NCBI GenBank assembly: GCA_036960695.1
Contig: JBALXM010000002.1
Span: 32,642 to 96,641, forward strand
Direction of reading: 5' to 3'
Length of the DNA: 64,000 bases
Source: Sneathiella sp.
GTDB lineage: Bacteria > Pseudomonadota > Alphaproteobacteria > Sneathiellales > Sneathiellaceae
Shown here: one piece after another, positions 1 through 64,000 of the stretch
Numbering within the stretch: the first letter of the stretch is position 1
How the letters are laid out: every line of letters begins with the position of its first letter
Made by a program: the position numbers and the translations under genes
The notes under the pieces: model-generated
The model's database searches: none
What the model saw: the letters and a program-made list of their open reading frames with translations, nothing else
What the model was told of the DNA's origin: nothing

Positions 1-56
1 GAGCGAGAGAATAATTCCAGTTAGTGTGTGATGGGGTTGGTTTGGGGCTATATCAC

Positions 57-755
57 ATGAAAAATATTTTACGTCTTTGCTCAGTGTCGCTTTTACCAAT
101 ATTCATCGCTTCTTGCCAGACGACGTCGAATGTCGGTGACGGCGATATTTACTTTTTTAGAGATAATTTTGTAGCTTCTTATAACAGTTATATTGCAGCC
201 ATAGACGATTACCCTCACCATTCATTCGCGTTTGTTTATGATAAAAAAAGCGGCGCTTTCGGTTGGCAAGGTCGTCCTTCACAGAATGGTATCAATTACG
301 CGATTGATACGGCTATAAAAGGGTGTCAGAAAAACGACAAAGATAGAAACTGTCAGATCTTTGATCTGAATGGTCGAGTTGTTTGGAAAGGTTTAAACGA
401 AGAGCGGAAGCAAGAACTTGTGTCTTATGCCCATCGTGGTTTAAAGGGCAGAGAGAATAAAGTTGTTAAATTTTCATCTGAAGTTGTGACTGTCGGTGTT
501 GCACAAAAAAAGAAATATAAGTCCTATTTAAGCAGGCAGGGTAATTTTGATCATACCGCTTTCTTTGTAAGTGCTAATGGAAATTCCGCAGGCGAAGCAT
601 ATAGCTATGGTACTTCCACTACCTCGTATACCCTAACCATAAGGAACGCACTGAAGTCGTGCCAATTACAATCAGAGACGTCTAAATGTTATTTATTCGC
701 GGCGAATGGCAAACCTGTAAATTCGGCAGCAAGTGAAGCACTAGAGAAAAAATAG
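57..755 (+). CDS. Hypothetical lipoprotein with two internal Cys-containing repeats
   Basis: ATG at 57 gives MKNILRLCSVSLLPIFIASC with a lipobox-like IASC. Two similar modules: FAFVY..G...AIDTAIKGCQ...NCQIFDLNGRVV and AFFVS..G...IRNALKSCQ...KCYLFAANGKPV. Confidence 0.6.
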   Translation: MKNILRLCSVSLLPIFIASCQTTSNVGDGDIYFFRDNFVASYNSYIAAIDDYPHHSFAFVYDKKSGAFGWQGRPSQNGINYAIDTAIKGCQKNDKDRNCQIFDLNGRVVWKGLNEERKQELVSYAHRGLKGRENKVVKFSSEVVTVGVAQKKKYKSYLSRQGNFDHTAFFVSANGNSAGEAYSYGTSTTSYTLTIRNALKSCQLQSETSKCYLFAANGKPVNSAASEALEKK

Positions 756-771
756 CACGATTTAATGCGCT

Positions 772-1314
772 TTATTCGTCCTCAATCAAATGGCGTTTCA
801 TGATGGGGATTTGGGTGGCTAGGAAGACGGCGTTGAGGCCAAGGATGCCGTATACGCGAAAGGCTACCCACATATCTGTGGAGACGGAATAGCGAACCAC
901 CTCATTTGTGATGGCGATAGCGATTAGAAATAGACCGAGCCGGATTGTAAGTTTCTTCCAGCCTTCATCATCCACATCCAACATTTGACCAAAAACCATA
1001 CGCAGCAGGGACTGTTTCCAAAACAGCCCAAGAAGTAAAGCAATGCCGCAAAGGGCATTGGTAAGGGTTACTTCAATCTTGATAAATTCTTCATCCCCTA
1101 AAAACAGAGTCAGACCGCCAAAGATAAGAACAAAAACTAAAGAAACACTGGGTAGGATCGGAATTTTTCGAGCCATGACCCAAGAGACACCAAACGAGAT
1201 AATCAAGGAGACAAGCAGAACACCCGTGGCGACAAAAATATCGTAGAGTTCATCAGCCACAAAAAACAAGATCAAGGGCCCAAGATCGATGCCTAGTTTA
1301 ATCATGGGAGACAT
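772..1314 (-). CDS. yciB: Inner membrane protein YciB/IspZ (intracellular septation protein A)
   Basis: DLGPLILFF N-terminus, FIKIEVT, WKKLTIR..F, WVAFRVYG pattern, about 5 TM segments. Start placed at ATG 1314. Confidence 0.8.
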   Translation of the reverse strand: MSPMIKLGIDLGPLILFFVADELYDIFVATGVLLVSLIISFGVSWVMARKIPILPSVSLVFVLIFGGLTLFLGDEEFIKIEVTLTNALCGIALLLGLFWKQSLLRMVFGQMLDVDDEGWKKLTIRLGLFLIAIAITNEVVRYSVSTDMWVAFRVYGILGLNAVFLATQIPIMKRHLIEDE

Positions 1315-1756
1315 ATTGTCCCCAGTATTAGCCGTCTTCTTGTCCATTCCCGGTTACTCCAGTTATTCTTTTAATTAGGTATCAGAAATAATAAATACGA
1401 AAATAGGCTATATTTATTATCATTTTAATAACACAGTTAAAACGTCAATAAAATAAAATATGGGCTCGGGACCTAACCTGTTTCTAATGTAGCTCATAGA
1501 TGAGGGTAAATAGCAGGTATATTTCAAAAGAGCTCTTTTCATAGCGTCGGAAATGAATAATAAACGTCATTTTTTGAGAAGCTAGACAGCTTTAAATGAC
1601 TTCGGACTTTAAAAGTGGCAAAGTAGGGTTATATTAAGTTTGTTGAAAGAATCAGCAGGCAGACTTCTAGTATATTTCAAATTAAACAAAGTAAAACCAG
1701 TGGTTAATTGGTACTTATCATGTGCCGTTATTATGAATACTATAAGGAAATGTCGA

Positions 1757-2848
1757 ATGCGCCGGGTCATTGTTGCTTTTCAATTTGTCTTTATACTTCT
1801 TTTTGTGACGGCTTGTGGCGATCCACCAGCGGCCGTGGTTGAAGATATTCGATCCGTGAAAACTTTTACCGTTTCCAAAAACACTGACGGCAATGTGCGC
1901 CATTTTTCAGGGCAAATAATCGCGGCTGACTCCGCTAACTTAAGCTTCCCTGCAGCGGGAACTGTGTTTGAAGTTCTTGTTTCCAATGGGGATAAAGTTG
2001 TCGCAAATCAAAAGCTTGCTGTAATGGATGATGTATCTTTTAAATTGGATGTGGAAGCCTCACAAGCAGAACTTCGTAAAGCTGAATCCACGGCGAACGA
2101 GAAAACCGGAGAATTTAATCGGTCAAAAACATTGTTCGATAAAGGATGGGTAAGTAAAGCAGCTCTGGATCAGGCTCAATTTGCAATGAATGCAGCACAG
2201 GAAGAAGTGAGTTATAAAACTTCCTTGCTCAATCTGACCAAGCGGACCCTCGATGATAGCACCTTGCGAGCCCCTTATGATGGCATTGTTGGAAACCGCT
2301 TGGTGGAGCCAAACGAACAGGTTGCTGCGGGCGCACCAGTCCTAATTCTTGATGCCATTGGCGCAATGGAAATACCTATTTCAGTTCCTGAAAAAATCAT
2401 ATCAAAACTAACTATGGGAATGCCGGCGAAAGCGAAATTTAGTGTATTGCCAGGGCTTGAAGTCGAAGGTCGAGTGACAGAAATTTCGCGGGTGGCCGGG
2501 GCTGGAAATGTGTTTCCAGTTAAAGTCAGACTGACTAATCCACCGTCAAAATTGCGAGCTGGTATGAGCGGTGATGTGGCTATTACTACTCTAAGTGATG
2601 ATCCGGAATTTGGTTTTCTTATTCCCTTATCCGCAGTGGCGGCAACTGAGGATATGAAAGGGGGGTATGTTTTTGTGTTCGACCCAAACTCCTCAACTCT
2701 TCGGAAAGTTGTTATTGAATCGAAAACCGCGAGGACTAATTTTATTGGCGTTAAAGGCGTGGATGCCGGGGACTTGGTCGTCTCGGCGGGTGTGTCTTTC
2801 CTTTCTGATGGGCAAAAAGTAAAATTGATGAGTAATACTGCTCAATAA
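1757..2848 (+). CDS. RND efflux periplasmic adaptor (MFP) subunit, lipoprotein
   Basis: Lipobox VTAC, lipoyl/hairpin pattern (GDKV..NQKLA, LRAPYDGIV), directly upstream of an RND permease. AAGGA precedes ATG 1757. Confidence 0.9.
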   Translation: MRRVIVAFQFVFILLFVTACGDPPAAVVEDIRSVKTFTVSKNTDGNVRHFSGQIIAADSANLSFPAAGTVFEVLVSNGDKVVANQKLAVMDDVSFKLDVEASQAELRKAESTANEKTGEFNRSKTLFDKGWVSKAALDQAQFAMNAAQEEVSYKTSLLNLTKRTLDDSTLRAPYDGIVGNRLVEPNEQVAAGAPVLILDAIGAMEIPISVPEKIISKLTMGMPAKAKFSVLPGLEVEGRVTEISRVAGAGNVFPVKVRLTNPPSKLRAGMSGDVAITTLSDDPEFGFLIPLSAVAATEDMKGGYVFVFDPNSSTLRKVVIESKTARTNFIGVKGVDAGDLVVSAGVSFLSDGQKVKLMSNTAQ

Positions 2849-2877
2849 AAGCACGATGGCCTAAGAGGGGGAGCGGT

Positions 2878-5800
2878 ATGTCAATTATTACAGAATTTGC
2901 CATTAAGAATTCGCGCATTACCATAATGACGGTTCTTATGATTATCTTAGCAGGGGTTTACACCTTCTTGAGCTATCCAAGCCGAGAAGATCCATCGATT
3001 ACAATTCGCGTGGCCAATGTAACAACACAATTCCCGGGGATGTCACCGGAGCGGATTGAGGCGCTTATAACGCGCCCAATCGAAGAAAAAATTCGAGAAA
3101 TTCCTCAAGTTAAACATATTGAATCTGACTCTAAAACTGGTGTGTCTCTGGTCAAAGTGACATTGAATGATGATATCTTTGATTTGCTCCCGGTCTGGCA
3201 AGATCTGCGCGACAAAATGTCTGATGTTACATCAAGCTTACCAAAAGGGACGATGGCACCGGCTGTAAACGATCAGGTTGGGCTCACGGCTGTGGCGACA
3301 ATTGCCCTGTGGGCTGATGGGTTTTCGTTGTCAGAGATGAAGGATGTTGCAAAAACACTGAGCGAACGACTGTATACACTTGATGGCATTAAGAAAATTG
3401 AACGATTTGGTGAGCAAGACGAGCGTATCTACCTTGATTTTAATCGGGCTCAGATAACGCAATATGGGATCGATATTAATTCGATTATAAAGACACTTCA
3501 AACGCAGAATATTATCCTGCCCGGGGGAGATATTAACGCCGCAGGACAAACCGTTGTGCTTGAACCATCGGGTAACTTCAATTCTGTAGCTGATATTGAA
3601 CAGGTGCTTATTGAAATCCCAGATACTGACAATGTAGCAAATTTAAGTGATCTGGTAACAGTGCGCCGGGGATATATAGACCCGCCTCGGATGCCTGTAT
3701 ATTATAACGGAAAACCTGCCATTGTTCTCAGCCTTTCTATTGCAGACGGCATTAACAGTGTCGCTTTTGGGAAAAAACTAAAACTTAAAGTGCATCAATT
3801 GCAAAAGAATCTTCCTTGGGGATATGTTCTCGATTTTGCAACTTTCCAGCCGGACCTTGTGGATGCGTCGGTCAATAGTGCTGTGAATAACCTGTACCAG
3901 ACACTGGCCATCGTCTTGTTTGTCGTCATGCTGTTTCTTGGGGTTCGAACAGGTTTGATCGTTGGCTCTTTCGTACCTATCACAATGCTATTAAGCATTA
4001 TTATCATGCGTCAATTTGATGTGGAATTACAACGGGTATCAATTGCCGCCTTGATCATTGCACTGGGAATGCTTGTGGATAACGGTATCGTCATCGCTGA
4101 AGATATCAAAACCCGTTTCAGCAATGGGGAAGAGCGGGTTAAAGCTGCAATTAACTCTGGTAAGACACTCGCAATACCACTTCTGACTTCATCCCTGACA
4201 ACGATCCTTTTTTTCGTCCCCATGGCACTTGCAGAAGGTGGGGCGGGTGAATTTACAGCGTCCTTAGCGCAAGTTGTGACTATAGTTCTGCTATCTTCGT
4301 GGTTTTTATCACTCTTCCTGACGCCTGCGGTTTGCGTGGCCTTTATGAAAGTCCCTGCCTTGAAAGAGGGGGAGACTGAGCCACAAAAATCAGCCTCTCT
4401 AATTTTGCTTAATAAGGGGTATGAAGGGGTTCTAAACGCAATCCTTCGGTTCAAATACGCGTTCATGGTTTTGATGCTCCTATTGTTAGTCACTGCAGGG
4501 TATGGATTTACTTTTTTGGGGAAAGAATTCTTTCCTCTCGGGGATAGAAACCAGTTTTTGGTTTATATTGATTTGCCTGCAGGGACTTCAATCAAGAAAA
4601 CCGACGAAGTTGTAAAACGGCTGGGCAGTTGGTTGTCGGATGAATCTGCAAATCCAGAAATTGCCAACAATATCGCCTATACAGCGAATGGTGGCCCTCG
4701 GTTTTTCTTATCCCTTGCCTCAATGGATCCTGACCCACATCGTGCTTTTTTCGTGGTCACCACAAAGTCACCCGATACCGTCGATAAGATGGTGTTCCAA
4801 ACGCGAAATTACATTCTGGATAACCTGCCAGAAGTGCGGGGCGAAGCTAAGAAAATGTGGATGGGAGCCTCTGAAGCTGGTTTGTTCGAGTTACGGATAA
4901 TCGGAACGGATGCCTTGGAATTGCGCCAAAAAGCAGATCAAATTGTCCAAACCATAAAAGATATTCCAGGTACACTTGTGTCTAAGCAAAATTGGGAAAA
5001 TCCAATTTTGAAACTAAATATTGAAATCGATCAAGCCCGGGCAAGAACTGTCGGGGTCACATCCGAAGACGTGGCGAATGCATTAAATACATACTATTCA
5101 GGCGAAAATATTACCGATTACCGGGAAAGAGATTTGGTTATCCCAGTCACATTACGGTCTGGTGATGTTGGGCGAGGGACCTTGACCGGGTTACAGGATC
5201 TGACCGTTTATTCTTCTGAGACGGGGAAATGGATATCACTCGGACAACTTACGGACATTCGCGGAAAGTGGGAGAATGCACGCATAAAAAGGCGAGATCA
5301 GGAGAGAACCATCACGGTGACGGCAAAGCATGAAACCATGGCGGCCGTTGAGCTTTTTGATATTCTGTTGCCCGGTCTGAATGATTTAGAAATGAAGGAA
5401 GGGCATCGTTGGGAGGTTGGGGGCGAAGTTGAATCTCAAGCCGAAGCAAATGAAAAGCTTTTTGAAAATCTACCTATTTGCCTTGCGTTAATTGTAGTTT
5501 TGTTGGTGTGGCAATTTAATTCTTTTAGAAGACCCATCATTATTCTTCTGACCATTCCGTTGATTTTGATTGGCGCGACAATTGGATTGTTGGTCATGAA
5601 GGGTCTCTTTGGGTTTATGGTTATTTTGGGGTTTTTCAGCCTCGCAGGGATCATAATAAATAATGGTATTGTCTTGATCGACCGTATTGACAGTGAACGG
5701 GACACGGGGAGGCCTGCCTATGAAGCCCTTGTAACGGCCTGTCTTGCACGGCTGCAACCGATCTTGATTACATCCCTTACAACAGTGCTTGGGCTTCTAC

Positions 5801-5934
5801 CGCTTATTATCTCTCAGGAGCCGCTTTTTTATGCGATGGCCAGTGCGATGGCATTTGGCCTTGCTGTTGGAACGGTTTTAACCCTAGCCGTTGTGCCTGC
5901 CCTCTATGCCATATTCTTCAATATATCCCGATGA
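2878..5934 (+). CDS. RND efflux transporter permease subunit (AcrB/AcrD/AcrF superfamily)
   Basis: 1018 aa; PGMSPERIE, GMLVDNGIV and ACLARLQPILITSLTT motifs; 12-TM layout. Confidence 0.93.
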   Translation: MSIITEFAIKNSRITIMTVLMIILAGVYTFLSYPSREDPSITIRVANVTTQFPGMSPERIEALITRPIEEKIREIPQVKHIESDSKTGVSLVKVTLNDDIFDLLPVWQDLRDKMSDVTSSLPKGTMAPAVNDQVGLTAVATIALWADGFSLSEMKDVAKTLSERLYTLDGIKKIERFGEQDERIYLDFNRAQITQYGIDINSIIKTLQTQNIILPGGDINAAGQTVVLEPSGNFNSVADIEQVLIEIPDTDNVANLSDLVTVRRGYIDPPRMPVYYNGKPAIVLSLSIADGINSVAFGKKLKLKVHQLQKNLPWGYVLDFATFQPDLVDASVNSAVNNLYQTLAIVLFVVMLFLGVRTGLIVGSFVPITMLLSIIIMRQFDVELQRVSIAALIIALGMLVDNGIVIAEDIKTRFSNGEERVKAAINSGKTLAIPLLTSSLTTILFFVPMALAEGGAGEFTASLAQVVTIVLLSSWFLSLFLTPAVCVAFMKVPALKEGETEPQKSASLILLNKGYEGVLNAILRFKYAFMVLMLLLLVTAGYGFTFLGKEFFPLGDRNQFLVYIDLPAGTSIKKTDEVVKRLGSWLSDESANPEIANNIAYTANGGPRFFLSLASMDPDPHRAFFVVTTKSPDTVDKMVFQTRNYILDNLPEVRGEAKKMWMGASEAGLFELRIIGTDALELRQKADQIVQTIKDIPGTLVSKQNWENPILKLNIEIDQARARTVGVTSEDVANALNTYYSGENITDYRERDLVIPVTLRSGDVGRGTLTGLQDLTVYSSETGKWISLGQLTDIRGKWENARIKRRDQERTITVTAKHETMAAVELFDILLPGLNDLEMKEGHRWEVGGEVESQAEANEKLFENLPICLALIVVLLVWQFNSFRRPIIILLTIPLILIGATIGLLVMKGLFGFMVILGFFSLAGIIINNGIVLIDRIDSERDTGRPAYEALVTACLARLQPILITSLTTVLGLLPLIISQEPLFYAMASAMAFGLAVGTVLTLAVVPALYAIFFNISR

Positions 5935-5961
5935 ATATGGCATTTTGACGGGTCGCTTTCG

Positions 5962-6738
5962 TTACGCGACTTCTAACTCGAAACTTATGCCACAAGCGAT
6001 AAAGGAATGGGCTTTTGTTGGGTACCCATGACTACGGGCTTTTGCGAGCATTGCGGTAGGGTCATCCACCGTTAAAGATAGACTCTTAAAATGATCTTTG
6101 TGATCTGAATTGTTTTCCTCAAAGTGAATGGTTCCATAGTCCAGGATCAGACTTTGGCCGCCTTTTGAATTGGTCGTAATAGGCGTTTCAAAAAGATCAG
6201 ACCATTGGTTTGCTTTGGCATTTGGGTCAGTACATGCCATTGAGAGAGAGGTTAAGGATTTAGTTGTGTCTGTATTAATTTCCCGTTGCCAATTTTCACC
6301 AGCCCACGCGTAATTACCGAGCATATCTTTGCCACCCTTATGGTGGTCAAACTCCAACATGGTAATCCCAGTATCTTTAGGGTTGAGTTGGAGTAAATCA
6401 GCGGTATCGTCTGATCGCTCAAAAATTGGGGAAATGCCTAATCTTAAAGCGGCATTTTTACGGTCTGCCACTTCATTACAATCAAAGATCGCCATATAAC
6501 CGCCAACCCCGTCTGTACGACTTAGAAAACGGTGGACGGCTGTATTGTCTCGGGTCGGTGCGACGAGTTCGATAAAAGTACCATTTATTGCAAAAAGCGA
6601 ATTTTCCAAACCAAAATGATCCAAAGCTTCTTGATGACAGGGATTTAAACCGAAGATATTGGACAGAGATTTTTCGTCCTTTCTAATATCTAGGGTAGCC
6701 AAGCATATCTGTCGTAGGCGAATGATTTTATTATTCAC
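5962..6738 (-). CDS. VOC/glyoxalase-like domain protein
   Basis: IRLRQICL..., GLENSLFAINGTFIELVAP, RFL..GVGGYMAIF are typical of the glyoxalase-like family. Confidence 0.7.
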   Translation of the reverse strand: MNNKIIRLRQICLATLDIRKDEKSLSNIFGLNPCHQEALDHFGLENSLFAINGTFIELVAPTRDNTAVHRFLSRTDGVGGYMAIFDCNEVADRKNAALRLGISPIFERSDDTADLLQLNPKDTGITMLEFDHHKGGKDMLGNYAWAGENWQREINTDTTKSLTSLSMACTDPNAKANQWSDLFETPITTNSKGGQSLILDYGTIHFEENNSDHKDHFKSLSLTVDDPTAMLAKARSHGYPTKAHSFIACGISFELEVA

Positions 6739-6858
6739 TTATTTTTTCTCCTATGAATTTATAATGAATAATTGCTAATTCTTAGGTGTAAGGCAATAGG
6801 GTTTATATGAACTTTGAAATAGAATTTAAGGTATAGTAGGGATAAGAAGCTTGGATAT

Positions 6859-7359
6859 ATGGAGAAAAAGGTTATGCGTTGGGAAGAATTGAGAAACGAA
6901 AATTGCTCTATTGCGCGTTCTTTGTCAGTTTTAGGTGATCGTTGGACTTTGATGGTTTTGAGAGACTGTTTCGTTGGCATCAAACGCTTTGACGAGTTTC
7001 TAGCTGGCTTGCAGCTTTCAAGGACCGTTTTGACAGATCGCTTAAATAAACTTGTCGAACATAATGTGTTGGAGAAGGTTCCCTATCAGACGAGGCCAAC
7101 CCGCTATAATTACAAACTCACATCTAAAGGCTTAGCCCTGCAACCCTTAATTCTTACGATGGCGGAATGGGGGGACACCTACTATTCTGAAAATGGCGAG
7201 CCGCCGGTTATTCGGACACATCATACGTGCGAGAAAAATTTTAAAAGTATTATGGCATGTTCTGAATGCGGTGAGCCAGTTACGGCGCGAAATGTCTCCG
7301 CTTACATCAATCCAAACTGCGAAAGAGAGCCTGGAATTAGATTGCCTAAAAGGCAGTAA
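6859..7359 (+). CDS. HxlR-family winged-helix transcriptional regulator
   Basis: CSIARSLSVLGDRWTLMVLRDCF.G..RFDEF, YKLTSKG, and a C-terminal H..C...C.ECG extension. Confidence 0.9.
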   Translation: MEKKVMRWEELRNENCSIARSLSVLGDRWTLMVLRDCFVGIKRFDEFLAGLQLSRTVLTDRLNKLVEHNVLEKVPYQTRPTRYNYKLTSKGLALQPLILTMAEWGDTYYSENGEPPVIRTHHTCEKNFKSIMACSECGEPVTARNVSAYINPNCEREPGIRLPKRQ

Positions 7360-7456
7360 TTTATTGATCACCGACCAGCTTTGCGTCGGAAACAAAGCTG
7401 GCCGATAATCAATGGCATATAGTAAACTACATGCCGGGGGGACCGATAATTCTCAT

Positions 7457-8062
7457 CTACTTCTGCCGATTGATCTCGTCTTCAACGGTTCGCATATTCT
7501 CTTTTCCAAAGAACAGTTCGTCGCCCACGAAAAATGACGGGCAGCCGAATACGCCCATGGACGCAGACTTCTCTGTATTCGCTATTAGTTGGTCTTTGAC
7601 ATCTTGTTCTTGAATGCGCGCCATAATATGTGCGGCATCAAGTCCGTCTGCTGCTAAGGCGTTAGCCAAAACTTCAGGGTCGGCCACATTAAGATTTTTC
7701 TCCCACATTGCATTCATGATGCTATCAACATATTCAGGTAAAAATTTGTCCATCTCTGCAACAATAGCACCGCGCATAACTTGTACCGTATTGATGGGGA
7801 AATATTGGTTCATTCTAAAGTTGTTAAGGTCATGATCCCTAATGAAACGCTGCATTTCCAACTTTAGATATTCAGGTTTATTTTTCACATTTGCATATGT
7901 GACAAACGGTGCCTGATTATTAGTAAGCTTAAACAGACCCCCTAACAAAACTGGGAAATACTCAAATTTTGCGCCCGTTCTCTCTTCTATGCCGGGTATC
8001 AATTTGTGGCACAAATAACTGTTCGGGCTCGCAAAATCCATATGGAAATCTACTTTAGGCAT
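7457..8062 (-). CDS. 2-hydroxychromene-2-carboxylate isomerase / GST-kappa (DsbA-like) family protein
   Basis: DFHMDFASPNSYL, NQYFPINT, GVFGCPSFFVGDELFFGKE. RBS AAGGGA before ATG 8062. Confidence 0.85.
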   Translation of the reverse strand: MPKVDFHMDFASPNSYLCHKLIPGIEERTGAKFEYFPVLLGGLFKLTNNQAPFVTYANVKNKPEYLKLEMQRFIRDHDLNNFRMNQYFPINTVQVMRGAIVAEMDKFLPEYVDSIMNAMWEKNLNVADPEVLANALAADGLDAAHIMARIQEQDVKDQLIANTEKSASMGVFGCPSFFVGDELFFGKENMRTVEDEINRQK

Positions 8063-8113
8063 TATCAATTTTCCCTTGTTTTTTATTGTTGGTTTTGAGG
8101 ATTTGCATTGGTC

Positions 8114-8842
8114 TTACCATTGTTCTGTCCATGGACGTAAATCAAGCTCGAAAGTCCAAGAATCCTTTGGCTGGCTGTGAATATGCCAATAATTATCGGC
8201 AATATGGTTTGGGTCAAGGATACCTCCCTGATCTTTCAACGCGTAGCGTTCTGGAAAATTGGTTTTAATAAAGTCTGTATCGATGGCACCGTCAATGACC
8301 GTATGGGCCACATGTATTCCTATGGGCGCAAGCTCTCTTGCCATAGATTGGGCCAGCGCCCGCAGTGCATGTTTCGATCCTGAAAAGGATGCAAAATTCT
8401 GAGCGCCACGGAGACTTGCTGTCGCGCCTGTGAAAATGATAGTTCCTTTTTCCCGAGGTTTCATCCGCAAAGCGACTTCGCGGCCACATAGAAAGCCTGA
8501 AAAACAACCCATTTCCCATATTTTATAATATTTACGAGCAGTTTCTTCCAAAATGCTTGAAGGAACATTCGCGCCAATATTAAACACAAGAACTTCGATC
8601 GGACCAATTTCACTTTCAATAGTTTCCACTAGATCACTGACTTGGTCTTCTTTTCTCGCATCGCAGCCAAATGCAACTGCTTTTCCGCCCTCAGCTTCGA
8701 TTTCCTCAACGAGAAGTGATAGCTTGTCGACATGGCGCCTGACGCAGCATGTCGTATACCCTTCACGCGCAAATCTTTTTGCGATTGCGCCACCGGTTGC
8801 ATCACCAGCCCCAATAATTAACGCTACACCATTATTGAGCAT
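8114..8842 (-). CDS. SDR-family oxidoreductase
   Basis: IIGAGDATGGAIA Rossmann motif, FNIGAN, GTIIFTGATASLRG, FxxxK in place of YxxxK. RBS GGGAGA before ATG 8842. Confidence 0.88.
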   Translation of the reverse strand: MLNNGVALIIGAGDATGGAIAKRFAREGYTTCCVRRHVDKLSLLVEEIEAEGGKAVAFGCDARKEDQVSDLVETIESEIGPIEVLVFNIGANVPSSILEETARKYYKIWEMGCFSGFLCGREVALRMKPREKGTIIFTGATASLRGAQNFASFSGSKHALRALAQSMARELAPIGIHVAHTVIDGAIDTDFIKTNFPERYALKDQGGILDPNHIADNYWHIHSQPKDSWTFELDLRPWTEQW

Positions 8843-9087
8843 AATCTCTCCCATTTATCATTAATAAGAGTTTAGTTCCAAGTTTTGTAAATATCAATAG
8901 TGGACTTACTCAAGAATGGCAGAATTCAAAGCCCATTAGGGAGAACTACTGCAATGATCGATTAAGAGAATTAGTAAATTATAAGTACGGTAAATTGGTT
9001 AAAAATACAACTAATTTAGTAATAAACTAATAGATAGAATTATGAATAGAATAGGTCTTTTTAAAGGGCCAAAATTTTAGGAGTAGT

Positions 9088-9541
9088 ATGATGTTCAGGA
9101 CTATCTCGATATTAACGAGTTTGGCTGTTTTTTTGTTTGCAGGCACCGTGAATGCATAGGGTAAAAAGGATACAGTTATTTCAATAATGGAAAATGCCAT
9201 CAGCCATTTTGAAAAAATTGGCGCAGAGCAAGCTTATAAAGGCTTTTCCGTTAAAGGCCGTGAATATAACAAGGGCGAGTTCTATATTTTTGTCACAGCT
9301 TTAAACGACGGAAGCCTAACTTTTCACGGAGCAAACCCGAAGTTAGTGGGCAAGAAGTTGGGAAATTGAAAGACATAGACGGGAAATTGTTTGAGTTAGA
9401 ATTTCACGAAATTGCTAACGGCCCAGGTGAGGGTTGGGTCGATTATAAATGACTCCATCCTGAAACAAAAAAATCACTCCTAAGCAAACATTCATTAAGA
9501 AAACGGGCAATTTCTATTTTGGTATTGGATATTTGGAGTAA
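9088..9541 (+). pseudogene. Pseudogene copy of the secreted Cache-domain gene at 10100-10555
   Basis: Colinear with the intact copy but has TAG at 9157 (GAG in the intact copy), a 1-nt deletion near 9363, TGA at 9450 (TGG in the intact copy) and a 1-nt deletion in the A-run near 9470. Confidence 0.92.
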
Positions 9542-9639
9542 ATCTGAACAAATTTGATTTCAACGTAGTTTTCAAGGAATTACGGTGGTCTTGTTCATGT
9601 TTTGTTGTGGTCTCAATTTATGGTTAAAGGGGATCATGA

Positions 9640-9925
9640 GTTAGGGATCACACTCGTGGATTCTAAAAGAGTGACAGAGTTTTTCCTTATTTCTGCCATT
9701 CCTCAAATTATGCGTCGAACACATTGGCGAAAGTTCTTTTTGAGCCTGCGCATATCCTTCTGATTTTAGGCATTCAAAATGCAGAAGAATTGCCACATTC
9801 TCCTTCGAGAATTCTCGTTCCCGACTAATTAACTTTTAGGGCCGCGCAGGCCTCAATTGGGTTGCTCATTACCCGGAGTTTCTCAAGACTTTCATCATAA
9901 ACCGCTTCGTAGCCACTGGTTATGA
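9640..9925 (-). pseudogene. Truncated, internally deleted remnant of the tetR gene at 10647-11276
   Basis: Segments such as CATTGGCGAA, GCATATCCTTCTGA, CCCGGAGTTTCTCA and GACTTTCATCATAAA match 10820-11075. The HTH-coding 5' part is absent and ~140 bp of the 3' part is missing. Confidence 0.85.
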
Positions 9926-10099
9926 TGGGAGCGGCCATTAGGGAGATCTAATGCATTGTTTGATTAAAAGAATTTGAAAATATAAATGGGGAAAAATGGA
10001 TAAAGCAAACTCAATCTTAGTAAAAAATTAAGAAGTCAAAATTATGTATAGGCGGACGTTTCAGTAGCTTATTCAGTAGCTTAAAATTTTAGGAGTATT

Positions 10100-10555
10100 A
10101 TGATGTTTAGGACGGTTTCGATATTAGCCAGTTTGGCTGTTTTTCTGTTCGCCGGTGCAGTTAATGCAGAGAGTAAAAAAGAAACGGTAGTCTCAATGAT
10201 GGCAAGTTCCATCAACCACTATAATAAAGTCGGTGCTGAGCAAGCCTTTAAAGATTTTGCTGTTAAAGGCGGCGAATTTAACAAGGGTGCAATCTATGTT
10301 TTTGTATCATCCTTGAAGGGTGAGGGCGTCATCTTTCACGGCGCAAACCCTAAATTAGTAGGCAAAAAACTTGGTAAATTGAAAGATATTGACGGCAAAT
10401 TGTTCGTTAAAGAGTCTCGTGACATTGCCAATGGTCCGGGCGAAGGCTGGGTTGACTACAAGTGGCCTCATCCTGAAACTAAAAAAATCACACAAAAGCA
10501 CACTCTTATTCACAAAGTCGGCGATACTTACTTTGCTATTGGTTATTTCGATTAA
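10100..10555 (+). CDS. Stand-alone secreted single-Cache (sCache_2-like) ligand-binding protein
   Basis: Signal peptide ending AVNA; YVFV...FHGANPKLVG..L..LKDIDGK.F...GWVDYKWPHP.TKKI..K pattern; AGGAG RBS; no TM segment or output domain. Confidence 0.85.
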   Translation: MMFRTVSILASLAVFLFAGAVNAESKKETVVSMMASSINHYNKVGAEQAFKDFAVKGGEFNKGAIYVFVSSLKGEGVIFHGANPKLVGKKLGKLKDIDGKLFVKESRDIANGPGEGWVDYKWPHPETKKITQKHTLIHKVGDTYFAIGYFD

Positions 10556-10570
10556 TTTTGAACACAATTG

Positions 10571-10604
10571 AATTCAACGTAGCCTTAATAAACTACGTTG
10601 AATT
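10571..10604. terminator. Hairpin between convergent Cache and tetR genes (probable bidirectional terminator)
   Basis: AATTCAACGTAG-N10-CTACGTTGAATT, a perfect 12-bp stem. Confidence 0.65.
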
Positions 10605-10646
10605 TGTTCATATTCTGATTTGATTAGGATTTATGGTTATCATTGA

Positions 10647-11276
10647 TCATAAATTTTGGGGTGTAATCGTGGATCTGAATTTAAGGGCAAAAGTATCAGC
10701 AAATTCCAATGCCATCTGTATGGCACTGGATGCAAGATTGTCAGCAGTTTCATGATTAACCCCCGTCGCTTTTAAATGCTCTGGTTCTGCAACCCGTGAG
10801 ATGACATCAACCACAGTTTCTAAATGTGGTGAGGCGCTTTTTCCTATTTCTGACATTTCTCGAATTGCGCGCCGAACGCATTGGCGAAGACTTCTTTGTG
10901 CAAGAGCATATCCTTCTGAAGTTAGGCATTCAGGGCGTAAGAGAATGGCCATATTTTCTTTTGAGAAAGCCCTGTTTCGGTCTAAATGATCCTTTAGGAC
11001 GACGCGGGCCTCATTCGGATTGCTGATTGCCCGGAGTTTCTCACGACTTTCATCATAAAGCGTTTCATAGCCACTGCTGAGGAATGAAAATGCTAACGAC
11101 CCAACATCGGGAAAATGTCGATAGACTGTGCCGCGACCCAAGCCAGAGAGTTTCACAATCTCTGACATAGTCGGAAGAGTAATTGCATCCCTCCGCGTCG
11201 CTTCATGGAAAGCGTCCATAATCTGCTGACGGTTTTGAACGGCGTCACTTCGGGTCATTCGATTATCCTCCATCAT
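10647..11276 (-). CDS. TetR/AcrR-family transcriptional regulator
   Basis: RSDAVQNRQQI...TMSEIVKLSGLGRGTVYRHFPD helix-turn-helix. Confidence 0.88.
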   Translation of the reverse strand: MMEDNRMTRSDAVQNRQQIMDAFHEATRRDAITLPTMSEIVKLSGLGRGTVYRHFPDVGSLAFSFLSSGYETLYDESREKLRAISNPNEARVVLKDHLDRNRAFSKENMAILLRPECLTSEGYALAQRSLRQCVRRAIREMSEIGKSASPHLETVVDVISRVAEPEHLKATGVNHETADNLASSAIQMALEFADTFALKFRSTITPQNL

Positions 11277-11301
11277 GCAAGAATGTATACGACATTTAAC
11301 T

Positions 11302-11341
11302 GGACAAGTGTCCGCTTATGGTATTATATGGACAAATGTCC
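11302..11341. promoter_or_regulatory. Two GGACA-N2-TGTCC palindromes, candidate TetR operators
   Basis: GGACAAGTGTCC at 11302-11313 and GGACAAATGTCC at 11330-11341, between the divergent tetR and nitronate monooxygenase genes. Confidence 0.7.
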
Positions 11342-11399
11342 GTTTAAGGAACCCCTTATTTTATTCATTGGTTATGCACCAATTTAGAGGAGAAAATAC

Positions 11400-12365
11400 G
11401 TGTCTTTGCCTTCCATCTTACAGAACAGGCTCTCTGTTCCCGTTATAGGGTCCCCGCTTTTCATTATCTCCAACCCTGATTTGGTGATTGCACAATGTAA
11501 GGCCGGTGTTGTGGGTTCATTCCCGTCCTTGAACGCGCGTCCTATTGCGGTTTTAGAAGAATGGCTCATCAAAATTACGGAAGAGCTAGATGCGTATAAT
11601 CTTGAAAATCCAGACAATCCAGCGGCACCCTTCGCAGTCAATCAGATTGTTCATAAATCTAATGACCGCTTGATGGAAGATGTTGCGCTTTGCGTAAAAT
11701 ATAAAGTTCCTATTATTATTACATCACTGGGCGCACGGGAAGAAGTGAACGAGGCGATCCATTCATATGGCGGGATCGTTATCCATGATGTGATCAATAA
11801 CTTCTTTGCCAAAAAGGCGATTGAGAAGGGTGCCGACGGCATCATTGCGGTGGCTAATGGTGCGGGTGGGCATGCAAGTACCTTGTCTCCATTTGCCCTT
11901 ATTCAAGAAATTAGGGAATGGTTCGACGGATTTCTACTTCTCGGTGGCTCAATCGCGACTGGCGATGCTGTTCTTGGCGCGCAGGCTATGGGGGCGGATC
12001 TGGCCTATATTGGTTCTGCTTTTATCGCAACAAAAGAAGCGAACGCTGTAGAGGGTTACAAGCAATGTATTGTGGATAATGGTGCGGAAGACATTGTCTA
12101 CACCAACCTGTTTACAGGTATTCATGGTAACTATTTGAAGCCATCTATCGAAAATGCAGGCATGGATCCAGATAACTTGCCTGAAAGTGATCCAAGCAAA
12201 ATGAACTTTGGCTCCGGTGGCGATATGGATAAAAAAGCATGGCGTGATATTTGGGGCTGCGGCCAGGGAATTGGTGCTGTCAAAGAAATTCCGTCGGCAG
12301 GTGATATGGTCGCGCGCTTAGTAAGCGAATATAAAGCCGCGAAAGATCGCGTTAATAACGCATAA
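11400..12365 (+). CDS. Nitronate monooxygenase / NAD(P)H-dependent flavin oxidoreductase family protein
   Basis: PVIGSPLFIIS, PFAVNQIVH.SN.RL, GAGGHA, GADLAYIGSAFIAT.EA. GTG start after GAGGAG. Confidence 0.88.
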   Translation: MSLPSILQNRLSVPVIGSPLFIISNPDLVIAQCKAGVVGSFPSLNARPIAVLEEWLIKITEELDAYNLENPDNPAAPFAVNQIVHKSNDRLMEDVALCVKYKVPIIITSLGAREEVNEAIHSYGGIVIHDVINNFFAKKAIEKGADGIIAVANGAGGHASTLSPFALIQEIREWFDGFLLLGGSIATGDAVLGAQAMGADLAYIGSAFIATKEANAVEGYKQCIVDNGAEDIVYTNLFTGIHGNYLKPSIENAGMDPDNLPESDPSKMNFGSGGDMDKKAWRDIWGCGQGIGAVKEIPSAGDMVARLVSEYKAAKDRVNNA

Positions 12366-12386
12366 CTGACTGCGTTTCGAGTATTG

Positions 12387-12417
12387 AAACCGGATCCAAT
12401 AGGGTCCGGTTTTTTTT
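12387..12417 (+). terminator. Rho-independent terminator
   Basis: AAACCGGATCC-AATA-GGGTCCGGTTT followed by a T-tract. Confidence 0.85.
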
Positions 12418-12438
12418 ATGGGAAAGGCCCCTAAATTA

Positions 12439-12831
12439 CTAGGATTTGATGTCCAGTAAAGTCGCTTGCATTTCATCCCAAGCCATCAATGACTTAATAT
12501 TTGCTTCATAAGACCGCTGGGCAAGCTTGTTGTTTACCAGCTCCGTCGCTATATCCACATTCGGTGTTTCAACGAACCCTTCTTCAGAAGCTAAGGGATT
12601 GTTTGGCTGATAAGTCAGGGAGGAGAAGGGTTGGCGGTCTTGAACCTTTACTTCTGGCTGGTTTGAAGGTCCAGAAACTTGAACGGCATCTAGTGCGTGA
12701 TACGCTGAAGTGCTCCCCGTTGCACCTGGAGTGCCAACCGTTTGAGAATTAGCAATATTGCTTGCACCAACAGCCACTGTTGTTGTGGCGGCGCGCATTC
12801 CAGCAAGTGCTGATCCTACAATCGATGACAT
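12439..12831 (-). CDS. FlgC-like flagellar basal-body rod domain protein (paralogue)
   Basis: SNIANSQT N-terminal motif and YQPNNPLASEEGFVETPNVDIATELVN..AQRSYEANIK C-terminal rod motif. Confidence 0.8.
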   Translation of the reverse strand: MSSIVGSALAGMRAATTTVAVGASNIANSQTVGTPGATGSTSAYHALDAVQVSGPSNQPEVKVQDRQPFSSLTYQPNNPLASEEGFVETPNVDIATELVNNKLAQRSYEANIKSLMAWDEMQATLLDIKS

Positions 12832-12912
12832 CCTAAATTCCAATTCAATAAAATTTTAAACAAACTTTATACGAAAATACAATTTCAATTACACACCTTT
12901 TAAGGGAAAATC

Positions 12913-12928
12913 GTTAACAAACCGTTAA
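12913..12928 (-). promoter_or_regulatory. CtrA-binding site upstream of the flgC-like gene
   Basis: The minus strand reads TTAA-CGGTTTG-TTAAC, an exact TTAA-N7-TTAAC consensus ~80 bp upstream of the start. Confidence 0.7.
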
Positions 12929-12970
12929 TTTCTACTTTACCATCAAGCGGCAACCTTCGTTATTGCAGAT

Positions 12971-12991
12971 AAAAACAGCCCCGAAGGGCTG
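12971..12991 (-). terminator. Rho-independent terminator ending the fliP/EndoU/YacL-like/VPLPA transcript
   Basis: The minus strand reads CAGCCC-TTCG-GGGCTG-TTTTT, 30 bp after the stop at 13022. Confidence 0.8.
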
Positions 12992-13021
12992 CCTAATTTT
13001 TTGGATTTCAGGTTTGTTTGA

Positions 13022-13357
13022 TTATGCAGTCGCTGACGTCTTGCGTTTTTTGCGCCATCCGACAAAACCAATAACAACAAGACCAGCACCGTATAACGGC
13101 AGGTCAGCTGGAAGAGGAACGACAGATACTTCGTAGCTTATTGACTGTAGACCGATACTTTTACCTAGCATAGCCGACAAGTTAAAACTTTCGATTGCTG
13201 TACCTCCAAACAAGGCTGAAACATCAAAGACACCATGATGCGACGGCATCGCAGTTCCCAAAACGGAATAATCAACCGTCACGGCAGAGGCCAGAGAGGG
13301 GAGACTTGGATGGAAATTGATTTTCGTTTCTAATTTTGATCCATGAGTGAGAGCCAT
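13022..13357 (-). pseudogene. VPLPA-CTERM (PEP-CTERM-type) sorting-domain ORF lacking a usable signal peptide; probable remnant or mini-protein
   Basis: C-terminus VVPLPADLPLYGAGLVVIGFVGWRKKRK (VPLPA, TM, basic tail). The N-terminus has no hydrophobic core. Confidence 0.6.
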
Positions 13358-13665
13358 TGTTTTAGGGTTTTTATGAGAAAGGCCTTGTCGTGGGAAAATA
13401 TTTCTGTCTCGTCGAAGAGATTTTCGACTGTAAAATTATCTTTTATAATCAATATATTATAAAGGTTTCCTGATAATTCAGATTGGCTATTTTTAGTCTC
13501 CATACACATGTTTAATAAGTGTTTGGCTAAGGCCGTATCTTCTTGAATTTCAGTTTCAAAAAATGCCTTTAGTATCTCTCCCTCTTCGTCGCATTGAATG
13601 TGAGGGGCGGTGCTGCTAACGGGTTTTGAGAGCTTAAACAGCATCTGATTACTCGTTTTTTGCAT
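13330..13665 (-). CDS. Small acidic protein, YacL/UPF0231-like; candidate inhibitor of the adjacent nuclease
   Basis: GEILKAFFETEIQEDTALA and ELSGNLYNILI..FTVEN resemble E. coli YacL segments as I recall them. Asp/Glu-rich. Start is 13665 (overlapping the upstream stop) or 13644. Confidence 0.5.
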   Translation of the reverse strand: MQKTSNQMLFKLSKPVSSTAPHIQCDEEGEILKAFFETEIQEDTALAKHLLNMCMETKNSQSELSGNLYNILIIKDNFTVENLFDETEIFSHDKAFLIKTLKQWLSLMDQN

Positions 13666-14158
13666 AGATAGGATAGGCCGTTATGATCCGCCCATCCTTT
13701 AATTGGTAGCCTTCCACCATAAAGCCAAATCCAGACGGGCCTCTCCATTTTCTCCCCGATTTGAGGGTGTTATTTTTATAGGCGTTCAGGATGGCTTTTA
13801 GAACTTGCAGCTTGCCAAAGCGGTCAGGAAACAGACTGGAGAATTTCTCTTTCCATATATTCTGGCTTTTATCGAGGATGCGTACAAGGGCTGTATAAAT
13901 ACCAACCTTGTTCGGGCCAGCCAGAAGTTTGGAGAGTTTCGCCGCGGGTTTGTCTTGACCCATAACGCGGTGGTGAAAGCCTGTGGGTTTTCCGTTGCGA
14001 TTTATCTGGCCGTCAAAAACGTGTGTTAGATTGACGGCTGGTGTTGTTTTTGACCAGCCATCACCATAACTCGATGCTTCAAAAGCGAGGAGAGGTGTTG
14101 CAGTAAAGGCATAAAGTAGGAAGAGGGAGAGGAGGGTTGCTTTAATGCATACCCTCAT
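13649..14158 (-). CDS. Secreted bacterial EndoU-family ribonuclease (stand-alone)
   Basis: Sec signal MRVCIKATLLSLFLLYAFTATPLLA, then HVFDGQIN..GKPTGFHH, KFSSLFP, W.G...F.VEGY, ITAYP. The ATG at 14158 overlaps the fliP stop (ATGA). Confidence 0.8.
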   Translation of the reverse strand: MRVCIKATLLSLFLLYAFTATPLLAFEASSYGDGWSKTTPAVNLTHVFDGQINRNGKPTGFHHRVMGQDKPAAKLSKLLAGPNKVGIYTALVRILDKSQNIWKEKFSSLFPDRFGKLQVLKAILNAYKNNTLKSGRKWRGPSGFGFMVEGYQLKDGRIITAYPIYAKNE

Positions 14159-14949
14159 GTTGGCCCAACGCCGCTGATAAAACTCTGCACCAAGCTGCGC
14201 GCCACCAAATTCCAACCATCCACCAAAACAAAGAAAATCAGCTTAAAGGGCAGGGCAATCATAACCGGCGGCAACATCATCATACCCATGGACATCAGGA
14301 TCGATGCCACGACCATATCAATGACAAGAAAGGGTATGAAAAGTAGGAAGCCGATTTCAAAAGCGCGTTTTAATTCGCTGATCATGAAGGAGGGAATTAA
14401 AACCTTTAGCGGAACTTCTTCTGGTGTTTCAACAATTTCCGTTTGGCTTAAATCCATGAACAACAAAATATCTTTCTCGCGAGCATGCTTTAACATGAAG
14501 TTCCGAAAAGGAATGGCTGTACGCTCAAACGCTGTTTCCTCGTCAATCTCTTCATTGATAAGGGGCAGGATGCCAGTCTGATAAGCGGCCTCGAATGTCG
14601 GGGCCATAATATAGCTGGTTAAAAACAAGGCTAGGGAGATGATAACAACATTTGGCGGTGTCGTTTGAATGCCGATAGCACTTCGGAGTAGGGATAAAAC
14701 CACAATCAACCGGGTAAAAGACGTGGTTACAATTAGAATGGCAGGCGCCAAACTTAACACCGTCATCAAAACAACAATTTGAACAATACGGCCTGTTAAT
14801 GGGCCAGCTTCTTCCCCAAGATCCAAGGAGAGTGACTGTGCGACGACGTCAGCGGGCATGAACCAAACGGCCAGCCCGAGTAATATTGTGAATACAATCC
14901 CTAAATTCTTGCGGAGAAGAGGGATGACTTTGCGCAGAGTGCTATTCAT
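14155..14949 (-). CDS. fliP: Flagellar type III secretion pore protein FliP
   Basis: TSFTRLIVVLSLLRSAIG.Q.TPPN, PSFMISELKRAFEIGF, MGMMMLPP, PFKLIFFVLVDGW. Confidence 0.97.
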   Translation of the reverse strand: MNSTLRKVIPLLRKNLGIVFTILLGLAVWFMPADVVAQSLSLDLGEEAGPLTGRIVQIVVLMTVLSLAPAILIVTTSFTRLIVVLSLLRSAIGIQTTPPNVVIISLALFLTSYIMAPTFEAAYQTGILPLINEEIDEETAFERTAIPFRNFMLKHAREKDILLFMDLSQTEIVETPEEVPLKVLIPSFMISELKRAFEIGFLLFIPFLVIDMVVASILMSMGMMMLPPVMIALPFKLIFFVLVDGWNLVARSLVQSFISGVGPT

Positions 14950-15326
14950 TGACTTGTCTCTGATTTCTTAAACGGAGAGGGCATTGTTGGGTATTTGGGA
15001 GCGGTCTCATCCGCCACCTCCGGTTCCTTGTCAGTTTCTTCGGTATTCGATGGTTTTCTTTTGACTGGAATGTTGCTCTCAATCAGTAAATCCCTGTCGG
15101 TTCCAAGCAAAACTAGATGTTCCTGATCATCCCGGCGGATAAGAACAAGTCTTCGCTTGGCATCTACGGATAAAACGCTTGTGACACCAAGGCGTTTCTT
15201 ATCGGAGCGCCGGTTGTCGGCATTAGCAACCATGCCAAATTTGCGCGCGGCCACCGTTATCAATCCGATTAACCCCAGAACAAAGAGAAGCCCTAGAATA
15301 TATTTCAGATAAGGATAAAATTCCAT
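14946..15326 (-). CDS. fliO: Flagellar biosynthesis protein FliO
   Basis: N-terminal TM, then RLGVTSVLSVDAKRRLVLIRRDDQEHLVLLG. ATGA overlap with fliP. Confidence 0.85.
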   Translation of the reverse strand: MEFYPYLKYILGLLFVLGLIGLITVAARKFGMVANADNRRSDKKRLGVTSVLSVDAKRRLVLIRRDDQEHLVLLGTDRDLLIESNIPVKRKPSNTEETDKEPEVADETAPKYPTMPSPFKKSETSQ

Positions 15327-15404
15327 ATGTCTAACGTGTCCTACACTTTATGTACGCTGGCGTGTCGAGGATTGCACAGTATCGTTAAAGAATTGTTTTG
15401 AAAA

Positions 15405-15734
15405 CTATTCTTTCTTGTTTGAGTGAGGTTCCGCTGGCGATGACTGTCCGGAAGAGCCTTCATCCAAAATTGACACTTGATCGCTAATTTCATTATAGCG
15501 TTTTTGAATTTCCCCAGACATATCATCAAGAATGGCCAATATATCCTCTAAGGCGGTTGATAAAATCGACCGTCCCTCTTCGGGAGTATTTTGAACTTGA
15601 TTGTGTAAATCAAGCAGCCTGCCGGGAAGTTTGGATATATCGACGATATCCCCATTTTTTGTTTTAGCCAAATTGGATTGCATTTCCGCCTTGAGTTTTA
15701 AAACGGCTTCCAAAAGGTCAGGGTTAGGTGTCAT
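15405..15734 (-). CDS. Hypothetical alpha-helical protein in the flagellar operon
   Basis: ATG 15734 overlaps the end of the upstream gene. Amphipathic helical composition. Lies between the flhB-like gene and fliO. Confidence 0.55.
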   Translation of the reverse strand: MTPNPDLLEAVLKLKAEMQSNLAKTKNGDIVDISKLPGRLLDLHNQVQNTPEEGRSILSTALEDILAILDDMSGEIQKRYNEISDQVSILDEGSSGQSSPAEPHSNKKE

Positions 15735-16059
15735 TTGGGTTTCCGGTTTGTTCAAGTTCTGGCTTTGTCGTTGGGACATTTTGTACTCGGTAAAGATATG
15801 AAAGAATTTCTGAAACGGCGGCAAAGGCTTCAAGTGGGATGGGAGTGTCTACATCAACTTCTGACAAGATTTGCGCAAGATCCGCGTCTTCACGAACTTT
15901 AATTCCGTTTTCAAAGGCAATATTTAGTATTTGTTCAGCAAGATCACCGTGGCCCGTTGCTGTTACAACGGGTAACTTTTCGGATCCTTTTTCATGGGAA
16001 AGTGCAACCGCCACTGTTCTTGGCTTTTTAGATTCAGTATGATCAGTCTCGTCGGTCAT
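15724..16059 (-). CDS. Stand-alone FlhB C-terminal-like protein (EscU/YscU/HrcU family)
   Basis: AVAL....P.V.A.G.G.LAEQIL.IA.ENGI.VRED.DLAQIL...D..IP.E.F.AV.EIL matches the cleaved C-terminal part of FlhB. Confidence 0.88.
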   Translation of the reverse strand: MTDETDHTESKKPRTVAVALSHEKGSEKLPVVTATGHGDLAEQILNIAFENGIKVREDADLAQILSEVDVDTPIPLEAFAAVSEILSYLYRVQNVPTTKPELEQTGNPNDT

Positions 16060-16164
16060 GCTGGCTTATTGATCCTAAAATCTTATCCCCTACCAAAGAT
16101 TCCTAAAAGTTATAGGCACTGTTGTCAATCAATGGATACCTGCAGGACCGACATATGGGAGGTG

Positions 16165-17178
16165 TTAGGAGGTGGCAGACCCAACGATCAGTCTTGCTGT
16201 GGCACGAATATCCCGGACCTCAGCTTGATCAAGAAAGCCTCTCTCCATCATCTCCTTGTGGCATTCTGCCAGATTATAATGGGGGATGGAGGGGTATAGA
16301 TGATGCTCAATATGATAGTTGACGTTATGAGGGAAGAATAAAAACCGGATCCAAAAAGGCCCTGTATTTGTTCTTGAGGCGCGAACCGGACTTTTAAGGT
16401 CATCAACAGCACCATGTTCGCAAATGGCACGAAAGCGTAAAATCGGTTGAAGAAAAGTAATTAAGGGCAAGATCCATAGAACCAGGTATTCTAACAAATA
16501 CCCTGTGGAATATGCAGCGACGGGCGCTAATAAATGAAAAGCAATGATACTCCACCGATCTCTATTCGCGGCTTTTCTTAAAATGGGGGATGTATCATCC
16601 AGCGGTCTCAGTTTTTTGTTATCTCCCTCTATCAGTTCGGAATTTTCGGCAGGCGCGCCAAAGAAATAGGCGAATGTTTTAAACGCAGTTCCCCCCATAA
16701 GATCTTTGAGGAGTTTTTTTGCAAGATAGGTTCTGCCCCGTGGGTAGCCGCCGTGAAGCGGGACATCGGGGTCTTGCCGCCCATATAAATGATTGTGATG
16801 CAGACGATGCAGAATACGATAGCTACAAATAGATATCCCGACAGGGGATGCGATCAATCGTCCCACCAAATCATTAAGCCCGCGTGCTTTGAATAAACGG
16901 TAATGGGCCGCATCATGGGCAATCACAAAACAGGCTTGTTGCCGCGTTGCAATGAAGAGGAGGCAAGGGATCACAACCCATGGCGTCCAGAAATAAAGAG
17001 ACAGGCCAATCGCAAGCCCCGTTAGGCCAACAGTCTGGGCGATCGCAAGGGACGATTTGAAGGCGTTAATTCGAGTGAGTCTTTTAATAACATCAGGCGG
17101 TAGGTGCCTTGATCGTGTGACGCCTTCTCTAAATTCTTGGCCTGAGGACTGATCGGCTATTTTTTCGTTCTTTTCCAT
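16165..17178 (-). CDS. Membrane fatty-acid desaturase family protein
   Basis: Three His boxes: HDAAH, HRLHH, HIEHH(LYPSIP). Confidence 0.88.
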   Translation of the reverse strand: MEKNEKIADQSSGQEFREGVTRSRHLPPDVIKRLTRINAFKSSLAIAQTVGLTGLAIGLSLYFWTPWVVIPCLLFIATRQQACFVIAHDAAHYRLFKARGLNDLVGRLIASPVGISICSYRILHRLHHNHLYGRQDPDVPLHGGYPRGRTYLAKKLLKDLMGGTAFKTFAYFFGAPAENSELIEGDNKKLRPLDDTSPILRKAANRDRWSIIAFHLLAPVAAYSTGYLLEYLVLWILPLITFLQPILRFRAICEHGAVDDLKSPVRASRTNTGPFWIRFLFFPHNVNYHIEHHLYPSIPHYNLAECHKEMMERGFLDQAEVRDIRATARLIVGSATS

Positions 17179-17649
17179 TTGGGCGAGTCTCTCAAATTTT
17201 TGTTATTTTGAACCCTACCTCCAAATTCTAATGAACGAAACTATTTTCTACGAGTTGTTAGATTTTAGTTTATTAAAGTTGGCTAACGATCAAAAAAGAA
17301 GAAAACGGAGGACGTTCAAGAACTCTTTTCCGTTAAATATTCCCCTTTTGTGACCTACGATACTATGACATGAGTGTTTTATAATTTCTTTCTTGCATGT
17401 GTTGTCGTGAATGATTATGTTCCCGTTCGTTGAGATGAATATTTCTGTTTGACAGAATAGTGCATCCTCGAATTTAGGAATTCAAATGGAGCTTCACTCC
17501 ATTCAGACTAAAATTTATTAATTTTAATAAATAATCGCGATTGAACTTTCCTCGTATATGTCGAGTGAAAAAGGTTTTGGATCGCGTTTGAGCAATACAT
17601 CCTCTTTGCAATTTTTCGCAAAGGGTAGAAGAAAGGTTTTAAATAAATC

Positions 17650-18216
17650 ATGACATTGCAACACACTCTTAACGGAAAAAAAATCGCTATTCTTGTGGCT
17701 AATGGGTTTGAAGAATCCCACATGACAGGTCTGCATAAGCCACTCGTGGAAACCGGGGCTGACGTTAAGATTGTCTCTCCTGAAAAAGGTGTTGTTAATA
17801 GCTGGCACGATAAGAGCTGGGGTCACTTTTTCCCTGCGAACGCTCATCTGCCTACTTCCATGTCTCATCATTTTGATGGCGTTATTATTCCCGGTGGCAT
17901 CCGCCATATTACCCGGTTGAGCAGTAACCCGCAAACAGCGCGTTTCTTACGCGGTTTCATGGAAGACAATAAACCGATAGCGCTTTTTGATGACGCAGTT
18001 CTTGTTTTGGCTGAATGTGGCTTGATTGAAGGTCGCAAAGTTGTCTCATCTGAAGAGGCCAAAGTTAAACTTGACGAAAAAGAAGCGGAACATCAGGAAG
18101 GCGATTTGTTTGTTGATGATATGCTTGTCACTGCAAATAACGCAATCGAGCCATTGGTCATGAAGTTTGTAGAAAACGTCCAAAATTATGTACCTGAAGC
18201 ATGGGAAGCCGCTTAA
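17650..18216 (+). CDS. DJ-1/PfpI-family protein lacking the nucleophile Cys
   Basis: KKIAILVANGFEE, DGVIIPGG, then KPIALFDDA where the family has KPVAAICHG. Confidence 0.8.
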   Translation: MTLQHTLNGKKIAILVANGFEESHMTGLHKPLVETGADVKIVSPEKGVVNSWHDKSWGHFFPANAHLPTSMSHHFDGVIIPGGIRHITRLSSNPQTARFLRGFMEDNKPIALFDDAVLVLAECGLIEGRKVVSSEEAKVKLDEKEAEHQEGDLFVDDMLVTANNAIEPLVMKFVENVQNYVPEAWEAA

Positions 18217-18249
18217 CCCTATTCTTACCGGTAAAAATGTACTACCTTT

Positions 18250-18281
18250 AAAGCACCTCCCGCATGGGGGGTGTTTTTTTT
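18250..18281 (+). terminator. Rho-independent terminator
   Basis: AAAGCACCTCCC-GCAT-GGGGGGTGTTT plus a T-tract. Confidence 0.75.
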
Positions 18282-18320
18282 ATGGTTTTTCGCGTTCTCT
18301 ATATTTGGTTTTCATAGATT

Positions 18321-18336
18321 GTTAACCTTTGGGTAA
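18321..18336. promoter_or_regulatory. Near-consensus CtrA box upstream of flgB
   Basis: GTTAA-CCTTTGG-GTAA, one mismatch to TTAA-N7-TTAA, ~47 bp before the flgB ATG. Confidence 0.55.
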
Positions 18337-18382
18337 TAAAGTAAGAGAAGACCAATTTGTGAAGAGTAGAGTGGGCTTTTAA

Positions 18383-18781
18383 ATGAGTTTGCAGGACATA
18401 CCCTTATTTGCAGCTTTGACGGAACGGATGAAATGGTTGTCCTCCCGGCAAAAAGTGCTGTCGCAAAACATATCCAATGCGGATACACCGGGCTATGCAG
18501 CCCGTGATTTGAAGCCGCAGAATTTTAAGGATATGGTTGCGCGCCCGAGCGAGGCCTCGGCTCAACTCACAAGTACAAATGTTAAACATATACAAGCTGC
18601 TGATAAGTCAGAATTTCGGACGAAAACTGTTAAAGAACCTTACGAGATAACGCCCACAGGGAACGGTGTCGTTCTTGAAGAGCAAATGATGCACTTGGCA
18701 GATACACAAATTCAATACCAAATGACCACATCTTTATATAAGAAACATCTCAGCATGCTTAAGGCTGCACTGGGTCGATAA
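18383..18781 (+). CDS. flgB: Flagellar basal-body rod protein FlgB
   Basis: RQKVLSQNISNADTPGY.ARD and GNGVVLEEQM motifs. Confidence 0.95.
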   Translation: MSLQDIPLFAALTERMKWLSSRQKVLSQNISNADTPGYAARDLKPQNFKDMVARPSEASAQLTSTNVKHIQAADKSEFRTKTVKEPYEITPTGNGVVLEEQMMHLADTQIQYQMTTSLYKKHLSMLKAALGR

Positions 18782-18799
18782 TAGTCTGGAGACAATTAA

Positions 18800-19207
18800 G
18801 TGGATTTATTAAAATCAATGGCTATTTCCGCTTCGGGTATGAAAGCCCAAGGTGAACGTATGCGGGTTATTTCTGAAAACCTAGCCAATAAAGATAGTGT
18901 TGGCCGGACCGCAAATGAAGACCCATATCGGCGTAAAATGGTAACATTCAAAAATGTGTTGGACAAAAGCACGGATGCGAGACAGGTCATTGTCGATAAG
19001 GTTATTGAAGATAAAACAGCTTTTGGGTTGAAATTTGACCCAAGTCATCCAGCGGCTAACGAAGACGGTTATGTTAAAGTGCCGAACGTGAATGCTCTGG
19101 TTGAAATGATGGATATGAAAGAAACGCAACGATCCTATCAAGCAAATCTTGGGGTTATTGATGCTTCCAAGAAAATGATTATGCAAACATTGGATATATT
19201 GCGTTAG
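18800..19207 (+). CDS. flgC: Flagellar basal-body rod protein FlgC
   Basis: SASGMKAQGERMRVISENLAN, DPYRRK, DPSHPAANEDGYVKVPNVN. GTG start. Confidence 0.96.
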   Translation: MDLLKSMAISASGMKAQGERMRVISENLANKDSVGRTANEDPYRRKMVTFKNVLDKSTDARQVIVDKVIEDKTAFGLKFDPSHPAANEDGYVKVPNVNALVEMMDMKETQRSYQANLGVIDASKKMIMQTLDILR

Positions 19208-19245
19208 GGCACTGCCCTGATATTAGGAATACGGAGTAAAATACT

Positions 19246-19575
19246 ATGGCCGTTACAAATTTATCATCCGCTGCCCAAGCTTATACTAAAGCGCTTGGCA
19301 ATGCCGTCGATGTCAAAGGCTCGGGCACGGCCGTTGGTGTGGATGACGTAAATTCAGGTCCAAGTTTTTCTGAGCTTGTTAAAGAAGCTGGAAAAAATGC
19401 AATTGATGATGGGCGTAACGCAGAAACTGTCAGTTTGCAGTCGTTGACTGGTGATACGGGGCTTGCAGAGATTGTAACAGCCGTAAGTAGTGCGGAAATG
19501 ACCCTGGAAACTGTCGTTTCAGTACGCGATCGCGTGATTCAGGCTTACCAAGACATCATAAAAATGCCAATCTAG
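19246..19575 (+). CDS. fliE: Flagellar hook-basal body protein FliE
   Basis: SFSELV...VSVRDRVIQAYQDIIKMPI. Confidence 0.95.
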   Translation: MAVTNLSSAAQAYTKALGNAVDVKGSGTAVGVDDVNSGPSFSELVKEAGKNAIDDGRNAETVSLQSLTGDTGLAEIVTAVSSAEMTLETVVSVRDRVIQAYQDIIKMPI

Positions 19576-19611
19576 GCCCTTGTTAATATTTAAGGGCGCG
19601 AGGTTCACGGA

Positions 19612-19875
19612 ATGACACCTGTTGATGTTGTTGACGTCATGCGGGAAGCAATTTGGGTTTTGTTGATAGTTGCATCGCCCATCATGTTGGTGGCGCTTGG
19701 TGTTGGCCTCGTCGTTGCCCTGTTTCAAGCCTTAACCCAAATTCAGGAAATGACGCTCGCATTCGTTCCGAAAATTCTAGCAATTTTCTTGTCTTTGATT
19801 GTTGCTTTTCCTTTCATGATTTCCTCAATGATCGATTTGATGGAACAAATAACCCAACGCATTGCCGCGCTTTAA
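19612..19875 (+). CDS. fliQ: Flagellar export protein FliQ
   Basis: ALFQALTQIQEMTLAFVPKI. Confidence 0.96.
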   Translation: MTPVDVVDVMREAIWVLLIVASPIMLVALGVGLVVALFQALTQIQEMTLAFVPKILAIFLSLIVAFPFMISSMIDLMEQITQRIAAL

Positions 19876-19887
19876 TGCAGGTCCTAA

Positions 19888-20649
19888 ATGTTAGATGAAT
19901 TCCTCACTGTTAACATTTTTGCCTTCTTGCTGGTTTTTGCACGTCTTGGTGCTGCTTTTATGGTGGTTCCGGGCTTTGGCGAAGGGTTTGTCAATGCGCG
20001 GGTGCGATTAACAATTGCCTTGTCTGTCACATTCCTTGTAACGCAATTTGTCGCTGAAGGACTACCGCCTCAACCTGTCTCTGTTATAGAATTGTTCCTG
20101 CTTCTCGCCGGGGAGACGATGATCGGTTTGATCATGGGAGGCGCGCTCCGCTTTGCCATTAGCGGATTGCATGTGGGCGGTACTATTATTGCTCAACAAT
20201 CTGGTTTGGCTGCGGCACAGTTTTTCGACCCTTCTCAAATGACGCAAGGGGCCGTCACCAGTAGTTTTCTGACTTTGGCCGGCTTGACAATGATCTTTGT
20301 CACCGATTTGCATCATCTCTTTTTACAAGGAACCTATGCCAGTTATACTTTGTTTCCTGCCGGTGAATTGCCACCTTTTGGGGATATTGCCTTTTTGGTC
20401 ACTGACTTTTTGGCAGGCAGTTTTAAGCTCGGCTTCCAGATCTCCGCTCCCTTTCTGGTCTACGGCCTCACTTTTTATATTGGTGTTGGTCTTATCAATC
20501 GGTTGATGCCACAAGTTCAAATTTTCTTTGTTGCCATGCCCCTACAATTGGCCCTTGGTTTTGCTGTTTTTGCGATGACAGCAGGGGCAAGCGTTATGTG
20601 GTTTATCGCCTATTACGAAGAACTCCTTATCCGTTTTTTAGGAGAATGA
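19888..20649 (+). CDS. fliR: Flagellar export protein FliR
   Basis: FARLGAAFMVVPGFG, RLMPQVQIFFVAMP. Confidence 0.95.
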   Translation: MLDEFLTVNIFAFLLVFARLGAAFMVVPGFGEGFVNARVRLTIALSVTFLVTQFVAEGLPPQPVSVIELFLLLAGETMIGLIMGGALRFAISGLHVGGTIIAQQSGLAAAQFFDPSQMTQGAVTSSFLTLAGLTMIFVTDLHHLFLQGTYASYTLFPAGELPPFGDIAFLVTDFLAGSFKLGFQISAPFLVYGLTFYIGVGLINRLMPQVQIFFVAMPLQLALGFAVFAMTAGASVMWFIAYYEELLIRFLGE

Positions 20650-20653
20650 TGTA

Positions 20654-21721
20654 ATGGCTGATGATCAAGATGATGCACAGAAAACCGAGGAACCGACCCC
20701 GAAGAAACTCGAGGACTCCCATAAAAAAGGACAAGTCGCCAAATCACAAGAAGTAGGGCATTGGTTTATGACCATGGGGATTACCTTGGTCGTTTTGTTC
20801 TTTATCGGTGGGCTGGGAAGCGCTTTAACTGTTGATCTTTATAAGTTTATTGAACAGCCACATGCAATTTCTGTCGAACCGTTTCATTTGCGGCAGGTCT
20901 TTGCCGATTTGGGATGGGAAGTTGTCTCTGTAGTCGCAACTGTGCTGGGCATATTGATGTTTGCTGGTGTATCGGGAACGCTTATTCAACATAAGCCCGT
21001 CCTCTCTGCTGATCGGATTAAACCCAAGCTCAGCAAGCTCTCTCTTTTTGCTGGCTTCAAAAGAATGTTTTCATCCAAATCATTGGTTGAATTCTTAAAA
21101 GGTATTTTGAAACTCCTTCTTGTGGGAGGCATAGCCTTTCTTCTTGTTGCCCCGGAAATGGAAGAGATACCCATACTCATGACATATGATGTGATGGGGG
21201 TTTTAGATCTTTTGCAACGGCAGGTTTTAAGTCTCCTGATGGGGGTTGCTATTGTGATGGGCGTTATTGCGGGGGCCGATTTTATGTACCAACGCTATGC
21301 CCATAACAAAGAGCTGATGATGACAGTGCAGGAGATTAAGGACGAGAACAAGCAGTCTGAAGGTGATCCAATGATCAAGGCCAGATTACGTAATCTTCGA
21401 ATGCAAAGGTCCCGTCAACGGATGATGCAGGCAGTGCCTTCTGCTGATGTTATTATTACAAACCCAACCCACTATGCGATTGCTTTACGATACAAACAAG
21501 ATGAGGACACCGCTCCGATTGTACTGGCTAAAGGTATTGATAATATCGCCTTGAAAATCCGGGAAGTAGCCGCCGAAAATGACATACCAATCGTGGAAAA
21601 TCCGCCCCTTGCCCGCGCGCTGCATGCTGCGTGCGAATTGGAGCAGGAAATTCCCTATGAACATTTCCGTGCGGTCGCTGAAATTATCGGGTATGTGTTG
21701 AAATTGAAGAAAAACAAATAA
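20654..21721 (+). CDS. flhB: Flagellar export switch protein FlhB
   Basis: KTEEPTPKKL, EGDPMIKARLR, autocleavage motif NPTH. Confidence 0.97.
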   Translation: MADDQDDAQKTEEPTPKKLEDSHKKGQVAKSQEVGHWFMTMGITLVVLFFIGGLGSALTVDLYKFIEQPHAISVEPFHLRQVFADLGWEVVSVVATVLGILMFAGVSGTLIQHKPVLSADRIKPKLSKLSLFAGFKRMFSSKSLVEFLKGILKLLLVGGIAFLLVAPEMEEIPILMTYDVMGVLDLLQRQVLSLLMGVAIVMGVIAGADFMYQRYAHNKELMMTVQEIKDENKQSEGDPMIKARLRNLRMQRSRQRMMQAVPSADVIITNPTHYAIALRYKQDEDTAPIVLAKGIDNIALKIREVAAENDIPIVENPPLARALHAACELEQEIPYEHFRAVAEIIGYVLKLKKNK

Positions 21722-21736
21722 TAGGGAAAGTTCCAA

Positions 21737-24241
21737 ATGGAGCCGCTTTATAAGCCAGGGCGTGTACGCGATAGACGGTTTTTTCTAGGAGTGGATGCGC
21801 GCCAATTGGCTGCAGCATACTTCCTTGTAGCAACCTTGATTATTATTGCTGCGATTTTAGGGCAAGAACTTAGTTTTTTAAACTTGGTAATTTTGAGCAT
21901 AATGGTCCTCGCCGCGATGGGGATTGGGCTTTGGTATCTAATTTTCTATGGTTTGAGGCGCGCCGCTTCTGGTGATTTTGATCTGATTGCAGAATTTGTG
22001 ACTGCAAGTCCAGAAGGGCGGCTTGTCACCACTAGGGACGGCGAATTTGTTTTAGCAAATGACGCTTATTTCGATGTTCTTCGATTGGATAAAAATAACG
22101 GCAACAAAACACTGCTTGAAGTGATGGAAGGGAATTTTACGGCCCGAGAACAGCTGAAGTCTTTAAAAAATTCAGCGATCAAAGGAGAAGAGAGATCCAT
22201 TCGCGTTGAAATGAAAACGGTGGAAGGCTACTGGCTGGCTGTTCTTGCACATCCAATTCAGGCTATACCAGATTGCATTATTTGGTATGTGGCCGAGACA
22301 ACTACCCAGCATAAGATTGAAGAAGTCGAGCGAAGTGAGCGGGAAAAACTCTCTGAGTATTTCAACAATGCACCTGTTGGTTTTTATTCCTTAGACGAGC
22401 GGGGGCGCATTCAGTTTGTAAACCGGATTTTAGCGGACTGGCTTGGCTATCACCAACGTGAACTTTCTGAAGGCAGTATTGCTTTCTCGGACCTTATTCA
22501 AAAAGGCGATGATCGTCAGTTAAGTTTGATGGATAACCTTGCGGATAAAGGCCACCGATATGAAGGGGAGCTACAACTGCGCCGCCGTGATGGGACGGTG
22601 TTGCCTGTTCAGATTACACAAACTTTGGCGCGGGACGAGAGCGGTAAGGTCATTGGATCTCGCAGCGTGGTTCGTGAAATGCTTCAAGAGCAGCTCTGGC
22701 GGGAGCGGGTTGAAAGTGCAGAGCTTCATTTCCGTCGTTTCTTTGAGGCGGCCCCCATTGGAATTGTTCTACTTGATGACAAGGGTACTGTTGTTGAAGG
22801 AAATCCAGCGTTTCGGGTAATGACAGATACTGTTGTTGATAATGTCATTGGTGCTCATGTAGCAGAGTTGGTGGTTGAGGCTGACCGGCAGATACTGATC
22901 GACAAAATTGCAGAGGTGAGTGCCAGCGATTTAGCGCCCACTCCGATTGAAATGAAACTCAATGGTGATGATCGCGCCGCCAATTTTTATATTAGCGCTG
23001 TCACAGGCGGGGAGAGCAGCGCTGAAAGCTTGTTGATACATATTATCGACACGTCTGCGCAGCGCCTACTGGAAATTCAATTTGCGCAAAGTCAGAAAAT
23101 GCAGGCAGTCGGGCAACTTGCCGGCGGTATTGCTCATGACTTTAATAATCTTCTTACCGCAATGATTGGATTTAGTGATTTGTTATTGCTCCGTCATCAG
23201 GTGGGGGATCAGTCTTATTCAGATATCAACCAGATCAAACAAAATGCAAATCGCGCCGCAGGACTCGTGCGTCAATTGCTCGCCTTTTCCCGCCAGCAGA
23301 CTTTGCGTCCTAAGGTAACGGATTTAACGGATGTACTGGCGGAGCTTTCCAACTTGCTACGACGACTTATTGGTGAGGCAATTGAGCTTGAGATTAAACA
23401 TGCCCGCGATTTGTGGCTTGTAAAGGTAGACCAAAGTCAATTCGAACAAGTGGTCATAAATCTTGCCGTGAATGCCAGAGATGCCATGACGGGGGAAGGT
23501 AAGTTGTCCTTCCGCACAGAAAACTACTATGTTCGGGTTCGCGGAAAAGATGCTCATGAATTGGTGCCTGTAGGCGAGTATATCAAGATGAGTGTTATCG
23601 ATACAGGAACAGGTATTCCTCTCGATGTTTTAGCGAAAATTTTCGATCCCTTCTTTACAACTAAAAAAGTAGGAGAGGGAACCGGGCTTGGGCTCAGTAC
23701 TGTCTATGGTATTATCAAGCAGACCGGCGGTTTCATTTTTGCGGAGAATAACGAGGGCGGAGGGACGACCTTTAACATCTTCTTGCCAAGACACAGTGAT
23801 ATGTCACCTGTTATAGAAACGGTGGTAGAAACACCTCAACGGGTGCATAAAGATTTGTCCGGTGTGGGGACAATTCTGCTGGTTGAGGATGAAGATCCAG
23901 TGAGGCTGTTTGCAGCCCGTGCCTTGCAGAATAAAGGCTATGAAGTCTTGCAAGCTGATTGTGGTGAGACGGCTTTGGAGCTGGTAGCAAAATATGAAGG
24001 CCCAATTGACCTTCTTATAACAGATGTTGTTATGCCTAGCATGGACGGACCCACGTTGGTTAAGAATATTAGGCAAGAAATGCCAAATTTGAAGATCATC
24101 TTTATCTCAGGTTACGCAGAAGATGCTTTTCGGAAAGATCACGATTTTGATATTGATACAATTGAATTTCTACCAAAACCATTCTCGCTAAAGGAAATTG
24201 CCGAAAAGGTAAAAGAAGTCATGCTTGATGAGGATGCTTAA
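21737..24241 (+). CDS. cckA: Hybrid PAS-histidine kinase-receiver CckA
   Basis: 2 TM, PAS repeats, QSQKMQAVGQLAGGIAHDFNNLL H-box, GTGLGLS, C-terminal receiver domain; conserved position after flhB. Confidence 0.92.
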   Translation: MEPLYKPGRVRDRRFFLGVDARQLAAAYFLVATLIIIAAILGQELSFLNLVILSIMVLAAMGIGLWYLIFYGLRRAASGDFDLIAEFVTASPEGRLVTTRDGEFVLANDAYFDVLRLDKNNGNKTLLEVMEGNFTAREQLKSLKNSAIKGEERSIRVEMKTVEGYWLAVLAHPIQAIPDCIIWYVAETTTQHKIEEVERSEREKLSEYFNNAPVGFYSLDERGRIQFVNRILADWLGYHQRELSEGSIAFSDLIQKGDDRQLSLMDNLADKGHRYEGELQLRRRDGTVLPVQITQTLARDESGKVIGSRSVVREMLQEQLWRERVESAELHFRRFFEAAPIGIVLLDDKGTVVEGNPAFRVMTDTVVDNVIGAHVAELVVEADRQILIDKIAEVSASDLAPTPIEMKLNGDDRAANFYISAVTGGESSAESLLIHIIDTSAQRLLEIQFAQSQKMQAVGQLAGGIAHDFNNLLTAMIGFSDLLLLRHQVGDQSYSDINQIKQNANRAAGLVRQLLAFSRQQTLRPKVTDLTDVLAELSNLLRRLIGEAIELEIKHARDLWLVKVDQSQFEQVVINLAVNARDAMTGEGKLSFRTENYYVRVRGKDAHELVPVGEYIKMSVIDTGTGIPLDVLAKIFDPFFTTKKVGEGTGLGLSTVYGIIKQTGGFIFAENNEGGGTTFNIFLPRHSDMSPVIETVVETPQRVHKDLSGVGTILLVEDEDPVRLFAARALQNKGYEVLQADCGETALELVAKYEGPIDLLITDVVMPSMDGPTLVKNIRQEMPNLKIIFISGYAEDAFRKDHDFDIDTIEFLPKPFSLKEIAEKVKEVMLDEDA

Positions 24242-24260
24242 ATTGGGGTCTTCAAAGGGT

Positions 24261-24303
24261 GATTCCGACGAATCGCGTTAACCCCAAAATCACGAATCGA
24301 TTC
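24261..24303. promoter_or_regulatory. Cluster of four GANTC (CcrM methylation) sites
   Basis: GATTC 24261, GAATC 24270, GAATC 24294, GATTC 24299. Confidence 0.6.
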
Positions 24304-24312
24304 ATCTTTTGA

Positions 24313-24393
24313 GAACAAAAGAAAAACAAAAATTATTTTCTCTTTAATTTCAATGATTTAAAAAAAAGTTGCCAATGAGAACAAAACATGTAC
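24313..24393 (+). promoter_or_regulatory. Alphaproteobacterial LexA (SOS) boxes upstream of recA
   Basis: GAAC-AAAAGAA-AAAC at 24313-24327 and GAAC-AAAACAT-GTAC at 24379-24393, against the consensus GAAC-N7-GAAC. Confidence 0.75.
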
Positions 24394-24442
24394 ATTGCCC
24401 TTATTGCATCCTAGTCGGACCTATGAAATAAGTGGGGTACAG

Positions 24443-25501
24443 ATGGTACAAACAGCATTAAAACTCGTCGAAGCAGGTAGCATGGATAAGAAAAAAGCGT
24501 TAGAAGCGGCGATGAGCCAGATCGACAGGGCCTTTGGTAAAGGTTCTGTGATGAAACTGGGTCAGCAAGAATCCCTAGATATAGAAGCGATTTCTACAGG
24601 GTCTCTTGGACTTGATATTGGTCTTGGAATTGGCGGGTTGCCAAAAGGCCGTATTGTTGAAATATACGGGCCAGAAAGCTCAGGCAAGACCACATTGGCG
24701 CTTCATGTCGTGGCCGAAGCTCAGAAAAACGGAGGAACGTGTGCCTTTGTTGATGCAGAGCATGCCCTTGATCCTGTTTATGCTGGCAAGCTCGGCGTCG
24801 ATATTGACGAGCTATTGATCTCACAACCTGATACCGGTGAGCAATCATTGGAGATTGCCGATACATTGGTTCGCTCCGGTGCCATTGACGTTCTTGTGAT
24901 TGATAGTGTCGCAGCGTTGGTACCACAAGCGGAACTGGAAGGAGAGATGGGGGATACCCATGTTGGTCTTCAGGCCCGTCTTATGAGCCAAGCACTGCGC
25001 AAACTGACCGGATCAATTTCCCGCTCGAAATGCATGGTTATTTTCATCAATCAGATCAGAATGAAGATCGGTGTGATGTTTGGTAGCCCAGAGACTACAT
25101 CAGGCGGTAACGCCCTTAAATTTTACGCTTCAGTTCGGCTTGATATTCGTCGTATTGGTCAAGTTAAGATCAAGGATGATATTGTGGGTAACCAAACTCG
25201 CGTGAAAGTCGTTAAAAATAAGGTGGCGCCACCCTTTAAGGTTATTGAATTCGACATCATGTATGGCGAAGGCATTTCCAAAATGGGCGAAATCCTTGAT
25301 CTTGGTGTTAAGGCGGAAATCGTCGAGAAATCGGGATCTTGGTATTCCTATGATAGTCAACGTATCGGACAGGGCAGAGAGCAGGCAAAAGTCTTTTTGC
25401 GTGAAAACCCCGATATGGCGAACGCAATTGAGAAGAAAATTCGGATCAATGCGGGCATCATTTCTGACGCTTTGCAAGGAACGCCTGAAGCAGATGCCTA
25501 A
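24443..25501 (+). CDS. recA: Recombinase RecA
   Basis: [16 protein letters not shown] Walker A; [20 protein letters not shown]. Start ATG 24443 (or 24482). Confidence 0.99.
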
Positions 25502-25535
25502 AGCATTTCACTGATGAGTTAATTCCTATTTTAAG

Positions 25536-25573
25536 AAGGCTTGCACTATGAATGTAGTGCAGGCCTTTTTTTT
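25536..25573 (+). terminator. Rho-independent terminator after recA
   Basis: AAGGCTTGCACTA-TGAATG-TAGTGCAGGCCTT plus a T-tract. Confidence 0.85.
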
Positions 25574-25640
25574 GGATTTTTCTTATGAATACTTTTCGTG
25601 ATAGTGTTCATTTAATAAAAATTAAAAATAAGGAGCATGG

Positions 25641-26057
25641 GTGATGGATCGACAAACAAATATTTCTGACTTGGTCGGGACTTGGAACCTCATTAACTGG
25701 CAGTCATTAAGGAACGGGGAATTTTTCTCGTACCCCATGGGAGAAGATGTCTGCGGCCAGCTGATTTATACTGAAGAGGGGCGTATGTCAGGCTTTTTAA
25801 TGCGTGCAGATTTTGGATCTGAAACGCCTGGCAGTGATACTCAAGCTAAAAAATGCCTATCCTATGCAGGAACATATTCAATTGATGGTGCGGATGTCTC
25901 TCATCAGGTATTGCTATCAACTATTCCTGAATGGATCGGAACACCGCTTGTTCGAACTATGGTCTGGCAAGGGGAACATCTGCTTCTAAAGACAGATCCA
26001 AATAGAAGTCATGATGGCAATGATTATCAAAATGAACTCCTTTGGGAGAGGTTGTAA
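25641..26057 (+). CDS. Lipocalin-like domain protein
   Basis: LVGTWNLINW...YPMGE...GQLIYT.EGRMS, SYAGTYSIDG, LLWERL. Confidence 0.8.
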   Translation: MMDRQTNISDLVGTWNLINWQSLRNGEFFSYPMGEDVCGQLIYTEEGRMSGFLMRADFGSETPGSDTQAKKCLSYAGTYSIDGADVSHQVLLSTIPEWIGTPLVRTMVWQGEHLLLKTDPNRSHDGNDYQNELLWERL

Positions 26058-26138
26058 CTCTGTCTTGGGATAATTTGGTTTAGATTGAATACCCTGAAGT
26101 TTGAAGCTGTAAGCGATCTAAAATCTTACTTCAGGGGC

Positions 26139-27116
26139 TTAATGTCGAGGTTGAGCCCGTAATTTCTTTTTTTCATACATTAATATATCCGCAGCTTTTA
26201 GTAGGTTTTCAATTGAAGAAGGGCGATCCTGCTCAACGGCTACAATACCTTCACTAAAATGGATCTGCCATTTATGTTCATGGGACTGATTAATTTTACC
26301 TAGTGACTGGCGAAACCTTTCGACAGTCTGTTTGGCAACCTCAAGCGAAGAGCTTGTCAGGAACACAACGAATTCATCGCCGCCAAGGCGCCCTAGAACA
26401 TCAGTTGTGCGAAAGACGTTCTTCATTGTATTGGCGAATGTGATAAGGGTTTTGTCGCCTTCTTCATGGCCAAAGCTGTCATTAATTTGTTTAAATTTGT
26501 CCAAATCAAAATATGCCAATGATGCTGAGATATTTTCACGGCGGCAGATGTTTAAACTATTTTGGGCTTGAGAAATGAAGCCACGGCGATTGTATATTTT
26601 TGTTAGGTCATCTTGGGTAGCAAGTTGAATTGCTATTAATTCTCCTTCAACAAGAGCCGCTAAATCCTTTAAAGTTTTAAGGTCTTCATCATCAAAATTT
26701 CGTACTTTGGTATCCATAATACATAAAGCACCCAAGCTGCTACCATCAAAGTGGTGCAAGGGGCATCCTGCATAAAAACGTATCTCGGGACCACCTGTGA
26801 CGAGGGGATTATTGGCAAAATGTCTGTCTTTTTTTGTGTCTGGAATGACAAGTATTTTTTCATTGAGAATTGTATGTGCGCAAAAAGATATGTCTCGTGG
26901 GGTTTCCGTTATTTTGACACCAACTTTAGATTTAAAAAATTGCCGCTCTGAATCTATAAGGCTCATAATTGCGATTGGAACATTAAACATTCGTTTAGCA
27001 AGTCTTGTCAGCCTATCAAATCGTTCTTCAGGCGGCGTATCCAAAATATTCAAGGACTGAAGACTTTTTAGTCGGTGATCTTCATCTTCTGGAATGTGGG
27101 GCTTTATCATTTGCAC
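26139..27116 (-). CDS. GAF-GGDEF diguanylate cyclase
   Basis: GAF domain (LNILDTPPEERFDRLT, RFYAGCPL) plus RxxD I-site (RTTD) and an intact GGDEF. Confidence 0.93.
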   Translation of the reverse strand: MQMIKPHIPEDEDHRLKSLQSLNILDTPPEERFDRLTRLAKRMFNVPIAIMSLIDSERQFFKSKVGVKITETPRDISFCAHTILNEKILVIPDTKKDRHFANNPLVTGGPEIRFYAGCPLHHFDGSSLGALCIMDTKVRNFDDEDLKTLKDLAALVEGELIAIQLATQDDLTKIYNRRGFISQAQNSLNICRRENISASLAYFDLDKFKQINDSFGHEEGDKTLITFANTMKNVFRTTDVLGRLGGDEFVVFLTSSSLEVAKQTVERFRQSLGKINQSHEHKWQIHFSEGIVAVEQDRPSSIENLLKAADILMYEKKKLRAQPRH

Positions 27117-27201
27117 TGTCTTTGCAGCAAAAAGTGGAAAGTCTATTTCTTAAGATGAAGCAATTAATCTGATTAACAAATTAAAATTTGAAATGAAGTT
27201 C

Positions 27202-27230
27202 AAAAATAAAGCGGCCGTGAAGCCGCTTTA
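27202..27230 (-). terminator. Rho-independent terminator
   Basis: TAAAGCGGC-N6-GCCGCTTTA, with an adjacent A-run on the plus strand. Confidence 0.7.
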
Positions 27231-27252
27231 TAATTTGATATTTCTCTAGCCA

Positions 27253-27864
27253 TTAAGCTTGAGCGGGAGAGCGTTTCCATTTCAAGAAGGCAAGACCTGC
27301 TAAGGCTGCACCAAAGAGTAGGATAGAAGGGGGAAGCGGAACCGCGCTAATAGAGCCTACTGATTCAAAGGAGAAATCACCATAGACAATGCCATTTTGA
27401 CCATGTTTTTTGGTCTTATCGTCAAAAAACAAGCTGGTAATATAACCGTAAGATGAGAAATCAAGGATGGTATTGGACTTGATGGCAATCATTCCAAGGA
27501 AAGTGTCGCCATTATAGGCGGAGACTTCTGCTTTATCCCCTTTTCCAACCACGAAGGACGCGAAAGAGAGGTTTTCTACCATTCCAGTAAAGGCGATTTC
27601 CATATCAAAAGCACAAGAGTTGCGGCTATCGTTTGAGCAAATTGCGCCGAGGTTATTGACCTCATCATATTGACCAGGAGGTCCGACATAAAATTCTTTG
27701 CCATCGGATGTGAGCGTGGCATTTGAAAGCTCAAGGATGTTTGAACCTGTATAGCCCAGTGGCGCCTGTGTGAAGTCAAGGGTATCGGCTAACGCTGGTG
27801 CGGAAATTCCAAGAACTAATACTGCAGACGAGACGAATTTAAGTAATCTAACACTAATATTCAT
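27253..27864 (-). CDS. Secreted VPLPA-CTERM (PEP-CTERM-type) surface protein
   Basis: Signal peptide ending APALA; C-terminus SAVPLPPSILLFGAALAGLAFLKWKR. Confidence 0.85.
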   Translation of the reverse strand: MNISVRLLKFVSSAVLVLGISAPALADTLDFTQAPLGYTGSNILELSNATLTSDGKEFYVGPPGQYDEVNNLGAICSNDSRNSCAFDMEIAFTGMVENLSFASFVVGKGDKAEVSAYNGDTFLGMIAIKSNTILDFSSYGYITSLFFDDKTKKHGQNGIVYGDFSFESVGSISAVPLPPSILLFGAALAGLAFLKWKRSPAQA

Positions 27865-28049
27865 AATAAACTGTTCGCTTTGAATGTCTGTTAAAACAAT
27901 AGGAGCAATTTATCGGAACTTTATTAAAAAAAAAGTAACTTATAGATAAAATTTTATGAAGAATTTTCTAATATTTACAAGAGCTTAGGATAAAAATTAC
28001 TTATAATTTTAGTAATTTTTATCCTTCACATCTAATTTGAAATAGGCAT

Positions 28050-28080
28050 AAAAAAAAGGCCGGCTAATTGCCGACCTTTT
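28050..28080 (-). terminator. Rho-independent terminator after icd
   Basis: AAGGCCGGC-TAATT-GCCGACCTT with an 8-nt A-run on the plus strand. Confidence 0.8.
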
Positions 28081-28107
28081 CTCAAAATAGTGAGCTTAAA
28101 GGAGGAA

Positions 28108-29322
28108 TTAAGCCATTTCTTTTTTAAGATTTCTGTCCAACGCATCGAGGAACTGGTTTGTTGTCAACCAAGACTGATCTGGTCCAACGAGGAGTGCCAA
28201 ATCTTTTGTCATTTCGCCGCCTTCAACAGTCGCAACACAAACTTTTTCCAAAGTTTCAGCAAAATCCTTCAATGCCTCATTATCGTCGAGTTTTGCGCGG
28301 TGGAGAAGACCTCGTGACCAAGCGAAAATAGACGCAATTGGGTTTGTTGAAGTCTCTTTACCTTTTTGGTGCTCGCGATAATGGCGCGTTACCGTACCGT
28401 GGGCGGCTTCTGCTTCAACAGTTTGTCCATCTGGAGTCATCAAGACAGATGTCATCAGACCCAATGAGCCGAAACCCTGAGCCACAGTGTCGGACTGCAC
28501 GTCACCGTCGTAGTTCTTACAAGCCCAAACAAATTTGCCTGACCATTTCATAGCGCACGCAACCATGTCATCGATCAAGCGATGTTCATATGAAATGCCT
28601 GCATCTGCAAATTTAGTCTTAAATTCAGCCTGGAAAACTTCTTCGAATAGATCTTTAAAACGACCATCATATTTTTTCAAGATGGTGTTCTTAGTCGATA
28701 GGTACACAGGCCAGCCACGGTTAAGGCCGTAGTTCATGCAAGCCCGTGCAAATCCACGAATGGACTCATCAAGATTGTACATGCCCATTGCAACACCTGC
28801 ATCAGGGAAATCAAAGATTTCGAATTCCTGCGATTCACCACCATCAGCCGGTGTGTACTTCATCGTAAGTTTACCGGGGCCAGGGATCAGCATGTCAGTG
28901 GCACGATATTGATCACCAAAAGCATGACGACCGATAACAATCGGATCGGTCCAACCTGGAACCAGACGCGGAACATTTTCGCAAATGATTGGCTCACGGA
29001 ACACTGTGCCGCCTAGAATGTTACGAATAGTGCCGTTTGGTGAACGGTACATTTCTTTAAGATTGAACTCTGTAACGCGTTCTTCATCTGGAGTAATTGT
29101 TGCACATTTAACGCCAACGCCATATTTTTTGATGGCCTCTGCCGCATCAACAGTGATCTGGTCGTTCGTCGCATCGCGAGATTCCATACCAAGATCGTAA
29201 TATTTTAGATCAATGTCCAAATAGGGAAGGATGAGCTTGTTCTTAATGAAATCCCAGATTATCCGGGTCATTTCGTCTCCGTCCAGCTCTACTACTGGAT
29301 TAGCGACTTGAATCTTTTGCAT
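28108..29322 (-). CDS. icd: NADP-dependent isocitrate dehydrogenase (homodimeric, eukaryote-like subfamily)
   Basis: [51 protein letters not shown]. Confidence 0.97.
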
Positions 29323-29421
29323 TTCGAGATCCTTCTTTTCCTAACAAATTTTATTGATGGGCGCAAAATAGCATTGCCTGCGTAAGGTGCAAGTTGCGTG
29401 TGACGAAATAACGCAATTTTT

Positions 29422-30006
29422 TTACATTTTTGAAATATCGGGCTGTAATTTTGCGTCAGGCATGTGTTTTAAGGCAGGAAGTATGTCTTCCAGTCTCTCG
29501 ACAACCTGAAAAAAGGACTTTGCATGCTCTTCAACGAATCCCGCTTTAATCATGTGTTCCATTAAATCAAGGAAGGGTTGCCAGTAGTTTTTGTAATTTA
29601 CAAGGATGATAGGCTTGTCGTGCAATTGCAGCTGGCGCCAAGTAATCATCTCGAACGTCTCATCAAGCGTACCCAGCCCACCAGGCAGGACAATGAAGGC
29701 ATCTGAGCGTTCAAACATCATTTGTTTGCGTGTATGCATGCTGTCAACAATATGAAGTTCCGTCAAATTCTCGTGACTTACTTCAATATCATGTAGGTGC
29801 TCAGGGATAATACCGATAACCTGTCCCCCGGCGCCCAGTGTTGCATCTGCTGTTATACCCATCAGGCCAACATGTCCGCCGCCATATACTAATTGGATGC
29901 CTTGCTCCCCTAATTGCTGGCCCAAAGCTCTCGCAGCTTCGGTAAAAGCAGGGTCAATAGGCATTTTTGAGCCACAATAAACACAAAGAGAAGAAATCTT
30001 AGTCAT
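29422..30006 (-). CDS. LOG-family nucleotide phosphoribohydrolase (TIGR00730-like)
   Basis: CVYCGS, LVYGGGHVGLMG, MHTRK, PGGLGTLDE. Homology starts at MTKISSLCVYCGS (ATG 30006). Confidence 0.92.
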   Translation of the reverse strand: MTKISSLCVYCGSKMPIDPAFTEAARALGQQLGEQGIQLVYGGGHVGLMGITADATLGAGGQVIGIIPEHLHDIEVSHENLTELHIVDSMHTRKQMMFERSDAFIVLPGGLGTLDETFEMITWRQLQLHDKPIILVNYKNYWQPFLDLMEHMIKAGFVEEHAKSFFQVVERLEDILPALKHMPDAKLQPDISKM

Positions 30007-30403
30007 GAGAATACCCAAAATATTAATACGAATTATCGGTGTTTTTATTACCTCTCTTATGTGCGTTGTAGGACCCGCAGCGTCAAGCCTTGTTTTTGCG
30101 GGTACCGCAGATGTTCTGAATGTCAAAATAGTCAAGACTGAGGCCGACATTTACCGTTTTTCTGTAACGGTTCAACATGTCGATGAAGGATGGGATCATT
30201 ATGCAGACAGATGGGAAGTTCTTGATACGAAACGGGAAGTTCTGGGAACGCGTGTCTTGATGCATCCCCACGAGAATGAGCAGCCTTTTACAAGATCTAT
30301 GACCCTCTCTATTCCCATGCATGTAAAAACAGTCACTATTCGGGCCCATGATAAGGAGCACGGATATGGAGGCCAAGAAGTGAACATGGTTTTGCCAAAG
30401 TAA
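30005..30403 (+). CDS. Conserved hypothetical secreted His-rich beta protein
   Basis: Signal peptide, then H.DEGWDHYADRWEV...LGTRVLMHPHENEQPFTRS...RAHDKEHGYGG. Confidence 0.7.
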   Translation: MRIPKILIRIIGVFITSLMCVVGPAASSLVFAGTADVLNVKIVKTEADIYRFSVTVQHVDEGWDHYADRWEVLDTKREVLGTRVLMHPHENEQPFTRSMTLSIPMHVKTVTIRAHDKEHGYGGQEVNMVLPK

Positions 30404-30495
30404 GACATCGGTGCGGGGTTAAAAGCTCCAATGTTGCGTCCATGGTCCCAAGAGTCCATACTGTGAAAATTCAATAAACAACTGATGAGGCTGTC

Positions 30496-31584
30496 GTGCG
30501 GGTTTTTGGTATCTTAGTCTTTTTGCTTCTCGTCGGGGCCGCACTTTTTCTGCTTTGGGGCAACGACGATCCAGTTTTGGCCGAACGGCCGATCAAACCA
30601 GCGGGTAAAATTCAGGAAGACACCAAGTTGGTAGTCTCTGAAAAAACCGATAAAACAAATGCTGTTATTATTGAAAAAGAAAATCAACCGACTGTTGCCA
30701 AGGGGGCAATAGCTGCAATGGCATCCCCACGATTTGATGTTGTGCGGGTCGATGAAAATTGCGGTTTATTGGTTGCTGGAAGAGCTGAACCAACAGCGGT
30801 TTTACAAATTTATGCTGGCGAGAATGTTCTAGGGAGCGTTACGGCAGATCGGCGCGGTGAATGGGTGTTTGTTTCTGATGCAGCGTTGACCGCTGGCGCG
30901 CAAAAAATTAATGTTAAAGCGAAAAACCCAGATGGCCGTGAAGTTGAGACTGCGCGCCTTGTTGTTATGCAAGTTCCCGATTGCAGTAAAAATATAGAAA
31001 ACAGGCAGCCAGCCATTGCGATTTTGACTCCTAAAAATAAAGATCACAGTGCATTTGACAAGCGTGTCTCAAAATTACTTCAAATGCCAGAGCCTAAGGG
31101 AGATTTAACGGCAGCCAAAAATCTTTCCGTTGGCAGCATTGATTATAATGACACTGGGAATGTTGCTCTATCTGGTCAGGGGACGCCCGGCAATGACGTG
31201 CAGGTTTATGTTCAAAACAAACCTGTGGGGACCGCTAAGGTTGATAAAGACGGTAATTGGTCGTTGACCCCTGAAACAGAAATTCCTGCAGGCAAATATA
31301 AATTGCGTGCGGATCAGCTCGATCAAAAAGGCAATGTAATCTCACGGGTGGAATTACCGTTTCAACGCGCTTCTGCTGACGATGTAATTCTGGCTAAGGG
31401 CGGCCTTGAAATTCGAGCTATCGTTCAACCGGGGAACAGTTTGTGGCGAATTGCCCGTCGTATGTATGGGGAAGGGACCGAATATACCATGATCTACCAA
31501 GCCAATCAGGAACAGATTAAGGACCCTAACCTAATTTTCCCCGGGCAAATTTTTAAATTACCGTCAGAAAAAGTACCAAACTAG
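30496..31584 (+). CDS. Membrane-anchored Ig-like / LysM peptidoglycan-binding protein
   Basis: N-terminal TM, two Ig-like repeats (G.AEP.A.L.I..., G.GTPG..V.V), C-terminal VQPGNSLWRIARRMYGEG..Y..IY.AN..QI.DPNLIFPGQIF. Confidence 0.9.
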   Translation: MRVFGILVFLLLVGAALFLLWGNDDPVLAERPIKPAGKIQEDTKLVVSEKTDKTNAVIIEKENQPTVAKGAIAAMASPRFDVVRVDENCGLLVAGRAEPTAVLQIYAGENVLGSVTADRRGEWVFVSDAALTAGAQKINVKAKNPDGREVETARLVVMQVPDCSKNIENRQPAIAILTPKNKDHSAFDKRVSKLLQMPEPKGDLTAAKNLSVGSIDYNDTGNVALSGQGTPGNDVQVYVQNKPVGTAKVDKDGNWSLTPETEIPAGKYKLRADQLDQKGNVISRVELPFQRASADDVILAKGGLEIRAIVQPGNSLWRIARRMYGEGTEYTMIYQANQEQIKDPNLIFPGQIFKLPSEKVPN

Positions 31585-31592
31585 AAGATAAC

Positions 31593-32090
31593 CTAGTTAT
31601 CATCTAGTTTATGAGGGACAACATTCAGGTCACGGGGTGTTGTGTCTGCCGGGTGCTGCCAGCCAATTTCTCTTGCAAGTTCAAGGAAGGGGCGGGCATG
31701 GAGCAGAGACGTGATGGCAGATGAGATTAAATGAGTCCCCGTTAAATCACCTTCCAAGATATCATCTATCATCAGATAAATTTGGTGACGGATTGGATCC
31801 ATAACGAATTTGACCCGTTCTTCATCGGGTTTCCACGCAAGGAGCATTAGGAGACGTTCTCTATAATCAGGACTTTCTGCGGAATAAGGTAAGGGGCCTA
31901 GATTTCCTAGAAAAACCAGCCTGTGCTTGTCTTCTACTTTGCTTAATTTTGCGGAAAACTCAACCTTTTCCCAGTTGAACCGAAAGGCAAGTGGTGACTT
32001 AGGTGTTGCCCAACTTAACTTCTCTTGGCCTTCTTTTAATAAGGCTTCAAAGTCTGTCACGGTTTGTGAAGAGGGGGCGCTCACGGTCAT
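31593..32090 (-). CDS. Hypothetical protein
   Basis: Open frame between two real genes with a globular composition (FRFNW..., LGPLPYSAE...R..LL). Start uncertain (32090 or 32153). Confidence 0.55.
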   Translation of the reverse strand: MTVSAPSSQTVTDFEALLKEGQEKLSWATPKSPLAFRFNWEKVEFSAKLSKVEDKHRLVFLGNLGPLPYSAESPDYRERLLMLLAWKPDEERVKFVMDPIRHQIYLMIDDILEGDLTGTHLISSAITSLLHARPFLELAREIGWQHPADTTPRDLNVVPHKLDDN

Positions 32091-32214
32091 TGGGCTATCT
32101 TTTAATCCATCTACTGTTTTCAACCGGTATCCAGTTAATGATACTATCGTCACAAGTAGTTAAAATTTTGGTAACTCAACTCACTAATTTCCATTATGCT
32201 TTTAAAAAATAGAA

Positions 32215-34065
32215 ATGGAAAACATGGATAATACAAAATTTGACAGTCACGCAGAATCTTCTAAACGAAGTCACATCTCTACCGCGTTGACATTATTGAC
32301 CTTTGTCTGGAGCCGTGATCGGGTTGATTTGAAGTTCCGTGTGTTTTTGGCGATGGGTTTTTTGATTGCAGCTGAAATCGCTGCAGTATACTCACCCTTT
32401 ATTCTCAAATATCTTGTGGACGACTTGACCGGAGAGGGGAGCACTGCCAACCCCCTTATCGTCGTCCCCATAGCGCTTGTTATTGCCTACGGCGCGGCTC
32501 GAGTATTCCAGCAGGGGTTTGGGGAGCTGCGTGATGCGGTCTTTGCCAAGGTTGGTCAGAACGCTATCAGGCAAGTTTCTTTAAGGACTTTCAAACATTT
32601 ACACCGTTTGTCTTTGCGGTTCCATATGGATCGCCAAACGGGTGGTCTTAGCCGTGTTATTGAACGGGGGACGAAGGGGATTGATTTTCTTCTTCGCTTT
32701 ATGTTGTTCAACATCGTCCCGACACTTTTGAAAATCGTTTTCATATGCGGAATTATGTGGGTCGAGTATGGGATTGCTATGTCCTTGATTACGGCGGCAA
32801 CCCTGATCGGGTATATTTACTTTACCCTTGCTGTGACAGAATGGCGCCTGAAATACCGGCGGACAATGAATGAAAAAGACAGTGAAGCAAACACCAAGGC
32901 AATTGATAGCCTGCTGAACTTTGAGACCGTAAAATATTTTGGAAATGAAGAGCATGAAAGCCGGCGGTTTGACTCGGCCATAGCCGGCTACGAGAAAGCG
33001 GCAGTCAAAAGCCAAACGACCCTTGCATACTTAAATATCGGGCAAGGGTTCATTATCAGTACCGGAATTGTTCTTGTCATGTATCTTTCAGCCCAAGGGG
33101 TTGCGAACGGTACAATGACAGTTGGTGACTTTGTCGCTGCTCATGCCTTTTTAATGCTTCTTATTCAGCCTCTCAATTTTCTGGGTTTTGTATATCGCGA
33201 GATTAAACAAAGCCTAGTTGATATGGAGAAGATGTTTGAATTGTTAAGTATAAACAGAGAGGTAGATGACATTGCTGACGCTACGGTTTTAAAAGAAGGG
33301 TCGGGCGAAATCGAATTCCACAATGTTAATTTTGGCTATGAAGAAGAACGTCAGATTTTACATGACGTCTCTTTTAAAGTTAAAGCCGGTCAAAAAGTGG
33401 CAATTGTCGGGCCTTCCGGGGCTGGAAAATCGACTATTTCTCGAATTTTATTCAGATTTTATGACGTGAATAGCGGCCGTGTTACGATCGATGGGCAAGA
33501 TATCAAAGATGTGACGCAAACATCTTTACGCGCGGCAATTGGTATTGTTCCTCAAGACACGGTCCTGTTTAATGATACTGTTCGGTATAATGTCGGATAT
33601 GGACGTCCAGACGCCAGTAACGAAGAGATTGAAGAGGCTGCCCGACTTGCAAGTATTGACGGGTTCATTGAAAAACTACCCGATGGTTATAATGCTATGG
33701 TTGGGGAGCGCGGTCTTAAACTCTCTGGCGGCGAAAAACAGCGGGTAGCAATTGCCCGGACAATATTAAAAGCACCGAGAATATTGCTGTTTGATGAAGC
33801 GACTTCTGCTCTTGATTCTCGAACAGAGAAAGAAATCCAGAAAAGTTTGAAAGAAGTCTCCAAAGACCGAACAACGCTGGTTATTGCCCATCGTTTGTCA
33901 ACAGTGACAGATGCGGATGAAATTCTTGTTTTGGACGGCGGACACATTGTCGAGAGGGGTAATCATCATCAATTGTTGGAAAAACAGGGCCAATATGCTG
34001 ATATGTGGGCGAGACAGCAAGAGGTTGAAGATTACCAGGAGAAACTGGCTCAGGCGCTCAGTTAA
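32215..34065 (+). CDS. Atm1/ABCB7-like ABC exporter (fused TMD-NBD)
   Basis: LSLRFHMDRQTGGLSRVIERG, SLLNFETVKYFGNE, GPSGAGKS, LSGGEKQRVAIAR, DEATSALD. Confidence 0.92.
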   Translation: MENMDNTKFDSHAESSKRSHISTALTLLTFVWSRDRVDLKFRVFLAMGFLIAAEIAAVYSPFILKYLVDDLTGEGSTANPLIVVPIALVIAYGAARVFQQGFGELRDAVFAKVGQNAIRQVSLRTFKHLHRLSLRFHMDRQTGGLSRVIERGTKGIDFLLRFMLFNIVPTLLKIVFICGIMWVEYGIAMSLITAATLIGYIYFTLAVTEWRLKYRRTMNEKDSEANTKAIDSLLNFETVKYFGNEEHESRRFDSAIAGYEKAAVKSQTTLAYLNIGQGFIISTGIVLVMYLSAQGVANGTMTVGDFVAAHAFLMLLIQPLNFLGFVYREIKQSLVDMEKMFELLSINREVDDIADATVLKEGSGEIEFHNVNFGYEEERQILHDVSFKVKAGQKVAIVGPSGAGKSTISRILFRFYDVNSGRVTIDGQDIKDVTQTSLRAAIGIVPQDTVLFNDTVRYNVGYGRPDASNEEIEEAARLASIDGFIEKLPDGYNAMVGERGLKLSGGEKQRVAIARTILKAPRILLFDEATSALDSRTEKEIQKSLKEVSKDRTTLVIAHRLSTVTDADEILVLDGGHIVERGNHHQLLEKQGQYADMWARQQEVEDYQEKLAQALS

Positions 34066-34162
34066 GGTTAAATGATCGCTTATGTATCTTTATAGTTCTT
34101 TTTGTCGCCCGCTTGCGCTATAGGGCTATGATGCAATTGAAGTTATTTGAAAGACGATTGAC

Positions 34163-34861
34163 ATGGATACGTTAAAATCAGTTTTGGTGCCTATTAATAA
34201 AGAAGGCCATCGCTTTATTGCCATCTTTGCGGCAGTAACCGCGGCACTGTTTATTTTTACAGGCCCAATCCTTGGATGGGCCGGTGTTGTGCTGACATTG
34301 TGGTGCGTCTACTTTTTCCGTGATCCAGATCGTCATGTTCCAACAAGGGAAGGGTTACTTGTTAGCCCTGCTGATGGCGTTGTGCAGATGATCGAACGGT
34401 CTGTCCCTCCTGAAGAGCTTGGCATGGGATCTGATCCTCTTTTACGTATAAGTGTTTTCTTGAATGTCTTTAATGTTCATGTAAATCGTATTCCACTCGG
34501 TGGTACGGTTATCAAGCAGGTATACCGTCCTGGTAAATTCTTGAATGCTGCTTTGGATAAAGCGTCCGAAGAAAATGAACGTCATGCGGTTCACGTTCGT
34601 ACGGAAGATGGATTGGATATCGTTTTTGTTCAAATCGCAGGCCTAGTTGCCCGCCGTATTGTCTGCCATTTAAGTGATGGTCAAGAAGTCCGGACAGGAG
34701 AGCGTTTCGGGTTGATCCGTTTTGGTAGCCGCACTGATATTTATTTACCAGAAGGCATCGAGCCGCTTATTGGTGTGGGTCAAAATATGATCGGCGGAGA
34801 AACTATCATCGCGGATCTTAAAGCTAAAAACGAGTCACCAATTACGGTTGAGGTTCGATAA
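34163..34861 (+). CDS. psd: Phosphatidylserine decarboxylase proenzyme
   Basis: [31 protein letters not shown], self-cleavage RFGSRTD. Confidence 0.95.
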
Positions 34862-34862
34862 T

Positions 34863-35684
34863 ATGTCTAGTGGCCGCCGGAAACTAAGGGAACTTCCCCT
34901 TAATTCACTTATCCCTAACATGCTGACGACGCTTGCTTTATGTGCAGGTTTGACGTCAGTTCGCTTCGCATTGGAGCAACGTTGGGAATGGGCTGTGGCG
35001 GCCATATTGATTGCAGGTATCCTTGACGGTCTTGATGGGCGCATGGCGCGCTTGTTGAAGGGAAGTTCACGCTTTGGGGCGGAGTTGGATTCACTCGCTG
35101 ATTTCGTCAGTTTTGGTGTGGCACCCGCTCTTGTCCTCTATTTGTGGACACTCGATCGGGGCCTCGGCGGGTTGGGCTGGATTATAGCGTTAGTCTTTAC
35201 AGTTTCCTGCGGTTTACGTCTGGCGCGGTTTAATTCCATGTTGGATGAAGAAACACCAGCGTGGGAATCCCGGTATTTTACAGGCATTGCAGCACCAGCA
35301 GGGGCCGCAATTTCATTGTTATTCATGGTCATAAGTTTTTATTCTGACAGTGAAATTTTTGAATCCAGCATTCTAAATGCCGCGTGGTTGCTTGTTATTG
35401 CCTTTCTTATGGCGAGCCGTATTCCGACATTTTCAATAAAGCGTGTTGCCATAAATAAGCGATTTATTATGGCTTTTCTTGTTCTTGTGGGCGGGCTGGC
35501 CGCTGTTATGGCAAGTTATCCGTGGCAGCTGCTAACCGGTGCTGCACTGGCCTATTTGGGAACAATCCCATTTTCTGTTGCAAGCCACCGTCGCCTTGTA
35601 AAAGAAGAGAAACGAAAAGCGCAAATTGACAAAGAATTGGCAGATCGTAGCGACGATAAAGACGAGCCTAAAACGTCTGAATAG
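34863..35684 (+). CDS. pssA: CDP-diacylglycerol--serine O-phosphatidyltransferase
   Basis: DGLDGRMARLL...FGAELDSLADFVSFGVAP CDP-alcohol motif; follows psd. Confidence 0.93.
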   Translation: MSSGRRKLRELPLNSLIPNMLTTLALCAGLTSVRFALEQRWEWAVAAILIAGILDGLDGRMARLLKGSSRFGAELDSLADFVSFGVAPALVLYLWTLDRGLGGLGWIIALVFTVSCGLRLARFNSMLDEETPAWESRYFTGIAAPAGAAISLLFMVISFYSDSEIFESSILNAAWLLVIAFLMASRIPTFSIKRVAINKRFIMAFLVLVGGLAAVMASYPWQLLTGAALAYLGTIPFSVASHRRLVKEEKRKAQIDKELADRSDDKDEPKTSE

Positions 35685-35713
35685 ACACGATGCTGTTTTC
35701 TTTTTAACGCCTT

Positions 35714-36904
35714 TTATTGAGCTTTAACCCATTGTTTGAAAATTTTTCGCAGCTGGGCTGAAGATCCTGGATCTTTCCGGTAACTGAATTTGATCATTAC
35801 TTTACCGGATGGGGGATGTATGGCGAGTATTTGGCCTGCATATCCTAATCCCCAAAAGCTTGATGACATGGGATCATGTATCCACCATTGATACCCATAT
35901 CCTTGAAAATAAGTACCGTGTCCAGTGGGGATGTTAATTTGAGTAGTCGTCGCTTTTTTAAGGTATCTTGAATAACAATCTTGAGACTCTAAACTGTCTA
36001 AAATCCAAAGCGCAATACGCCCCCAGTCTTTTAAAGCTACTTGAAAGCCTGCATTGGCAATGGTTGAACCATTCCGGTCAGCTTCCCAATGCCCTGAATT
36101 AGCACCGCGTATATTTTGCCAAATCATTTTATCGAAATATGCCGCTGTAGAAGCTCCGCTTTTAACTTCAATTATTTTACTGACTGTGAGCGTATCGCCA
36201 GCCTTATATTGAAATTTTTCTCCGGGCTTATATCTGGGTTTCCAGAAAACCTTATTCCAAATTGTACCCCATAGAACGTCTTCGATTGTTACTTGCCCTA
36301 AACGTATTGGCCAAATTTCCCCGCTATAGGGTTTACCGGTTCTCGGGTTTTTCCCAATGTTATCTTTATAACCTGGTTGTCCGCGTTTAATCGGCGCATA
36401 AGCACCGGAGCTCATTGTCAAAAGCTGCCTTATTGTACTTTTTCCATAACTACTATTACCCAGCTCAGGAATAAGCGTGTTGGCTGTAATATCAAGATTA
36501 GGTATGGCACCCGAACATAGAAGCTTTCCAAGCGCGAGGCTCGTCATACTTTTCCCTATGCTCATACTATAAAATTCTGACGTAGGGGTTCCTTTGCCCT
36601 GATATTCTTCCATAAGTATCTGACCATGATCGATTAACAATAAGCCGGTGGTCGCCGGAAATTTCACCAGATAATTTGAAAGGGCATCGGTAATAATTTT
36701 ATTGGAATTTTGAGATTTTATGTGTGATGGCATAGGCGGAAGTGGGCGCGGATTTGAGTGGGGCTCAAACTTATACGGCGTTGTCTTGCCGATTGTAATA
36801 TAACCACCCAGATTATATTGCTCTTTCATCGCAGTTGGTCTGGCGTGGGCTGCGAAGGGCACTAGAAAAAGTGCCAGTATCAGAATTATGAATTTTGCAT
36901 TCAT
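35714..36904 (-). CDS. Secreted serine hydrolase, beta-lactamase/PBP-like family
   Basis: Signal peptide; SxxK (SIGK), LLTMSSG, FQY, YGYQWW, GYAGQ. Confidence 0.85.
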   Translation of the reverse strand: MNAKFIILILALFLVPFAAHARPTAMKEQYNLGGYITIGKTTPYKFEPHSNPRPLPPMPSHIKSQNSNKIITDALSNYLVKFPATTGLLLIDHGQILMEEYQGKGTPTSEFYSMSIGKSMTSLALGKLLCSGAIPNLDITANTLIPELGNSSYGKSTIRQLLTMSSGAYAPIKRGQPGYKDNIGKNPRTGKPYSGEIWPIRLGQVTIEDVLWGTIWNKVFWKPRYKPGEKFQYKAGDTLTVSKIIEVKSGASTAAYFDKMIWQNIRGANSGHWEADRNGSTIANAGFQVALKDWGRIALWILDSLESQDCYSRYLKKATTTQINIPTGHGTYFQGYGYQWWIHDPMSSSFWGLGYAGQILAIHPPSGKVMIKFSYRKDPGSSAQLRKIFKQWVKAQ

Positions 36905-36916
36905 GAGACGCTTTTA

Positions 36917-37465
36917 TTACCCCATCTTTTCTCGAGAGACATAGTTATTCAGGGAGGAGAAGAAAGACATCGTTTCTTCTCGCAAAGGACCCTTCTCAAA
37001 AGCTGTTAAGGAGGCCGGAGTCCAACCTTCCGGCGGAGTTAAAGCTTGAACAAGGTTGAAATGTTTCAGCTTATCTTCTTTAGAGAGAGGTAATTTCTCT
37101 GAGACCTCTAACAACTGTAAAAGTTCGTGAATTTGACGCATAGGCCTGAACGCTTCAGACATGGGCCGTAGCAAAGATATGTCTTGTTGCCATGACTTTC
37201 CGCCAAAGACTTCTTGTGTGACCCGTTGACCTGCCCCATGGCAATTAAATTGGATGCAGCCGCCAAACCCTCGATCATCCAACGTGTCGTGTATTTTGCA
37301 AAGACCGTTTGCCGCAAGGTTAGGACAAGGTTCTCCCGCTTCCTTATCAATTGCAAATTTGTTTGATTTGTCAAAAGCGAGCATAACGCAGCAAAGAGAG
37401 GCACAGCGCGAACAGTCAGGCAATAAAGAAATAGGGGGCATAGGTGAGGCTCTTGAGAAAGTCAT
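36917..37465 (-). CDS. Cys-rich hypothetical protein (CxxCxxxCC metal-cluster type)
   Basis: DCSRCASLCC, PCPNL...CKIH, GC..FNCHGAGQ. Confidence 0.65.
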   Translation of the reverse strand: MTFSRASPMPPISLLPDCSRCASLCCVMLAFDKSNKFAIDKEAGEPCPNLAANGLCKIHDTLDDRGFGGCIQFNCHGAGQRVTQEVFGGKSWQQDISLLRPMSEAFRPMRQIHELLQLLEVSEKLPLSKEDKLKHFNLVQALTPPEGWTPASLTAFEKGPLREETMSFFSSLNNYVSREKMG

Positions 37466-37531
37466 AGCGTGTATCTAAGCGTATAGCCTCTATCGCTCAG
37501 ATACAATGCTTAGAGGTTGTTGTGGTGCAAT

Positions 37532-37560
37532 AAAAAAGGCGCCCCGAAGGACGCCTTTTT
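37532..37560 (-). terminator. Rho-independent terminator after the RND permease
   Basis: AAAAAAGGCG-CCCCGAAGGA-CGCCTTTTT. Confidence 0.8.
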
Positions 37561-37567
37561 ATCTGTT

Positions 37568-40500
37568 TTATTCAGCAGGTTGAAGACCCTGCTGTTTATT
37601 TCTTATTTTCTCTGCTTTTCGCATGCGACGGCGTTCAAAACGATCGCTGACCTTCGCGCCAATTAGCAACAGACACGGTGTCATAATCAGCGTGAGGACA
37701 GTGGCGAAAGTTAGACCAAAAGCCACAGCGGTTGATAACTGTACCCACCATTGAGAGGAGGGGGCCCCTGTCACCACTTCACGTGTGAAGAAGTCAATAT
37801 TGACCTGCATAGTCATGGGTAACAGACCAAAGATGGTTGTCACTGTTGTCAGCATCACAGGCCGCAAACGTTGAGCCCCTGTCCGCAGGATTGCTTCCGC
37901 AGCGTCCATACCTGTGGATCGTAAATGAGCGAAGGTATCAATAAGAACAATGTTATTGTTCACCACAATACCTGCCAAGGCGATAACCCCCACACCCGTC
38001 ATAACGATACCAAAAGGCTGACCGGTAATGATAAGGCCTACAAAGACACCAATTGTAGACATGATAACGGCGGTCAGGATCAAGAAGGCATGATAGAAAC
38101 TGTTAAACTGAGTAACCAGAATAATAGCCATCATGAATAGAGCAACACCGAACGCTTTTCCAAGGAACTGTGACGCTTTTTTCTGCTCTTCATCCTCGCC
38201 CTTAAACACATAATTTACGTCTGCGTCTAAATTGGCCTCGTTTTTGATCCAGGTTTGGATTTCCTGCACTTTTTCATCAACGAGAATGCCTTCTTTCACG
38301 TTTGCTTTAATCGTCATGACCCTTCTTGAATCAACGCGATTAATTGTTCCCACTTTTGGCTGAGGGGAGCGAACTGCAAAGTTGGAGATCGGTACCATAC
38401 CCCGATCAGTGCTGACGCGTAAGCTGTCTAACTGTTCCAAGCTACGGTAGCTTTTAGGATACCGAATGCGGATTTCAACTTCGTCATCCACCTCTTGCGG
38501 CCGGTATTCATGAGCTTTAACGCCATTGGTTACAAGCTGAATAGTTTTACCAACCGTTGTAATGTCGGCACCAAAACGGCCAGCTTGTGCACGATCTACG
38601 ACAATCTCCCACTGAATGCCTGGGATCGCACGGCTGTCTTCAACATCCAAAAGATCGCTAACATTTTCGTCTAGATACTTTCGGATTTTCGCAACTTCTG
38701 GTGCTAGCTTTTCAGGAAACCGAGAGGAAAGTTGAATTTGAACGTCTTTCCCTGTTGGTGGTCCGCTGTCAGGCTGGCGTGTTTCAACCGTTATACCCGC
38801 AATATGTTTTGTTTTATCGCGGATATCTTCAAAAACGACAGCAGCTTTACGGCGCTCTTGCCAGTCTTTGAATTCCATCTGAATGACGCCAATAACATCT
38901 TCCGCAATATCTTGACCATCACCGCCGCCGCCGGTCTTTGAATAAATCGAGGAAAAGTCATTGAGCTTAAGAACTTCATGCTCAACTTCCTGTACTAATT
39001 CATCCTTCTCCAGCGTAGACATATTTCCGCGGGCATGAATGTAGACAAGTGCCATTTCAGGCTCAACGTTGGGGAAAAATTCCACACCGTTACCGTTTTT
39101 GGCATAATATACCTGAACGCCAATCAACGTCATGACGGCGACCATTACGATCATAAAGGGATGTCTGAGGCTAAACGACAGCGCCTTAATATAAGTCCCC
39201 GTTGCACCCCCAATTTGGCGAATGTCTCCGCTTTCCGCGGCAGCAAGGGCACCCAGAGTTTTAGAATTTACAGAGCCGGCCTTCCCAAAGACTGCGCCCA
39301 ATGTTGGTACAAATATAAGGGCCATTAACAAAGAGCCGATCAATGTTACGATCAGTGTGATGGGAAGGAATTTCATAAACTGCCCAACAACACCGGGCCA
39401 GAATAGAAGAGGCATGAACACGGCCAAAGTCGTGGCTGTTGATGCTATGATAGGCCAAGCCATCCGTTTAGCCGCTAAGCTATAGGCTTCCATCTTGTCG
39501 AAACCTTCCGCCATCTTGCGATCAGCGAACTCTGTTACCACAATGGCGCCATCCACAAGCATACCAACGGCCAAGATCAGTCCAAACAACACAACAATGT
39601 TGATGGTGAAGCCGAAAAGATAAAGGTAGAGAATACCAATTAGGAAGGAGCCTGGAATGGCAAGACCAACAAGCCCTGCGGTGCGAACACCCAAGCTTGC
39701 GATAACGACAATCATAACCAAAATGACAGCACTGATGATGTTGTTTTGCAGATCCGTCAACATACTTTTGATGTCTTCAGACTTATCCTGACTGAATGTG
39801 ACTTCTAACCCCGCGGGCCAAACTTTTTGCTCTTCCGCCACAACGGCTTGAACATCAGCAATTGTCTTAATAATGTTTTCGCCAAGGCGTTTTTTAATTT
39901 CTAAAACAACAGCAGGTTTACCGTTCAAGCGTGCATAGCTTTCAGCATCTTTAAAGGTTCTGCGAATTGTTGTGACGTCACCCAAGGTAACGACACCTTC
40001 ACCCGATACTTTAAGCGGGATCGAGAAAACATCTTCTGCGCTTTCAAACAATCCTGGAACTTTAATAGAAAAACGGCCTTTACCCGTATCCATAGCGCCA
40101 GCTGCAACCAAACGGTTATTCAGTTGAACGGCATTAATCAATTCAGTGTTTGAAATTTTATAGCTTTCAAGCTTCACTGGATCGATAATAACTTCGAGAA
40201 CTTCTTCCCGGTCGCCGCCAATATCGGCAGCCAAAACTCCCGGTAGTCCCTCAATTTCATCTTGAAGGTCTTTTGCGATGCGAATGAGGGAGCGTGTTGG
40301 AATATCACCTGATAGCGTCACCACCAAAACTGGGAACAATCCGACATTCACTTCATGAACAGTTGGATCATCGGTCTCTTCTGGCAATTCCTTTTTAGCA
40401 ATATCCACTTTTTCGCGCACATCGTCTAAGGCCGTATCTGCATCGAAGCCTGCTTCAAACTCCATAAGAACGGAGGCACGGCCTTCACTGGCCGTAGATC

Positions 40501-40744
40501 TCATCTCCTTTACGCCTTCAATACCGCGCAACTCAATTTCCATTGGCCGCACCAACAGGCGCTCCGCATCTTCAGGGGAAATCCCTTCATGTGTCATTGC
40601 CACATATATGATAGGGATATTGATGTCTGGGTCGGCTTCTTTTGCAATATCAGTATAAGCAAAAAAACCAGCGACAAGGATCAGGACAAGGGTACTGATA
40701 ACCGTCCTCGATCGATGGATCGCTGCATCAATAATACCGTTCAT
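37568..40744 (-). CDS. RND efflux transporter permease subunit
   Basis: 1058 aa; GISPEDAERLL, GMLVDGAIV, GAQRLRPVMLTT. Confidence 0.93.
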   Translation of the reverse strand: MNGIIDAAIHRSRTVISTLVLILVAGFFAYTDIAKEADPDINIPIIYVAMTHEGISPEDAERLLVRPMEIELRGIEGVKEMRSTASEGRASVLMEFEAGFDADTALDDVREKVDIAKKELPEETDDPTVHEVNVGLFPVLVVTLSGDIPTRSLIRIAKDLQDEIEGLPGVLAADIGGDREEVLEVIIDPVKLESYKISNTELINAVQLNNRLVAAGAMDTGKGRFSIKVPGLFESAEDVFSIPLKVSGEGVVTLGDVTTIRRTFKDAESYARLNGKPAVVLEIKKRLGENIIKTIADVQAVVAEEQKVWPAGLEVTFSQDKSEDIKSMLTDLQNNIISAVILVMIVVIASLGVRTAGLVGLAIPGSFLIGILYLYLFGFTINIVVLFGLILAVGMLVDGAIVVTEFADRKMAEGFDKMEAYSLAAKRMAWPIIASTATTLAVFMPLLFWPGVVGQFMKFLPITLIVTLIGSLLMALIFVPTLGAVFGKAGSVNSKTLGALAAAESGDIRQIGGATGTYIKALSFSLRHPFMIVMVAVMTLIGVQVYYAKNGNGVEFFPNVEPEMALVYIHARGNMSTLEKDELVQEVEHEVLKLNDFSSIYSKTGGGGDGQDIAEDVIGVIQMEFKDWQERRKAAVVFEDIRDKTKHIAGITVETRQPDSGPPTGKDVQIQLSSRFPEKLAPEVAKIRKYLDENVSDLLDVEDSRAIPGIQWEIVVDRAQAGRFGADITTVGKTIQLVTNGVKAHEYRPQEVDDEVEIRIRYPKSYRSLEQLDSLRVSTDRGMVPISNFAVRSPQPKVGTINRVDSRRVMTIKANVKEGILVDEKVQEIQTWIKNEANLDADVNYVFKGEDEEQKKASQFLGKAFGVALFMMAIILVTQFNSFYHAFLILTAVIMSTIGVFVGLIITGQPFGIVMTGVGVIALAGIVVNNNIVLIDTFAHLRSTGMDAAEAILRTGAQRLRPVMLTTVTTIFGLLPMTMQVNIDFFTREVVTGAPSSQWWVQLSTAVAFGLTFATVLTLIMTPCLLLIGAKVSDRFERRRMRKAEKIRNKQQGLQPAE

Positions 40745-41847
40745 TATTTAGTCTCCGCAGTGATCATCTTAGGAAGAACTGTATCGCCTGCGCGTACAAA
40801 TTCTTGACCGACAATAATAAGACGGCTTTCTTTTGGTAGACCATCGACCCAAGCGCCTTGGCTTGAATCTGATAATATATGGACGGGGTGGAACTGTACG
40901 ACGTCATCATCGTCAACGGCGCGAACACCGAGAGTTCCCGTGTCATTCAAGGTAAGAATGGCGGGGGAGATGAAATGTGCCATGACTGTCGTGGTTTTAA
41001 AGGTTGTCTCTGCAGTGACACCGGAACGAAGGGTATTATCGTCATTATTGACAAGTAATTCCACGCGGAAAGTCCGTGTGTTTGGATCAGAGGCCTTCCC
41101 AATGAAGCGGATGAAACCATTCACGACTTCGCCAGTAATTAACTTTGCAGTACCGAGGCCCCCAACTTTGATCTCGTTCACATGGAGTTCAGAAATTTGC
41201 CCTGTTATTAGAAAGGGGTTTTCATCCACGATTGTAACGACTTCATTGCCATCTTTTACAAAGTCTCCAATCTCAACCATGCGCTCTTCAATAATGCCAT
41301 CAAAGGGTGCTCGGATAATTAGATCTTCAAGTAAAATTCTGACCGCTTTAGCCTGAGCGCGGGCACTATCCAAATAGGCTTTTGCGCCAGCAAGTGTTGT
41401 TTTGGCGCTAAACCCTTTTTTGCTCAAGGATTTGGCTGCCTTATATTCGATATCGCGCTGACGGACTAAGGCTTCAGCCTCAGCAAGTTGAGCGTGACGC
41501 GCCTTAATAGCGAATTCGACTAAGATCTCGCCTTTTTTTACGCGCTGTCCAAGTTCCGCCCTAATTTTTACAACACGGCCTGGTGTCTCTGCTTTTAAAA
41601 TAACGGATCTTAAAGCCTCGGTTCGACCCCGAACGATAACTTCCTGTTCACGAGAACGGGCATTAAAATTTTGCACCTGAACTTCTACAGGGCCTGTTTT
41701 TATCCGTTGAAGAGCGGGTGCAATTTCAGAATTTGGATCTACACCAGCGACTGCCTGTTTGGTCTCAGGTTCGGTAAACTGTCCAGATACGATCCAGCCA
41801 GTTACTCCAACAGCAATGACAGTGGCTATTATTATGGAACGGTTCAC
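40744..41847 (-). CDS. RND efflux periplasmic adaptor subunit
   Basis: N-terminal anchor, GQRVKKGEIL, IRAPFDGII, TRTFRVE; 1-bp overlap with the permease. Confidence 0.92.
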   Translation of the reverse strand: MNRSIIIATVIAVGVTGWIVSGQFTEPETKQAVAGVDPNSEIAPALQRIKTGPVEVQVQNFNARSREQEVIVRGRTEALRSVILKAETPGRVVKIRAELGQRVKKGEILVEFAIKARHAQLAEAEALVRQRDIEYKAAKSLSKKGFSAKTTLAGAKAYLDSARAQAKAVRILLEDLIIRAPFDGIIEERMVEIGDFVKDGNEVVTIVDENPFLITGQISELHVNEIKVGGLGTAKLITGEVVNGFIRFIGKASDPNTRTFRVELLVNNDDNTLRSGVTAETTFKTTTVMAHFISPAILTLNDTGTLGVRAVDDDDVVQFHPVHILSDSSQGAWVDGLPKESRLIIVGQEFVRAGDTVLPKMITAETK

Positions 41848-41886
41848 GAGATTACCCCTTTGGTTCTATTTACTATTGCACTCATA

Positions 41887-42423
41887 TCAAGATGCCGTCC
41901 GCTGTTCTGGCAGCGTTTCAGTCTCTATCAGGTGCCTATTTTCCTGCATGTAATCGATCGCGGCTTGTCGTACTGTGACGCCAAAGCCGCATAAAAACTT
42001 CTCAGATTGCGACTGTTTCATATCACAACCTTCTGCGAGGCTTTTGATGTTCTGGTCGTAACTTTTAATTAATTCATCAACAACGCTCGTTATATTGCTT
42101 GCGGGCAACATGTGCGAAAACATTAATGTAGTTAAAGCTTCTGAACGGTATTTGTCGGCGGCGGGTGTTTTTTTGATTTGCTCAATGAAAAATGCCCTAC
42201 CAGTTTTTGTTATCGAGTAGACTTTTTTGTCGGGACGTTTGCTTTGCGCCTCTGCACGGCACGAAACAAATTCTTCTTTCGTTAATTTGTTGAGAGCAGG
42301 GTAGATTGATCCAAATCCAGCGTCGTAAGCCAGACTAAGTCTGCCCTCAAATGCCTTTTTGATCTCATACCCTGATGAATCCCCAAAGGTGAGAATTCCT
42401 AAACATAACGTACGTACATCCAT
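41887..42423 (-). CDS. PadR-family transcriptional regulator with C-terminal Vir_act_alpha-like domain
   Basis: SGYEIKKAFE..., GSIYPALNKL, PDKKVYSITKTG. Confidence 0.9.
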   Translation of the reverse strand: MDVRTLCLGILTFGDSSGYEIKKAFEGRLSLAYDAGFGSIYPALNKLTKEEFVSCRAEAQSKRPDKKVYSITKTGRAFFIEQIKKTPAADKYRSEALTTLMFSHMLPASNITSVVDELIKSYDQNIKSLAEGCDMKQSQSEKFLCGFGVTVRQAAIDYMQENRHLIETETLPEQRTAS

Positions 42424-42494
42424 ATCCGAACAGCATCTCTAACAAATAAAATTCTGAAGGTTGCGCCCTCAATACACCGATATAGTAAAAATTC

Positions 42495-42515
42495 TATATC
42501 GAATTGATATATATC
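42495..42515. promoter_or_regulatory. Candidate PadR operator palindrome
   Basis: TATATC-GAATT-GATATA (42495-42511) overlapping GATATATATC, ~70 bp upstream of padR. Confidence 0.45.
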
Positions 42516-42767
42516 GAGCCGCAATAAAGAATAATATTAGGGTAATGTCTGTGATGCTCGTCACTAAGGAGAAGCACCTAAATATATCGGACGCAATTTG
42601 CTTCCATTAAGGACGGAAAATGAAGTGAAATGTGATGACGAATACAGGGGAGGGATGATTTAAATCGAGGCGAATTCAAAAACAGTTGATCACAAACCAA
42701 GAATTCCGAATCTAAAACCGATTGGAAAACCTGAAAACTAAGCAGTTAAAAGCTGCGCAAAAAGCAC

Positions 42768-42947
42768 TTAGATGCGTTGTAGAATGACTTCTTTTACCAT
42801 TTCCAACGATAAACAATTTGCCTTTAACAAAGGGAAATATTCACCTGCTGTTGTGACTGTCGTTGCCATGGGAACTGTTTGAACCATGATAATAAGCAGA
42901 ACAGCTAGAAATGTTGCTGTGAGCGCTGATAAAGTTTTGAGATACAT
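42768..42947 (-). CDS. Unlisted 59-aa small membrane/secreted protein
   Basis: Translated by hand: MYLKTLSALTATFLAVLLIIMVQTVPMATTVTTAGEYFPLLKANCLSLEMVKEVILQRI. AGGGA lies 6 nt upstream of the ATG. Confidence 0.5.
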   Translation of the reverse strand: MYLKTLSALTATFLAVLLIIMVQTVPMATTVTTAGEYFPLLKANCLSLEMVKEVILQRI

Positions 42948-43039
42948 TGTAAATCCCTAGTATGCTTTAGTTTCGAGCATCTTAGAGGGTAAGTTTGGCA
43001 TTCTCAGGACGACAATGTGGCAAGAATGAGGCGGGAATT

Positions 43040-43246
43040 TTAAGCGGTGCTTGCCCGGCGGCGGGTTCTTAGTTGCTTGATAATTACCAGTTTTTCGTCG
43101 TTCGATAAATGAGGCCAACCGCCAATTTCCAAACGCGTCCGAAAACAGCCCATGCAATTCTTGTTTTCCATATCCATTGTACAAACGCCTGTGCACGGAG
43201 AAGGAAGATCGGGCAAGTTGGTGTGTTTAATAACTTTTCTATGCAT
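43040..43246 (-). CDS. DUF1289-family small Cys protein
   Basis: SPCTGVCTMD...CMGCFRTRLEIGGW. Confidence 0.85.
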   Translation of the reverse strand: MHRKVIKHTNLPDLPSPCTGVCTMDMENKNCMGCFRTRLEIGGWPHLSNDEKLVIIKQLRTRRRASTA

Positions 43247-43254
43247 AGAGTTTT

Positions 43255-43677
43255 TTACTTGGCTGATTTAAGAATGTGGCTAAGAGCATTTAACGGAAGC
43301 AAGACACATATATGGCGGCTCTTGTGATCTTTTACAGGGACAAAATATTCAAGTTCGCTCCAACTTGGATCATCTGCGATCTCGCCAGTCTCAAATATGT
43401 TCTGAATTTCGCTTTGTATTTTGGTCACGTCCTGCAAGGTCATACCAACGGCATTTTGGGCAAGCAGGGACGCCGATGCCTGACATAACATACAAGACCG
43501 GTTTTCATGGACAAGCTCAGTAATGTGCCCCTCTTCAAGTTTGACTTGAATGGTGATGCGATCCCCGCATGTGGGATTATCAAGGGTCCCTTCAGCGTCA
43601 GGAGACTCCATTGATCCTGCGCCAGTGGCGTTGGCCGCTAGGCGCATAAGTCTCTTCTGGTATAATTCTTGTATCAA
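43255..43677 (-). CDS. IscU/SufU/NifU-N-like scaffold or sulfur-transfer protein
   Basis: NPTCGDRITI, SCMLCQASAS, SRHICV. Confidence 0.8.
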   Translation of the reverse strand: MIQELYQKRLMRLAANATGAGSMESPDAEGTLDNPTCGDRITIQVKLEEGHITELVHENRSCMLCQASASLLAQNAVGMTLQDVTKIQSEIQNIFETGEIADDPSWSELEYFVPVKDHKSRHICVLLPLNALSHILKSAK

Positions 43678-43680
43678 GGC

Positions 43681-45327
43681 TCAATCACTCTTTTTAGATA
43701 ATTGTTTATTTATTGTCGCCAGAATATCCGGTGTGTCTATATCGGCAAAAATACTGCTGCTGTCAATTTCCACTGTATGGACGACGTGGTCATTGTTAGA
43801 AATCAAGGCTTTGGCACCCATGTCGCCTGTTATTTCTGTTATATCACCAGCAAATTGGCTTGAAATAATAGCCGGATTCCCGCGTTTTCCCTTAAAAGCT
43901 GGAACAACAATTGCGCGCCCCGCATCGGGATCAAAGGCGTTAATTAATTCATCCAGTATCTCTGCTGTGACAAGAGGCATATCACCAAGGCAGACAATAA
44001 TACCGTCAAAATCTTTTGAGAGAATGGAAAAACCAAGCTTTACCGATGTGGATATACCGTCGCCATACAGATCATTTTGAACACTCGGTACATCCAGATC
44101 CCAAACTGTATTGAGAACTTGTTCAGGCTCGTGCCCGGTTACCATCAAAACATGATCTGCTTTAGATGCTTTGGCTTGTTCTACGGCATGGCGGATCATC
44201 GGTTTATCATGGACAAGGGCCAAAAGTTTATTTTGTGCGCCCATTCTCCTCGATTGCCCCGCGGCAAGCAACAGAACTGCAATTTTCTTATCTTCTGTTT
44301 TCGCGTCCTTAGCCAATTTGAATTCACGGGGTTGAGGTCTGCTTGTAATTTCTTTTAAAAGACCGCCTTCGCCCATTTCCATGATATGTTCAGGCTCAAC
44401 TGGAATGTCACAAAGTAAGCGCTGTAAAATCCAGTCAAATCCGTTTAGTTTCGGTGATCGGGTGCAGCCTGGTAAGCCTACCACGGTCGTACTGCCAACC
44501 TTGCCCAATAGTAATAAATTTCCGGGATCAACAGGCATACCAAAATGATCAACCTTTCCCCCACTTATTTCAATTGCGCGCGGGACAACGTCTCGGTGGT
44601 CGGTCGTTGCGGAGGCCCCGAAAATCAAAATTAGTTCACAGCCGTCTGCAACCAGATCGTCTATCACACCGGTCAAACGATCTTCATGATGCTCGACTGT
44701 TTTGGTGACTGATATGTGGTTGTCACAGGCTTCAATTCTGTTTGCCAATACCTTCTCAGATTTTGCAATCAGCTTGTCTGTTGTCTTGGGTAAGCGCGTG
44801 GAAATGACGCCAATTTTTTTGGACGTGAACGGTGCTACTTCAACAAGAGGCGTTTTAGCATTTAACGCATAGTCGAGGGCGTCAGAAACATTGGTTTCGT
44901 GGGTTGCAAAAGGAATGATCTTAACTGTCGCAACCATTTGATTAACATCAATTTTTTCAAAATTTTTGACAGTTGCAACTGTAATGGATGGGTCAATTTT
45001 GTTGATTTTGTCTAAAAGATCTTTGTTTATGCGTGCTAAACCCGAGGATTGTGAGTGAAGGTTACTGCGCCCAGTGAAAGCCCGTTTTACTGATATATTC
45101 GCGCCGGCAAGTGGGGCTGCAATATCACCAGCTGCGGTATCTTCACCAACATCACCCGCCTCAAGTTTGGCTACAAGGACAGTATCTGCTCCCGTAGATT
45201 TTATGGCAACCAACGTGTCCTGGTTTAGAATATGACCTTTTTTGAGTAGGCCAAGGCGTCCCGCATCAACAGCGTGGGCCAGAATAGCGCCATCGGCTTC
45301 GGGGAGGGGAAGGCGGCCGAAAATCAT
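43681..45327 (-). CDS. MoeA-like domain fused to a MocA-like molybdenum cofactor nucleotidyltransferase
   Basis: N-terminal molybdopterin-binding region (GMPVDPGNLLL, GLPGCTRSPKLNGFDW); C-terminal LLAAGQSRRMG..NKLL and LGDMP. Confidence 0.87.
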   Translation of the reverse strand: MIFGRLPLPEADGAILAHAVDAGRLGLLKKGHILNQDTLVAIKSTGADTVLVAKLEAGDVGEDTAAGDIAAPLAGANISVKRAFTGRSNLHSQSSGLARINKDLLDKINKIDPSITVATVKNFEKIDVNQMVATVKIIPFATHETNVSDALDYALNAKTPLVEVAPFTSKKIGVISTRLPKTTDKLIAKSEKVLANRIEACDNHISVTKTVEHHEDRLTGVIDDLVADGCELILIFGASATTDHRDVVPRAIEISGGKVDHFGMPVDPGNLLLLGKVGSTTVVGLPGCTRSPKLNGFDWILQRLLCDIPVEPEHIMEMGEGGLLKEITSRPQPREFKLAKDAKTEDKKIAVLLLAAGQSRRMGAQNKLLALVHDKPMIRHAVEQAKASKADHVLMVTGHEPEQVLNTVWDLDVPSVQNDLYGDGISTSVKLGFSILSKDFDGIIVCLGDMPLVTAEILDELINAFDPDAGRAIVVPAFKGKRGNPAIISSQFAGDITEITGDMGAKALISNNDHVVHTVEIDSSSIFADIDTPDILATINKQLSKKSD

Positions 45328-45328
45328 A

Positions 45329-46012
45329 TTATTGCTTCCTGCGTAAAGTGGCTGTCAATTCTGCCAAAATAGAGATAGCAATTTCTGCAGGAGATTGTGC
45401 GCCGATATCCAATCCAACTGGCCCATGAATACGAGCGATTTCATCTGCAGAAAACCCATCCTCAATCAGTCTGTCATGACGTTTTGCTTTTGTCCGAGTG
45501 CTGCCCAAAGCACCGATATAAAAAACGTCAGATTTAAGCGCAGCTTTTAAGGCGGGATCATCAAGTTTTGCGTCGTGGGTTAAAGTGACAATGGCAGATC
45601 GTCTGTCAGGGTCTAAAGCATCAAGAGCTTCATCAGGCCAGCGATCATCTAAAACCACTCCCGGAAACCTGAATTCAGATCCGAAACTACGGCGCGGATC
45701 AATTACTGTTACATCATAAGCAGTCGCGGCAGCCATAGGGGCAAGTTTTTGCGCAATGTGAACGGCGCCGATAATAAATAACCTAAGAGGCGGGTTAAAA
45801 ATATTGAGAAAAACAGGACCGTCATCTGTTTCAATTTCGCGCGGTTTGTCAGTGTTTAACGCAATTTTTGCTTCACTTATTAGAGTTGTTTTTTCATTAC
45901 TTTCAAATGGATAAAATATTTTATTCGAGCCATTTGTTAAGTTTGTTGCAAGGACAACTTGACGCTTTTCGAGCCTCGCTTTTTGCAATTCTTTTAATTG
46001 ATCTAAGTTCAT
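45329..46012 (-). CDS. XdhC/CoxI-family protein, C-terminal half
   Basis: RLFIIGAVHIAQ, LTHDAKLDD, YIGALGS, IHGPVGLDIGAQSPAEIA. Confidence 0.9.
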   Translation of the reverse strand: MNLDQLKELQKARLEKRQVVLATNLTNGSNKIFYPFESNEKTTLISEAKIALNTDKPREIETDDGPVFLNIFNPPLRLFIIGAVHIAQKLAPMAAATAYDVTVIDPRRSFGSEFRFPGVVLDDRWPDEALDALDPDRRSAIVTLTHDAKLDDPALKAALKSDVFYIGALGSTRTKAKRHDRLIEDGFSADEIARIHGPVGLDIGAQSPAEIAISILAELTATLRRKQ

Positions 46013-46022
46013 GCCGGTATCT

Positions 46023-46361
46023 CTAGTTCAAAGCTTCGATATAGATACGAATTTTCCCGCCGCAAGCCAAACCGACTTCCCACGCAGTATCATCACTAAC
46101 GCCAAATTCCAGAATTTTGTTGCCGCCTGTAGGCATAAGGCTCAAGGCTTCTTGGATGACCGCACCCTCCACACATCCGCCGCTTACAGAGCCGACCATA
46201 TTACCATCTACATCGATAGCAAGTTGGCTACCAACAGGGCGAGGGGCTGATCCCCAAGTTTGGATCACAGTGGCTAGCGCCACCTGCTTTCCAGCTTCTC
46301 TCCACTCCAAGGCAGATTGTAAAACATCATCCTTAGCAGCCATATCCAGATTTTGACTCAT
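46023..46361 (-). CDS. XdhC/CoxI-family protein, N-terminal half
   Basis: LATVIQTWGSAPRPVGS, GSVSGGCVEG, VGLACGG. Confidence 0.9.
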   Translation of the reverse strand: MSQNLDMAAKDDVLQSALEWREAGKQVALATVIQTWGSAPRPVGSQLAIDVDGNMVGSVSGGCVEGAVIQEALSLMPTGGNKILEFGVSDDTAWEVGLACGGKIRIYIEALN

Positions 46362-47575
46362 GCAACAAATCTCCTGTGAGCTGATTGGCCCATGTCGGGA
46401 CCCGAAAGGATTTCAGATAAGTCTTGTAGGCTTTTCAGATTGTGGATAGTGCGAAATATATCCACGTGAGGCAAGATTGCTTTAACGCCGCGTGCCCGAG
46501 GCTCAAATCCATCATATCGCAATAATGGATTTAACCAGATCAATTGACGGCAAGATTTATGAAGGCGGTCCATTTCAAGGCCAAGATCGTCCCCTGTATC
46601 GCGATCCAAACCATCAGATATAAACAAAACAACAGCGCCCTGGCCCAAGACGCGCCTGGACCACTTCTTGTTAAATTCAGCAATGGTGGTGCCAATACGG
46701 GTGCCGCCCGACCAATCACTCACTTTCTCGCTGACCGCATCAAGTGCGTCATCGACATCACGATAGCGCATGTACCGCGTGATATTTGTAAGGCGCGTTC
46801 CAAAGACGAAGGTATGAACTCTATCCCGATCATTTGTAACCGCATGCATGAAGTGAAGGAGCATACGGCTATATTGTGTCATGGATCCAGAAATATCGCA
46901 TAAAACAACAAGAGGGGGGTGCCGTTTGACGGGGGACTTAAACCTGAGCGGAATTGTAGCCCCGCCAGAGCGCAATGATGCCCGAAGGGAGCGACGCATA
47001 TCAACCGACCCTTGACGCATATTGGGTTTTAAGCGCCGTGTTTTTACCTTCCGTATGGGTAAGCTCAATTTCTGCATGGCTTTTTTTGTAAGCTCAAGTT
47101 CTTCAAGGCTCATGCTTTCAAAATCTTTTTCCTGCAGCATTTCCTTATCAGACGTGGTCAGGTCCGCATTGATCTCCACCTCTTCTCCGCGGTCATCTTC
47201 GCGGTTATCAGGGGCCTTCGATGGAGCGAGCGCTTGGGATAAGCGCTTGGCGATCTCTTCCTCTGACCCCGCGGTTTTGTCCAGATAGGTTGTGGGCAGC
47301 ATCATATCCATCATTTTTTTCAAAATGTCTGGATTGCGCCAGAAAATATGAAAAGCTTGATCAAAAAGAGACCACTGGTCATGGCGGTTGACGAATACAG
47401 AATGAAGGGTCCAGTAAAAATCATCCCGGCGTTCTAACCCGGCGCATTCAACAGCGCGGATAGCCTCAATCACTCTGCCGGGGCCAACAGGTAGTCCTGC
47501 TGTGCGCAACGTGCGGGCAAAATGCAGAATGTTTTCTGCAAATGTCCCGCTTTCCGATGCGCTGATATCCACCAT
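46358..47575 (-). CDS. coxE: VWA-domain protein CoxE
   Basis: VVLCDISGSM MIDAS, FVFGTRLTNIT, WSGGTRIG, SDGLD, WLNPL. Confidence 0.88.
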   Translation of the reverse strand: MVDISASESGTFAENILHFARTLRTAGLPVGPGRVIEAIRAVECAGLERRDDFYWTLHSVFVNRHDQWSLFDQAFHIFWRNPDILKKMMDMMLPTTYLDKTAGSEEEIAKRLSQALAPSKAPDNREDDRGEEVEINADLTTSDKEMLQEKDFESMSLEELELTKKAMQKLSLPIRKVKTRRLKPNMRQGSVDMRRSLRASLRSGGATIPLRFKSPVKRHPPLVVLCDISGSMTQYSRMLLHFMHAVTNDRDRVHTFVFGTRLTNITRYMRYRDVDDALDAVSEKVSDWSGGTRIGTTIAEFNKKWSRRVLGQGAVVLFISDGLDRDTGDDLGLEMDRLHKSCRQLIWLNPLLRYDGFEPRARGVKAILPHVDIFRTIHNLKSLQDLSEILSGPDMGQSAHRRFVA

Positions 47576-48291
47576 CAGGTTGGTACTTTCGCAAGGTTCA
47601 GGAATTCAGAAAATTGCCCGTAATCTTCATAGTGATCAATCACATGAGACGCGCCCGCCGCCTTCAACTTTGAAGGCGCGACCCAAGTAGAGACACCAAT
47701 AAAAGCGAGGTCCAGGATTCTCGCTGTCTCCACATCCCAAATGGCATCACCGATGGAGATAATTCTGTCAAATTTGTCGATTTGTTCTACGGCCGCAGCC
47801 GCAGCAATCGCAGATTTCACCAAAGTTAAACGATCCCCGTGGGTATCACCAAAGGCTGATGGGTGTAATGCCGCATCAAAGCCCAAAGTGGAGAGCTTGA
47901 ATGAGGAGGAGACACCCCAGCCACCGGATGCGAAGCAAATGCTCCAACCGTCCGTTTCCAGTAATTGGTTTACGGCATTGATACTTCCCTTAACGGGAGT
48001 GAATTTTTCAGGGGCCTCTTCATGGGCGGCTTTTATATATCCAAAGAACGTGTTCTTAATGTCAGTTACTTCAGCAACTGTTGCAGGGCGTCCATGGGTG
48101 CGCTCAAAAAATTCTGTATTGATCGCATGGTCTGTCATATGAGTGAAATTTCCCCAATGAGCATTGGTGAGTTCTGATCCCAAATGTTCAGCATGGGCGC
48201 GTTTGAACATGCTTTCATCATAACCCGCTGAATGCATAAGCGTGCCGTCAATATCAAAGACGACAAGGTTTTTAGAACCTGTTTGGCTCAT
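47575..48291 (-). CDS. HAD-family hydrolase/phosphatase
   Basis: VVFDIDGTL (DxD), ASGG, IGDAIWDVETA; overlaps both neighbours. Confidence 0.88.
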   Translation of the reverse strand: MSQTGSKNLVVFDIDGTLMHSAGYDESMFKRAHAEHLGSELTNAHWGNFTHMTDHAINTEFFERTHGRPATVAEVTDIKNTFFGYIKAAHEEAPEKFTPVKGSINAVNQLLETDGWSICFASGGWGVSSSFKLSTLGFDAALHPSAFGDTHGDRLTLVKSAIAAAAAVEQIDKFDRIISIGDAIWDVETARILDLAFIGVSTWVAPSKLKAAGASHVIDHYEDYGQFSEFLNLAKVPT

Positions 48292-49208
48292 TTGTTTTCT
48301 TCCAGTTCGAGTCTAATTTGATTGATGATTTCAGCGGCTTCACTTCCTTGAATTTTTGTAATGTCGTCTTGATATTTCAAGAGAACACCAAGGGTATCGT
48401 TGATCACATCAGGATCAAGGGAGATAACATTCAATTCTGTTAAAGCATTTGTCCAATCAAGGCTTTCAGCGATACCGGGCAATTTGAAAAGGCTCGGATC
48501 ACTTCTCAGTTTTTGAACAAAAGCCACAATTTGCGCGGAAAGGCGAGCATCAGCACCGGGGAGTTTACGGGAAATGATTTCTTTTTCACGTTCCGCATCA
48601 GGATAATCCACCCAATGATACAGACAGCGGCGTTTTAACGCGTCATGAATTTCCCGAGTTCTGTTGGATGTAATGATAACGATCGGTGGTTCTTCTGCCT
48701 TAATGGTTCCAATTTCCGGGATAGTGATTTGGAAATCTGACAGGACTTCCAATAAATAGGCTTCAAACGGCTCGTCTGTGCGATCTAGCTCATCGATCAG
48801 TAAAACCGGTGCTCCAGTTTTAGTGGGCTCAAGAGCATTGAGAAGGGGCCGCTTGATCAGGAATTTTTCAGAGAAAATATTGTCACTAAGGTCATCCTTA
48901 TTCGCTGTCTCCGTGGCCTCTGACAAACGAATTTCTATCATTTGCCGGGCATAGTTCCATTCATAAACAGCGGAAGAAATGTCCAGCCCTTCGTAACATT
49001 GAAGGCGGATAAGGGGGCGGTTAAGCTGCTCTGCCAGAACCTTGGCAATCTCTGTTTTACCAACGCCGGCTTCTCCTTCAAGGAAAAGGGGACGTCCCAT
49101 CTTTAAGGAGAGGAAAAGAATAGTCGCCAAGCTTCGGTCCGCAACATAATCAGCCCCTTTGAGGAGTTCATGAACGGCGTCGATGGAATTGGGTAGGGGA
49201 GTGGACAT
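48288..49208 (-). CDS. coxD: MoxR-family AAA+ ATPase CoxD
   Basis: LEGEAGVGKT, RLQCYEGLD, LLIDELDR, DALKRRC. Confidence 0.9.
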   Translation of the reverse strand: MSTPLPNSIDAVHELLKGADYVADRSLATILFLSLKMGRPLFLEGEAGVGKTEIAKVLAEQLNRPLIRLQCYEGLDISSAVYEWNYARQMIEIRLSEATETANKDDLSDNIFSEKFLIKRPLLNALEPTKTGAPVLLIDELDRTDEPFEAYLLEVLSDFQITIPEIGTIKAEEPPIVIITSNRTREIHDALKRRCLYHWVDYPDAEREKEIISRKLPGADARLSAQIVAFVQKLRSDPSLFKLPGIAESLDWTNALTELNVISLDPDVINDTLGVLLKYQDDITKIQGSEAAEIINQIRLELEENK

Positions 49209-49332
49209 AGGGGTAACTCTTCCTTGGATTTGAAGCCTTGGTGCAGGATAGGTTAATCTGCTGTGCGCCTTGCGTCAAAGTCGGTGTATCTACTATTTGC
49301 TATAATGATCGCCCCATCACATATAGCCAATT

Positions 49333-49363
49333 AAAAAAGAGGGAGAAGCAGTGCTTCTCCCTC
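49333..49363 (-). terminator. Rho-independent terminator between coxM and coxD
   Basis: GAGGGAGAAGC-AGT-GCTTCTCCCTC perfect 11-bp stem with an adjacent A6. Confidence 0.85.
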
Positions 49364-49385
49364 GAAGTCGTTTATCGGTAGAGCT

Positions 49386-50174
49386 TTATGACGCTGCGTT
49401 GACAGCACGGGCTGCCATTACAGAAATCAAATGCGCCCGATATTCGGCAGAGGCATGAATATCTGAGTTAAGACCGGATGTTTCGGTTTTAACGCCTGAT
49501 ACCGCGGAGCCTGCAAAGTTACTGTCCAGTGCCGCTTCCATATCTCCTTGACGGAAGACACAAGGTCCAGCACCTGTTACTGCAACGCGAGGACCGCCAG
49601 CACCATTCGCCACAAACACACCTACCAAAGCAAAGCGAGACGCCGGGTTAGGGAATTTCACATAAGCTGCTTTTTGCGGGATAGGAAATGTTACTTTGAC
49701 AACTAATTCATCTTCTTCCAATGCCGTCTCAAACAGATCAACAAAGAAAGTTTCCGCAGGTATTGAACGATTGTTCGTGTGAACAGTGGCATTCAGCGCG
49801 AGTAAAGCTGCAGGATAGTCGGCAGCCGGATCATTATTGGCAACTGATCCACCAATAGTGCCCCGGTTACGCACTTGAGCATCCCCGATGTTCGATGCCA
49901 AATCAGCCAAGGCTGGAATGGCGGAGCGAATATCTGCAGATGTAGCCACATCTGCATGAATTGTCATTGCGCCAATCGTGACCTCACTATCGGTTACTGA
50001 AATTCCTTTGAGATCGTCAATGGCAGACAGATCAATAAGTTTGTCAACTTGCGCAAGGCGAAGTTTCAGTGTTGGCAGCAAAGATTGACCACCAGCGAGG
50101 AACTTGTCGTCCTCCCCAACAGATCCCGTTGCATCACTCATCCCCGAAGGGCGTTCATAGTCAAATGAGTACAT
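49386..50174 (-). CDS. coxM: Mo-hydroxylase FAD subunit (CoxM-like)
   Basis: LAGGQSLLP, QVRNRGTIGGSVANNDPAAD, KFPNPASR. Confidence 0.9.
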   Translation of the reverse strand: MYSFDYERPSGMSDATGSVGEDDKFLAGGQSLLPTLKLRLAQVDKLIDLSAIDDLKGISVTDSEVTIGAMTIHADVATSADIRSAIPALADLASNIGDAQVRNRGTIGGSVANNDPAADYPAALLALNATVHTNNRSIPAETFFVDLFETALEEDELVVKVTFPIPQKAAYVKFPNPASRFALVGVFVANGAGGPRVAVTGAGPCVFRQGDMEAALDSNFAGSAVSGVKTETSGLNSDIHASAEYRAHLISVMAARAVNAAS

Positions 50175-50192
50175 GTTTTGTCTCCCTTCTTC

Positions 50193-52544
50193 TTAAGCGT
50201 TTTGCGCAGCGCGCCACACTTTTTCTGGTGTTGCAGGCATATCAATTTCTTTGCCCAGAGCATTGGTAATGGCATTCATCAATGCGGCCGGTGCCGCAAT
50301 GGCTCCCGCCTCTCCGCAACCTTTAACGCCAAGCGGGTTGCTTGGACACGGTGTGTTGGTGGTTGTCACATTGAAGTTTGGCAAATCATCTGCCCGTGGC
50401 ATGCAGTAATCCATGTAGGATCCAGTAAGCAACTGCCCACTGTCTTCGTCATAGATAACGCCTTCCAGCAACGCTTGACCGATGCCTTGTGCAACACCGC
50501 CATGAACTTGACCTTCCACAATCATTGGATTGATCACGTTGCCAAAATCATCAGCTGCAGCCCATTCAAGGATCTCAACAACCCCAGTTTCAGGATCGAT
50601 TTCAACTTCAGCAATATGCGTACCAGCAGGGAATGTGAAATTGAGAGGATCGTAGAAAGCATTTTCAGCAAGACCTGGTTCCAGATCAGCTGGATAGTTA
50701 TGAGGCACATATGCCGCAAAAGCAATTTCACCAATTGTCAGCTGTTTATCAGTACCGGCAACGGAGAAAACACCATGTGCATGTTCGATGTCGTCTTCAG
50801 ATGCTTCCATGAGATGAGCCGCAATCTTTTTAGCTTTCTCAATGATTTTATCGGCAGCTTTTACAATGGCAGAACCACCAACAGCTAAAGACCGTGATCC
50901 ATATGTTCCCATACCAAAGGGAACTTTGGTCGTATCTCCATGAACAACTTCTACACTTTCAAAGGGAACACCCAGTTGATCGGTAATAAGTTGTGCAAAT
51001 GTTGTCTCATGGCCTTGACCATGGCTGTGACTTCCAGTGAAGATAGTGACGGAACCCGTTGGATTAAAACGAACTTCTGCACTTTCCCAAAGGCCAACAC
51101 CGGCTCCTAGTGATCCGACAGCCGCTGACGGTGCGATACCGCAAGCTTCAATAAATGCTGCTGATCCGATTCCGCGTAGCATACCCTTTGCTGCAGATTT
51201 AGCTTTTCTGGCTTCAAAACCATCATAGTCAATCATACCCTTGGCCGTTCTCATGGTTAGGGGATAATCACCGGAATCATAGGTCATGATGACGGGGGTT
51301 TCATAAGGATAGGCATCAGGCTGAATGAAGTTTTGCATCCGAAGTTCAGTTGGATCAACATTCAAATCACGCGCTGCCCGCTCCATCATGCGCTCTACAA
51401 CGTAGGTCGCTTCTGGACGGCCTGCGCCGCGATAGGCATCTACTGGCGTTGTATTGGTGAAACCTGCTTGAACTTCAGCATAAATACACGGCATTTTATA
51501 TTGGCCGTTAAGCAACGTTGCATAAAGGTAGGTTGGGACAGCCGATGCAAAAGTGGACAGATAAGCGCCCATATTTGCTTTTGTAGACACTCGGAAACCA
51601 AGGATGTTGTTATCTGCATCAAAGGCCATTTCAGCATGAGTTGCATGGTCACGACCATGGGCATCCGTTAAAAAGGCTTCAGACCGATCAGATGTCCATT
51701 TAATAGGACGGCGCACTTTTTTTGAGGCCCAAATCGTCGTGGTTTCTTCGGCATACAAGAAGATTTTACTACCAAAACCACCACCAACATCCGGCGCGAT
51801 AACGCGAAGTTTGTTTTCTGGAGCAATGGCAACAAAGGCGGATAAAAGAAGTCTTGCCACATGCGGGTTTTGACTTGTTGTGTGAAGTGTATATTCACCC
51901 GTTCCTGCGTCATACTCACCAAGTGCAGACCGTGGCTCCATTGGATTTGGTGACAGGCGATTATTCACAAGGTCCATTTTTGTTATATGGGCAGCGTTTA
52001 CAAAAGCAGCGTCAACGGCAGCTTTATCACCAAGTTCCCAATCGTAGCACTGATTTCCCGGTGCTTCTACATGCACTTGCGGTGCACCATTGGCTAACGC
52101 TTTTTGAATGGAAGTTACAGATTGAAGCTCTTCATAGTCTACTTCAATCAGCTCTGCTGCATCTTTCGCTTGTTCTAGGCTTTCGGCGACAATAAAAGCA
52201 ACCTGATCACCGACATGTTTTACTGTATCTACCGCGAGGCAAGGGTGAGGCGGCGCGATGTGATCGCTTCCGTCTTTATTTTTGATTCCCCAACCGCAAA
52301 TTAGACCGCCAACACCATCGGCTGCCATATCTGCGCCGGTAAAAATATCGACCACACCGGAGGCTGCTTTTGCCGCATCTAGGTCAATGCTTTTAATTTT
52401 TGCAAATGCGTGCGGTGAACGGAGAAAATATCCATAAGTCTGGCCGTATTTATTAATATCGTCCAGATATTTACCGTTACCTGTAATAAACCTTTGATCT
52501 TCCTTCCGTCTAACGGAAGCACCAATTCCATTTTCTACTGACAT
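50193..52544 (-). CDS. coxL: Mo-hydroxylase large subunit, form II CoxL-like
   Basis: [18 protein letters not shown], active-site loop AYRGAGR (form II), KGCGEAG. Confidence 0.9.
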
Positions 52545-52547
52545 AGC

Positions 52548-53015
52548 TCACCCTCCCATATTCTCCGACGCCGCTTTTACGGATTTAACAATGTTGTGGT
52601 AACCGGTACATCTACAGATGTTCCCTTCCAGTTCCGTTCTGATTGTCTCTTCGCTTGGGTTCGGATGACGCTTCAAAAGGTCAATAGAACTCATGATCAT
52701 GCCGGGCGTACAGAAGCCACATTGTAAACCATGATTTTCTTTGAAAGCTGCTTGCATCGGATGCAATTCGTCGCCTGATGCCAATCCTTCGATTGTCGTA
52801 ATCTCAGCACCTTCAGCTTGGACAGCTAACATTGTACAAGATTTTGCGCTGTTCCCGTTCACATGAACAGTGCAAGCACCACATTGGCTTGTATCGCAGC
52901 CGACATGAGTTCCGGTTAGGCGCAAGTTATCTCGGATGAACTGAACAAGAAGTGTATTGGGTTCCACGTTAGCAGAAACACTCTTTCCGTTCACCGTCAT
53001 TGAAACGGTTGTCAT
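52548..53015 (-). CDS. coxS: Mo-hydroxylase [2Fe-2S] subunit (CoxS-like)
   Basis: [24 protein letters not shown]. Confidence 0.93.
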
Positions 53016-53183
53016 TTTATTTTCCTCCCTAGCTCAAAAAACATTACCCATTAAATGGGCTGTCTTACTTTTTTTACTGCACTCTCCCCAGATTATGGAA
53101 AGAGAACAAGTACCCTTAATTTTAAGTGTTATCTTCTTTGTCTATATGGTCAAGAACATAAAGACACATTTTGATGAGTTGAC

Positions 53184-53846
53184 TTAACTGCCTTTAGTCA
53201 AAAAATACACAATCGCAACAGCCGCAATAGCAACAGGGATCAGAAATGATGGCTTCAACCAGCTTGACGTTGGCTCTTCACTAGTTTTTTCAACCACCGG
53301 GGCCGCAGCGGTTACAGCATCCGCAGTTGTTGTCGTCTCTTCTGGAGCCGCTTTTTCTTCGTTGATCACGGTATCTTCAATAATTGGGGTATCTTCTTCA
53401 GTTTGCGGGTCACTTACCAATTCATTGAACTTTGTAAAAAAATCACCGGCTAGCTTTTTGGCAGTGCTATCAATGAGCCGAGAGCCAATTTGCGCCATTT
53501 TCCCACCAACAGATGCCTTTACATTGTAGGAAAGGAGCGTACCGCCATCGACGTCACTGAGCTTTATATCCGCGCCGCCCTTACCAAAACCTGCAACACC
53601 GCCTTTACCTTCACCGGTAATGGTGTATCCGTTTGGCTCATCGATATTGCTCAAAGTCACTTGACCTTTAAAGGTCGCTTTTACAGGGCCAACTTTGATT
53701 TTTACAGTTGCTTTAAAAGACGTGTCGCTGTCTCTTTCAACTGTTTGGCACCCTGGAATGGCTTGTTTCAATAACTCCGGATCGTTCAAGGCTTTCCATA
53801 CGGCGCTCCGGGATGCATTGATTAACTCTTCGCCATTCATTTCCAT
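53184..53846 (-). CDS. coxG: CoxG (SRPBCC domain with C-terminal membrane anchor)
   Basis: VWKALNDPELLKQAIPGC, GGKMAQIGSRLID, acidic linker, C-terminal TM. Confidence 0.9.
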   Translation of the reverse strand: MEMNGEELINASRSAVWKALNDPELLKQAIPGCQTVERDSDTSFKATVKIKVGPVKATFKGQVTLSNIDEPNGYTITGEGKGGVAGFGKGGADIKLSDVDGGTLLSYNVKASVGGKMAQIGSRLIDSTAKKLAGDFFTKFNELVSDPQTEEDTPIIEDTVINEEKAAPEETTTTADAVTAAAPVVEKTSEEPTSSWLKPSFLIPVAIAAVAIVYFLTKGS

Positions 53847-54190
53847 AAGTATATCTCTAACTAATTTCTGTAGATCAAGGAATGTAACCCTACAAGATGA
53901 CCGGTAGTCACCGCAAGGCCGAAGACGACCTCTATATTCATTGATATGCTTTGTGTTACATTAGTAAAATATTAAACTTCAACTGCTTAGAATTTTACAG
54001 ATTGCTTTGAAGACATGTTGATAGAGGGTTTTATGGGATTGTATTTGTTAAAATATGGACGTTACTTTTCAGTATTTTTGCTTTCTATGCACTGTTTTAT
54101 TGGTCAAAAGTAATGCTCAAATAAAACGGACAACAAGTGATTATCCCCCCTACACGTCAAAGTTGCTAAGCGATGGCGGCGTCACAATGG
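53758..54190. repeat. Degenerate direct repeat, copy A (coxG 5' end + intergenic + SBP 5' remnant)
   Basis: Colinear with 57006-57432, including an identical 34-mer (53850-53883 = 57097-57130) and an identical 21-mer (54000-54020 = 57246-57266). Confidence 0.92.
54033..54190 (+). pseudogene. 5' fragment of the substrate-binding protein gene at 57279
   Basis: ATG 54033 with the same RBS context; a +1 frameshift near 54108, then SNAQIKRTTSDYPPYTS versus SNAQVKLTTSEYPPYTS; homology ends by ~54190. Confidence 0.85.
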
Positions 54191-54227
54191 CGGTTTTTCG
54201 GACAGATGTGCTTCTCAAATATTTAAA

Positions 54228-55079
54228 TCAAAATGTATTAGCGCGAGAAACCAGAAAATCGATAAAAATCCGCGTGCGCGTCGGGATATAAGCACGTGAA
54301 GGCATAACCAAATAAAGCGGTAACTCTGCCAAATTGATCGGAGAATTTATCTTGATCAGGTCTCCGACTTCGATTTCTTTCAGGCAGAGGTTTTCAGGGA
54401 GTAGCGCAACATATTGCGATGATAGAGCAATAGATTTGGCAAGCATGAAATTTTCAGTCTGAATAGAGGGGAAAGTATTCCCATAGACACTGCTTTTATT
54501 CAATATGTTAGCGGGATCCAAAACGTTTAGCTTGAGCAAATTTTTAGCCATTTTGGATGCTGGTTTATACCAATTAGGCGAAGCAAAAAAAGCCATTTTT
54601 CCAGACATGATTTTACGAACCACAAGTCCCGGTGTTCCGGGATCTCGACCGCGAAGAACTAAATCGTAATTATCGCCCACAAGATCGACAACCCCATCGC
54701 TGACATCGACTGTAAAAGTGATAGCGGGATGCTCTTCTTGAAACTTGCACAAGAGATCAGCTAGTGCAGCCTTTGGGAAATCTATAGGGACTGACATTCG
54801 AATGGGCCCAGTAGGTTCTATGGAAGATGCCAGTGCATCTTCTGCTTGTAAAAGGATATCCACTGCGTTCTCACAAGATGCGAAATATTGGCGACCTTCT
54901 TCGGTTAGTGAGACCGCCCGTGTTGTCCTGTGGAACAGTCTGACATTCAGTCTTTCTTCGAGTGCTTGAACCCGTGCTGTAACAGTTGTTCTGGGAAGTG
55001 ATAAGCGGCGGGCGGCTTTTGCAAAGCTGCTGAGGCGCGCTACCTCCAGAAAGGTTTGAATTTGCGAGAGATTATTCAT
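54228..55079 (-). CDS. LysR-family transcriptional regulator (CrgA/DmlR-like)
   Basis: FLEVARLSSFAKAARRL.LP.TTVT.RV..LEERL.VRLFHRTTR.V.LTEEG. Confidence 0.93.
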   Translation of the reverse strand: MNNLSQIQTFLEVARLSSFAKAARRLSLPRTTVTARVQALEERLNVRLFHRTTRAVSLTEEGRQYFASCENAVDILLQAEDALASSIEPTGPIRMSVPIDFPKAALADLLCKFQEEHPAITFTVDVSDGVVDLVGDNYDLVLRGRDPGTPGLVVRKIMSGKMAFFASPNWYKPASKMAKNLLKLNVLDPANILNKSSVYGNTFPSIQTENFMLAKSIALSSQYVALLPENLCLKEIEVGDLIKINSPINLAELPLYLVMPSRAYIPTRTRIFIDFLVSRANTF

Positions 55080-55186
55080 TGTGCGATTTTTTCAGACAAT
55101 TAATTCAAAAGTATCTGACTATATTGGATAATTAATCACCGATAAAGTTCTTCTTTAAGATAGGAACGACTAAAATCGGAGTATTT

Positions 55187-56104
55187 ATGAAAAAAGTGAA
55201 ATTAGTAAATGGTATGCTTGTTGGTATGGGTCTCTTTATGCTTGCCCTTGCTACGACCCCTTCACAAGCCACGTCAATAAAAGACAACCCATCGTTGGAC
55301 ATTACATGGCTTGGAGGACCAACAATGGTTCTAGAGTTTAATGGAGTTCGGTTGCTAACCGATCCAATTTTTGGCGAAGGGGATAAAGCCTTTTTAATGG
55401 GAGATCCAAACGAGATGTTTGATCTTAAGAAGGGCCCAAATGTTAAACATCATAAACGACTAACAAAGTTCCCAAAAGAAGAAGCTAGTCAGATAGATCA
55501 CTTAATTTTAAGTCACGCGCATGAAGATCATTTTGATCAGAAAGCGCAAAAAACACTCAGTAAAAATATACCGACAATTCTGGCTGTAGCGGATGCTGAA
55601 AAAGTAAAGGCAATGGGTTTTTTAAAGACAACGGCTATGGCTTGGGGAAAAAGCACGACCTTAAAAGCTGGAGATGGATCCATAACTATAACAGCTATTC
55701 CAGCCATGCATTCGGCTGATGAGGCTATCTCTTCAATTCTCGGGAAAGGAAATGGATATTGGTTTGAATTTAAGCAAGGGAATTGGCGTAAAACCGTCTA
55801 TTGGACAGGGGATAGTTTTCCAACTGAAAGTGTAAAGGCATCGCTTAAAAACTTTGGAAAACCAGATATCTTCATTCCGCATCTGGGTAAGGTGGGAACA
55901 AGTGGGCCACTCGGACAAATAAGTATGAGCGGTGCAGATGTCGCTTTGTGGGTTAATCAGCTCGAGCCTACAAAAATTTTACCAATTCATCATTCAAGCC
56001 TTGCCCTGTATTTAGAACCGATTGGAGAATTGGTAACGGCACTTAAGGGCAGTTCTGCGGGGCTCGATTTGATATCTGAAGGATCGACACTGCACTACCA
56101 CTGA
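55187..56104 (+). CDS. Secreted MBL-fold metallo-hydrolase
   Basis: Signal peptide, LLTDP, SHAHEDHFD (HxHxDH), PAMHS, WTGDS, PIHH. Confidence 0.88.
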   Translation: MKKVKLVNGMLVGMGLFMLALATTPSQATSIKDNPSLDITWLGGPTMVLEFNGVRLLTDPIFGEGDKAFLMGDPNEMFDLKKGPNVKHHKRLTKFPKEEASQIDHLILSHAHEDHFDQKAQKTLSKNIPTILAVADAEKVKAMGFLKTTAMAWGKSTTLKAGDGSITITAIPAMHSADEAISSILGKGNGYWFEFKQGNWRKTVYWTGDSFPTESVKASLKNFGKPDIFIPHLGKVGTSGPLGQISMSGADVALWVNQLEPTKILPIHHSSLALYLEPIGELVTALKGSSAGLDLISEGSTLHYH

Positions 56105-56221
56105 TCCGGAGACCTCACAAATGCTGGATGCGCTAAACAGTAAAACCATTGTGCATTCAGCGGAACTCCACCTAGTGTAGACTTGGCTTACTGTAGATTT
56201 ATCAAAAAAAGGACAAGAAAA

Positions 56222-56965
56222 ATGGTTCAATCTATTATCAGGCAAGACGAGGATGGCGTTGCAACTTTAATCCTTAATAGACCAGAAAAACTGAATGCTT
56301 TGAACGTCGAATTGTTTGAAGCATTAGATCAGCACATTGGAGATCTGGAAAAACAGACTGAGACTGTTGGGTGCGTTGTATTGCGTGGCGCAGGTAAATG
56401 TTTTTCAGCAGGGCATGATTTGAAAGATATTGGGGCCGGGGAGCATCTACCGCGGCCTAATTTTCAGGCCCACGTAATAGAACGTCTTGCCAATTTGCCG
56501 CAACCGGTCATAACCGCAGTTCACAGCCATTGTTATACTGGCGCGTTGGAACTGGCATTGGCAGGAGACATTATTCTGGCAAGTAGCAATGCAAAATTTG
56601 CTGATACCCATGCTAAATGGGCACTGACACCTGTATGGGGAATGAGCCAACGACTGCCAAGGCGAGTTGGTCAATCAAAAGCGGCTGAAATGATGCTGAC
56701 AGCGCGAACATATACGGCGGAGCAAGCGTTAGAAATGGGGCTTTGTAATGAAACTTGTCCAGACGAAGAGTTTGACGCGTTCATTAAGGCGTTCTGCAGT
56801 GAGATGCTCTCCAATTCTTGGTTTTCCTTATCTGCCAATAAAAAGTTGTTGAAGGACACTGATGGCCTGTCGTTAGAGGCAGGGCTTGCCCATGAAATTT
56901 ACCATGGGGCAGGGAGAGGACCCGATATGGCGGAGAGGATTAGCCAGTTTGGTAAAAGAAAATGA
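56222..56965 (+). CDS. Enoyl-CoA hydratase/isomerase family protein
   Basis: LNRPEKLNAL, FSAGHDLK, TGALELALAGD, FADTH, RLPRRVG. Confidence 0.9.
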   Translation: MVQSIIRQDEDGVATLILNRPEKLNALNVELFEALDQHIGDLEKQTETVGCVVLRGAGKCFSAGHDLKDIGAGEHLPRPNFQAHVIERLANLPQPVITAVHSHCYTGALELALAGDIILASSNAKFADTHAKWALTPVWGMSQRLPRRVGQSKAAEMMLTARTYTAEQALEMGLCNETCPDEEFDAFIKAFCSEMLSNSWFSLSANKKLLKDTDGLSLEAGLAHEIYHGAGRGPDMAERISQFGKRK

Positions 56966-57005
56966 CGAAATTTTAGACAGGAGCTCGGTGAAGCGTGCGG
57001 TCGTT

Positions 57006-57093
57006 ATGGCTTGTTTTAATAATTCCAGACCATCAAGGTGGTCCATGCGGCGCTCCGAAATGTATTGATTAACTCTTCGCCATTTATTTTCGT
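57006..57093 (-). pseudogene. Dead 5' fragment of coxG
   Basis: Start ATG changed to ACG; reads ..NGEELIN..RSA.W.. then frameshifts into a stop; aligns to 53758-53846. Confidence 0.8.
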
Positions 57094-57432
57094 AATTATA
57101 TCTCTAACTAATTTCTGTAGATCAAGGAATATAACACTACAAAATGGCCGTTAGTCCTGCAGGATAGAAGACGATCTCTATATTCATTAACAAACCTTGC
57201 ATTATATTAGTATAAAATTAATGTTCAGTTGCGTAAAATTTGACGGATTGCTTTGAAGACATGTTGGTAGGGGGTTCTATGCGACTATATTTCATAAAGT
57301 ATGCACTTTGTTTCTCGGTATTTTTATTCTCTGTTTACGGCCTTGTTAATCAAAGCAACGCTCAAGTAAAACTCACCACAAGTGAATACCCTCCGTACAC
57401 GTCACAATCGTTAAAGAATGGTGGAATCGCAA
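57006..57432. repeat. Degenerate direct repeat, copy B (coxG 5' remnant + intergenic + intact SBP 5' end)
   Basis: See copy A. Confidence 0.92.
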
Positions 57433-58037
57433 CGGATATCGTCCGTCAGGTTTTTAAAAAAATGGGAGAAGAAATTGAAGTGGATTTGCTTCCTTGGAAG
57501 CGAGGATACGAAGCAGTTGAAAAGGGGAATTATGTCGCAACCTATCCCCTTCTGAAAACAGCGGAGCGGGAAAATAAATTCCTATATAGTGACCCAATTA
57601 TTCTGTGGGAGAGCAAATTATTCGTGCATCGCGACACAAACATGAAATTTGAAGACTGGGAAGATTTAGAGGGACATGTAGAGTGCTTACCTTTGGGATT
57701 TGCAGCTATTCCTCAATTAAGAAAATTATATGTGAAAAAGAAGATCCATAGGGTTGTTCCCCGGGATTGCTGGAAAATGATTTTAAATGGTCGTGCAGAT
57801 TTCTTTGTTGAAGATGTCTTGGTTGGTGAAATTGTAAAGAAAAAAGCATTAGGGGCGGCTGCAAATCAAGTTATACCGCTAAAAAAAGCGGTTAGTCTAG
57901 ATTTTGGATATGTCGTCTTCCCAAAAAAGAGGAAGGATTCTGCCGAATTGGTTCAGCGCTTCAATAAGGCATTAAAGGAATTGATCCTAGCTGGTTCTTT
58001 GCAAAAAATAAGGCCACAGGAAGAAAACACGCATTAG
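57279..58037 (+). CDS. Periplasmic substrate-binding protein (family 3-like), stand-alone
   Basis: Signal peptide, EYPPY, PWKRG, ER..FLYSDP, GRADFF, FNKALKEL; no permease nearby. Confidence 0.85.
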   Translation: MRLYFIKYALCFSVFLFSVYGLVNQSNAQVKLTTSEYPPYTSQSLKNGGIATDIVRQVFKKMGEEIEVDLLPWKRGYEAVEKGNYVATYPLLKTAERENKFLYSDPIILWESKLFVHRDTNMKFEDWEDLEGHVECLPLGFAAIPQLRKLYVKKKIHRVVPRDCWKMILNGRADFFVEDVLVGEIVKKKALGAAANQVIPLKKAVSLDFGYVVFPKKRKDSAELVQRFNKALKELILAGSLQKIRPQEENTH

Positions 58038-58183
58038 TGTTTTAGGATGGTTTTCATGGCAGACATTGTTATCCGGGAATAATGGCGCCAGACTGGGAAA
58101 AGGGTGTTTTGTAGTTTTTAAAAAGGGAGCCGAAATTCGACCCCATACGAACAGTTCCCCCGCAATCGGCCTGGTGTCGTGTG

Positions 58184-58199
58184 TTAAGGTGTGATTAAC
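58184..58199 (+). promoter_or_regulatory. CtrA-binding site upstream of the Panacea-like gene
   Basis: TTAA-GGTGTGA-TTAAC, exact consensus, 47 bp before ATG 58246. Confidence 0.7.
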
Positions 58200-58245
58200 C
58201 TATAATCTGTATTTTAGTGCTTAACTTTAACAGTGTGGAATTACT

Positions 58246-58869
58246 ATGCGCCCTGCTATCAGATCTACCTTCGATATTGTCGCCTGGATTGAAGAACGAG
58301 GCGGAGACGCTGAAATTGACCTGAAAGGGCCGCTTCTTATGAAGTTGCTTTACTTATGTCAGGCAGTATACGCGAGTGAGCATAACGAGGCGAAACTGAT
58401 GCCGGCCACATTCTTGGCAACAGGCGCGGGGCCAATTGAGCCTGATATCTTTTTAGCGTTGGAGCAGGGGATCGGGTTAAGTGATCCTGTCGCCCCATCA
58501 GATCATGTAGAAGAAGTCTTACTCGCTGTCTGGAGCACTTGCTCTAACAAGACAACAGAAGAACTGGACGCGTTTTTGACGTCAGATAAAGCCTTTAATG
58601 AAGCGGTTAAAAGAGGGCGTAATTCTGAAATTCGCGTGTCCGAGATGGCCGCAGCCTATACAGGCGGTGTCTCTACTTTTATTGGGAAAACGCAAGTAAG
58701 CAAATTCCCCGATGGTTCGCCTTATAAGTCGACCCATTCAAATTTGGACGCTGTTCCCGCAGAAAATCAAGAAGTACGCTTCACCGCCGATGGCCGATCC
58801 GTGACCCGGTGGGAGCCGAAAAAACGGTTGAAGTCAAAAGATATCAAAACAATTCATAAAACTGAGTAA
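58246..58869 (+). CDS. Panacea/SocA (DUF4065)-like protein without an adjacent toxin
   Basis: DIVAWI....LMKLLYLCQAVY.....LMPATFLATGAGPIEPDI mirrors the family pattern LQKLLYYAQ...LF...F.AW..GPV.P. Confidence 0.7.
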   Translation: MRPAIRSTFDIVAWIEERGGDAEIDLKGPLLMKLLYLCQAVYASEHNEAKLMPATFLATGAGPIEPDIFLALEQGIGLSDPVAPSDHVEEVLLAVWSTCSNKTTEELDAFLTSDKAFNEAVKRGRNSEIRVSEMAAAYTGGVSTFIGKTQVSKFPDGSPYKSTHSNLDAVPAENQEVRFTADGRSVTRWEPKKRLKSKDIKTIHKTE

Positions 58870-58874
58870 AGAGC

Positions 58875-59738
58875 TCAACTCTTTCCAAACTTCTTTCTAA
58901 GTCCAGCGCAGTAGTCTTTCTCCGGCGTGGCTTCGGTTGTCCATATTGTATTGTAGAGTGAGAACTGATCTTGTTCAGAATTGAGGGCGGTTTCTTCAAT
59001 AATGCCAACAGCCAATACCTGCTGGTTGATCAGGCGCTGTTTTAAATAATAGGGCACCCCCCGATCTTTCCGAATATGCCCGTTTCCGGCAATGAGAAAA
59101 GCTTTTCCGTCCCCTTTTACTTTGAGCATTTGGGTTGCCATTAAATGATCTTTGGCAATTTGCAGGCGGCTCATGGGCTTGATCATATTTTCTGGTAGCA
59201 AGTCACAATGGCTTTCCTTAATCTGCTCATTAAGATTTGCCATTTGTCCCTCTGGCAACGCTTGAAAATCAGATTTCGAGGTCTTCATTTTCCCCATCAA
59301 TTCCTTGCGGGGGTAACTGCCATATAAAATGCGAGCCTTTGCTTCTTTTGTTATTTTAAACAAAGGGGCGTAAAAGCGCCAATCGGGCCATCCTGATTTC
59401 TCCCAATTAAGGGCTTTTTCAAGATCGGTGAAAAGGATTTCTCCTGTCAGATATTGGTCAATGACGGGCTGTTGATCTTTTGTGATCATCTCAAAAACAA
59501 CCCCATCACTGGACATTATAGAATGACGAAGAATTGCCGCCTGTACTTGATGATGGGCGGGGTTGTCGTGTTTTTCGCCAAGTAATATAAAGTCAGATTT
59601 TGAAACTCGTTTCGCCACATCTGATCCAGCAACGGCTGACGGTAACGGCGCATTAGGACCAATGGCTTCATTCGGCGCGGCGCAGGCTGCAAGGGCTAAG
59701 GCTAAGAATAGTCCAAGAAGACGAGAGGTGTTTGTCAT
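58875..59738 (-). CDS. ChaN-family (heme/iron-related) lipoprotein
   Basis: Lipobox LAAC; LLGEKHDNPAHH, FEM, GNGHIRKDRGVP. Confidence 0.85.
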   Translation of the reverse strand: MTNTSRLLGLFLALALAACAAPNEAIGPNAPLPSAVAGSDVAKRVSKSDFILLGEKHDNPAHHQVQAAILRHSIMSSDGVVFEMITKDQQPVIDQYLTGEILFTDLEKALNWEKSGWPDWRFYAPLFKITKEAKARILYGSYPRKELMGKMKTSKSDFQALPEGQMANLNEQIKESHCDLLPENMIKPMSRLQIAKDHLMATQMLKVKGDGKAFLIAGNGHIRKDRGVPYYLKQRLINQQVLAVGIIEETALNSEQDQFSLYNTIWTTEATPEKDYCAGLRKKFGKS

Positions 59739-59750
59739 TTTTGAAGTGCC

Positions 59751-61442
59751 TTAAACATAGATTACCACAAGGGCGACAGCAAATAGGATCAAAATGACCG
59801 AGACCGCGTGTCCCGATGAGATTGTTCGCGACATGGCCTGTCCTTCGCCGTGGGATTTTTCTGCTTTAGCAATTGCCCAACCGACGAACAATAAGCCAAA
59901 GATTTTGATCTGATTCCACAATTCCGAGACGATTGATGATGTTCTAATCAGAGCAACTTTTCCAACTTTTCGGTAAATCCAATCGAAATCCAGCGTGATG
60001 CTCTCTTTCATCTTCGGATAATAGCCAGTGCGAAGGGCAAGGGCGAAAATTAGCACAGCAAAAGCAATTAATTGCAGTTGGGTCACCACATGGCTTGCGG
60101 TGTAGACATGACTTTCCATCGGGGTGGGGAGCAAGGCAAAGAAGGTGGCGGGGGATAGGCCTATAACAATACCAAGTCCCGCCATCACAGCCATAGCAAG
60201 GAGCATGTGGAGAGGGGCTTCTTGAAACCGTTTACCGTTATCTTTGCTGAAAAATCCAAACAAAGGAATTTTAATACCGACATTGTCGATAACAGCGACA
60301 GCACCAAAAAGCATGACAAGCCAAAGCAAGATCATTTTCTCATCTAATGCCGCAGATAAAATCAAGGATTTGGTGGCAAACGCGCCTGTGAGCGGGGCCG
60401 CGATAATAATCAAGGCACCCAGAATAGCAAATAGACTGGTGATAGGCATGGATTTGTAAAGACCGCCTAATTCCGTCACTTTGGCTGTTCCCGTGCGATA
60501 CAACGCGGCACCGGTTACCATAAACATCAAGCAAGTATAAAGGATGCTGATGGTCGCATGAGCCGCGACACCGTTGATGGCAAGTTCGCTGCCAATTCCA
60601 ATCGCAATAACCATGAACCCTTGTTGGCTATTCAATGAATAGGCCATGGTGCGCCGTAAGTCATTTTCCAAAGTGGCATGTACGACCGGGAAAATGACCA
60701 TAACGGCCCCAATCCAGATCAGTAAATCTGTGCCAGGGAAACTGCGGGCTAGGGCGTAAATAGCTAATTTTGTGGTAAAGGCAGACAGAATAACTGTGCC
60801 GGTAACTGTGGCTTCGGGGTACGAGTCCTGCACCCAATTGTGCAACATTGGAAACGCGGCCTTGATACCAAAGGCGATTAAAAAGAGCCAAGTGGCAAGG
60901 CTGCCAAATTCCATAGTCTCGAATTTGATGCTGCCAGTATCGGCGGCATATAAGGCAATGCCCCCCAGCAAAACCACGCCAGATGTAACCTGAATGATTA
61001 AATAGCGGATGCCTGATTTGAAGCTTTGCTCGTTCCGGCTGGCCCAAATCAAAAAGACGGAAGAGACCGCCGTAATCTCCCAAAAGGCAAAAAGCGTAAT
61101 AAGGTCGCCCGCAAAGACGGCACCGATCGCAGATCCGGCATAAATCAACGTTGCCACATGCTGCACAGTATCTTTTACATGGAGGGAATAGAGAATACCC
61201 GCAAAAGCCGCCACATGAAAAATAAGCCCAAAGACACGGGAGAGTGGATCAATATGGGTGACGGTCAGTTGCATCCCCATTATCTCAAACTGTCCCCATG
61301 ATCCAAGACCTAAGGAGAGCAGCTGTGCCATCCCGAGGACGGGAAGGGCAAGAAGTAAAACCCCCCGGACGACGCCCGATGTTAAGGGGACAATTAGCGC
61401 GCCAAGGATTAAAATAATGCCGGGGTTAAGTCCCTCAATCAT
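59751..61442 (-). CDS. Mrp-type Na+/H+ antiporter MrpA/D-like subunit
   Basis: Proton_antipo_M pattern: FWEITA, GIKAAFP.LHNWVQDSYPEA, FTTK, AYSLNSQQG. Confidence 0.85.
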   Translation of the reverse strand: MIEGLNPGIILILGALIVPLTSGVVRGVLLLALPVLGMAQLLSLGLGSWGQFEIMGMQLTVTHIDPLSRVFGLIFHVAAFAGILYSLHVKDTVQHVATLIYAGSAIGAVFAGDLITLFAFWEITAVSSVFLIWASRNEQSFKSGIRYLIIQVTSGVVLLGGIALYAADTGSIKFETMEFGSLATWLFLIAFGIKAAFPMLHNWVQDSYPEATVTGTVILSAFTTKLAIYALARSFPGTDLLIWIGAVMVIFPVVHATLENDLRRTMAYSLNSQQGFMVIAIGIGSELAINGVAAHATISILYTCLMFMVTGAALYRTGTAKVTELGGLYKSMPITSLFAILGALIIIAAPLTGAFATKSLILSAALDEKMILLWLVMLFGAVAVIDNVGIKIPLFGFFSKDNGKRFQEAPLHMLLAMAVMAGLGIVIGLSPATFFALLPTPMESHVYTASHVVTQLQLIAFAVLIFALALRTGYYPKMKESITLDFDWIYRKVGKVALIRTSSIVSELWNQIKIFGLLFVGWAIAKAEKSHGEGQAMSRTISSGHAVSVILILFAVALVVIYV

Positions 61443-61704
61443 AATAATCCTCGTCGCGTTTTAAAAAACTGGAAACACTATTGGAGACACCCAATAGAAC
61501 AAGCATACAAATCATGGCGTAAAGACCATAGAAAAACGGAATTTCTTCCATCTCTGCTTTCGGATGTTTGTCATACAAAATATGAAATAACGCCAAAATG
61601 TCGGGGATCGCTAAAACAACTGTTAATGCGACCACAGCATAGAAAAGCTTGTTCACATTGCCGGGGTTATCCAGCCAGTAAGTTCTGTTATCAGAATTGG
61701 ACAT
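61435..61704 (-). CDS. Small 2-TM membrane protein within the Mrp-like operon
   Basis: WLDNPGNVNKLF..TM..HP..E.IPFFYGLY..TM..LKRDEDYYD; overlaps the downstream gene. Confidence 0.75.
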   Translation of the reverse strand: MSNSDNRTYWLDNPGNVNKLFYAVVALTVVLAIPDILALFHILYDKHPKAEMEEIPFFYGLYAMICMLVLLGVSNSVSSFLKRDEDYYD

Positions 61705-61715
61705 GATACAAATCC

Positions 61716-63224
61716 TTATGGCGTCAGGATTGGCAAGATCATTTGATAGATCGGGTCAATCAGGAAGAAAAGAATAATACAACAGAATGCCGTTAGTACT
61801 GGCGGCAATACAACAAGGGCGGGGGCCTCCCGAATGGCGCTCCATTTAAGGAAGGATTGTTCTTGGCCTAATTTCACGACAGGATCACTTTGTCCTAAAG
61901 GCGGGAAGAAGAAGCCTCGGATAACAATTGGCATCAAATACGCAATGTTAAGCAGGGAGCTTATCAACAGAACAGCCAAAATGATCAGCTGATCCGCCTC
62001 TACGGCACCTAACATTATGTAGAATTTACTCCAACTTCCCCCAAGTGGCGGAATTCCGATAATGCTCAGGCTACCAATAAAGAAGGCAAGGAAGGTGAAA
62101 GGCATGACACGACCTAGGCCGCGCATATCTTTAATCTCGGTCTTCTTGGTTGCGGTATAGATAGCCCCTGCACAGAAAAAGAGGGTAATCTTACCAAAGG
62201 CATGCATAACAATTTGCAAGGCACCACCCGCAACAGCCATTGGCGTCGCAAGGGATGCCGCGACGACAATATAGGCAAGTTGGCTGATGGTCGAATAGGC
62301 AAGCCTTGCTTTTAAATTTTCTTTTGTTAGGGCAACAACGGATGCTGCAAGTAACGTATAAGCCGCAACCCAGGTTAGCCATTCGGCAGCGCCGGTTTTT
62401 GATAAGAAATCTATACCGAAAATATAAATGATAACTTTAAGGACGGAGAAAACACCCGCTTTCACAACTGCCACGGCATGAAGCAGGGCACTGACCGGTG
62501 TTGGGGCCACCATCGCGGCCGGGAGCCAACGATGGATTGGCATTAAGGCCGCCTTACCAATGCCATACATAAACAAGAACAGGAATACGCCTGTCATGCC
62601 AGCACTGACATGGCCTTCTAAAATGCCACCGCGGGTGAACTCAACAGTCCCCGTTACAGTCCACACCCAGATAATCGCAGGCAAGAACAAGCCGATTGAC
62701 GTGCTGAGCAATATCCCAAGATAAATACGGCCGCCGCGTAATGCCGCTGCATTTCCCTTATGGGTAACCAGTGGATAGGTGGAAAGGCTCAATACTTCAT
62801 AGAAGATAAACAGTGTCAGCAAGTTACCAGAGAAAGCGACGCCCATTGTGGCGGCTATCGCAATGGCAAAGCAGACATAAAAGCGAGTTTGCTTGGACTC
62901 GCGATTACTGCGCATATATCCGATGGAATAGAGTGAATTAATAATCCATAGGGTAGAGGCGACGCAGGCGAAGGTCATTCCAAGGGGTTCAACCTTGAAC
63001 GCGACATCAAGGCCCGGCAATGTTGTGATTAAAGTCACCACCGGTTCTGCGCCATCCAAAATGGCGGGCAATATCATCATGACATTGGTAAATAACAAAC
63101 CTGCCGTTACCAGGGTGACGGTTTCTCGTAAATTGGGTGTCGATCCAAATGCCGCGATCCCGATAGCCCCAATAATCGGTATATACAGGGCGAGGGCTAC
63201 ATGCATTTCAAGGGAGAAGATCAT
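61716..63224 (-). CDS. Mrp-type antiporter MrpD-like subunit
   Basis: YEVLSLSTYPLV, GKAALMPIHRWLPAAMVAPTPVSALLHAVAVVKAG, RLAYSTISQ. Confidence 0.9.
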   Translation of the reverse strand: MIFSLEMHVALALYIPIIGAIGIAAFGSTPNLRETVTLVTAGLLFTNVMMILPAILDGAEPVVTLITTLPGLDVAFKVEPLGMTFACVASTLWIINSLYSIGYMRSNRESKQTRFYVCFAIAIAATMGVAFSGNLLTLFIFYEVLSLSTYPLVTHKGNAAALRGGRIYLGILLSTSIGLFLPAIIWVWTVTGTVEFTRGGILEGHVSAGMTGVFLFLFMYGIGKAALMPIHRWLPAAMVAPTPVSALLHAVAVVKAGVFSVLKVIIYIFGIDFLSKTGAAEWLTWVAAYTLLAASVVALTKENLKARLAYSTISQLAYIVVAASLATPMAVAGGALQIVMHAFGKITLFFCAGAIYTATKKTEIKDMRGLGRVMPFTFLAFFIGSLSIIGIPPLGGSWSKFYIMLGAVEADQLIILAVLLISSLLNIAYLMPIVIRGFFFPPLGQSDPVVKLGQEQSFLKWSAIREAPALVVLPPVLTAFCCIILFFLIDPIYQMILPILTP

Positions 63225-64000
63225 TTAACGGGCCCCCATCAAAAACTGTGCGGCTTGTTCTGAAAATCCTACATTGATTGATGTCTCGATACCAAAGTAG
63301 AAACTGCCTAAAATGAAAATCCAACAAGGGATAATAAGGGATAACGGCGCTTCACCGCCTGTGGCGCCTTCAGGGGTTGGTTGGAAATATAGTATTTCGA
63401 CAACCCGCCAGATGTAAATTACGGCAAATATGGATGACAACAAAATAGCAATGGCGAGGCCGTAGCCAATATAGTCACCGCGCTCTAACACCGCTTGTAT
63501 CAGATACCATTTACTGATGAAACCGGGGGTTAAGGGAACACCGATAAGACCAAGGCCGCCAAGGACAAAACCAAAACTGGTAATGGGCATACGTTGTCCA
63601 ACGCCGGCAAGGCTCTTAATTGATGTGGTGCCGGTGGCATAGAACATTGCGCCAACTGATAAGAAAAGGCCTGTCTTTACAATGGCATGGTTAAAAATAT
63701 GCAAAATACCAGCGGTTAAGCCCGCTTCGGTCGCGAGGGCAATGGCGATAGTGATGTAGCCCAACTGCGCAACGCTCGAAAATGCTAAAAGCCGTTTCAG
63801 GTTATCCTGAAATATTGCGACGACAGACATGCTAAGGGCCGCGATAACCCCTAAGGGCAGCAAAAGTTCAGTTAGGTAGACAGTGCCAAAACTAAAGTCG
63901 GCTCCGAATATAGTATAAATAAACCGGATCAACAGATACACAGAAACCTTGGTAGCGGTCCCTGCAAAGAAAGCGGTTACAATGTTTGGTGCGTAGGAAT
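63225..64000 (-). CDS. Mrp-type antiporter MrpD-like subunit (5'-truncated by the window edge)
   Basis: The frame is open to the window end (..SYAPNIVTAFFAGTATKVSVY..); KRLLAFSSVAQLGY, FNHAIVK, GVPLTPGFISKW. Confidence 0.88.
   Translation of the reverse strand, partial: SYAPNIVTAFFAGTATKVSVYLLIRFIYTIFGADFSFGTVYLTELLLPLGVIAALSMSVVAIFQDNLKRLLAFSSVAQLGYITIAIALATEAGLTAGILHIFNHAIVKTGLFLSVGAMFYATGTTSIKSLAGVGQRMPITSFGFVLGGLGLIGVPLTPGFISKWYLIQAVLERGDYIGYGLAIAILLSSIFAVIYIWRVVEILYFQPTPEGATGGEAPLSLIIPCWIFILGSFYFGIETSINVGFSEQAAQFLMGAR

Follow-up and report, generated by a model that had tools for sequence, protein, structure and literature searches.

A predicted Sec-exported EndoU RNase and its acidic YacL-like partner in a flagellar operon of Sneathiella

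The polymorphic EndoU toxins, among them CdiA-CT STECO31, MafB MGI-1NEM8013, BC_0920 and LXG and Rhs proteins with PF14436, have an immunity-type gene directly downstream, often overlapping the toxin gene. In barnase/barstar, a small basic RNase that Bacillus secretes by means of a signal peptide is paired with a small acidic inhibitor that has none and is cytoplasmic, and barnase and EndoU distantly share the BECR fold class (Zhang et al. 2012). The same paper places a BECR-fold RNase of another clade (colicin E5/D) consistently in the flagellar operons of firmicutes. Escherichia coli YacL is a small, acidic, cytoplasmic protein; its gene has acnB and speD on either side and no EndoU gene nearby. 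It binds RNA polymerase near NusG and crosslinks to both (PMC8196013). This association is the only property reported for it, and no other YacL is known to have been studied.

Here we describe a gene pair from a 64,000-nt stretch of Sneathiella sp. DNA (the window), in which a gene of the same catalytic family as the polymorphic EndoU toxins follows fliP and is itself followed directly by an immunity-type gene. As in barnase/barstar, the putative RNase is small and basic and has a predicted signal, and the partner is small, acidic and signal-less.

The EndoU gene and its flagellar operon

The EndoU ORF encodes 169 aa on the minus strand (13649-14158), and its start codon shares an ATGA with the fliP stop. 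This ORF, its overlap and its motifs (THVFDGQINRNGKPTGFHHR, KEKFSSLFPD and RIITAYPIY) were read on the minus strand as the original prediction had given them. The HMM search for EndoU_bacteria that it proposed gave a PF14436 match of 68.1 bits (E 1.3e-18, cutoff 25.3) covering profile positions 5-128 of 129, and PF14436 was present in 41/41 database homologs of the window EndoU. An exact match to the window EndoU protein was not found in public assemblies. Residues H46 (codon CAC, 14023-14021), H62, K105, S107 and T160 were invariant in an alignment of 23 homologs. K105 is the presumed catalytic Lys, in line with the role of the Lys in XendoU. The catalytic signature H, H, [SNT], [SNT] (Zhang et al. 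2012) is found in the window EndoU, with the Lys in addition, and the spacing of 16 residues between H46 and H62 equals that of the catalytic His residues of XendoU, quoted as H162/H178 in the same paper.

The AlphaFold model of EndoU (pLDDT 91) has an alpha+3-beta / alpha+3-beta layout, in keeping, at the level of a model, with the duplicated BECR topology of EndoU proteins. Foldseek comparison of the model with PDB and BFVD (viral) gave no match with E below 0.07, and a profile search of PDB sequences with the EndoU family found nothing; the fold was therefore assigned from the Pfam HMM, the catalytic motif and the order of secondary structures.

Residues 1-25 (14084..14158, minus strand) form a predicted Sec signal peptide, MRVCIKATLLSLFLLYAFTATPLLA followed by FEAS, in which basic residues at the start precede a hydrophobic core and a plausible signal-peptidase site. 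In the AlphaFold model residues 3-19 are a helix, followed by a low-confidence linker. When 79 EndoU homologs were judged by a heuristic for hydrophobicity and cleavage site, the N-terminus was signal-like in 76/79, some with canonical AXA or lipobox sites, as it was in the window, in agreement with the Sec signal originally predicted, whereas inspection of partner sequences showed no such segment. EndoU would be exported via Sec; in Gram-negative bacteria a Sec signal delivers a protein only to the periplasm. The mature RNase domain (residues 26-169 plus stop codon, 13649..14083, minus strand; PF14436 68 bits) is basic, with a pI of 10.07 and 23 K+R vs 10 D+E. Pfam and TIGR searches gave no flagellar family match, the EndoU N-terminus is of the hydrophobic Sec type, unlike a flagellar type III export signal, and elsewhere the pair lacks flagellar neighbours; judged by homology and N-terminus, EndoU is neither a substrate of flagellar type III export nor a structural component of the flagellum.

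The gene preceding EndoU is fliP (14155..14949, minus strand; Pfam FliP E 9.7e-80; TIGR01103 291 bits, above cutoff), which encodes the flagellar export-gate protein. Its 3' end reads ...CCAACATGA, and the ATGA there holds the EndoU ATG (14158-14156); no consensus promoter was seen at the fliP-EndoU junction. Upstream in the same operon, fliO (14946..15326, minus strand) matched Pfam FliO with 24.4 bits (cutoff 22) and TIGR03500 with 35.9 bits (E 5.8e-9, below the model cutoff of 55.25), and its stop overlaps the fliP start. Two more upstream operon genes lie on the minus strand: one for a protein with only the FlhB C-terminal domain (15724-16059; PF01312 61.7 bits, cutoff 24.4; TIGR00789 flhB_rel E 5e-20, 71.5 bits, below the model cutoff of 117.35) and a 142-aa ORF without family match (15405-15833).

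On the 3' side, the original prediction saw no terminator before 12971, and the first strong terminator 3' of the pair does lie there (12971..12993, minus strand; GGCAGCCC-TTCG-GGGCTG, then TTTTT), an intrinsic terminator with the stem-loop CAGCCC-TTCG-GGGCTG plus TTTTT (12991-12971) that ends the operon. The prediction did not mention a third ORF between the partner and this terminator (13022-13357, minus strand). The third ORF has no signal peptide and a VPLPA/PEP-CTERM-like C-terminal tail (VVPLPADLPLYGAGLVVIGFVGWRKKRK), for which PEP-CTERM matches were weak (E 0.01-0.05). Its slot differs among relatives, holding LysE in 7 loci and being empty in L001, L008 and L009, and it is probably a lineage-specific insertion or remnant. 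A gene for a FlgC-like rod-protein paralog (12439..12843, minus strand; Flg_bbr_C E 1.9e-11, above cutoff; TIGR01395 FlgC 71 bits, below the model cutoff of 102) lies 3' of the terminator.

The acidic partner and its relatives

The partner ORF is listed as 13330-13665, and alignment of homologs favours the ATG at 13644 over the alternative start at 13665, giving a protein of 104 aa (13330..13644, minus strand) that begins after a 4-nt gap from the EndoU stop. With no hydrophobic N-terminus, a pI of 4.70 and 17 D+E vs 9 K+R, it is a predicted cytoplasmic immunity protein or inhibitor; a Lys/Arg-rich EndoU followed by a signal-less, Asp/Glu-rich ORF had been predicted, and the two pI values bear this out.

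The window partner scored 23.5 bits against PF06062 (UPF0231), just short of the 25-bit cutoff, and PF06062 was matched by 26/36 partner homologs at E up to 0.01 (best 5.4e-9). Most of the database relatives found with a profile built from locus-encoded partners carry PF06062 and are annotated 'YacL family protein'. Alignment of the partner profile to E. coli YacL with hhalign was full-length (91.9% probability, E 6.8e-7). Judged from these profile comparisons, the partner appears to be a distant relative of YacL. The EndoU-linked clade has an invariant Q34, G59-N60 and W97, kept across phyla, whereas the aligned positions of E. coli YacL are K, G-H and Y. The AlphaFold model of the partner (pLDDT 90) has a beta-beta-alpha-alpha-beta4-alpha fold; Foldseek found nothing significant for it in PDB, solved CdiI immunity structures included, and a PDB sequence profile search with the partner family gave no match.

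Both proteins have relatives in polymorphic toxin loci. An exhaustive search with the EndoU profile returned 1803 cluster representatives, the best-scoring of which were mostly of 160-220 aa. From about E 1e-35 onwards, proteins of 1100-2100 aa appeared with the same EndoU domain at their extreme C-terminus; the long proteins inspected scored >100 bits against the profile of this clade, and Rhs/YD repeats were present in 4/6 of them (P0199, P0254, P0263, P0276). Plasmid LXG and WXG100-type toxins matched EndoU at 27-37% identity.

Behind EndoU-tipped toxins of Priestia, Bacillus and Streptomyces, LXG and WXG100-type ones among them, the immunity slot is filled by the partner family. In 9/9 toxin loci examined the top match to the partner HMM was the ORF directly after the EndoU toxin domain, with 41.8 bits in Priestia (LXG toxin), 33.3 in B. 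cereus, 32.4 in B. pseudomycoides and 29.2 in Streptomyces, and hhalign gave probabilities of 96.6% for the Priestia and 95.9% for the Streptomyces protein. These alignments show homology of the partner to the genes in the immunity slot. The Neisseria gonorrhoeae ORF that follows a matching EndoU domain aligned weakly with the partner (54%), so that the published result on MafB/MafI as toxin and immunity protein in Neisseria is not transferable to the partner family. For the Fusobacterium DUF5376 protein, homology to the partner was not found.

Distribution of the pair and the flagellar site

A partner homolog lies directly 3' of the EndoU gene in 76/79 loci, 65 recognized from ORF calls and 11 from a six-frame HMM search; two of the three unpaired loci are on truncated contigs. 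The pair is spread over Alpha- and Gammaproteobacteria, Acidobacteriota and Firmicutes, and a 4-nt overlap between the two genes is frequent among the loci. The family medians of pI, 10.3 (enzyme) and 4.4 (partner), indicate complementary charges. Dozens of genomes carry conserved homologs of the two genes in this order, which rules out a chance pairing of ORFs. On the evidence of gene order, EndoU and its partner are a conserved two-gene module, and the near-obligate pairing, together with the partner homologs in toxin immunity slots, lends support to the RNase/inhibitor pair of the original prediction.

In 10 Sneathiellales loci besides the window the order is fliO-fliP-EndoU-partner-...-flgC-like. 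In every one of them, and in the window, the EndoU start and the fliP stop overlap (10/10 plus window), which supports the co-expression with fliP that had been predicted, and co-transcription of the two genes would be expected. The FlgC-like gene is downstream of the pair in 10/10 loci, fliO is kept upstream of fliP wherever the contigs are long enough, and the FlhB C-terminal gene and the 142-aa ORF occur in the same order in Sneathiellales loci. The neighbourhood survey proposed in the original prediction thus recovered fliP-EndoU-partner in this order, but elsewhere the pair is not flagella-specific: the flagellar position was seen only in Sneathiellales among the loci surveyed, and in about 69 other loci fliP is absent near the pair and the neighbours are housekeeping genes. 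Non-flagellar pairs occur in Gammaproteobacteria, Acidobacteriota and Terasakiella. Outside Sneathiellales the pair lies in unrelated chromosomal contexts, and the flagellar site therefore looks like a lineage-specific capture and not the core function.

The 11 Sneathiellales EndoU sequences formed a single clade in a neighbour-joining tree, and each of the 11 Sneathiellales genomes has one copy of the pair, always at this locus. Recent horizontal insertion was rejected because of this single clade and because the GC content of the pair is native to the region. In 12 gammaproteobacterial loci, all of them from MAGs, a GreA/GreB-family gene follows the pair, which hints at a transcription-related role of the partner.

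A candidate nuclease/immunity module

We consider it reasonably probable that the pair is a nuclease/immunity module, consisting of an EndoU RNase exported via Sec and an acidic, YacL-like inhibitor that stays in the cytoplasm and acts by binding the enzyme. EndoU would carry a cleavable signal peptide at its N-terminus and cross the inner membrane, and the signal-less partner would stay in the cytoplasm and neutralise any EndoU that folds before export. The latter step would work as in barnase/barstar and in polymorphic toxin/immunity pairs; of the tight 1:1 binding that would block the active site, what the analysis shows is the charge complementarity of EndoU and partner. Outside the cytoplasm the basic EndoU may cut RNA by a metal-independent His-His-Lys mechanism that leaves 2',3'-cyclic phosphate ends. 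The module would be related to Rhs and LXG polymorphic toxins through their C-terminal tips and the immunity genes that go with these, pared down to signal peptide and catalytic domain, and the ancestor of Sneathiellales may have captured it once, between fliP and the flgC-like gene. Translational coupling to fliP would mean that expression of the fliO-fliP export-gate operon always yields EndoU as well, while its core activity would be independent of flagella. Two other roles were considered and rejected. Anti-phage defence was set aside for now, since neither EndoU nor its partner nor either of two neighbouring ORFs scanned matched a PADLOC-DB model; a classical type II toxin-antitoxin system was rejected on account of the export signal on the toxin and the lack of an HTH (DNA-binding) Pfam domain in the window partner.

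The kinship with toxins would also suit an antibacterial weapon, in which EndoU is released, for example in outer-membrane vesicles (OMV) or by some other secretion step, and kills neighbours, the partner confers self or kin immunity, and the linkage to fliP arms swimming cells. The EndoU domain most resembles the tips of Rhs, LXG and WXG100-type toxins, the partner family occupies their immunity slot, and the table of a review has a signal-peptide-bearing Neisseria MafB EndoU toxin under its OMV heading, as an outer-membrane-exported toxin. Both proteins are also among the fastest-evolving of the operon (identity to locus L001 69% for EndoU and 59% for the partner vs 91% for FliP). Such a role is nevertheless unlikely for a protein of a signal peptide and about 140 aa, lacking any receptor-binding or translocation domain. 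The single copy at one locus across the whole order and the core-genome contexts elsewhere also speak against it; orphan immunity arrays and alternative toxin cassettes are absent, no toxin cassette being seen in the flanks of the pair, and the partner's motifs are invariant across phyla, unlike those of fast-diversifying immunity proteins. In its gene contexts the pair appears to act as a core gene pair, unlike a mobile weapon. Vertical inheritance and fliP coupling conserved throughout the order could instead point to an EndoU domesticated for motility, which, as one function of the flagellar programme, might produce periplasmic 2',3'-cyclic RNA fragments or 2',3'-cNMPs or break down RNA outside the cell. 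Two observations agree with this suggestion, the firmicute flagellar-operon RNase and, in E. coli and Salmonella, an influence of RNase I-made 2',3'-cNMPs on biofilm formation and flagellar motility (PMC8765455), but the pairs without flagellar neighbours in Gammaproteobacteria, Acidobacteriota and Terasakiella and the Sec-type N-terminus, which is not a flagellar type III signal, make it quite improbable.

The partner could, on the other hand, be not an inhibitor but an RNA-polymerase-associated factor like E. coli YacL, its adjacency to EndoU reflecting some other shared process. The full-length YacL alignment, PF06062 in 26/36 members, the crosslinks of E. coli YacL and the GreA/GreB-family neighbours all favour this. 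Yet the EndoU-linked clade has invariant residues of its own, a predicted exported EndoU would have no cytoplasmic process in common with the partner, and the family also follows EndoU-tipped toxins, T7SS LXG and WXG100-type ones among them, where immunity is the standard reading. The GreB linkage, moreover, comes from gammaproteobacterial MAGs only and may represent one lineage, and we regard this explanation as very improbable. A broader conjecture, which we hold to be doubtful, is that YacL/UPF0231 is at root an EndoU immunity family, that enterobacterial YacL was orphaned and repurposed, and that the Sneathiellales pair was domesticated into the flagellar regulon for a motility-phase function; there it could cleave RNA in the periplasm or outside the cell, or signal by 2',3'-cyclic products, rather than act as plain toxin and immunity.

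Compared with the polymorphic toxins, the Sneathiella EndoU consists of a 25-aa signal, a short linker and the catalytic domain and lacks any domain for delivery, repeats or pre-toxin; the pair, present in one copy at a syntenic position and inherited vertically, lies in flagellar or housekeeping contexts and not in toxin islands. Of the features by which Zhang et al. (2012) define polymorphic toxins, a putative downstream immunity gene is present, and the large N-terminal region and the tip polymorphism are absent. What remains is a minimal EndoU module of signal peptide, catalytic domain and immunity protein, which spans at least four phyla and invites the question of the everyday physiological role of an exported EndoU. 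Barnase and barstar belong to other families, and neither Pfam model matched the Sneathiella pair; by analogy, the pair would work like barnase/barstar without being a member of it. E. coli RNase I, a periplasmic enzyme of the unrelated T2 family, resembles the predicted EndoU in being exported and non-specific and in its 2',3'-cyclic products. It is not known to have a dedicated adjacent inhibitor gene. As for YacL, the literature searched held no mention of it together with EndoU, and the distant full-length homology now offers a concrete candidate function, EndoU inhibition or immunity, for relatives of YacL/UPF0231, a widespread family without known function.

The original prediction knew of no description of such an arrangement. 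A parallel is in print in the firmicute BECR-fold RNase, which is a metal-independent RNase of the broad fold predicted for the Sneathiella EndoU, lies consistently in a flagellar operon and is unexplained in function. It belongs to another RNase clade and another phylum, and the passage of Zhang et al. (2012) that describes it mentions neither a partner nor a signal peptide. The Sneathiellales EndoU would be a second, independent BECR-fold RNase in flagellar operons after the firmicute case of 2012, and the question of why an RNase should accompany flagella becomes testable in cultured Sneathiella species.

Organization of the operon

The minus strand of the window carries a FlhB C-terminal-domain-only gene (TIGR00789, 15724-16059), fliO (14946-15326) and fliP (14155-14949; Pfam FliP E 1e-79, TIGR01103 291 bits), all identified by family profile matches, and a 142-aa ORF without a family match (orf142, 15405-15833) that overlaps the FlhB-C-like gene. 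The 3' end of fliP reads ...CCAACATGA, and the ATG inside its ATGA starts the 169-aa EndoU ORF (13649-14158, minus strand), as originally seen. The partner ORF was listed as 13330-13665; homolog alignment favored the ATG at 13644, giving a 104-aa protein (13330-13644, minus strand) whose gene begins after a 4-nt gap following the EndoU stop. The ORF list then gives a third, 111-aa ORF (13022-13357, minus strand), and the terminator noted in the first reading lies at 12991-12971 on the same strand (CAGCCC-TTCG-GGGCTG followed by TTTTT). The divergent plus strand carries a DJ-1/PfpI gene, flgB, flgC and fliE, fliQ, fliR and flhB, and a hybrid histidine kinase gene, with synteny to the S. chinensis locus. 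The pair therefore lies within a flagellar export-gate cluster.

The third ORF shares 28 nt with the end of the partner gene and has a C-terminal PEP-CTERM-like sorting tail (VPLPA) and no N-terminal signal peptide. Its slot varies among Sneathiellales loci, being occupied by LysE in seven and empty in three (L001, L008 and L009); the ORF could be a remnant, or an insertion specific to the lineage. A flgC-like paralog (12439-12843, minus strand; TIGR01395 71 bits, below cutoff) is extra to the canonical flgB-flgC (18383-19207, plus strand) and follows the pair in each of the 10 Sneathiellales loci. In Sneathiellales the FlhB-C-like gene and orf142 (15405-16059, minus strand) are also kept together upstream of fliO. 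Between the DJ-1/PfpI gene and the operon is a fatty-acid desaturase gene (16165-17178, minus strand), present at this site in seven Sneathiellales loci and missing from S. chinensis.

The EndoU nuclease and its predicted export signal

The predicted family was borne out by a match to Pfam EndoU_bacteria (PF14436) of 68.1 bits (E 1.3e-18; cutoff 25.3), covering 124 of 129 profile positions; the closest relatives, at 69% identity, are from Sneathiella genomes. H46, H62, K105, S107 and T160 were invariant among 23 aligned homologs. The spacing of H46 and H62, 16 residues, matches that of H162 and H178 in XendoU as given by Zhang et al. 2012. In the AlphaFold2 model (pLDDT 91), residues 3-19 form an N-terminal helix, which a disordered linker joins to an alpha+3-beta / alpha+3-beta domain; this modelled order agrees with what EndoU's duplicated BECR core should show. 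Foldseek comparison with the PDB and BFVD libraries gave no significant match and profile searches of PDB sequences gave none, which leaves structural confirmation of the fold incomplete.

An exhaustive profile search returned 1803 cluster representatives, the best-scoring being mostly of 160-220 aa. Proteins of 1100-2100 aa with EndoU at the extreme C-terminus appeared from about E 1e-35, and four of six inspected carry Rhs/YD repeats. Plasmid-borne type VII toxins of Bacillus and Priestia, LXG and WXG100-type, matched as well. The window's enzyme is thus a pared-down relative of the tips of polymorphic toxins. One Thermoanaerobaculaceae genome (L039) has two EndoU copies (416-808 and 6001-6486) about 5.6 kb apart.

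The N-terminus, MRVCIKATLLSLFLLYAFTATPLLA|FEAS, was judged heuristically to be Sec-signal-like, in line with the original reading, and by the same heuristic a comparable segment is present in 76 of the 79 homologs. Canonical sites such as SAFA|EKK or AQA|EKK occur in many of them and lipoboxes in some. The mature protein is basic (pI 10.07). From the signal we infer that EndoU is Sec-exported. Lipobox-like signals (e.g. ALLSGC, LLAGC) in family members L054, L065, L070, L072, L074 and L075 suggest lipoprotein forms, and many acidobacterial members (L031-L066) have a Ser/Arg-rich linker (SRSHSRSR) between signal and domain.

The partner and the YacL family

The 79 genome loci encoding an EndoU homolog (from Sneathiellales, uncultured Gammaproteobacteria, Acidobacteriota of Thermoanaerobaculia and Holophagales, and one Solobacterium) were surveyed for an adjacent partner. 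Directly downstream of EndoU, a partner homolog was picked up by iterative HMM in 65 loci and by a six-frame search in 11 more; in two of the remaining three the sequence stops just after the EndoU gene. The pair is thus a widespread conserved module. Two loci are at odds with their labels, L009 ('Pseudomonas marincola' MAG) matching Sneathiellales loci and L016 ('Bathyarchaeota archaeon' MAG) gammaproteobacterial ones, so these are probably binning errors.

The partner is acidic (pI 4.70; family median 4.4) and has no hydrophobic N-terminus, in line with the small signal-less ORF of the original reading. Its family conserves FLExDxQ, (T/S)GN and a C-terminal W in the homolog alignment. PF06062 (UPF0231/YacL) was matched by 26 of 36 members, the window partner scoring 23.5 bits, slightly below the 25-bit cutoff, and related database entries carry the name 'YacL family protein'. 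By hhalign (91.9%, E 6.8e-7) the family profile aligned full-length with E. coli YacL, which has K, G-H and Y where the EndoU-linked clade has invariant Q, GN and W. E. coli K-12 yacL (b0119; 3889-4251 of locus L084) stands alone between acnB and speD, without an EndoU neighbor. The partner model (pLDDT 90, beta-beta-alpha-alpha-beta4-alpha) had no structural match in the PDB.

The partner HMM was run on all six-frame ORFs of nine plasmid-collection loci carrying EndoU toxins, and in all nine the best match was the ORF directly after the toxin domain. Scores were 41.8 bits in Priestia megaterium (LXG + PT-TG + EndoU; hhalign 96.6%), 33.3 in B. cereus (long EndoU-tipped protein beside T7SS effector genes), 32.4 in B. 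pseudomycoides (WXG100-type toxin), 29.2 in Streptomyces (long EndoU-tipped protein; hhalign 95.9%), 17.4 in Cronobacter (C-terminal EndoU; hhalign 74%), 10.6 in Neisseria (unannotated EndoU-matching ORF; hhalign 54%), 10.5 in B. mycoides, 7.4 in Fusobacterium and 5.9, not significant, in Listeria. Accepted polymorphic EndoU toxins of at least two other phyla therefore have the partner family in their immunity slot. In Fusobacterium the slot is occupied by DUF5376, for which no relation to the YacL-like family could be detected (hhalign 3.7%); the 5.5-kb F. hwasookii plasmid (L093) has two tandem EndoU + DUF5376 cassettes. Through the partner, the YacL family, so far uncharacterised, is connected to EndoU immunity; no paper mentioning both was found in the literature searched.

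Flagellar position and interpretation

Ten Sneathiellales loci share the gene order FlhB-C-like gene, orf142, fliO, fliP, EndoU, partner, variable slot, flgC-like. In every one of them the start of EndoU overlaps the stop of fliP, through an ATGA in six and through another overlap, 1-23 nt long, in four. In an unbootstrapped neighbour-joining tree the EndoU sequences of Sneathiellales, 11 in all, group as a single clade, and GC content is typical of the region. Most simply read, the arrangement goes back to a single ancient capture followed by vertical inheritance, with translation coupled to fliP. Elsewhere the pair is kept without flagellar neighbors: among housekeeping genes in Terasakiella, with a divergent mla operon on one side and a GreA/GreB-family gene on the other in gammaproteobacterial MAGs, and beside different genes in Acidobacteriota. 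The flagellar position is specific to one lineage. Zhang et al. 2012 described another BECR-fold RNase, located in flagellar operons of firmicutes, and left its role open.

We consider it reasonably probable that the pair comprises a Sec-exported EndoU RNase and a cytoplasmic YacL-like immunity protein that would protect the producer from it, the module being expressed together with the fliO-fliP operon in this lineage and having a basic function independent of flagella. Export, catalysis, partner binding and co-transcription are all inferred. The near-constant pairing and the partner homologs in toxin immunity slots support the RNase/inhibitor interpretation. That the pair is an active antibacterial weapon seems unlikely. 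A GreA/GreB-family gene lies downstream of the pair on the same strand in 12 gammaproteobacterial loci (L082 8001-9315; L013-L017, L019-L021, L024, L026, L027, L029), at 1-232 nt in nine and with the called ORF overlapping the partner end in three. This adjacency is of interest in view of the reported binding of E. coli YacL to RNA polymerase (PMC8196013). That the partner acts on the polymerase, as E. coli YacL may, is very improbable.

The original observation is confirmed and its interpretation supported, with three refinements: a widespread module, a lineage-specific flagellar position and a tie between YacL and EndoU immunity. A domesticated role in the motile phase, possibly mediated by 2',3'-cyclic products like those of RNase I in E. 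coli (PMC8765455), appears distinctly doubtful.

Follow-up and report, generated by a model that had tools for sequence, protein, structure and literature searches.

The window, by which we mean the whole 64,000-nt stretch of Sneathiella DNA that was analysed, holds a gene, here called X, that opens with an ATG, was confirmed as a real ORF and encodes a Panacea-like protein of 207 residues (Table 1). A sequence-only reading of the same DNA had placed X about 200 bp downstream of an SBP gene, with only tiny ORFs between the two, and in convergent orientation with chaN. This layout held up: the interval to the SBP_bac_3 gene measures 208 bp, the tiny ORFs within it are not conserved, and chaN (PF04187) faces X, the stop codons of the two genes being 5 bp apart. 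As candidate partners of X, the tiny ORFs (58066-58194 and 58217-58324) were rejected, because they are not conserved even in the nearest relative, whose protein is 91% identical. In that relative the SBP gene is apparently absent as well, judging by ORF size, and an ORF of the size of an enoyl-CoA hydratase gene precedes the promoter; the SBP_bac_3 gene is a lineage-specific neighbour and lies outside the X unit. We dropped the notion that chaN was inserted recently, because the identical arrangement, with X facing chaN and Proton_antipo_M behind chaN on the same strand, occurs in the Rhodospirillaceae Roseospirillum parvum and Caenispirillum salinarum. The presence of cckA in the window, also claimed by the sequence-only reading, stands in a weaker form: there is a cckA-like gene whose best match is NF046020, but its 775 bits lie under the cut-off of 1000.

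Table 1. Features at the X locus and related features elsewhere in the window, in window coordinates.
Feature	Position	Strand	Remarks
Box of the flgC-like rod gene	12913-12928		TTAA-N7-TTAA with C extension
cckA-like gene	21737-24241		best match NF046020
SBP_bac_3 gene	57240..58037	+	Pfam; upstream of X
CtrA-type box GTTAA-N7-TTAAC, GTTAAGGTGTGATTAAC	58183..58199	+	exact match, both strands; overlaps the putative -35 region
Putative -10 hexamer TATTTT (TAnnnT)	58210..58215	+	starts 11 nt past the TTAAC half-site; T, A and final T invariant (2.0 bits, 20 promoters)
X CDS	58246..58869	+	207-aa toxin-less Panacea-like protein; end includes the stop codon
Predicted divergent Panacea domain, residues 1-140	58246..58665	+	PF13274 (sub-threshold), hhalign, phrog_1281, AF2, BFVD
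Linker, residues 141-172	58666..58761	+	length and sequence variable between clades; pLDDT 55-67
C-terminal beta-hairpin and basic tail ENQEVRFTADGRSVTRWEPKKRL, residues 173-195	58762..58830	+	strands 177-179 and 185-187
chaN (haem-binding Tiki/ChaN family)	58875..59738	-	PF04187, E 2.3e-41; last gene of an Mrp-like operon

Domain architecture of the X protein

The sequence-only reading had recognised a Panacea domain in X, and an HMM comparison bears this out in part. Against Pfam PF13274 (SocA_Panacea) X scores 21.1 bits, below the gathering cut-off of 25.7, and an E value under 0.01 was obtained for only four of 21 family members, a precomputed PF13274 match being carried by some of the more distant ones. 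By contrast, profile-profile comparison (hhalign) of the family with four canonical PanA sequences, all above-threshold Panacea proteins from the genomes of relatives, gave a probability of 96.5% (E 9.6e-10, 136 columns) and aligned the GPI at residues 62-64 of X with the GPV signature of canonical PanA; a match to phrog_1281 was also found (E 1.9e-7). In an AF2 model based on a 50-sequence alignment, residues 1-140 have a pLDDT of 88-98 in each 10-residue block, and a central helix (residues 28-45) precedes a small sheet (residues 57-59 and 62-64) that holds the GPI, the G62 and P63 of which are invariant in 50 family members. The modelled topology matches the published description of the Panacea fold as a central helix with a small sheet carrying GPV (PMC8832971). 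Foldseek searches of BFVD retrieved two 147-aa phage proteins with a target-normalised TM of 0.74-0.76. No match was returned from the PDB by Foldseek with both X models or by a sequence search with the family profile, and the empty Foldseek result agrees with the statement in the 2022 PanA paper that the Panacea fold had no identifiable solved relative (PMC8832971). From these comparisons, the N-terminal 140 residues of X are predicted to be a very divergent Panacea domain. The label SocA-like does not apply in the family sense, as X scores 14.3 bits against the NCBIfam SocA equivalog NF047745, the cut-off of which is 190.

With PanA (PF13274/DUF4065; Kurata et al., 2022; PMC8832971), X shares the fold class according to the profile-profile comparison, a G-P-[VI] motif in strand beta2, beside the central helix, and a domain length of about 140 residues. 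It differs from PanA in falling below the Pfam threshold, in lacking an adjacent (and usually overlapping) toxin gene PanT, in being a core, single-copy and syntenic gene where PanA is sporadic or mobile, and in possessing an invariant stretch of its own, KLMPATF (residues 50-56), that is specific to the X family. The two also extend the domain at opposite ends: the accessory domains of PanA (HTH, PAD1) are N-terminal (PMC8832971), whereas X carries a linker and an invariant hairpin at its C-terminus.

Between Sneathiella and Ferrovibrio the linker is wholly different in length and sequence, and the segment from Q175 to P191 is nearly invariant, within the almost unchanging stretch QEVRFTADGRSVTRWxPKRR, the hairpin of this clade reading RFTADGRSVTRWxPKRR. 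Across 50 diverse family members G183, W189 and P191 are invariant, and nearly all full-length members inspected end in [T/S/R]-x-[D/S/T]-G-[R/K]-x(2-5)-[K/R]-W-x-P followed by basic residues. Linkers in the family can be very short or reach roughly 100 residues, and some members (e.g. P0126) have the tail motif in duplicate. The C-terminal extension had previously been described as ending in RWEPKKRL; this motif is indeed present, at residues 188-195, but 12 more residues follow it. In the genome the tail motif occurs once, in X only. The tail peptide found no match in the PDB and bears no likeness to any known ClpX-binding peptide. One protein of a representative library (P0243), which gave eight matches to the tail region, was discarded as spurious, the matches falling in Ig-like repeats. 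The alignments indicate a common build for every family member, in which a variable linker joins the domain to a C-terminal hairpin whose G, W and P are invariant.

This three-part build recalls the SspB-type adaptors of AAA+ proteases, in which a flexible linker of variable length connects a folded substrate-binding domain to a short docking peptide conserved at the C-terminus. X has the same succession of parts, and a docking role for its tail would follow by analogy. There is, however, no sequence or fold relationship between SspB and X, and the G-R/K-x-V-x-x-W-x-P of the X tail is unlike the XB peptide.

The hairpin could instead fold back on its own domain rather than dock elsewhere, since in AF2 models a deeper alignment raised its pLDDT (59 to 77) as well as that of residues 1-10 (73 to 95). 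X might then be a self-contained switch in which the hairpin, perhaps the remnant of a fused partner, acts as an intramolecular ligand and fills the groove of the Panacea domain until a signal or a competitor frees it. The joint conservation of domain and hairpin in every member is in keeping with such a switch, as is the fact that the invariant KLMPATF adjoins the GPI strand, to which the PanA paper ascribes a part in neutralising the partner (PMC8832971). pLDDT is, however, a local measure, linkers that vary from very short to roughly 100 residues are better suited to tethering in trans, and some members have two tail motifs. On balance we consider the switch unlikely.

Distribution and genomic neighbourhood of the family

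Conservation of the gene, which the sequence-only reading had named as a check, was readily apparent: a single-copy orthologue of X is found in 25 of 25 Sneathiella genomes, at 48-91% identity. The match in genome G016 comes in two parts, so the gene may be broken there. Among 201 evenly sampled Alphaproteobacteria, the family profile identified exactly one copy in 33 genomes, representing 29 of 183 genera, and never a duplicate; members occur, for example, in Ferrovibrio, Desertibaculum, Marinibaculum, Telmatospirillum, Roseospirillum, Caenispirillum, Roseospira and Magnetospirillum. We found no publication on the X family or on a link between Panacea and CtrA.

At 20 Sneathiella loci, the downstream position is taken by a convergent ORF of chaN size or directly by an MrpD-like gene (read by eye), and the upstream position by a CoxG-like or PAS-like gene (by eye), by a histidine kinase gene or, in the window, by the SBP gene. 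At 80 loci from a species collection, a cox-type dehydrogenase cluster lies near X in about 46 and Mrp subunits in 39. At GC-rich loci greedy ORF calls are unreliable, and genes were delimited there by direct frame extension and database gene calls. Across the approximately 105 loci no toxin-like neighbour recurs, and X has no partner toxin at this locus or in any relative examined, the lack of a partner having been noted for X by the sequence-only reading. Regular adjacency of a toxin in relatives would have spoken against that reading, and it is not seen. Canonical PanA, by comparison, is sporadic in the genus (three of 16 genomes), and the two canonical PanA genes inspected adjoin an ORF of 127-130 aa in the classic PanAT layout. 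Given its single-copy state and the lack of a recurring toxin neighbour, X is not a TA module. The protein looks domesticated, and the earlier idea of a domesticated antitoxin is supported in this respect.

The recurrent Mrp genes raise the possibility that X is an accessory of the Mrp-like/ChaN locus and regulates or assembles the adjacent antiporter-like membrane complex. In Sneathiella, Roseospirillum and Caenispirillum, chaN and Proton_antipo_M genes run towards X; in other lineages X lies directly upstream of mnhE, and 39 of the 80 loci have an MrpD-like gene within 4 kb of it. MnhE is encoded in 19 of the 33 X-positive and 59 of the 168 X-negative genomes, a difference (Fisher p = 0.02) that is confounded by phylogeny, and in 13 of these 19, spread over nine families, mnhE lies on the same contig within 18 kb of X. 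The association is not obligate, however, as 14 of the 33 X-positive genomes lack MnhE, and the mostly convergent orientation rules out co-transcription. On its other side X is flanked equally often by the conserved cox cluster, which points to old synteny rather than to function, and Magnetospirillum-type loci have neither Mrp genes nor the cox cluster. We therefore regard a role in the Mrp-like complex as somewhat less probable still than the intramolecular switch.

A CtrA-type box upstream of X

An exact TTAA-N7-TTAAC had been reported 47 bp before the ATG of X. We confirmed this core (TTAAGGTGTGATTAAC, 58184-58199), with 46 nt between it and the start codon, and the G at 58183 yields a match on the minus strand too and thereby a GTTAA-N7-TTAAC dyad. 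By count alone one exact box is unremarkable: the window contains three TTAA-N7-TTAAC matches where 1.08 are expected, three being reached by 13 of 100 shuffles, and genome-wide the 40 matches with a 7-nt spacer fall within the 19-58 seen for spacers of other lengths, so that enrichment alone cannot support the box. Chance as an explanation is removed by the orthologous loci, which conserve it. An exact box, TTAA-N7-TTAA(C), lies at -61 to -72 from the ATG at 20 of 20 Sneathiella loci and likewise at all 25 Sneathiellales loci drawn from the species collection, the two sets overlapping largely. The sequence-only reading had named loss of the box in orthologues as grounds for giving up its proposal; the reverse is observed.

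When the 20 promoters are aligned on the box, information reaches 2.0 bits at TTAA and TTAACC, amounts to 0.0 to 1.0 bits at the seven spacer positions and is close to zero over the 25 nt upstream, where mean pairwise identity is 26%. The resulting extended consensus, TTAA-N7-TTAACCAT, can be written gTTAAg....gaTTAACCAtTa, which we take to be the extended CtrA consensus of Caulobacter. Intergenic DNA of the closest relative, whose protein is 91% identical, is unrelated up to exactly the box and near-identical from the box to the ATG. The gene upstream is in most Sneathiella divergent and variably spaced, whereas the distance from the box to X is fixed; the site therefore belongs to X.

Caulobacter promoters that are activated by CtrA, such as those of ccrM and the class II flagellar genes, have the box over the -35 region. 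At X the box likewise overlaps the predicted -35 position, some 11 nt ahead of the putative TAnnnT -10 element. Transcription is inferred to start near 58222, which would put the box at about -42 to -27, standing in for the -35 hexamer. A generic sigma-70 scan did not call the X promoter, because no -35 hexamer is present, as expected if an activator site replaces it.

Fifteen Ferrovibrio-type loci (62-69% G+C) have TTCA-N7-TTAA(G/C), with one mismatch, and at the Ferrovibrio loci inspected the spacing from the box to a CTAG is the same as that from the box to the -10 element in Sneathiella; a Magnetospirillaceae MAG has TTAA-N7-TTAC. Nothing similar to the box was found at four Rhodospirillaceae loci (Magnetospirillum sp., Roseospirillum, Caenispirillum), so that control by CtrA would be clade-specific and not family-wide; the prediction is limited to the Sneathiella/Ferrovibrio part of the family.

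The genome encodes a CtrA orthologue (contig C6, 25019-25708) that shares 76.5% of its residues with Caulobacter CtrA over 230 aa. A crude longest-ORF gene call, by which about 90% of the genome is coding, places 26 of the 33 genomic TTAA-N7-TTAA sites with C extension between genes. Such boxes precede flgC-like, DUF2497/PopZ-like and MucR/Ros genes as well as the gene of a methyl-accepting chemotaxis protein (MCP), as read by eye. Published CtrA regulons yielded no counterpart of X.

A GTTAA-N7-TTAAC palindrome could in principle be used by any dimeric regulator, or the dyad might be a mere promoter element, and the lack of a genome-wide excess of the 7-nt spacing and of the dyad in Rhodospirillaceae family members would be compatible with either. 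The 20-locus consensus, however, fits the Caulobacter CtrA consensus, the half-sites and not the spacer are conserved, CtrA itself is highly conserved in this genome, and the remaining genomic boxes precede classic CtrA targets. We consider it improbable that the dyad serves something other than CtrA.

The company of these boxes also bears on what X might do, as CtrA would in this lineage mainly drive motility. X could be a flagellum-linked chaperone or export adaptor that binds a flagellar substrate and docks it to the export apparatus; it shares a CtrA box with the flgC-like gene in the same window and with the MCP gene elsewhere in the genome, and FlhA is encoded in 28 of the 33 X-positive as against 110 of the 168 X-negative genomes (p = 0.04). 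This enrichment is, however, weak, confounded by phylogeny and not obligate, four genomes with an intact X having no FlhA (G050, G113, G162, G213), and no flagellar gene adjoins X at any locus examined. We assign the flagellar function a comparably low probability.

Proposed role of X

The observations on the gene, its domain, the architecture of the family, the missing toxin, the conserved box and the presence of CtrA lead us to favour, with a probability of roughly 0.45, a domesticated Panacea protein that is activated by CtrA and acts as a tethering adaptor or anti-factor. X would be a vertically inherited, toxin-less member of a branch of the Panacea (PanA/DUF4065) fold that is divergent and specific to Alphaproteobacteria. 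A perfect CtrA box would, in Sneathiella, replace the -35 region of its promoter, so that CtrA~P would activate X, and X would form part of a CtrA programme together with flagellar, chemotaxis, popZ-like and mucR genes. Both this activation and the placement of the box with respect to the start site are inferred. The protein would work through its three parts, a Panacea-type protein-binding domain, a flexible linker and a near-invariant C-terminal beta-hairpin with basic tail: the domain may capture a cellular protein encoded elsewhere, and the tail peptide may dock the complex onto a highly conserved machine. This adaptor function is speculative.

The leading candidate for the docking site would be a protease of the ClpXP type, by analogy with SocA and SspB. 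SocA of Caulobacter crescentus, a type VI antitoxin and ClpXP adaptor for SocB, appears among the work cited in the PanA paper as the sole adaptor precedent for the Panacea fold (PMC8832971). Like X it is an alphaproteobacterial Panacea-domain protein, and it works via a conserved cellular machine, beyond sequestration; unlike SocA, X scores only 14 bits against NF047745 (cut-off 190), has no socB-like neighbour and belongs to a family found in Rhodospirillales-like lineages. PanA antitoxins generally neutralise by direct binding, without proteases (PMC8832971), and the proposed protease link of X, an analogy only, therefore rests on one precedent. Taken in this specific form, in which X represents a housekeeping branch of Panacea and a CtrA-timed adaptor would hand its client to a machine such as ClpXP via the invariant G-R-x-V-x-x-W-x-P tail, the proposal is possible but doubtful.

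That X is instead an orphan antitoxin neutralising in trans PanT-type toxins of phages and mobile elements, or a chromosomal toxin encoded elsewhere, as the sequence-only reading had entertained for a broad antitoxin, is the least probable of the explanations and a poor fit, for although it is invited by the Panacea fold of X, by the promiscuity of Panacea as a neutraliser evolvable to new toxins (PMC8832971) and by the canonical PanAT modules that circulate in the genus, X is a single-copy, syntenic gene whose family-specific residues stay invariant across 29 genera or more, unlike fast-turnover antitoxins, canonical Panacea is absent from 13 of 16 genus genomes, PADLOC returned no match for X, and the invariant tail would be left without a role.

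The domesticated, CtrA-activated adaptor or anti-factor that we favour can be approached experimentally, as there are Sneathiella strains in culture, box, tail and domain lend themselves to separate mutation, and the tail is short enough to be used as bait. X adds a candidate CtrA target, well footprinted phylogenetically, in the poorly studied order Sneathiellales. [quoted passage not shown] Domestication of X is supported, and if the proposed role is true, X would be a clear case of a part of mobile-element defence that was domesticated into host physiology, and SocA would be one case of a wider use of the Panacea fold in regulated proteolysis or sequestration.

Gene neighbourhood of X

On the downstream side, the toxin-less Panacea-like gene X and its convergent neighbour chaN belong to an arrangement (X -> <- chaN <- Proton_antipo_M <- small protein <- Proton_antipo_M) that is common to Sneathiella, Roseospirillum parvum and Caenispirillum salinarum, with a chaN-proximal Proton_antipo_M product of ~565 aa. 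Because this order is identical in the three genera and mnhE lies immediately downstream of X in other lineages, we conclude that the position of X next to an Mrp-like/ChaN operon is an old adjacency that has outlasted an inversion.

The upstream side has been remodelled. In most relatives the immediate divergent neighbour of X is a cox cluster ending in CoxG, whereas in the window the CoxL gene is ~6 kb away, and thus four genes, a LysR, an MBL-fold, an enoyl-CoA hydratase (these three named by eye) and an SBP gene, have been inserted between the cox cluster and X. The last of these, SBP_bac_3, is seemingly missing, as judged from ORF size, in the closest relative (G011), where an ORF of enoyl-CoA hydratase size sits before the X promoter. 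Intergenic homology between G011 and the window begins exactly at the CtrA box. Taken together, this points to a lineage-specific insertion of SBP_bac_3.

Coordinates of the features discussed
Feature	Location	Strand	Remarks
Flagellar rod gene (Flg_bbr_C, FlgC-like)	window 12439-12843	-	134 aa
CtrA box (exact; second in window)	window 12913-12928		71 nt upstream of rod gene
CoxL-type molybdopterin dehydrogenase large subunit	window 50193-52544	-	
SBP_bac_3 gene	window 57240-58037		upstream of X
X-chaN-Proton_antipo_M arrangement	window 58246-61442		Sneathiella
Same gene order	L109 4001-8564; L110 4001-8603		R. parvum; C. salinarum
X orthologue P0057	G016:C11:739202-739809		Sneathiella glossodoripedis
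Canonical Panacea gene and abutting ORF	L101 1393-2374; L102 1390-2351		two other Sneathiella genomes
DUF2497 gene; MucR/Ros gene	C22:5662-6496; C132:84732-85355		genome of the window
Six secreted-protein paralogues	C28:180-833; C32:6590-7213; C56:94230-94865; C113:2091-2681; C127:17703-18317; C29:70797-71489		outside window

Atypical X copies and canonical Panacea genes

The S. glossodoripedis orthologue is found in two pieces (1-141 and 136-203) with an in-frame TAA, reflecting either a gene broken between domain and tail or a draft-assembly error. Sneathiella-type copies also occur in records labelled Pseudomonas marincola MAG (L028) and Discosporangium mesarthrocarpum, a brown alga (P0064), one of the two with a perfect CtrA box; both contigs are probably mis-binned or contaminant.

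Canonical Panacea genes of two other Sneathiella genomes encode products of 193-194 aa, each followed within 4 nt by an ORF. These ORFs are related (127-130 aa, with an LLVPSGP...HL[FY]VV motif) and likely encode PanT toxins.

Other CtrA boxes

The second exact box of the window precedes a FlgC-like flagellar rod gene, a classic CtrA target. Elsewhere in the genome, two further genes have a full box in front of them: one for a MucR/Ros regulator and one for a DUF2497 (PopZ-like) protein with the N-terminal sequence MEEILASIRRII. A full TTAA-N7-TTAAC box likewise precedes every one of six paralogous genes for secreted proteins of ~200 aa with a C-terminal VPLPA...G-hydrophobic-RRKK sorting-type tail, which may constitute a CtrA-controlled surface-protein family.
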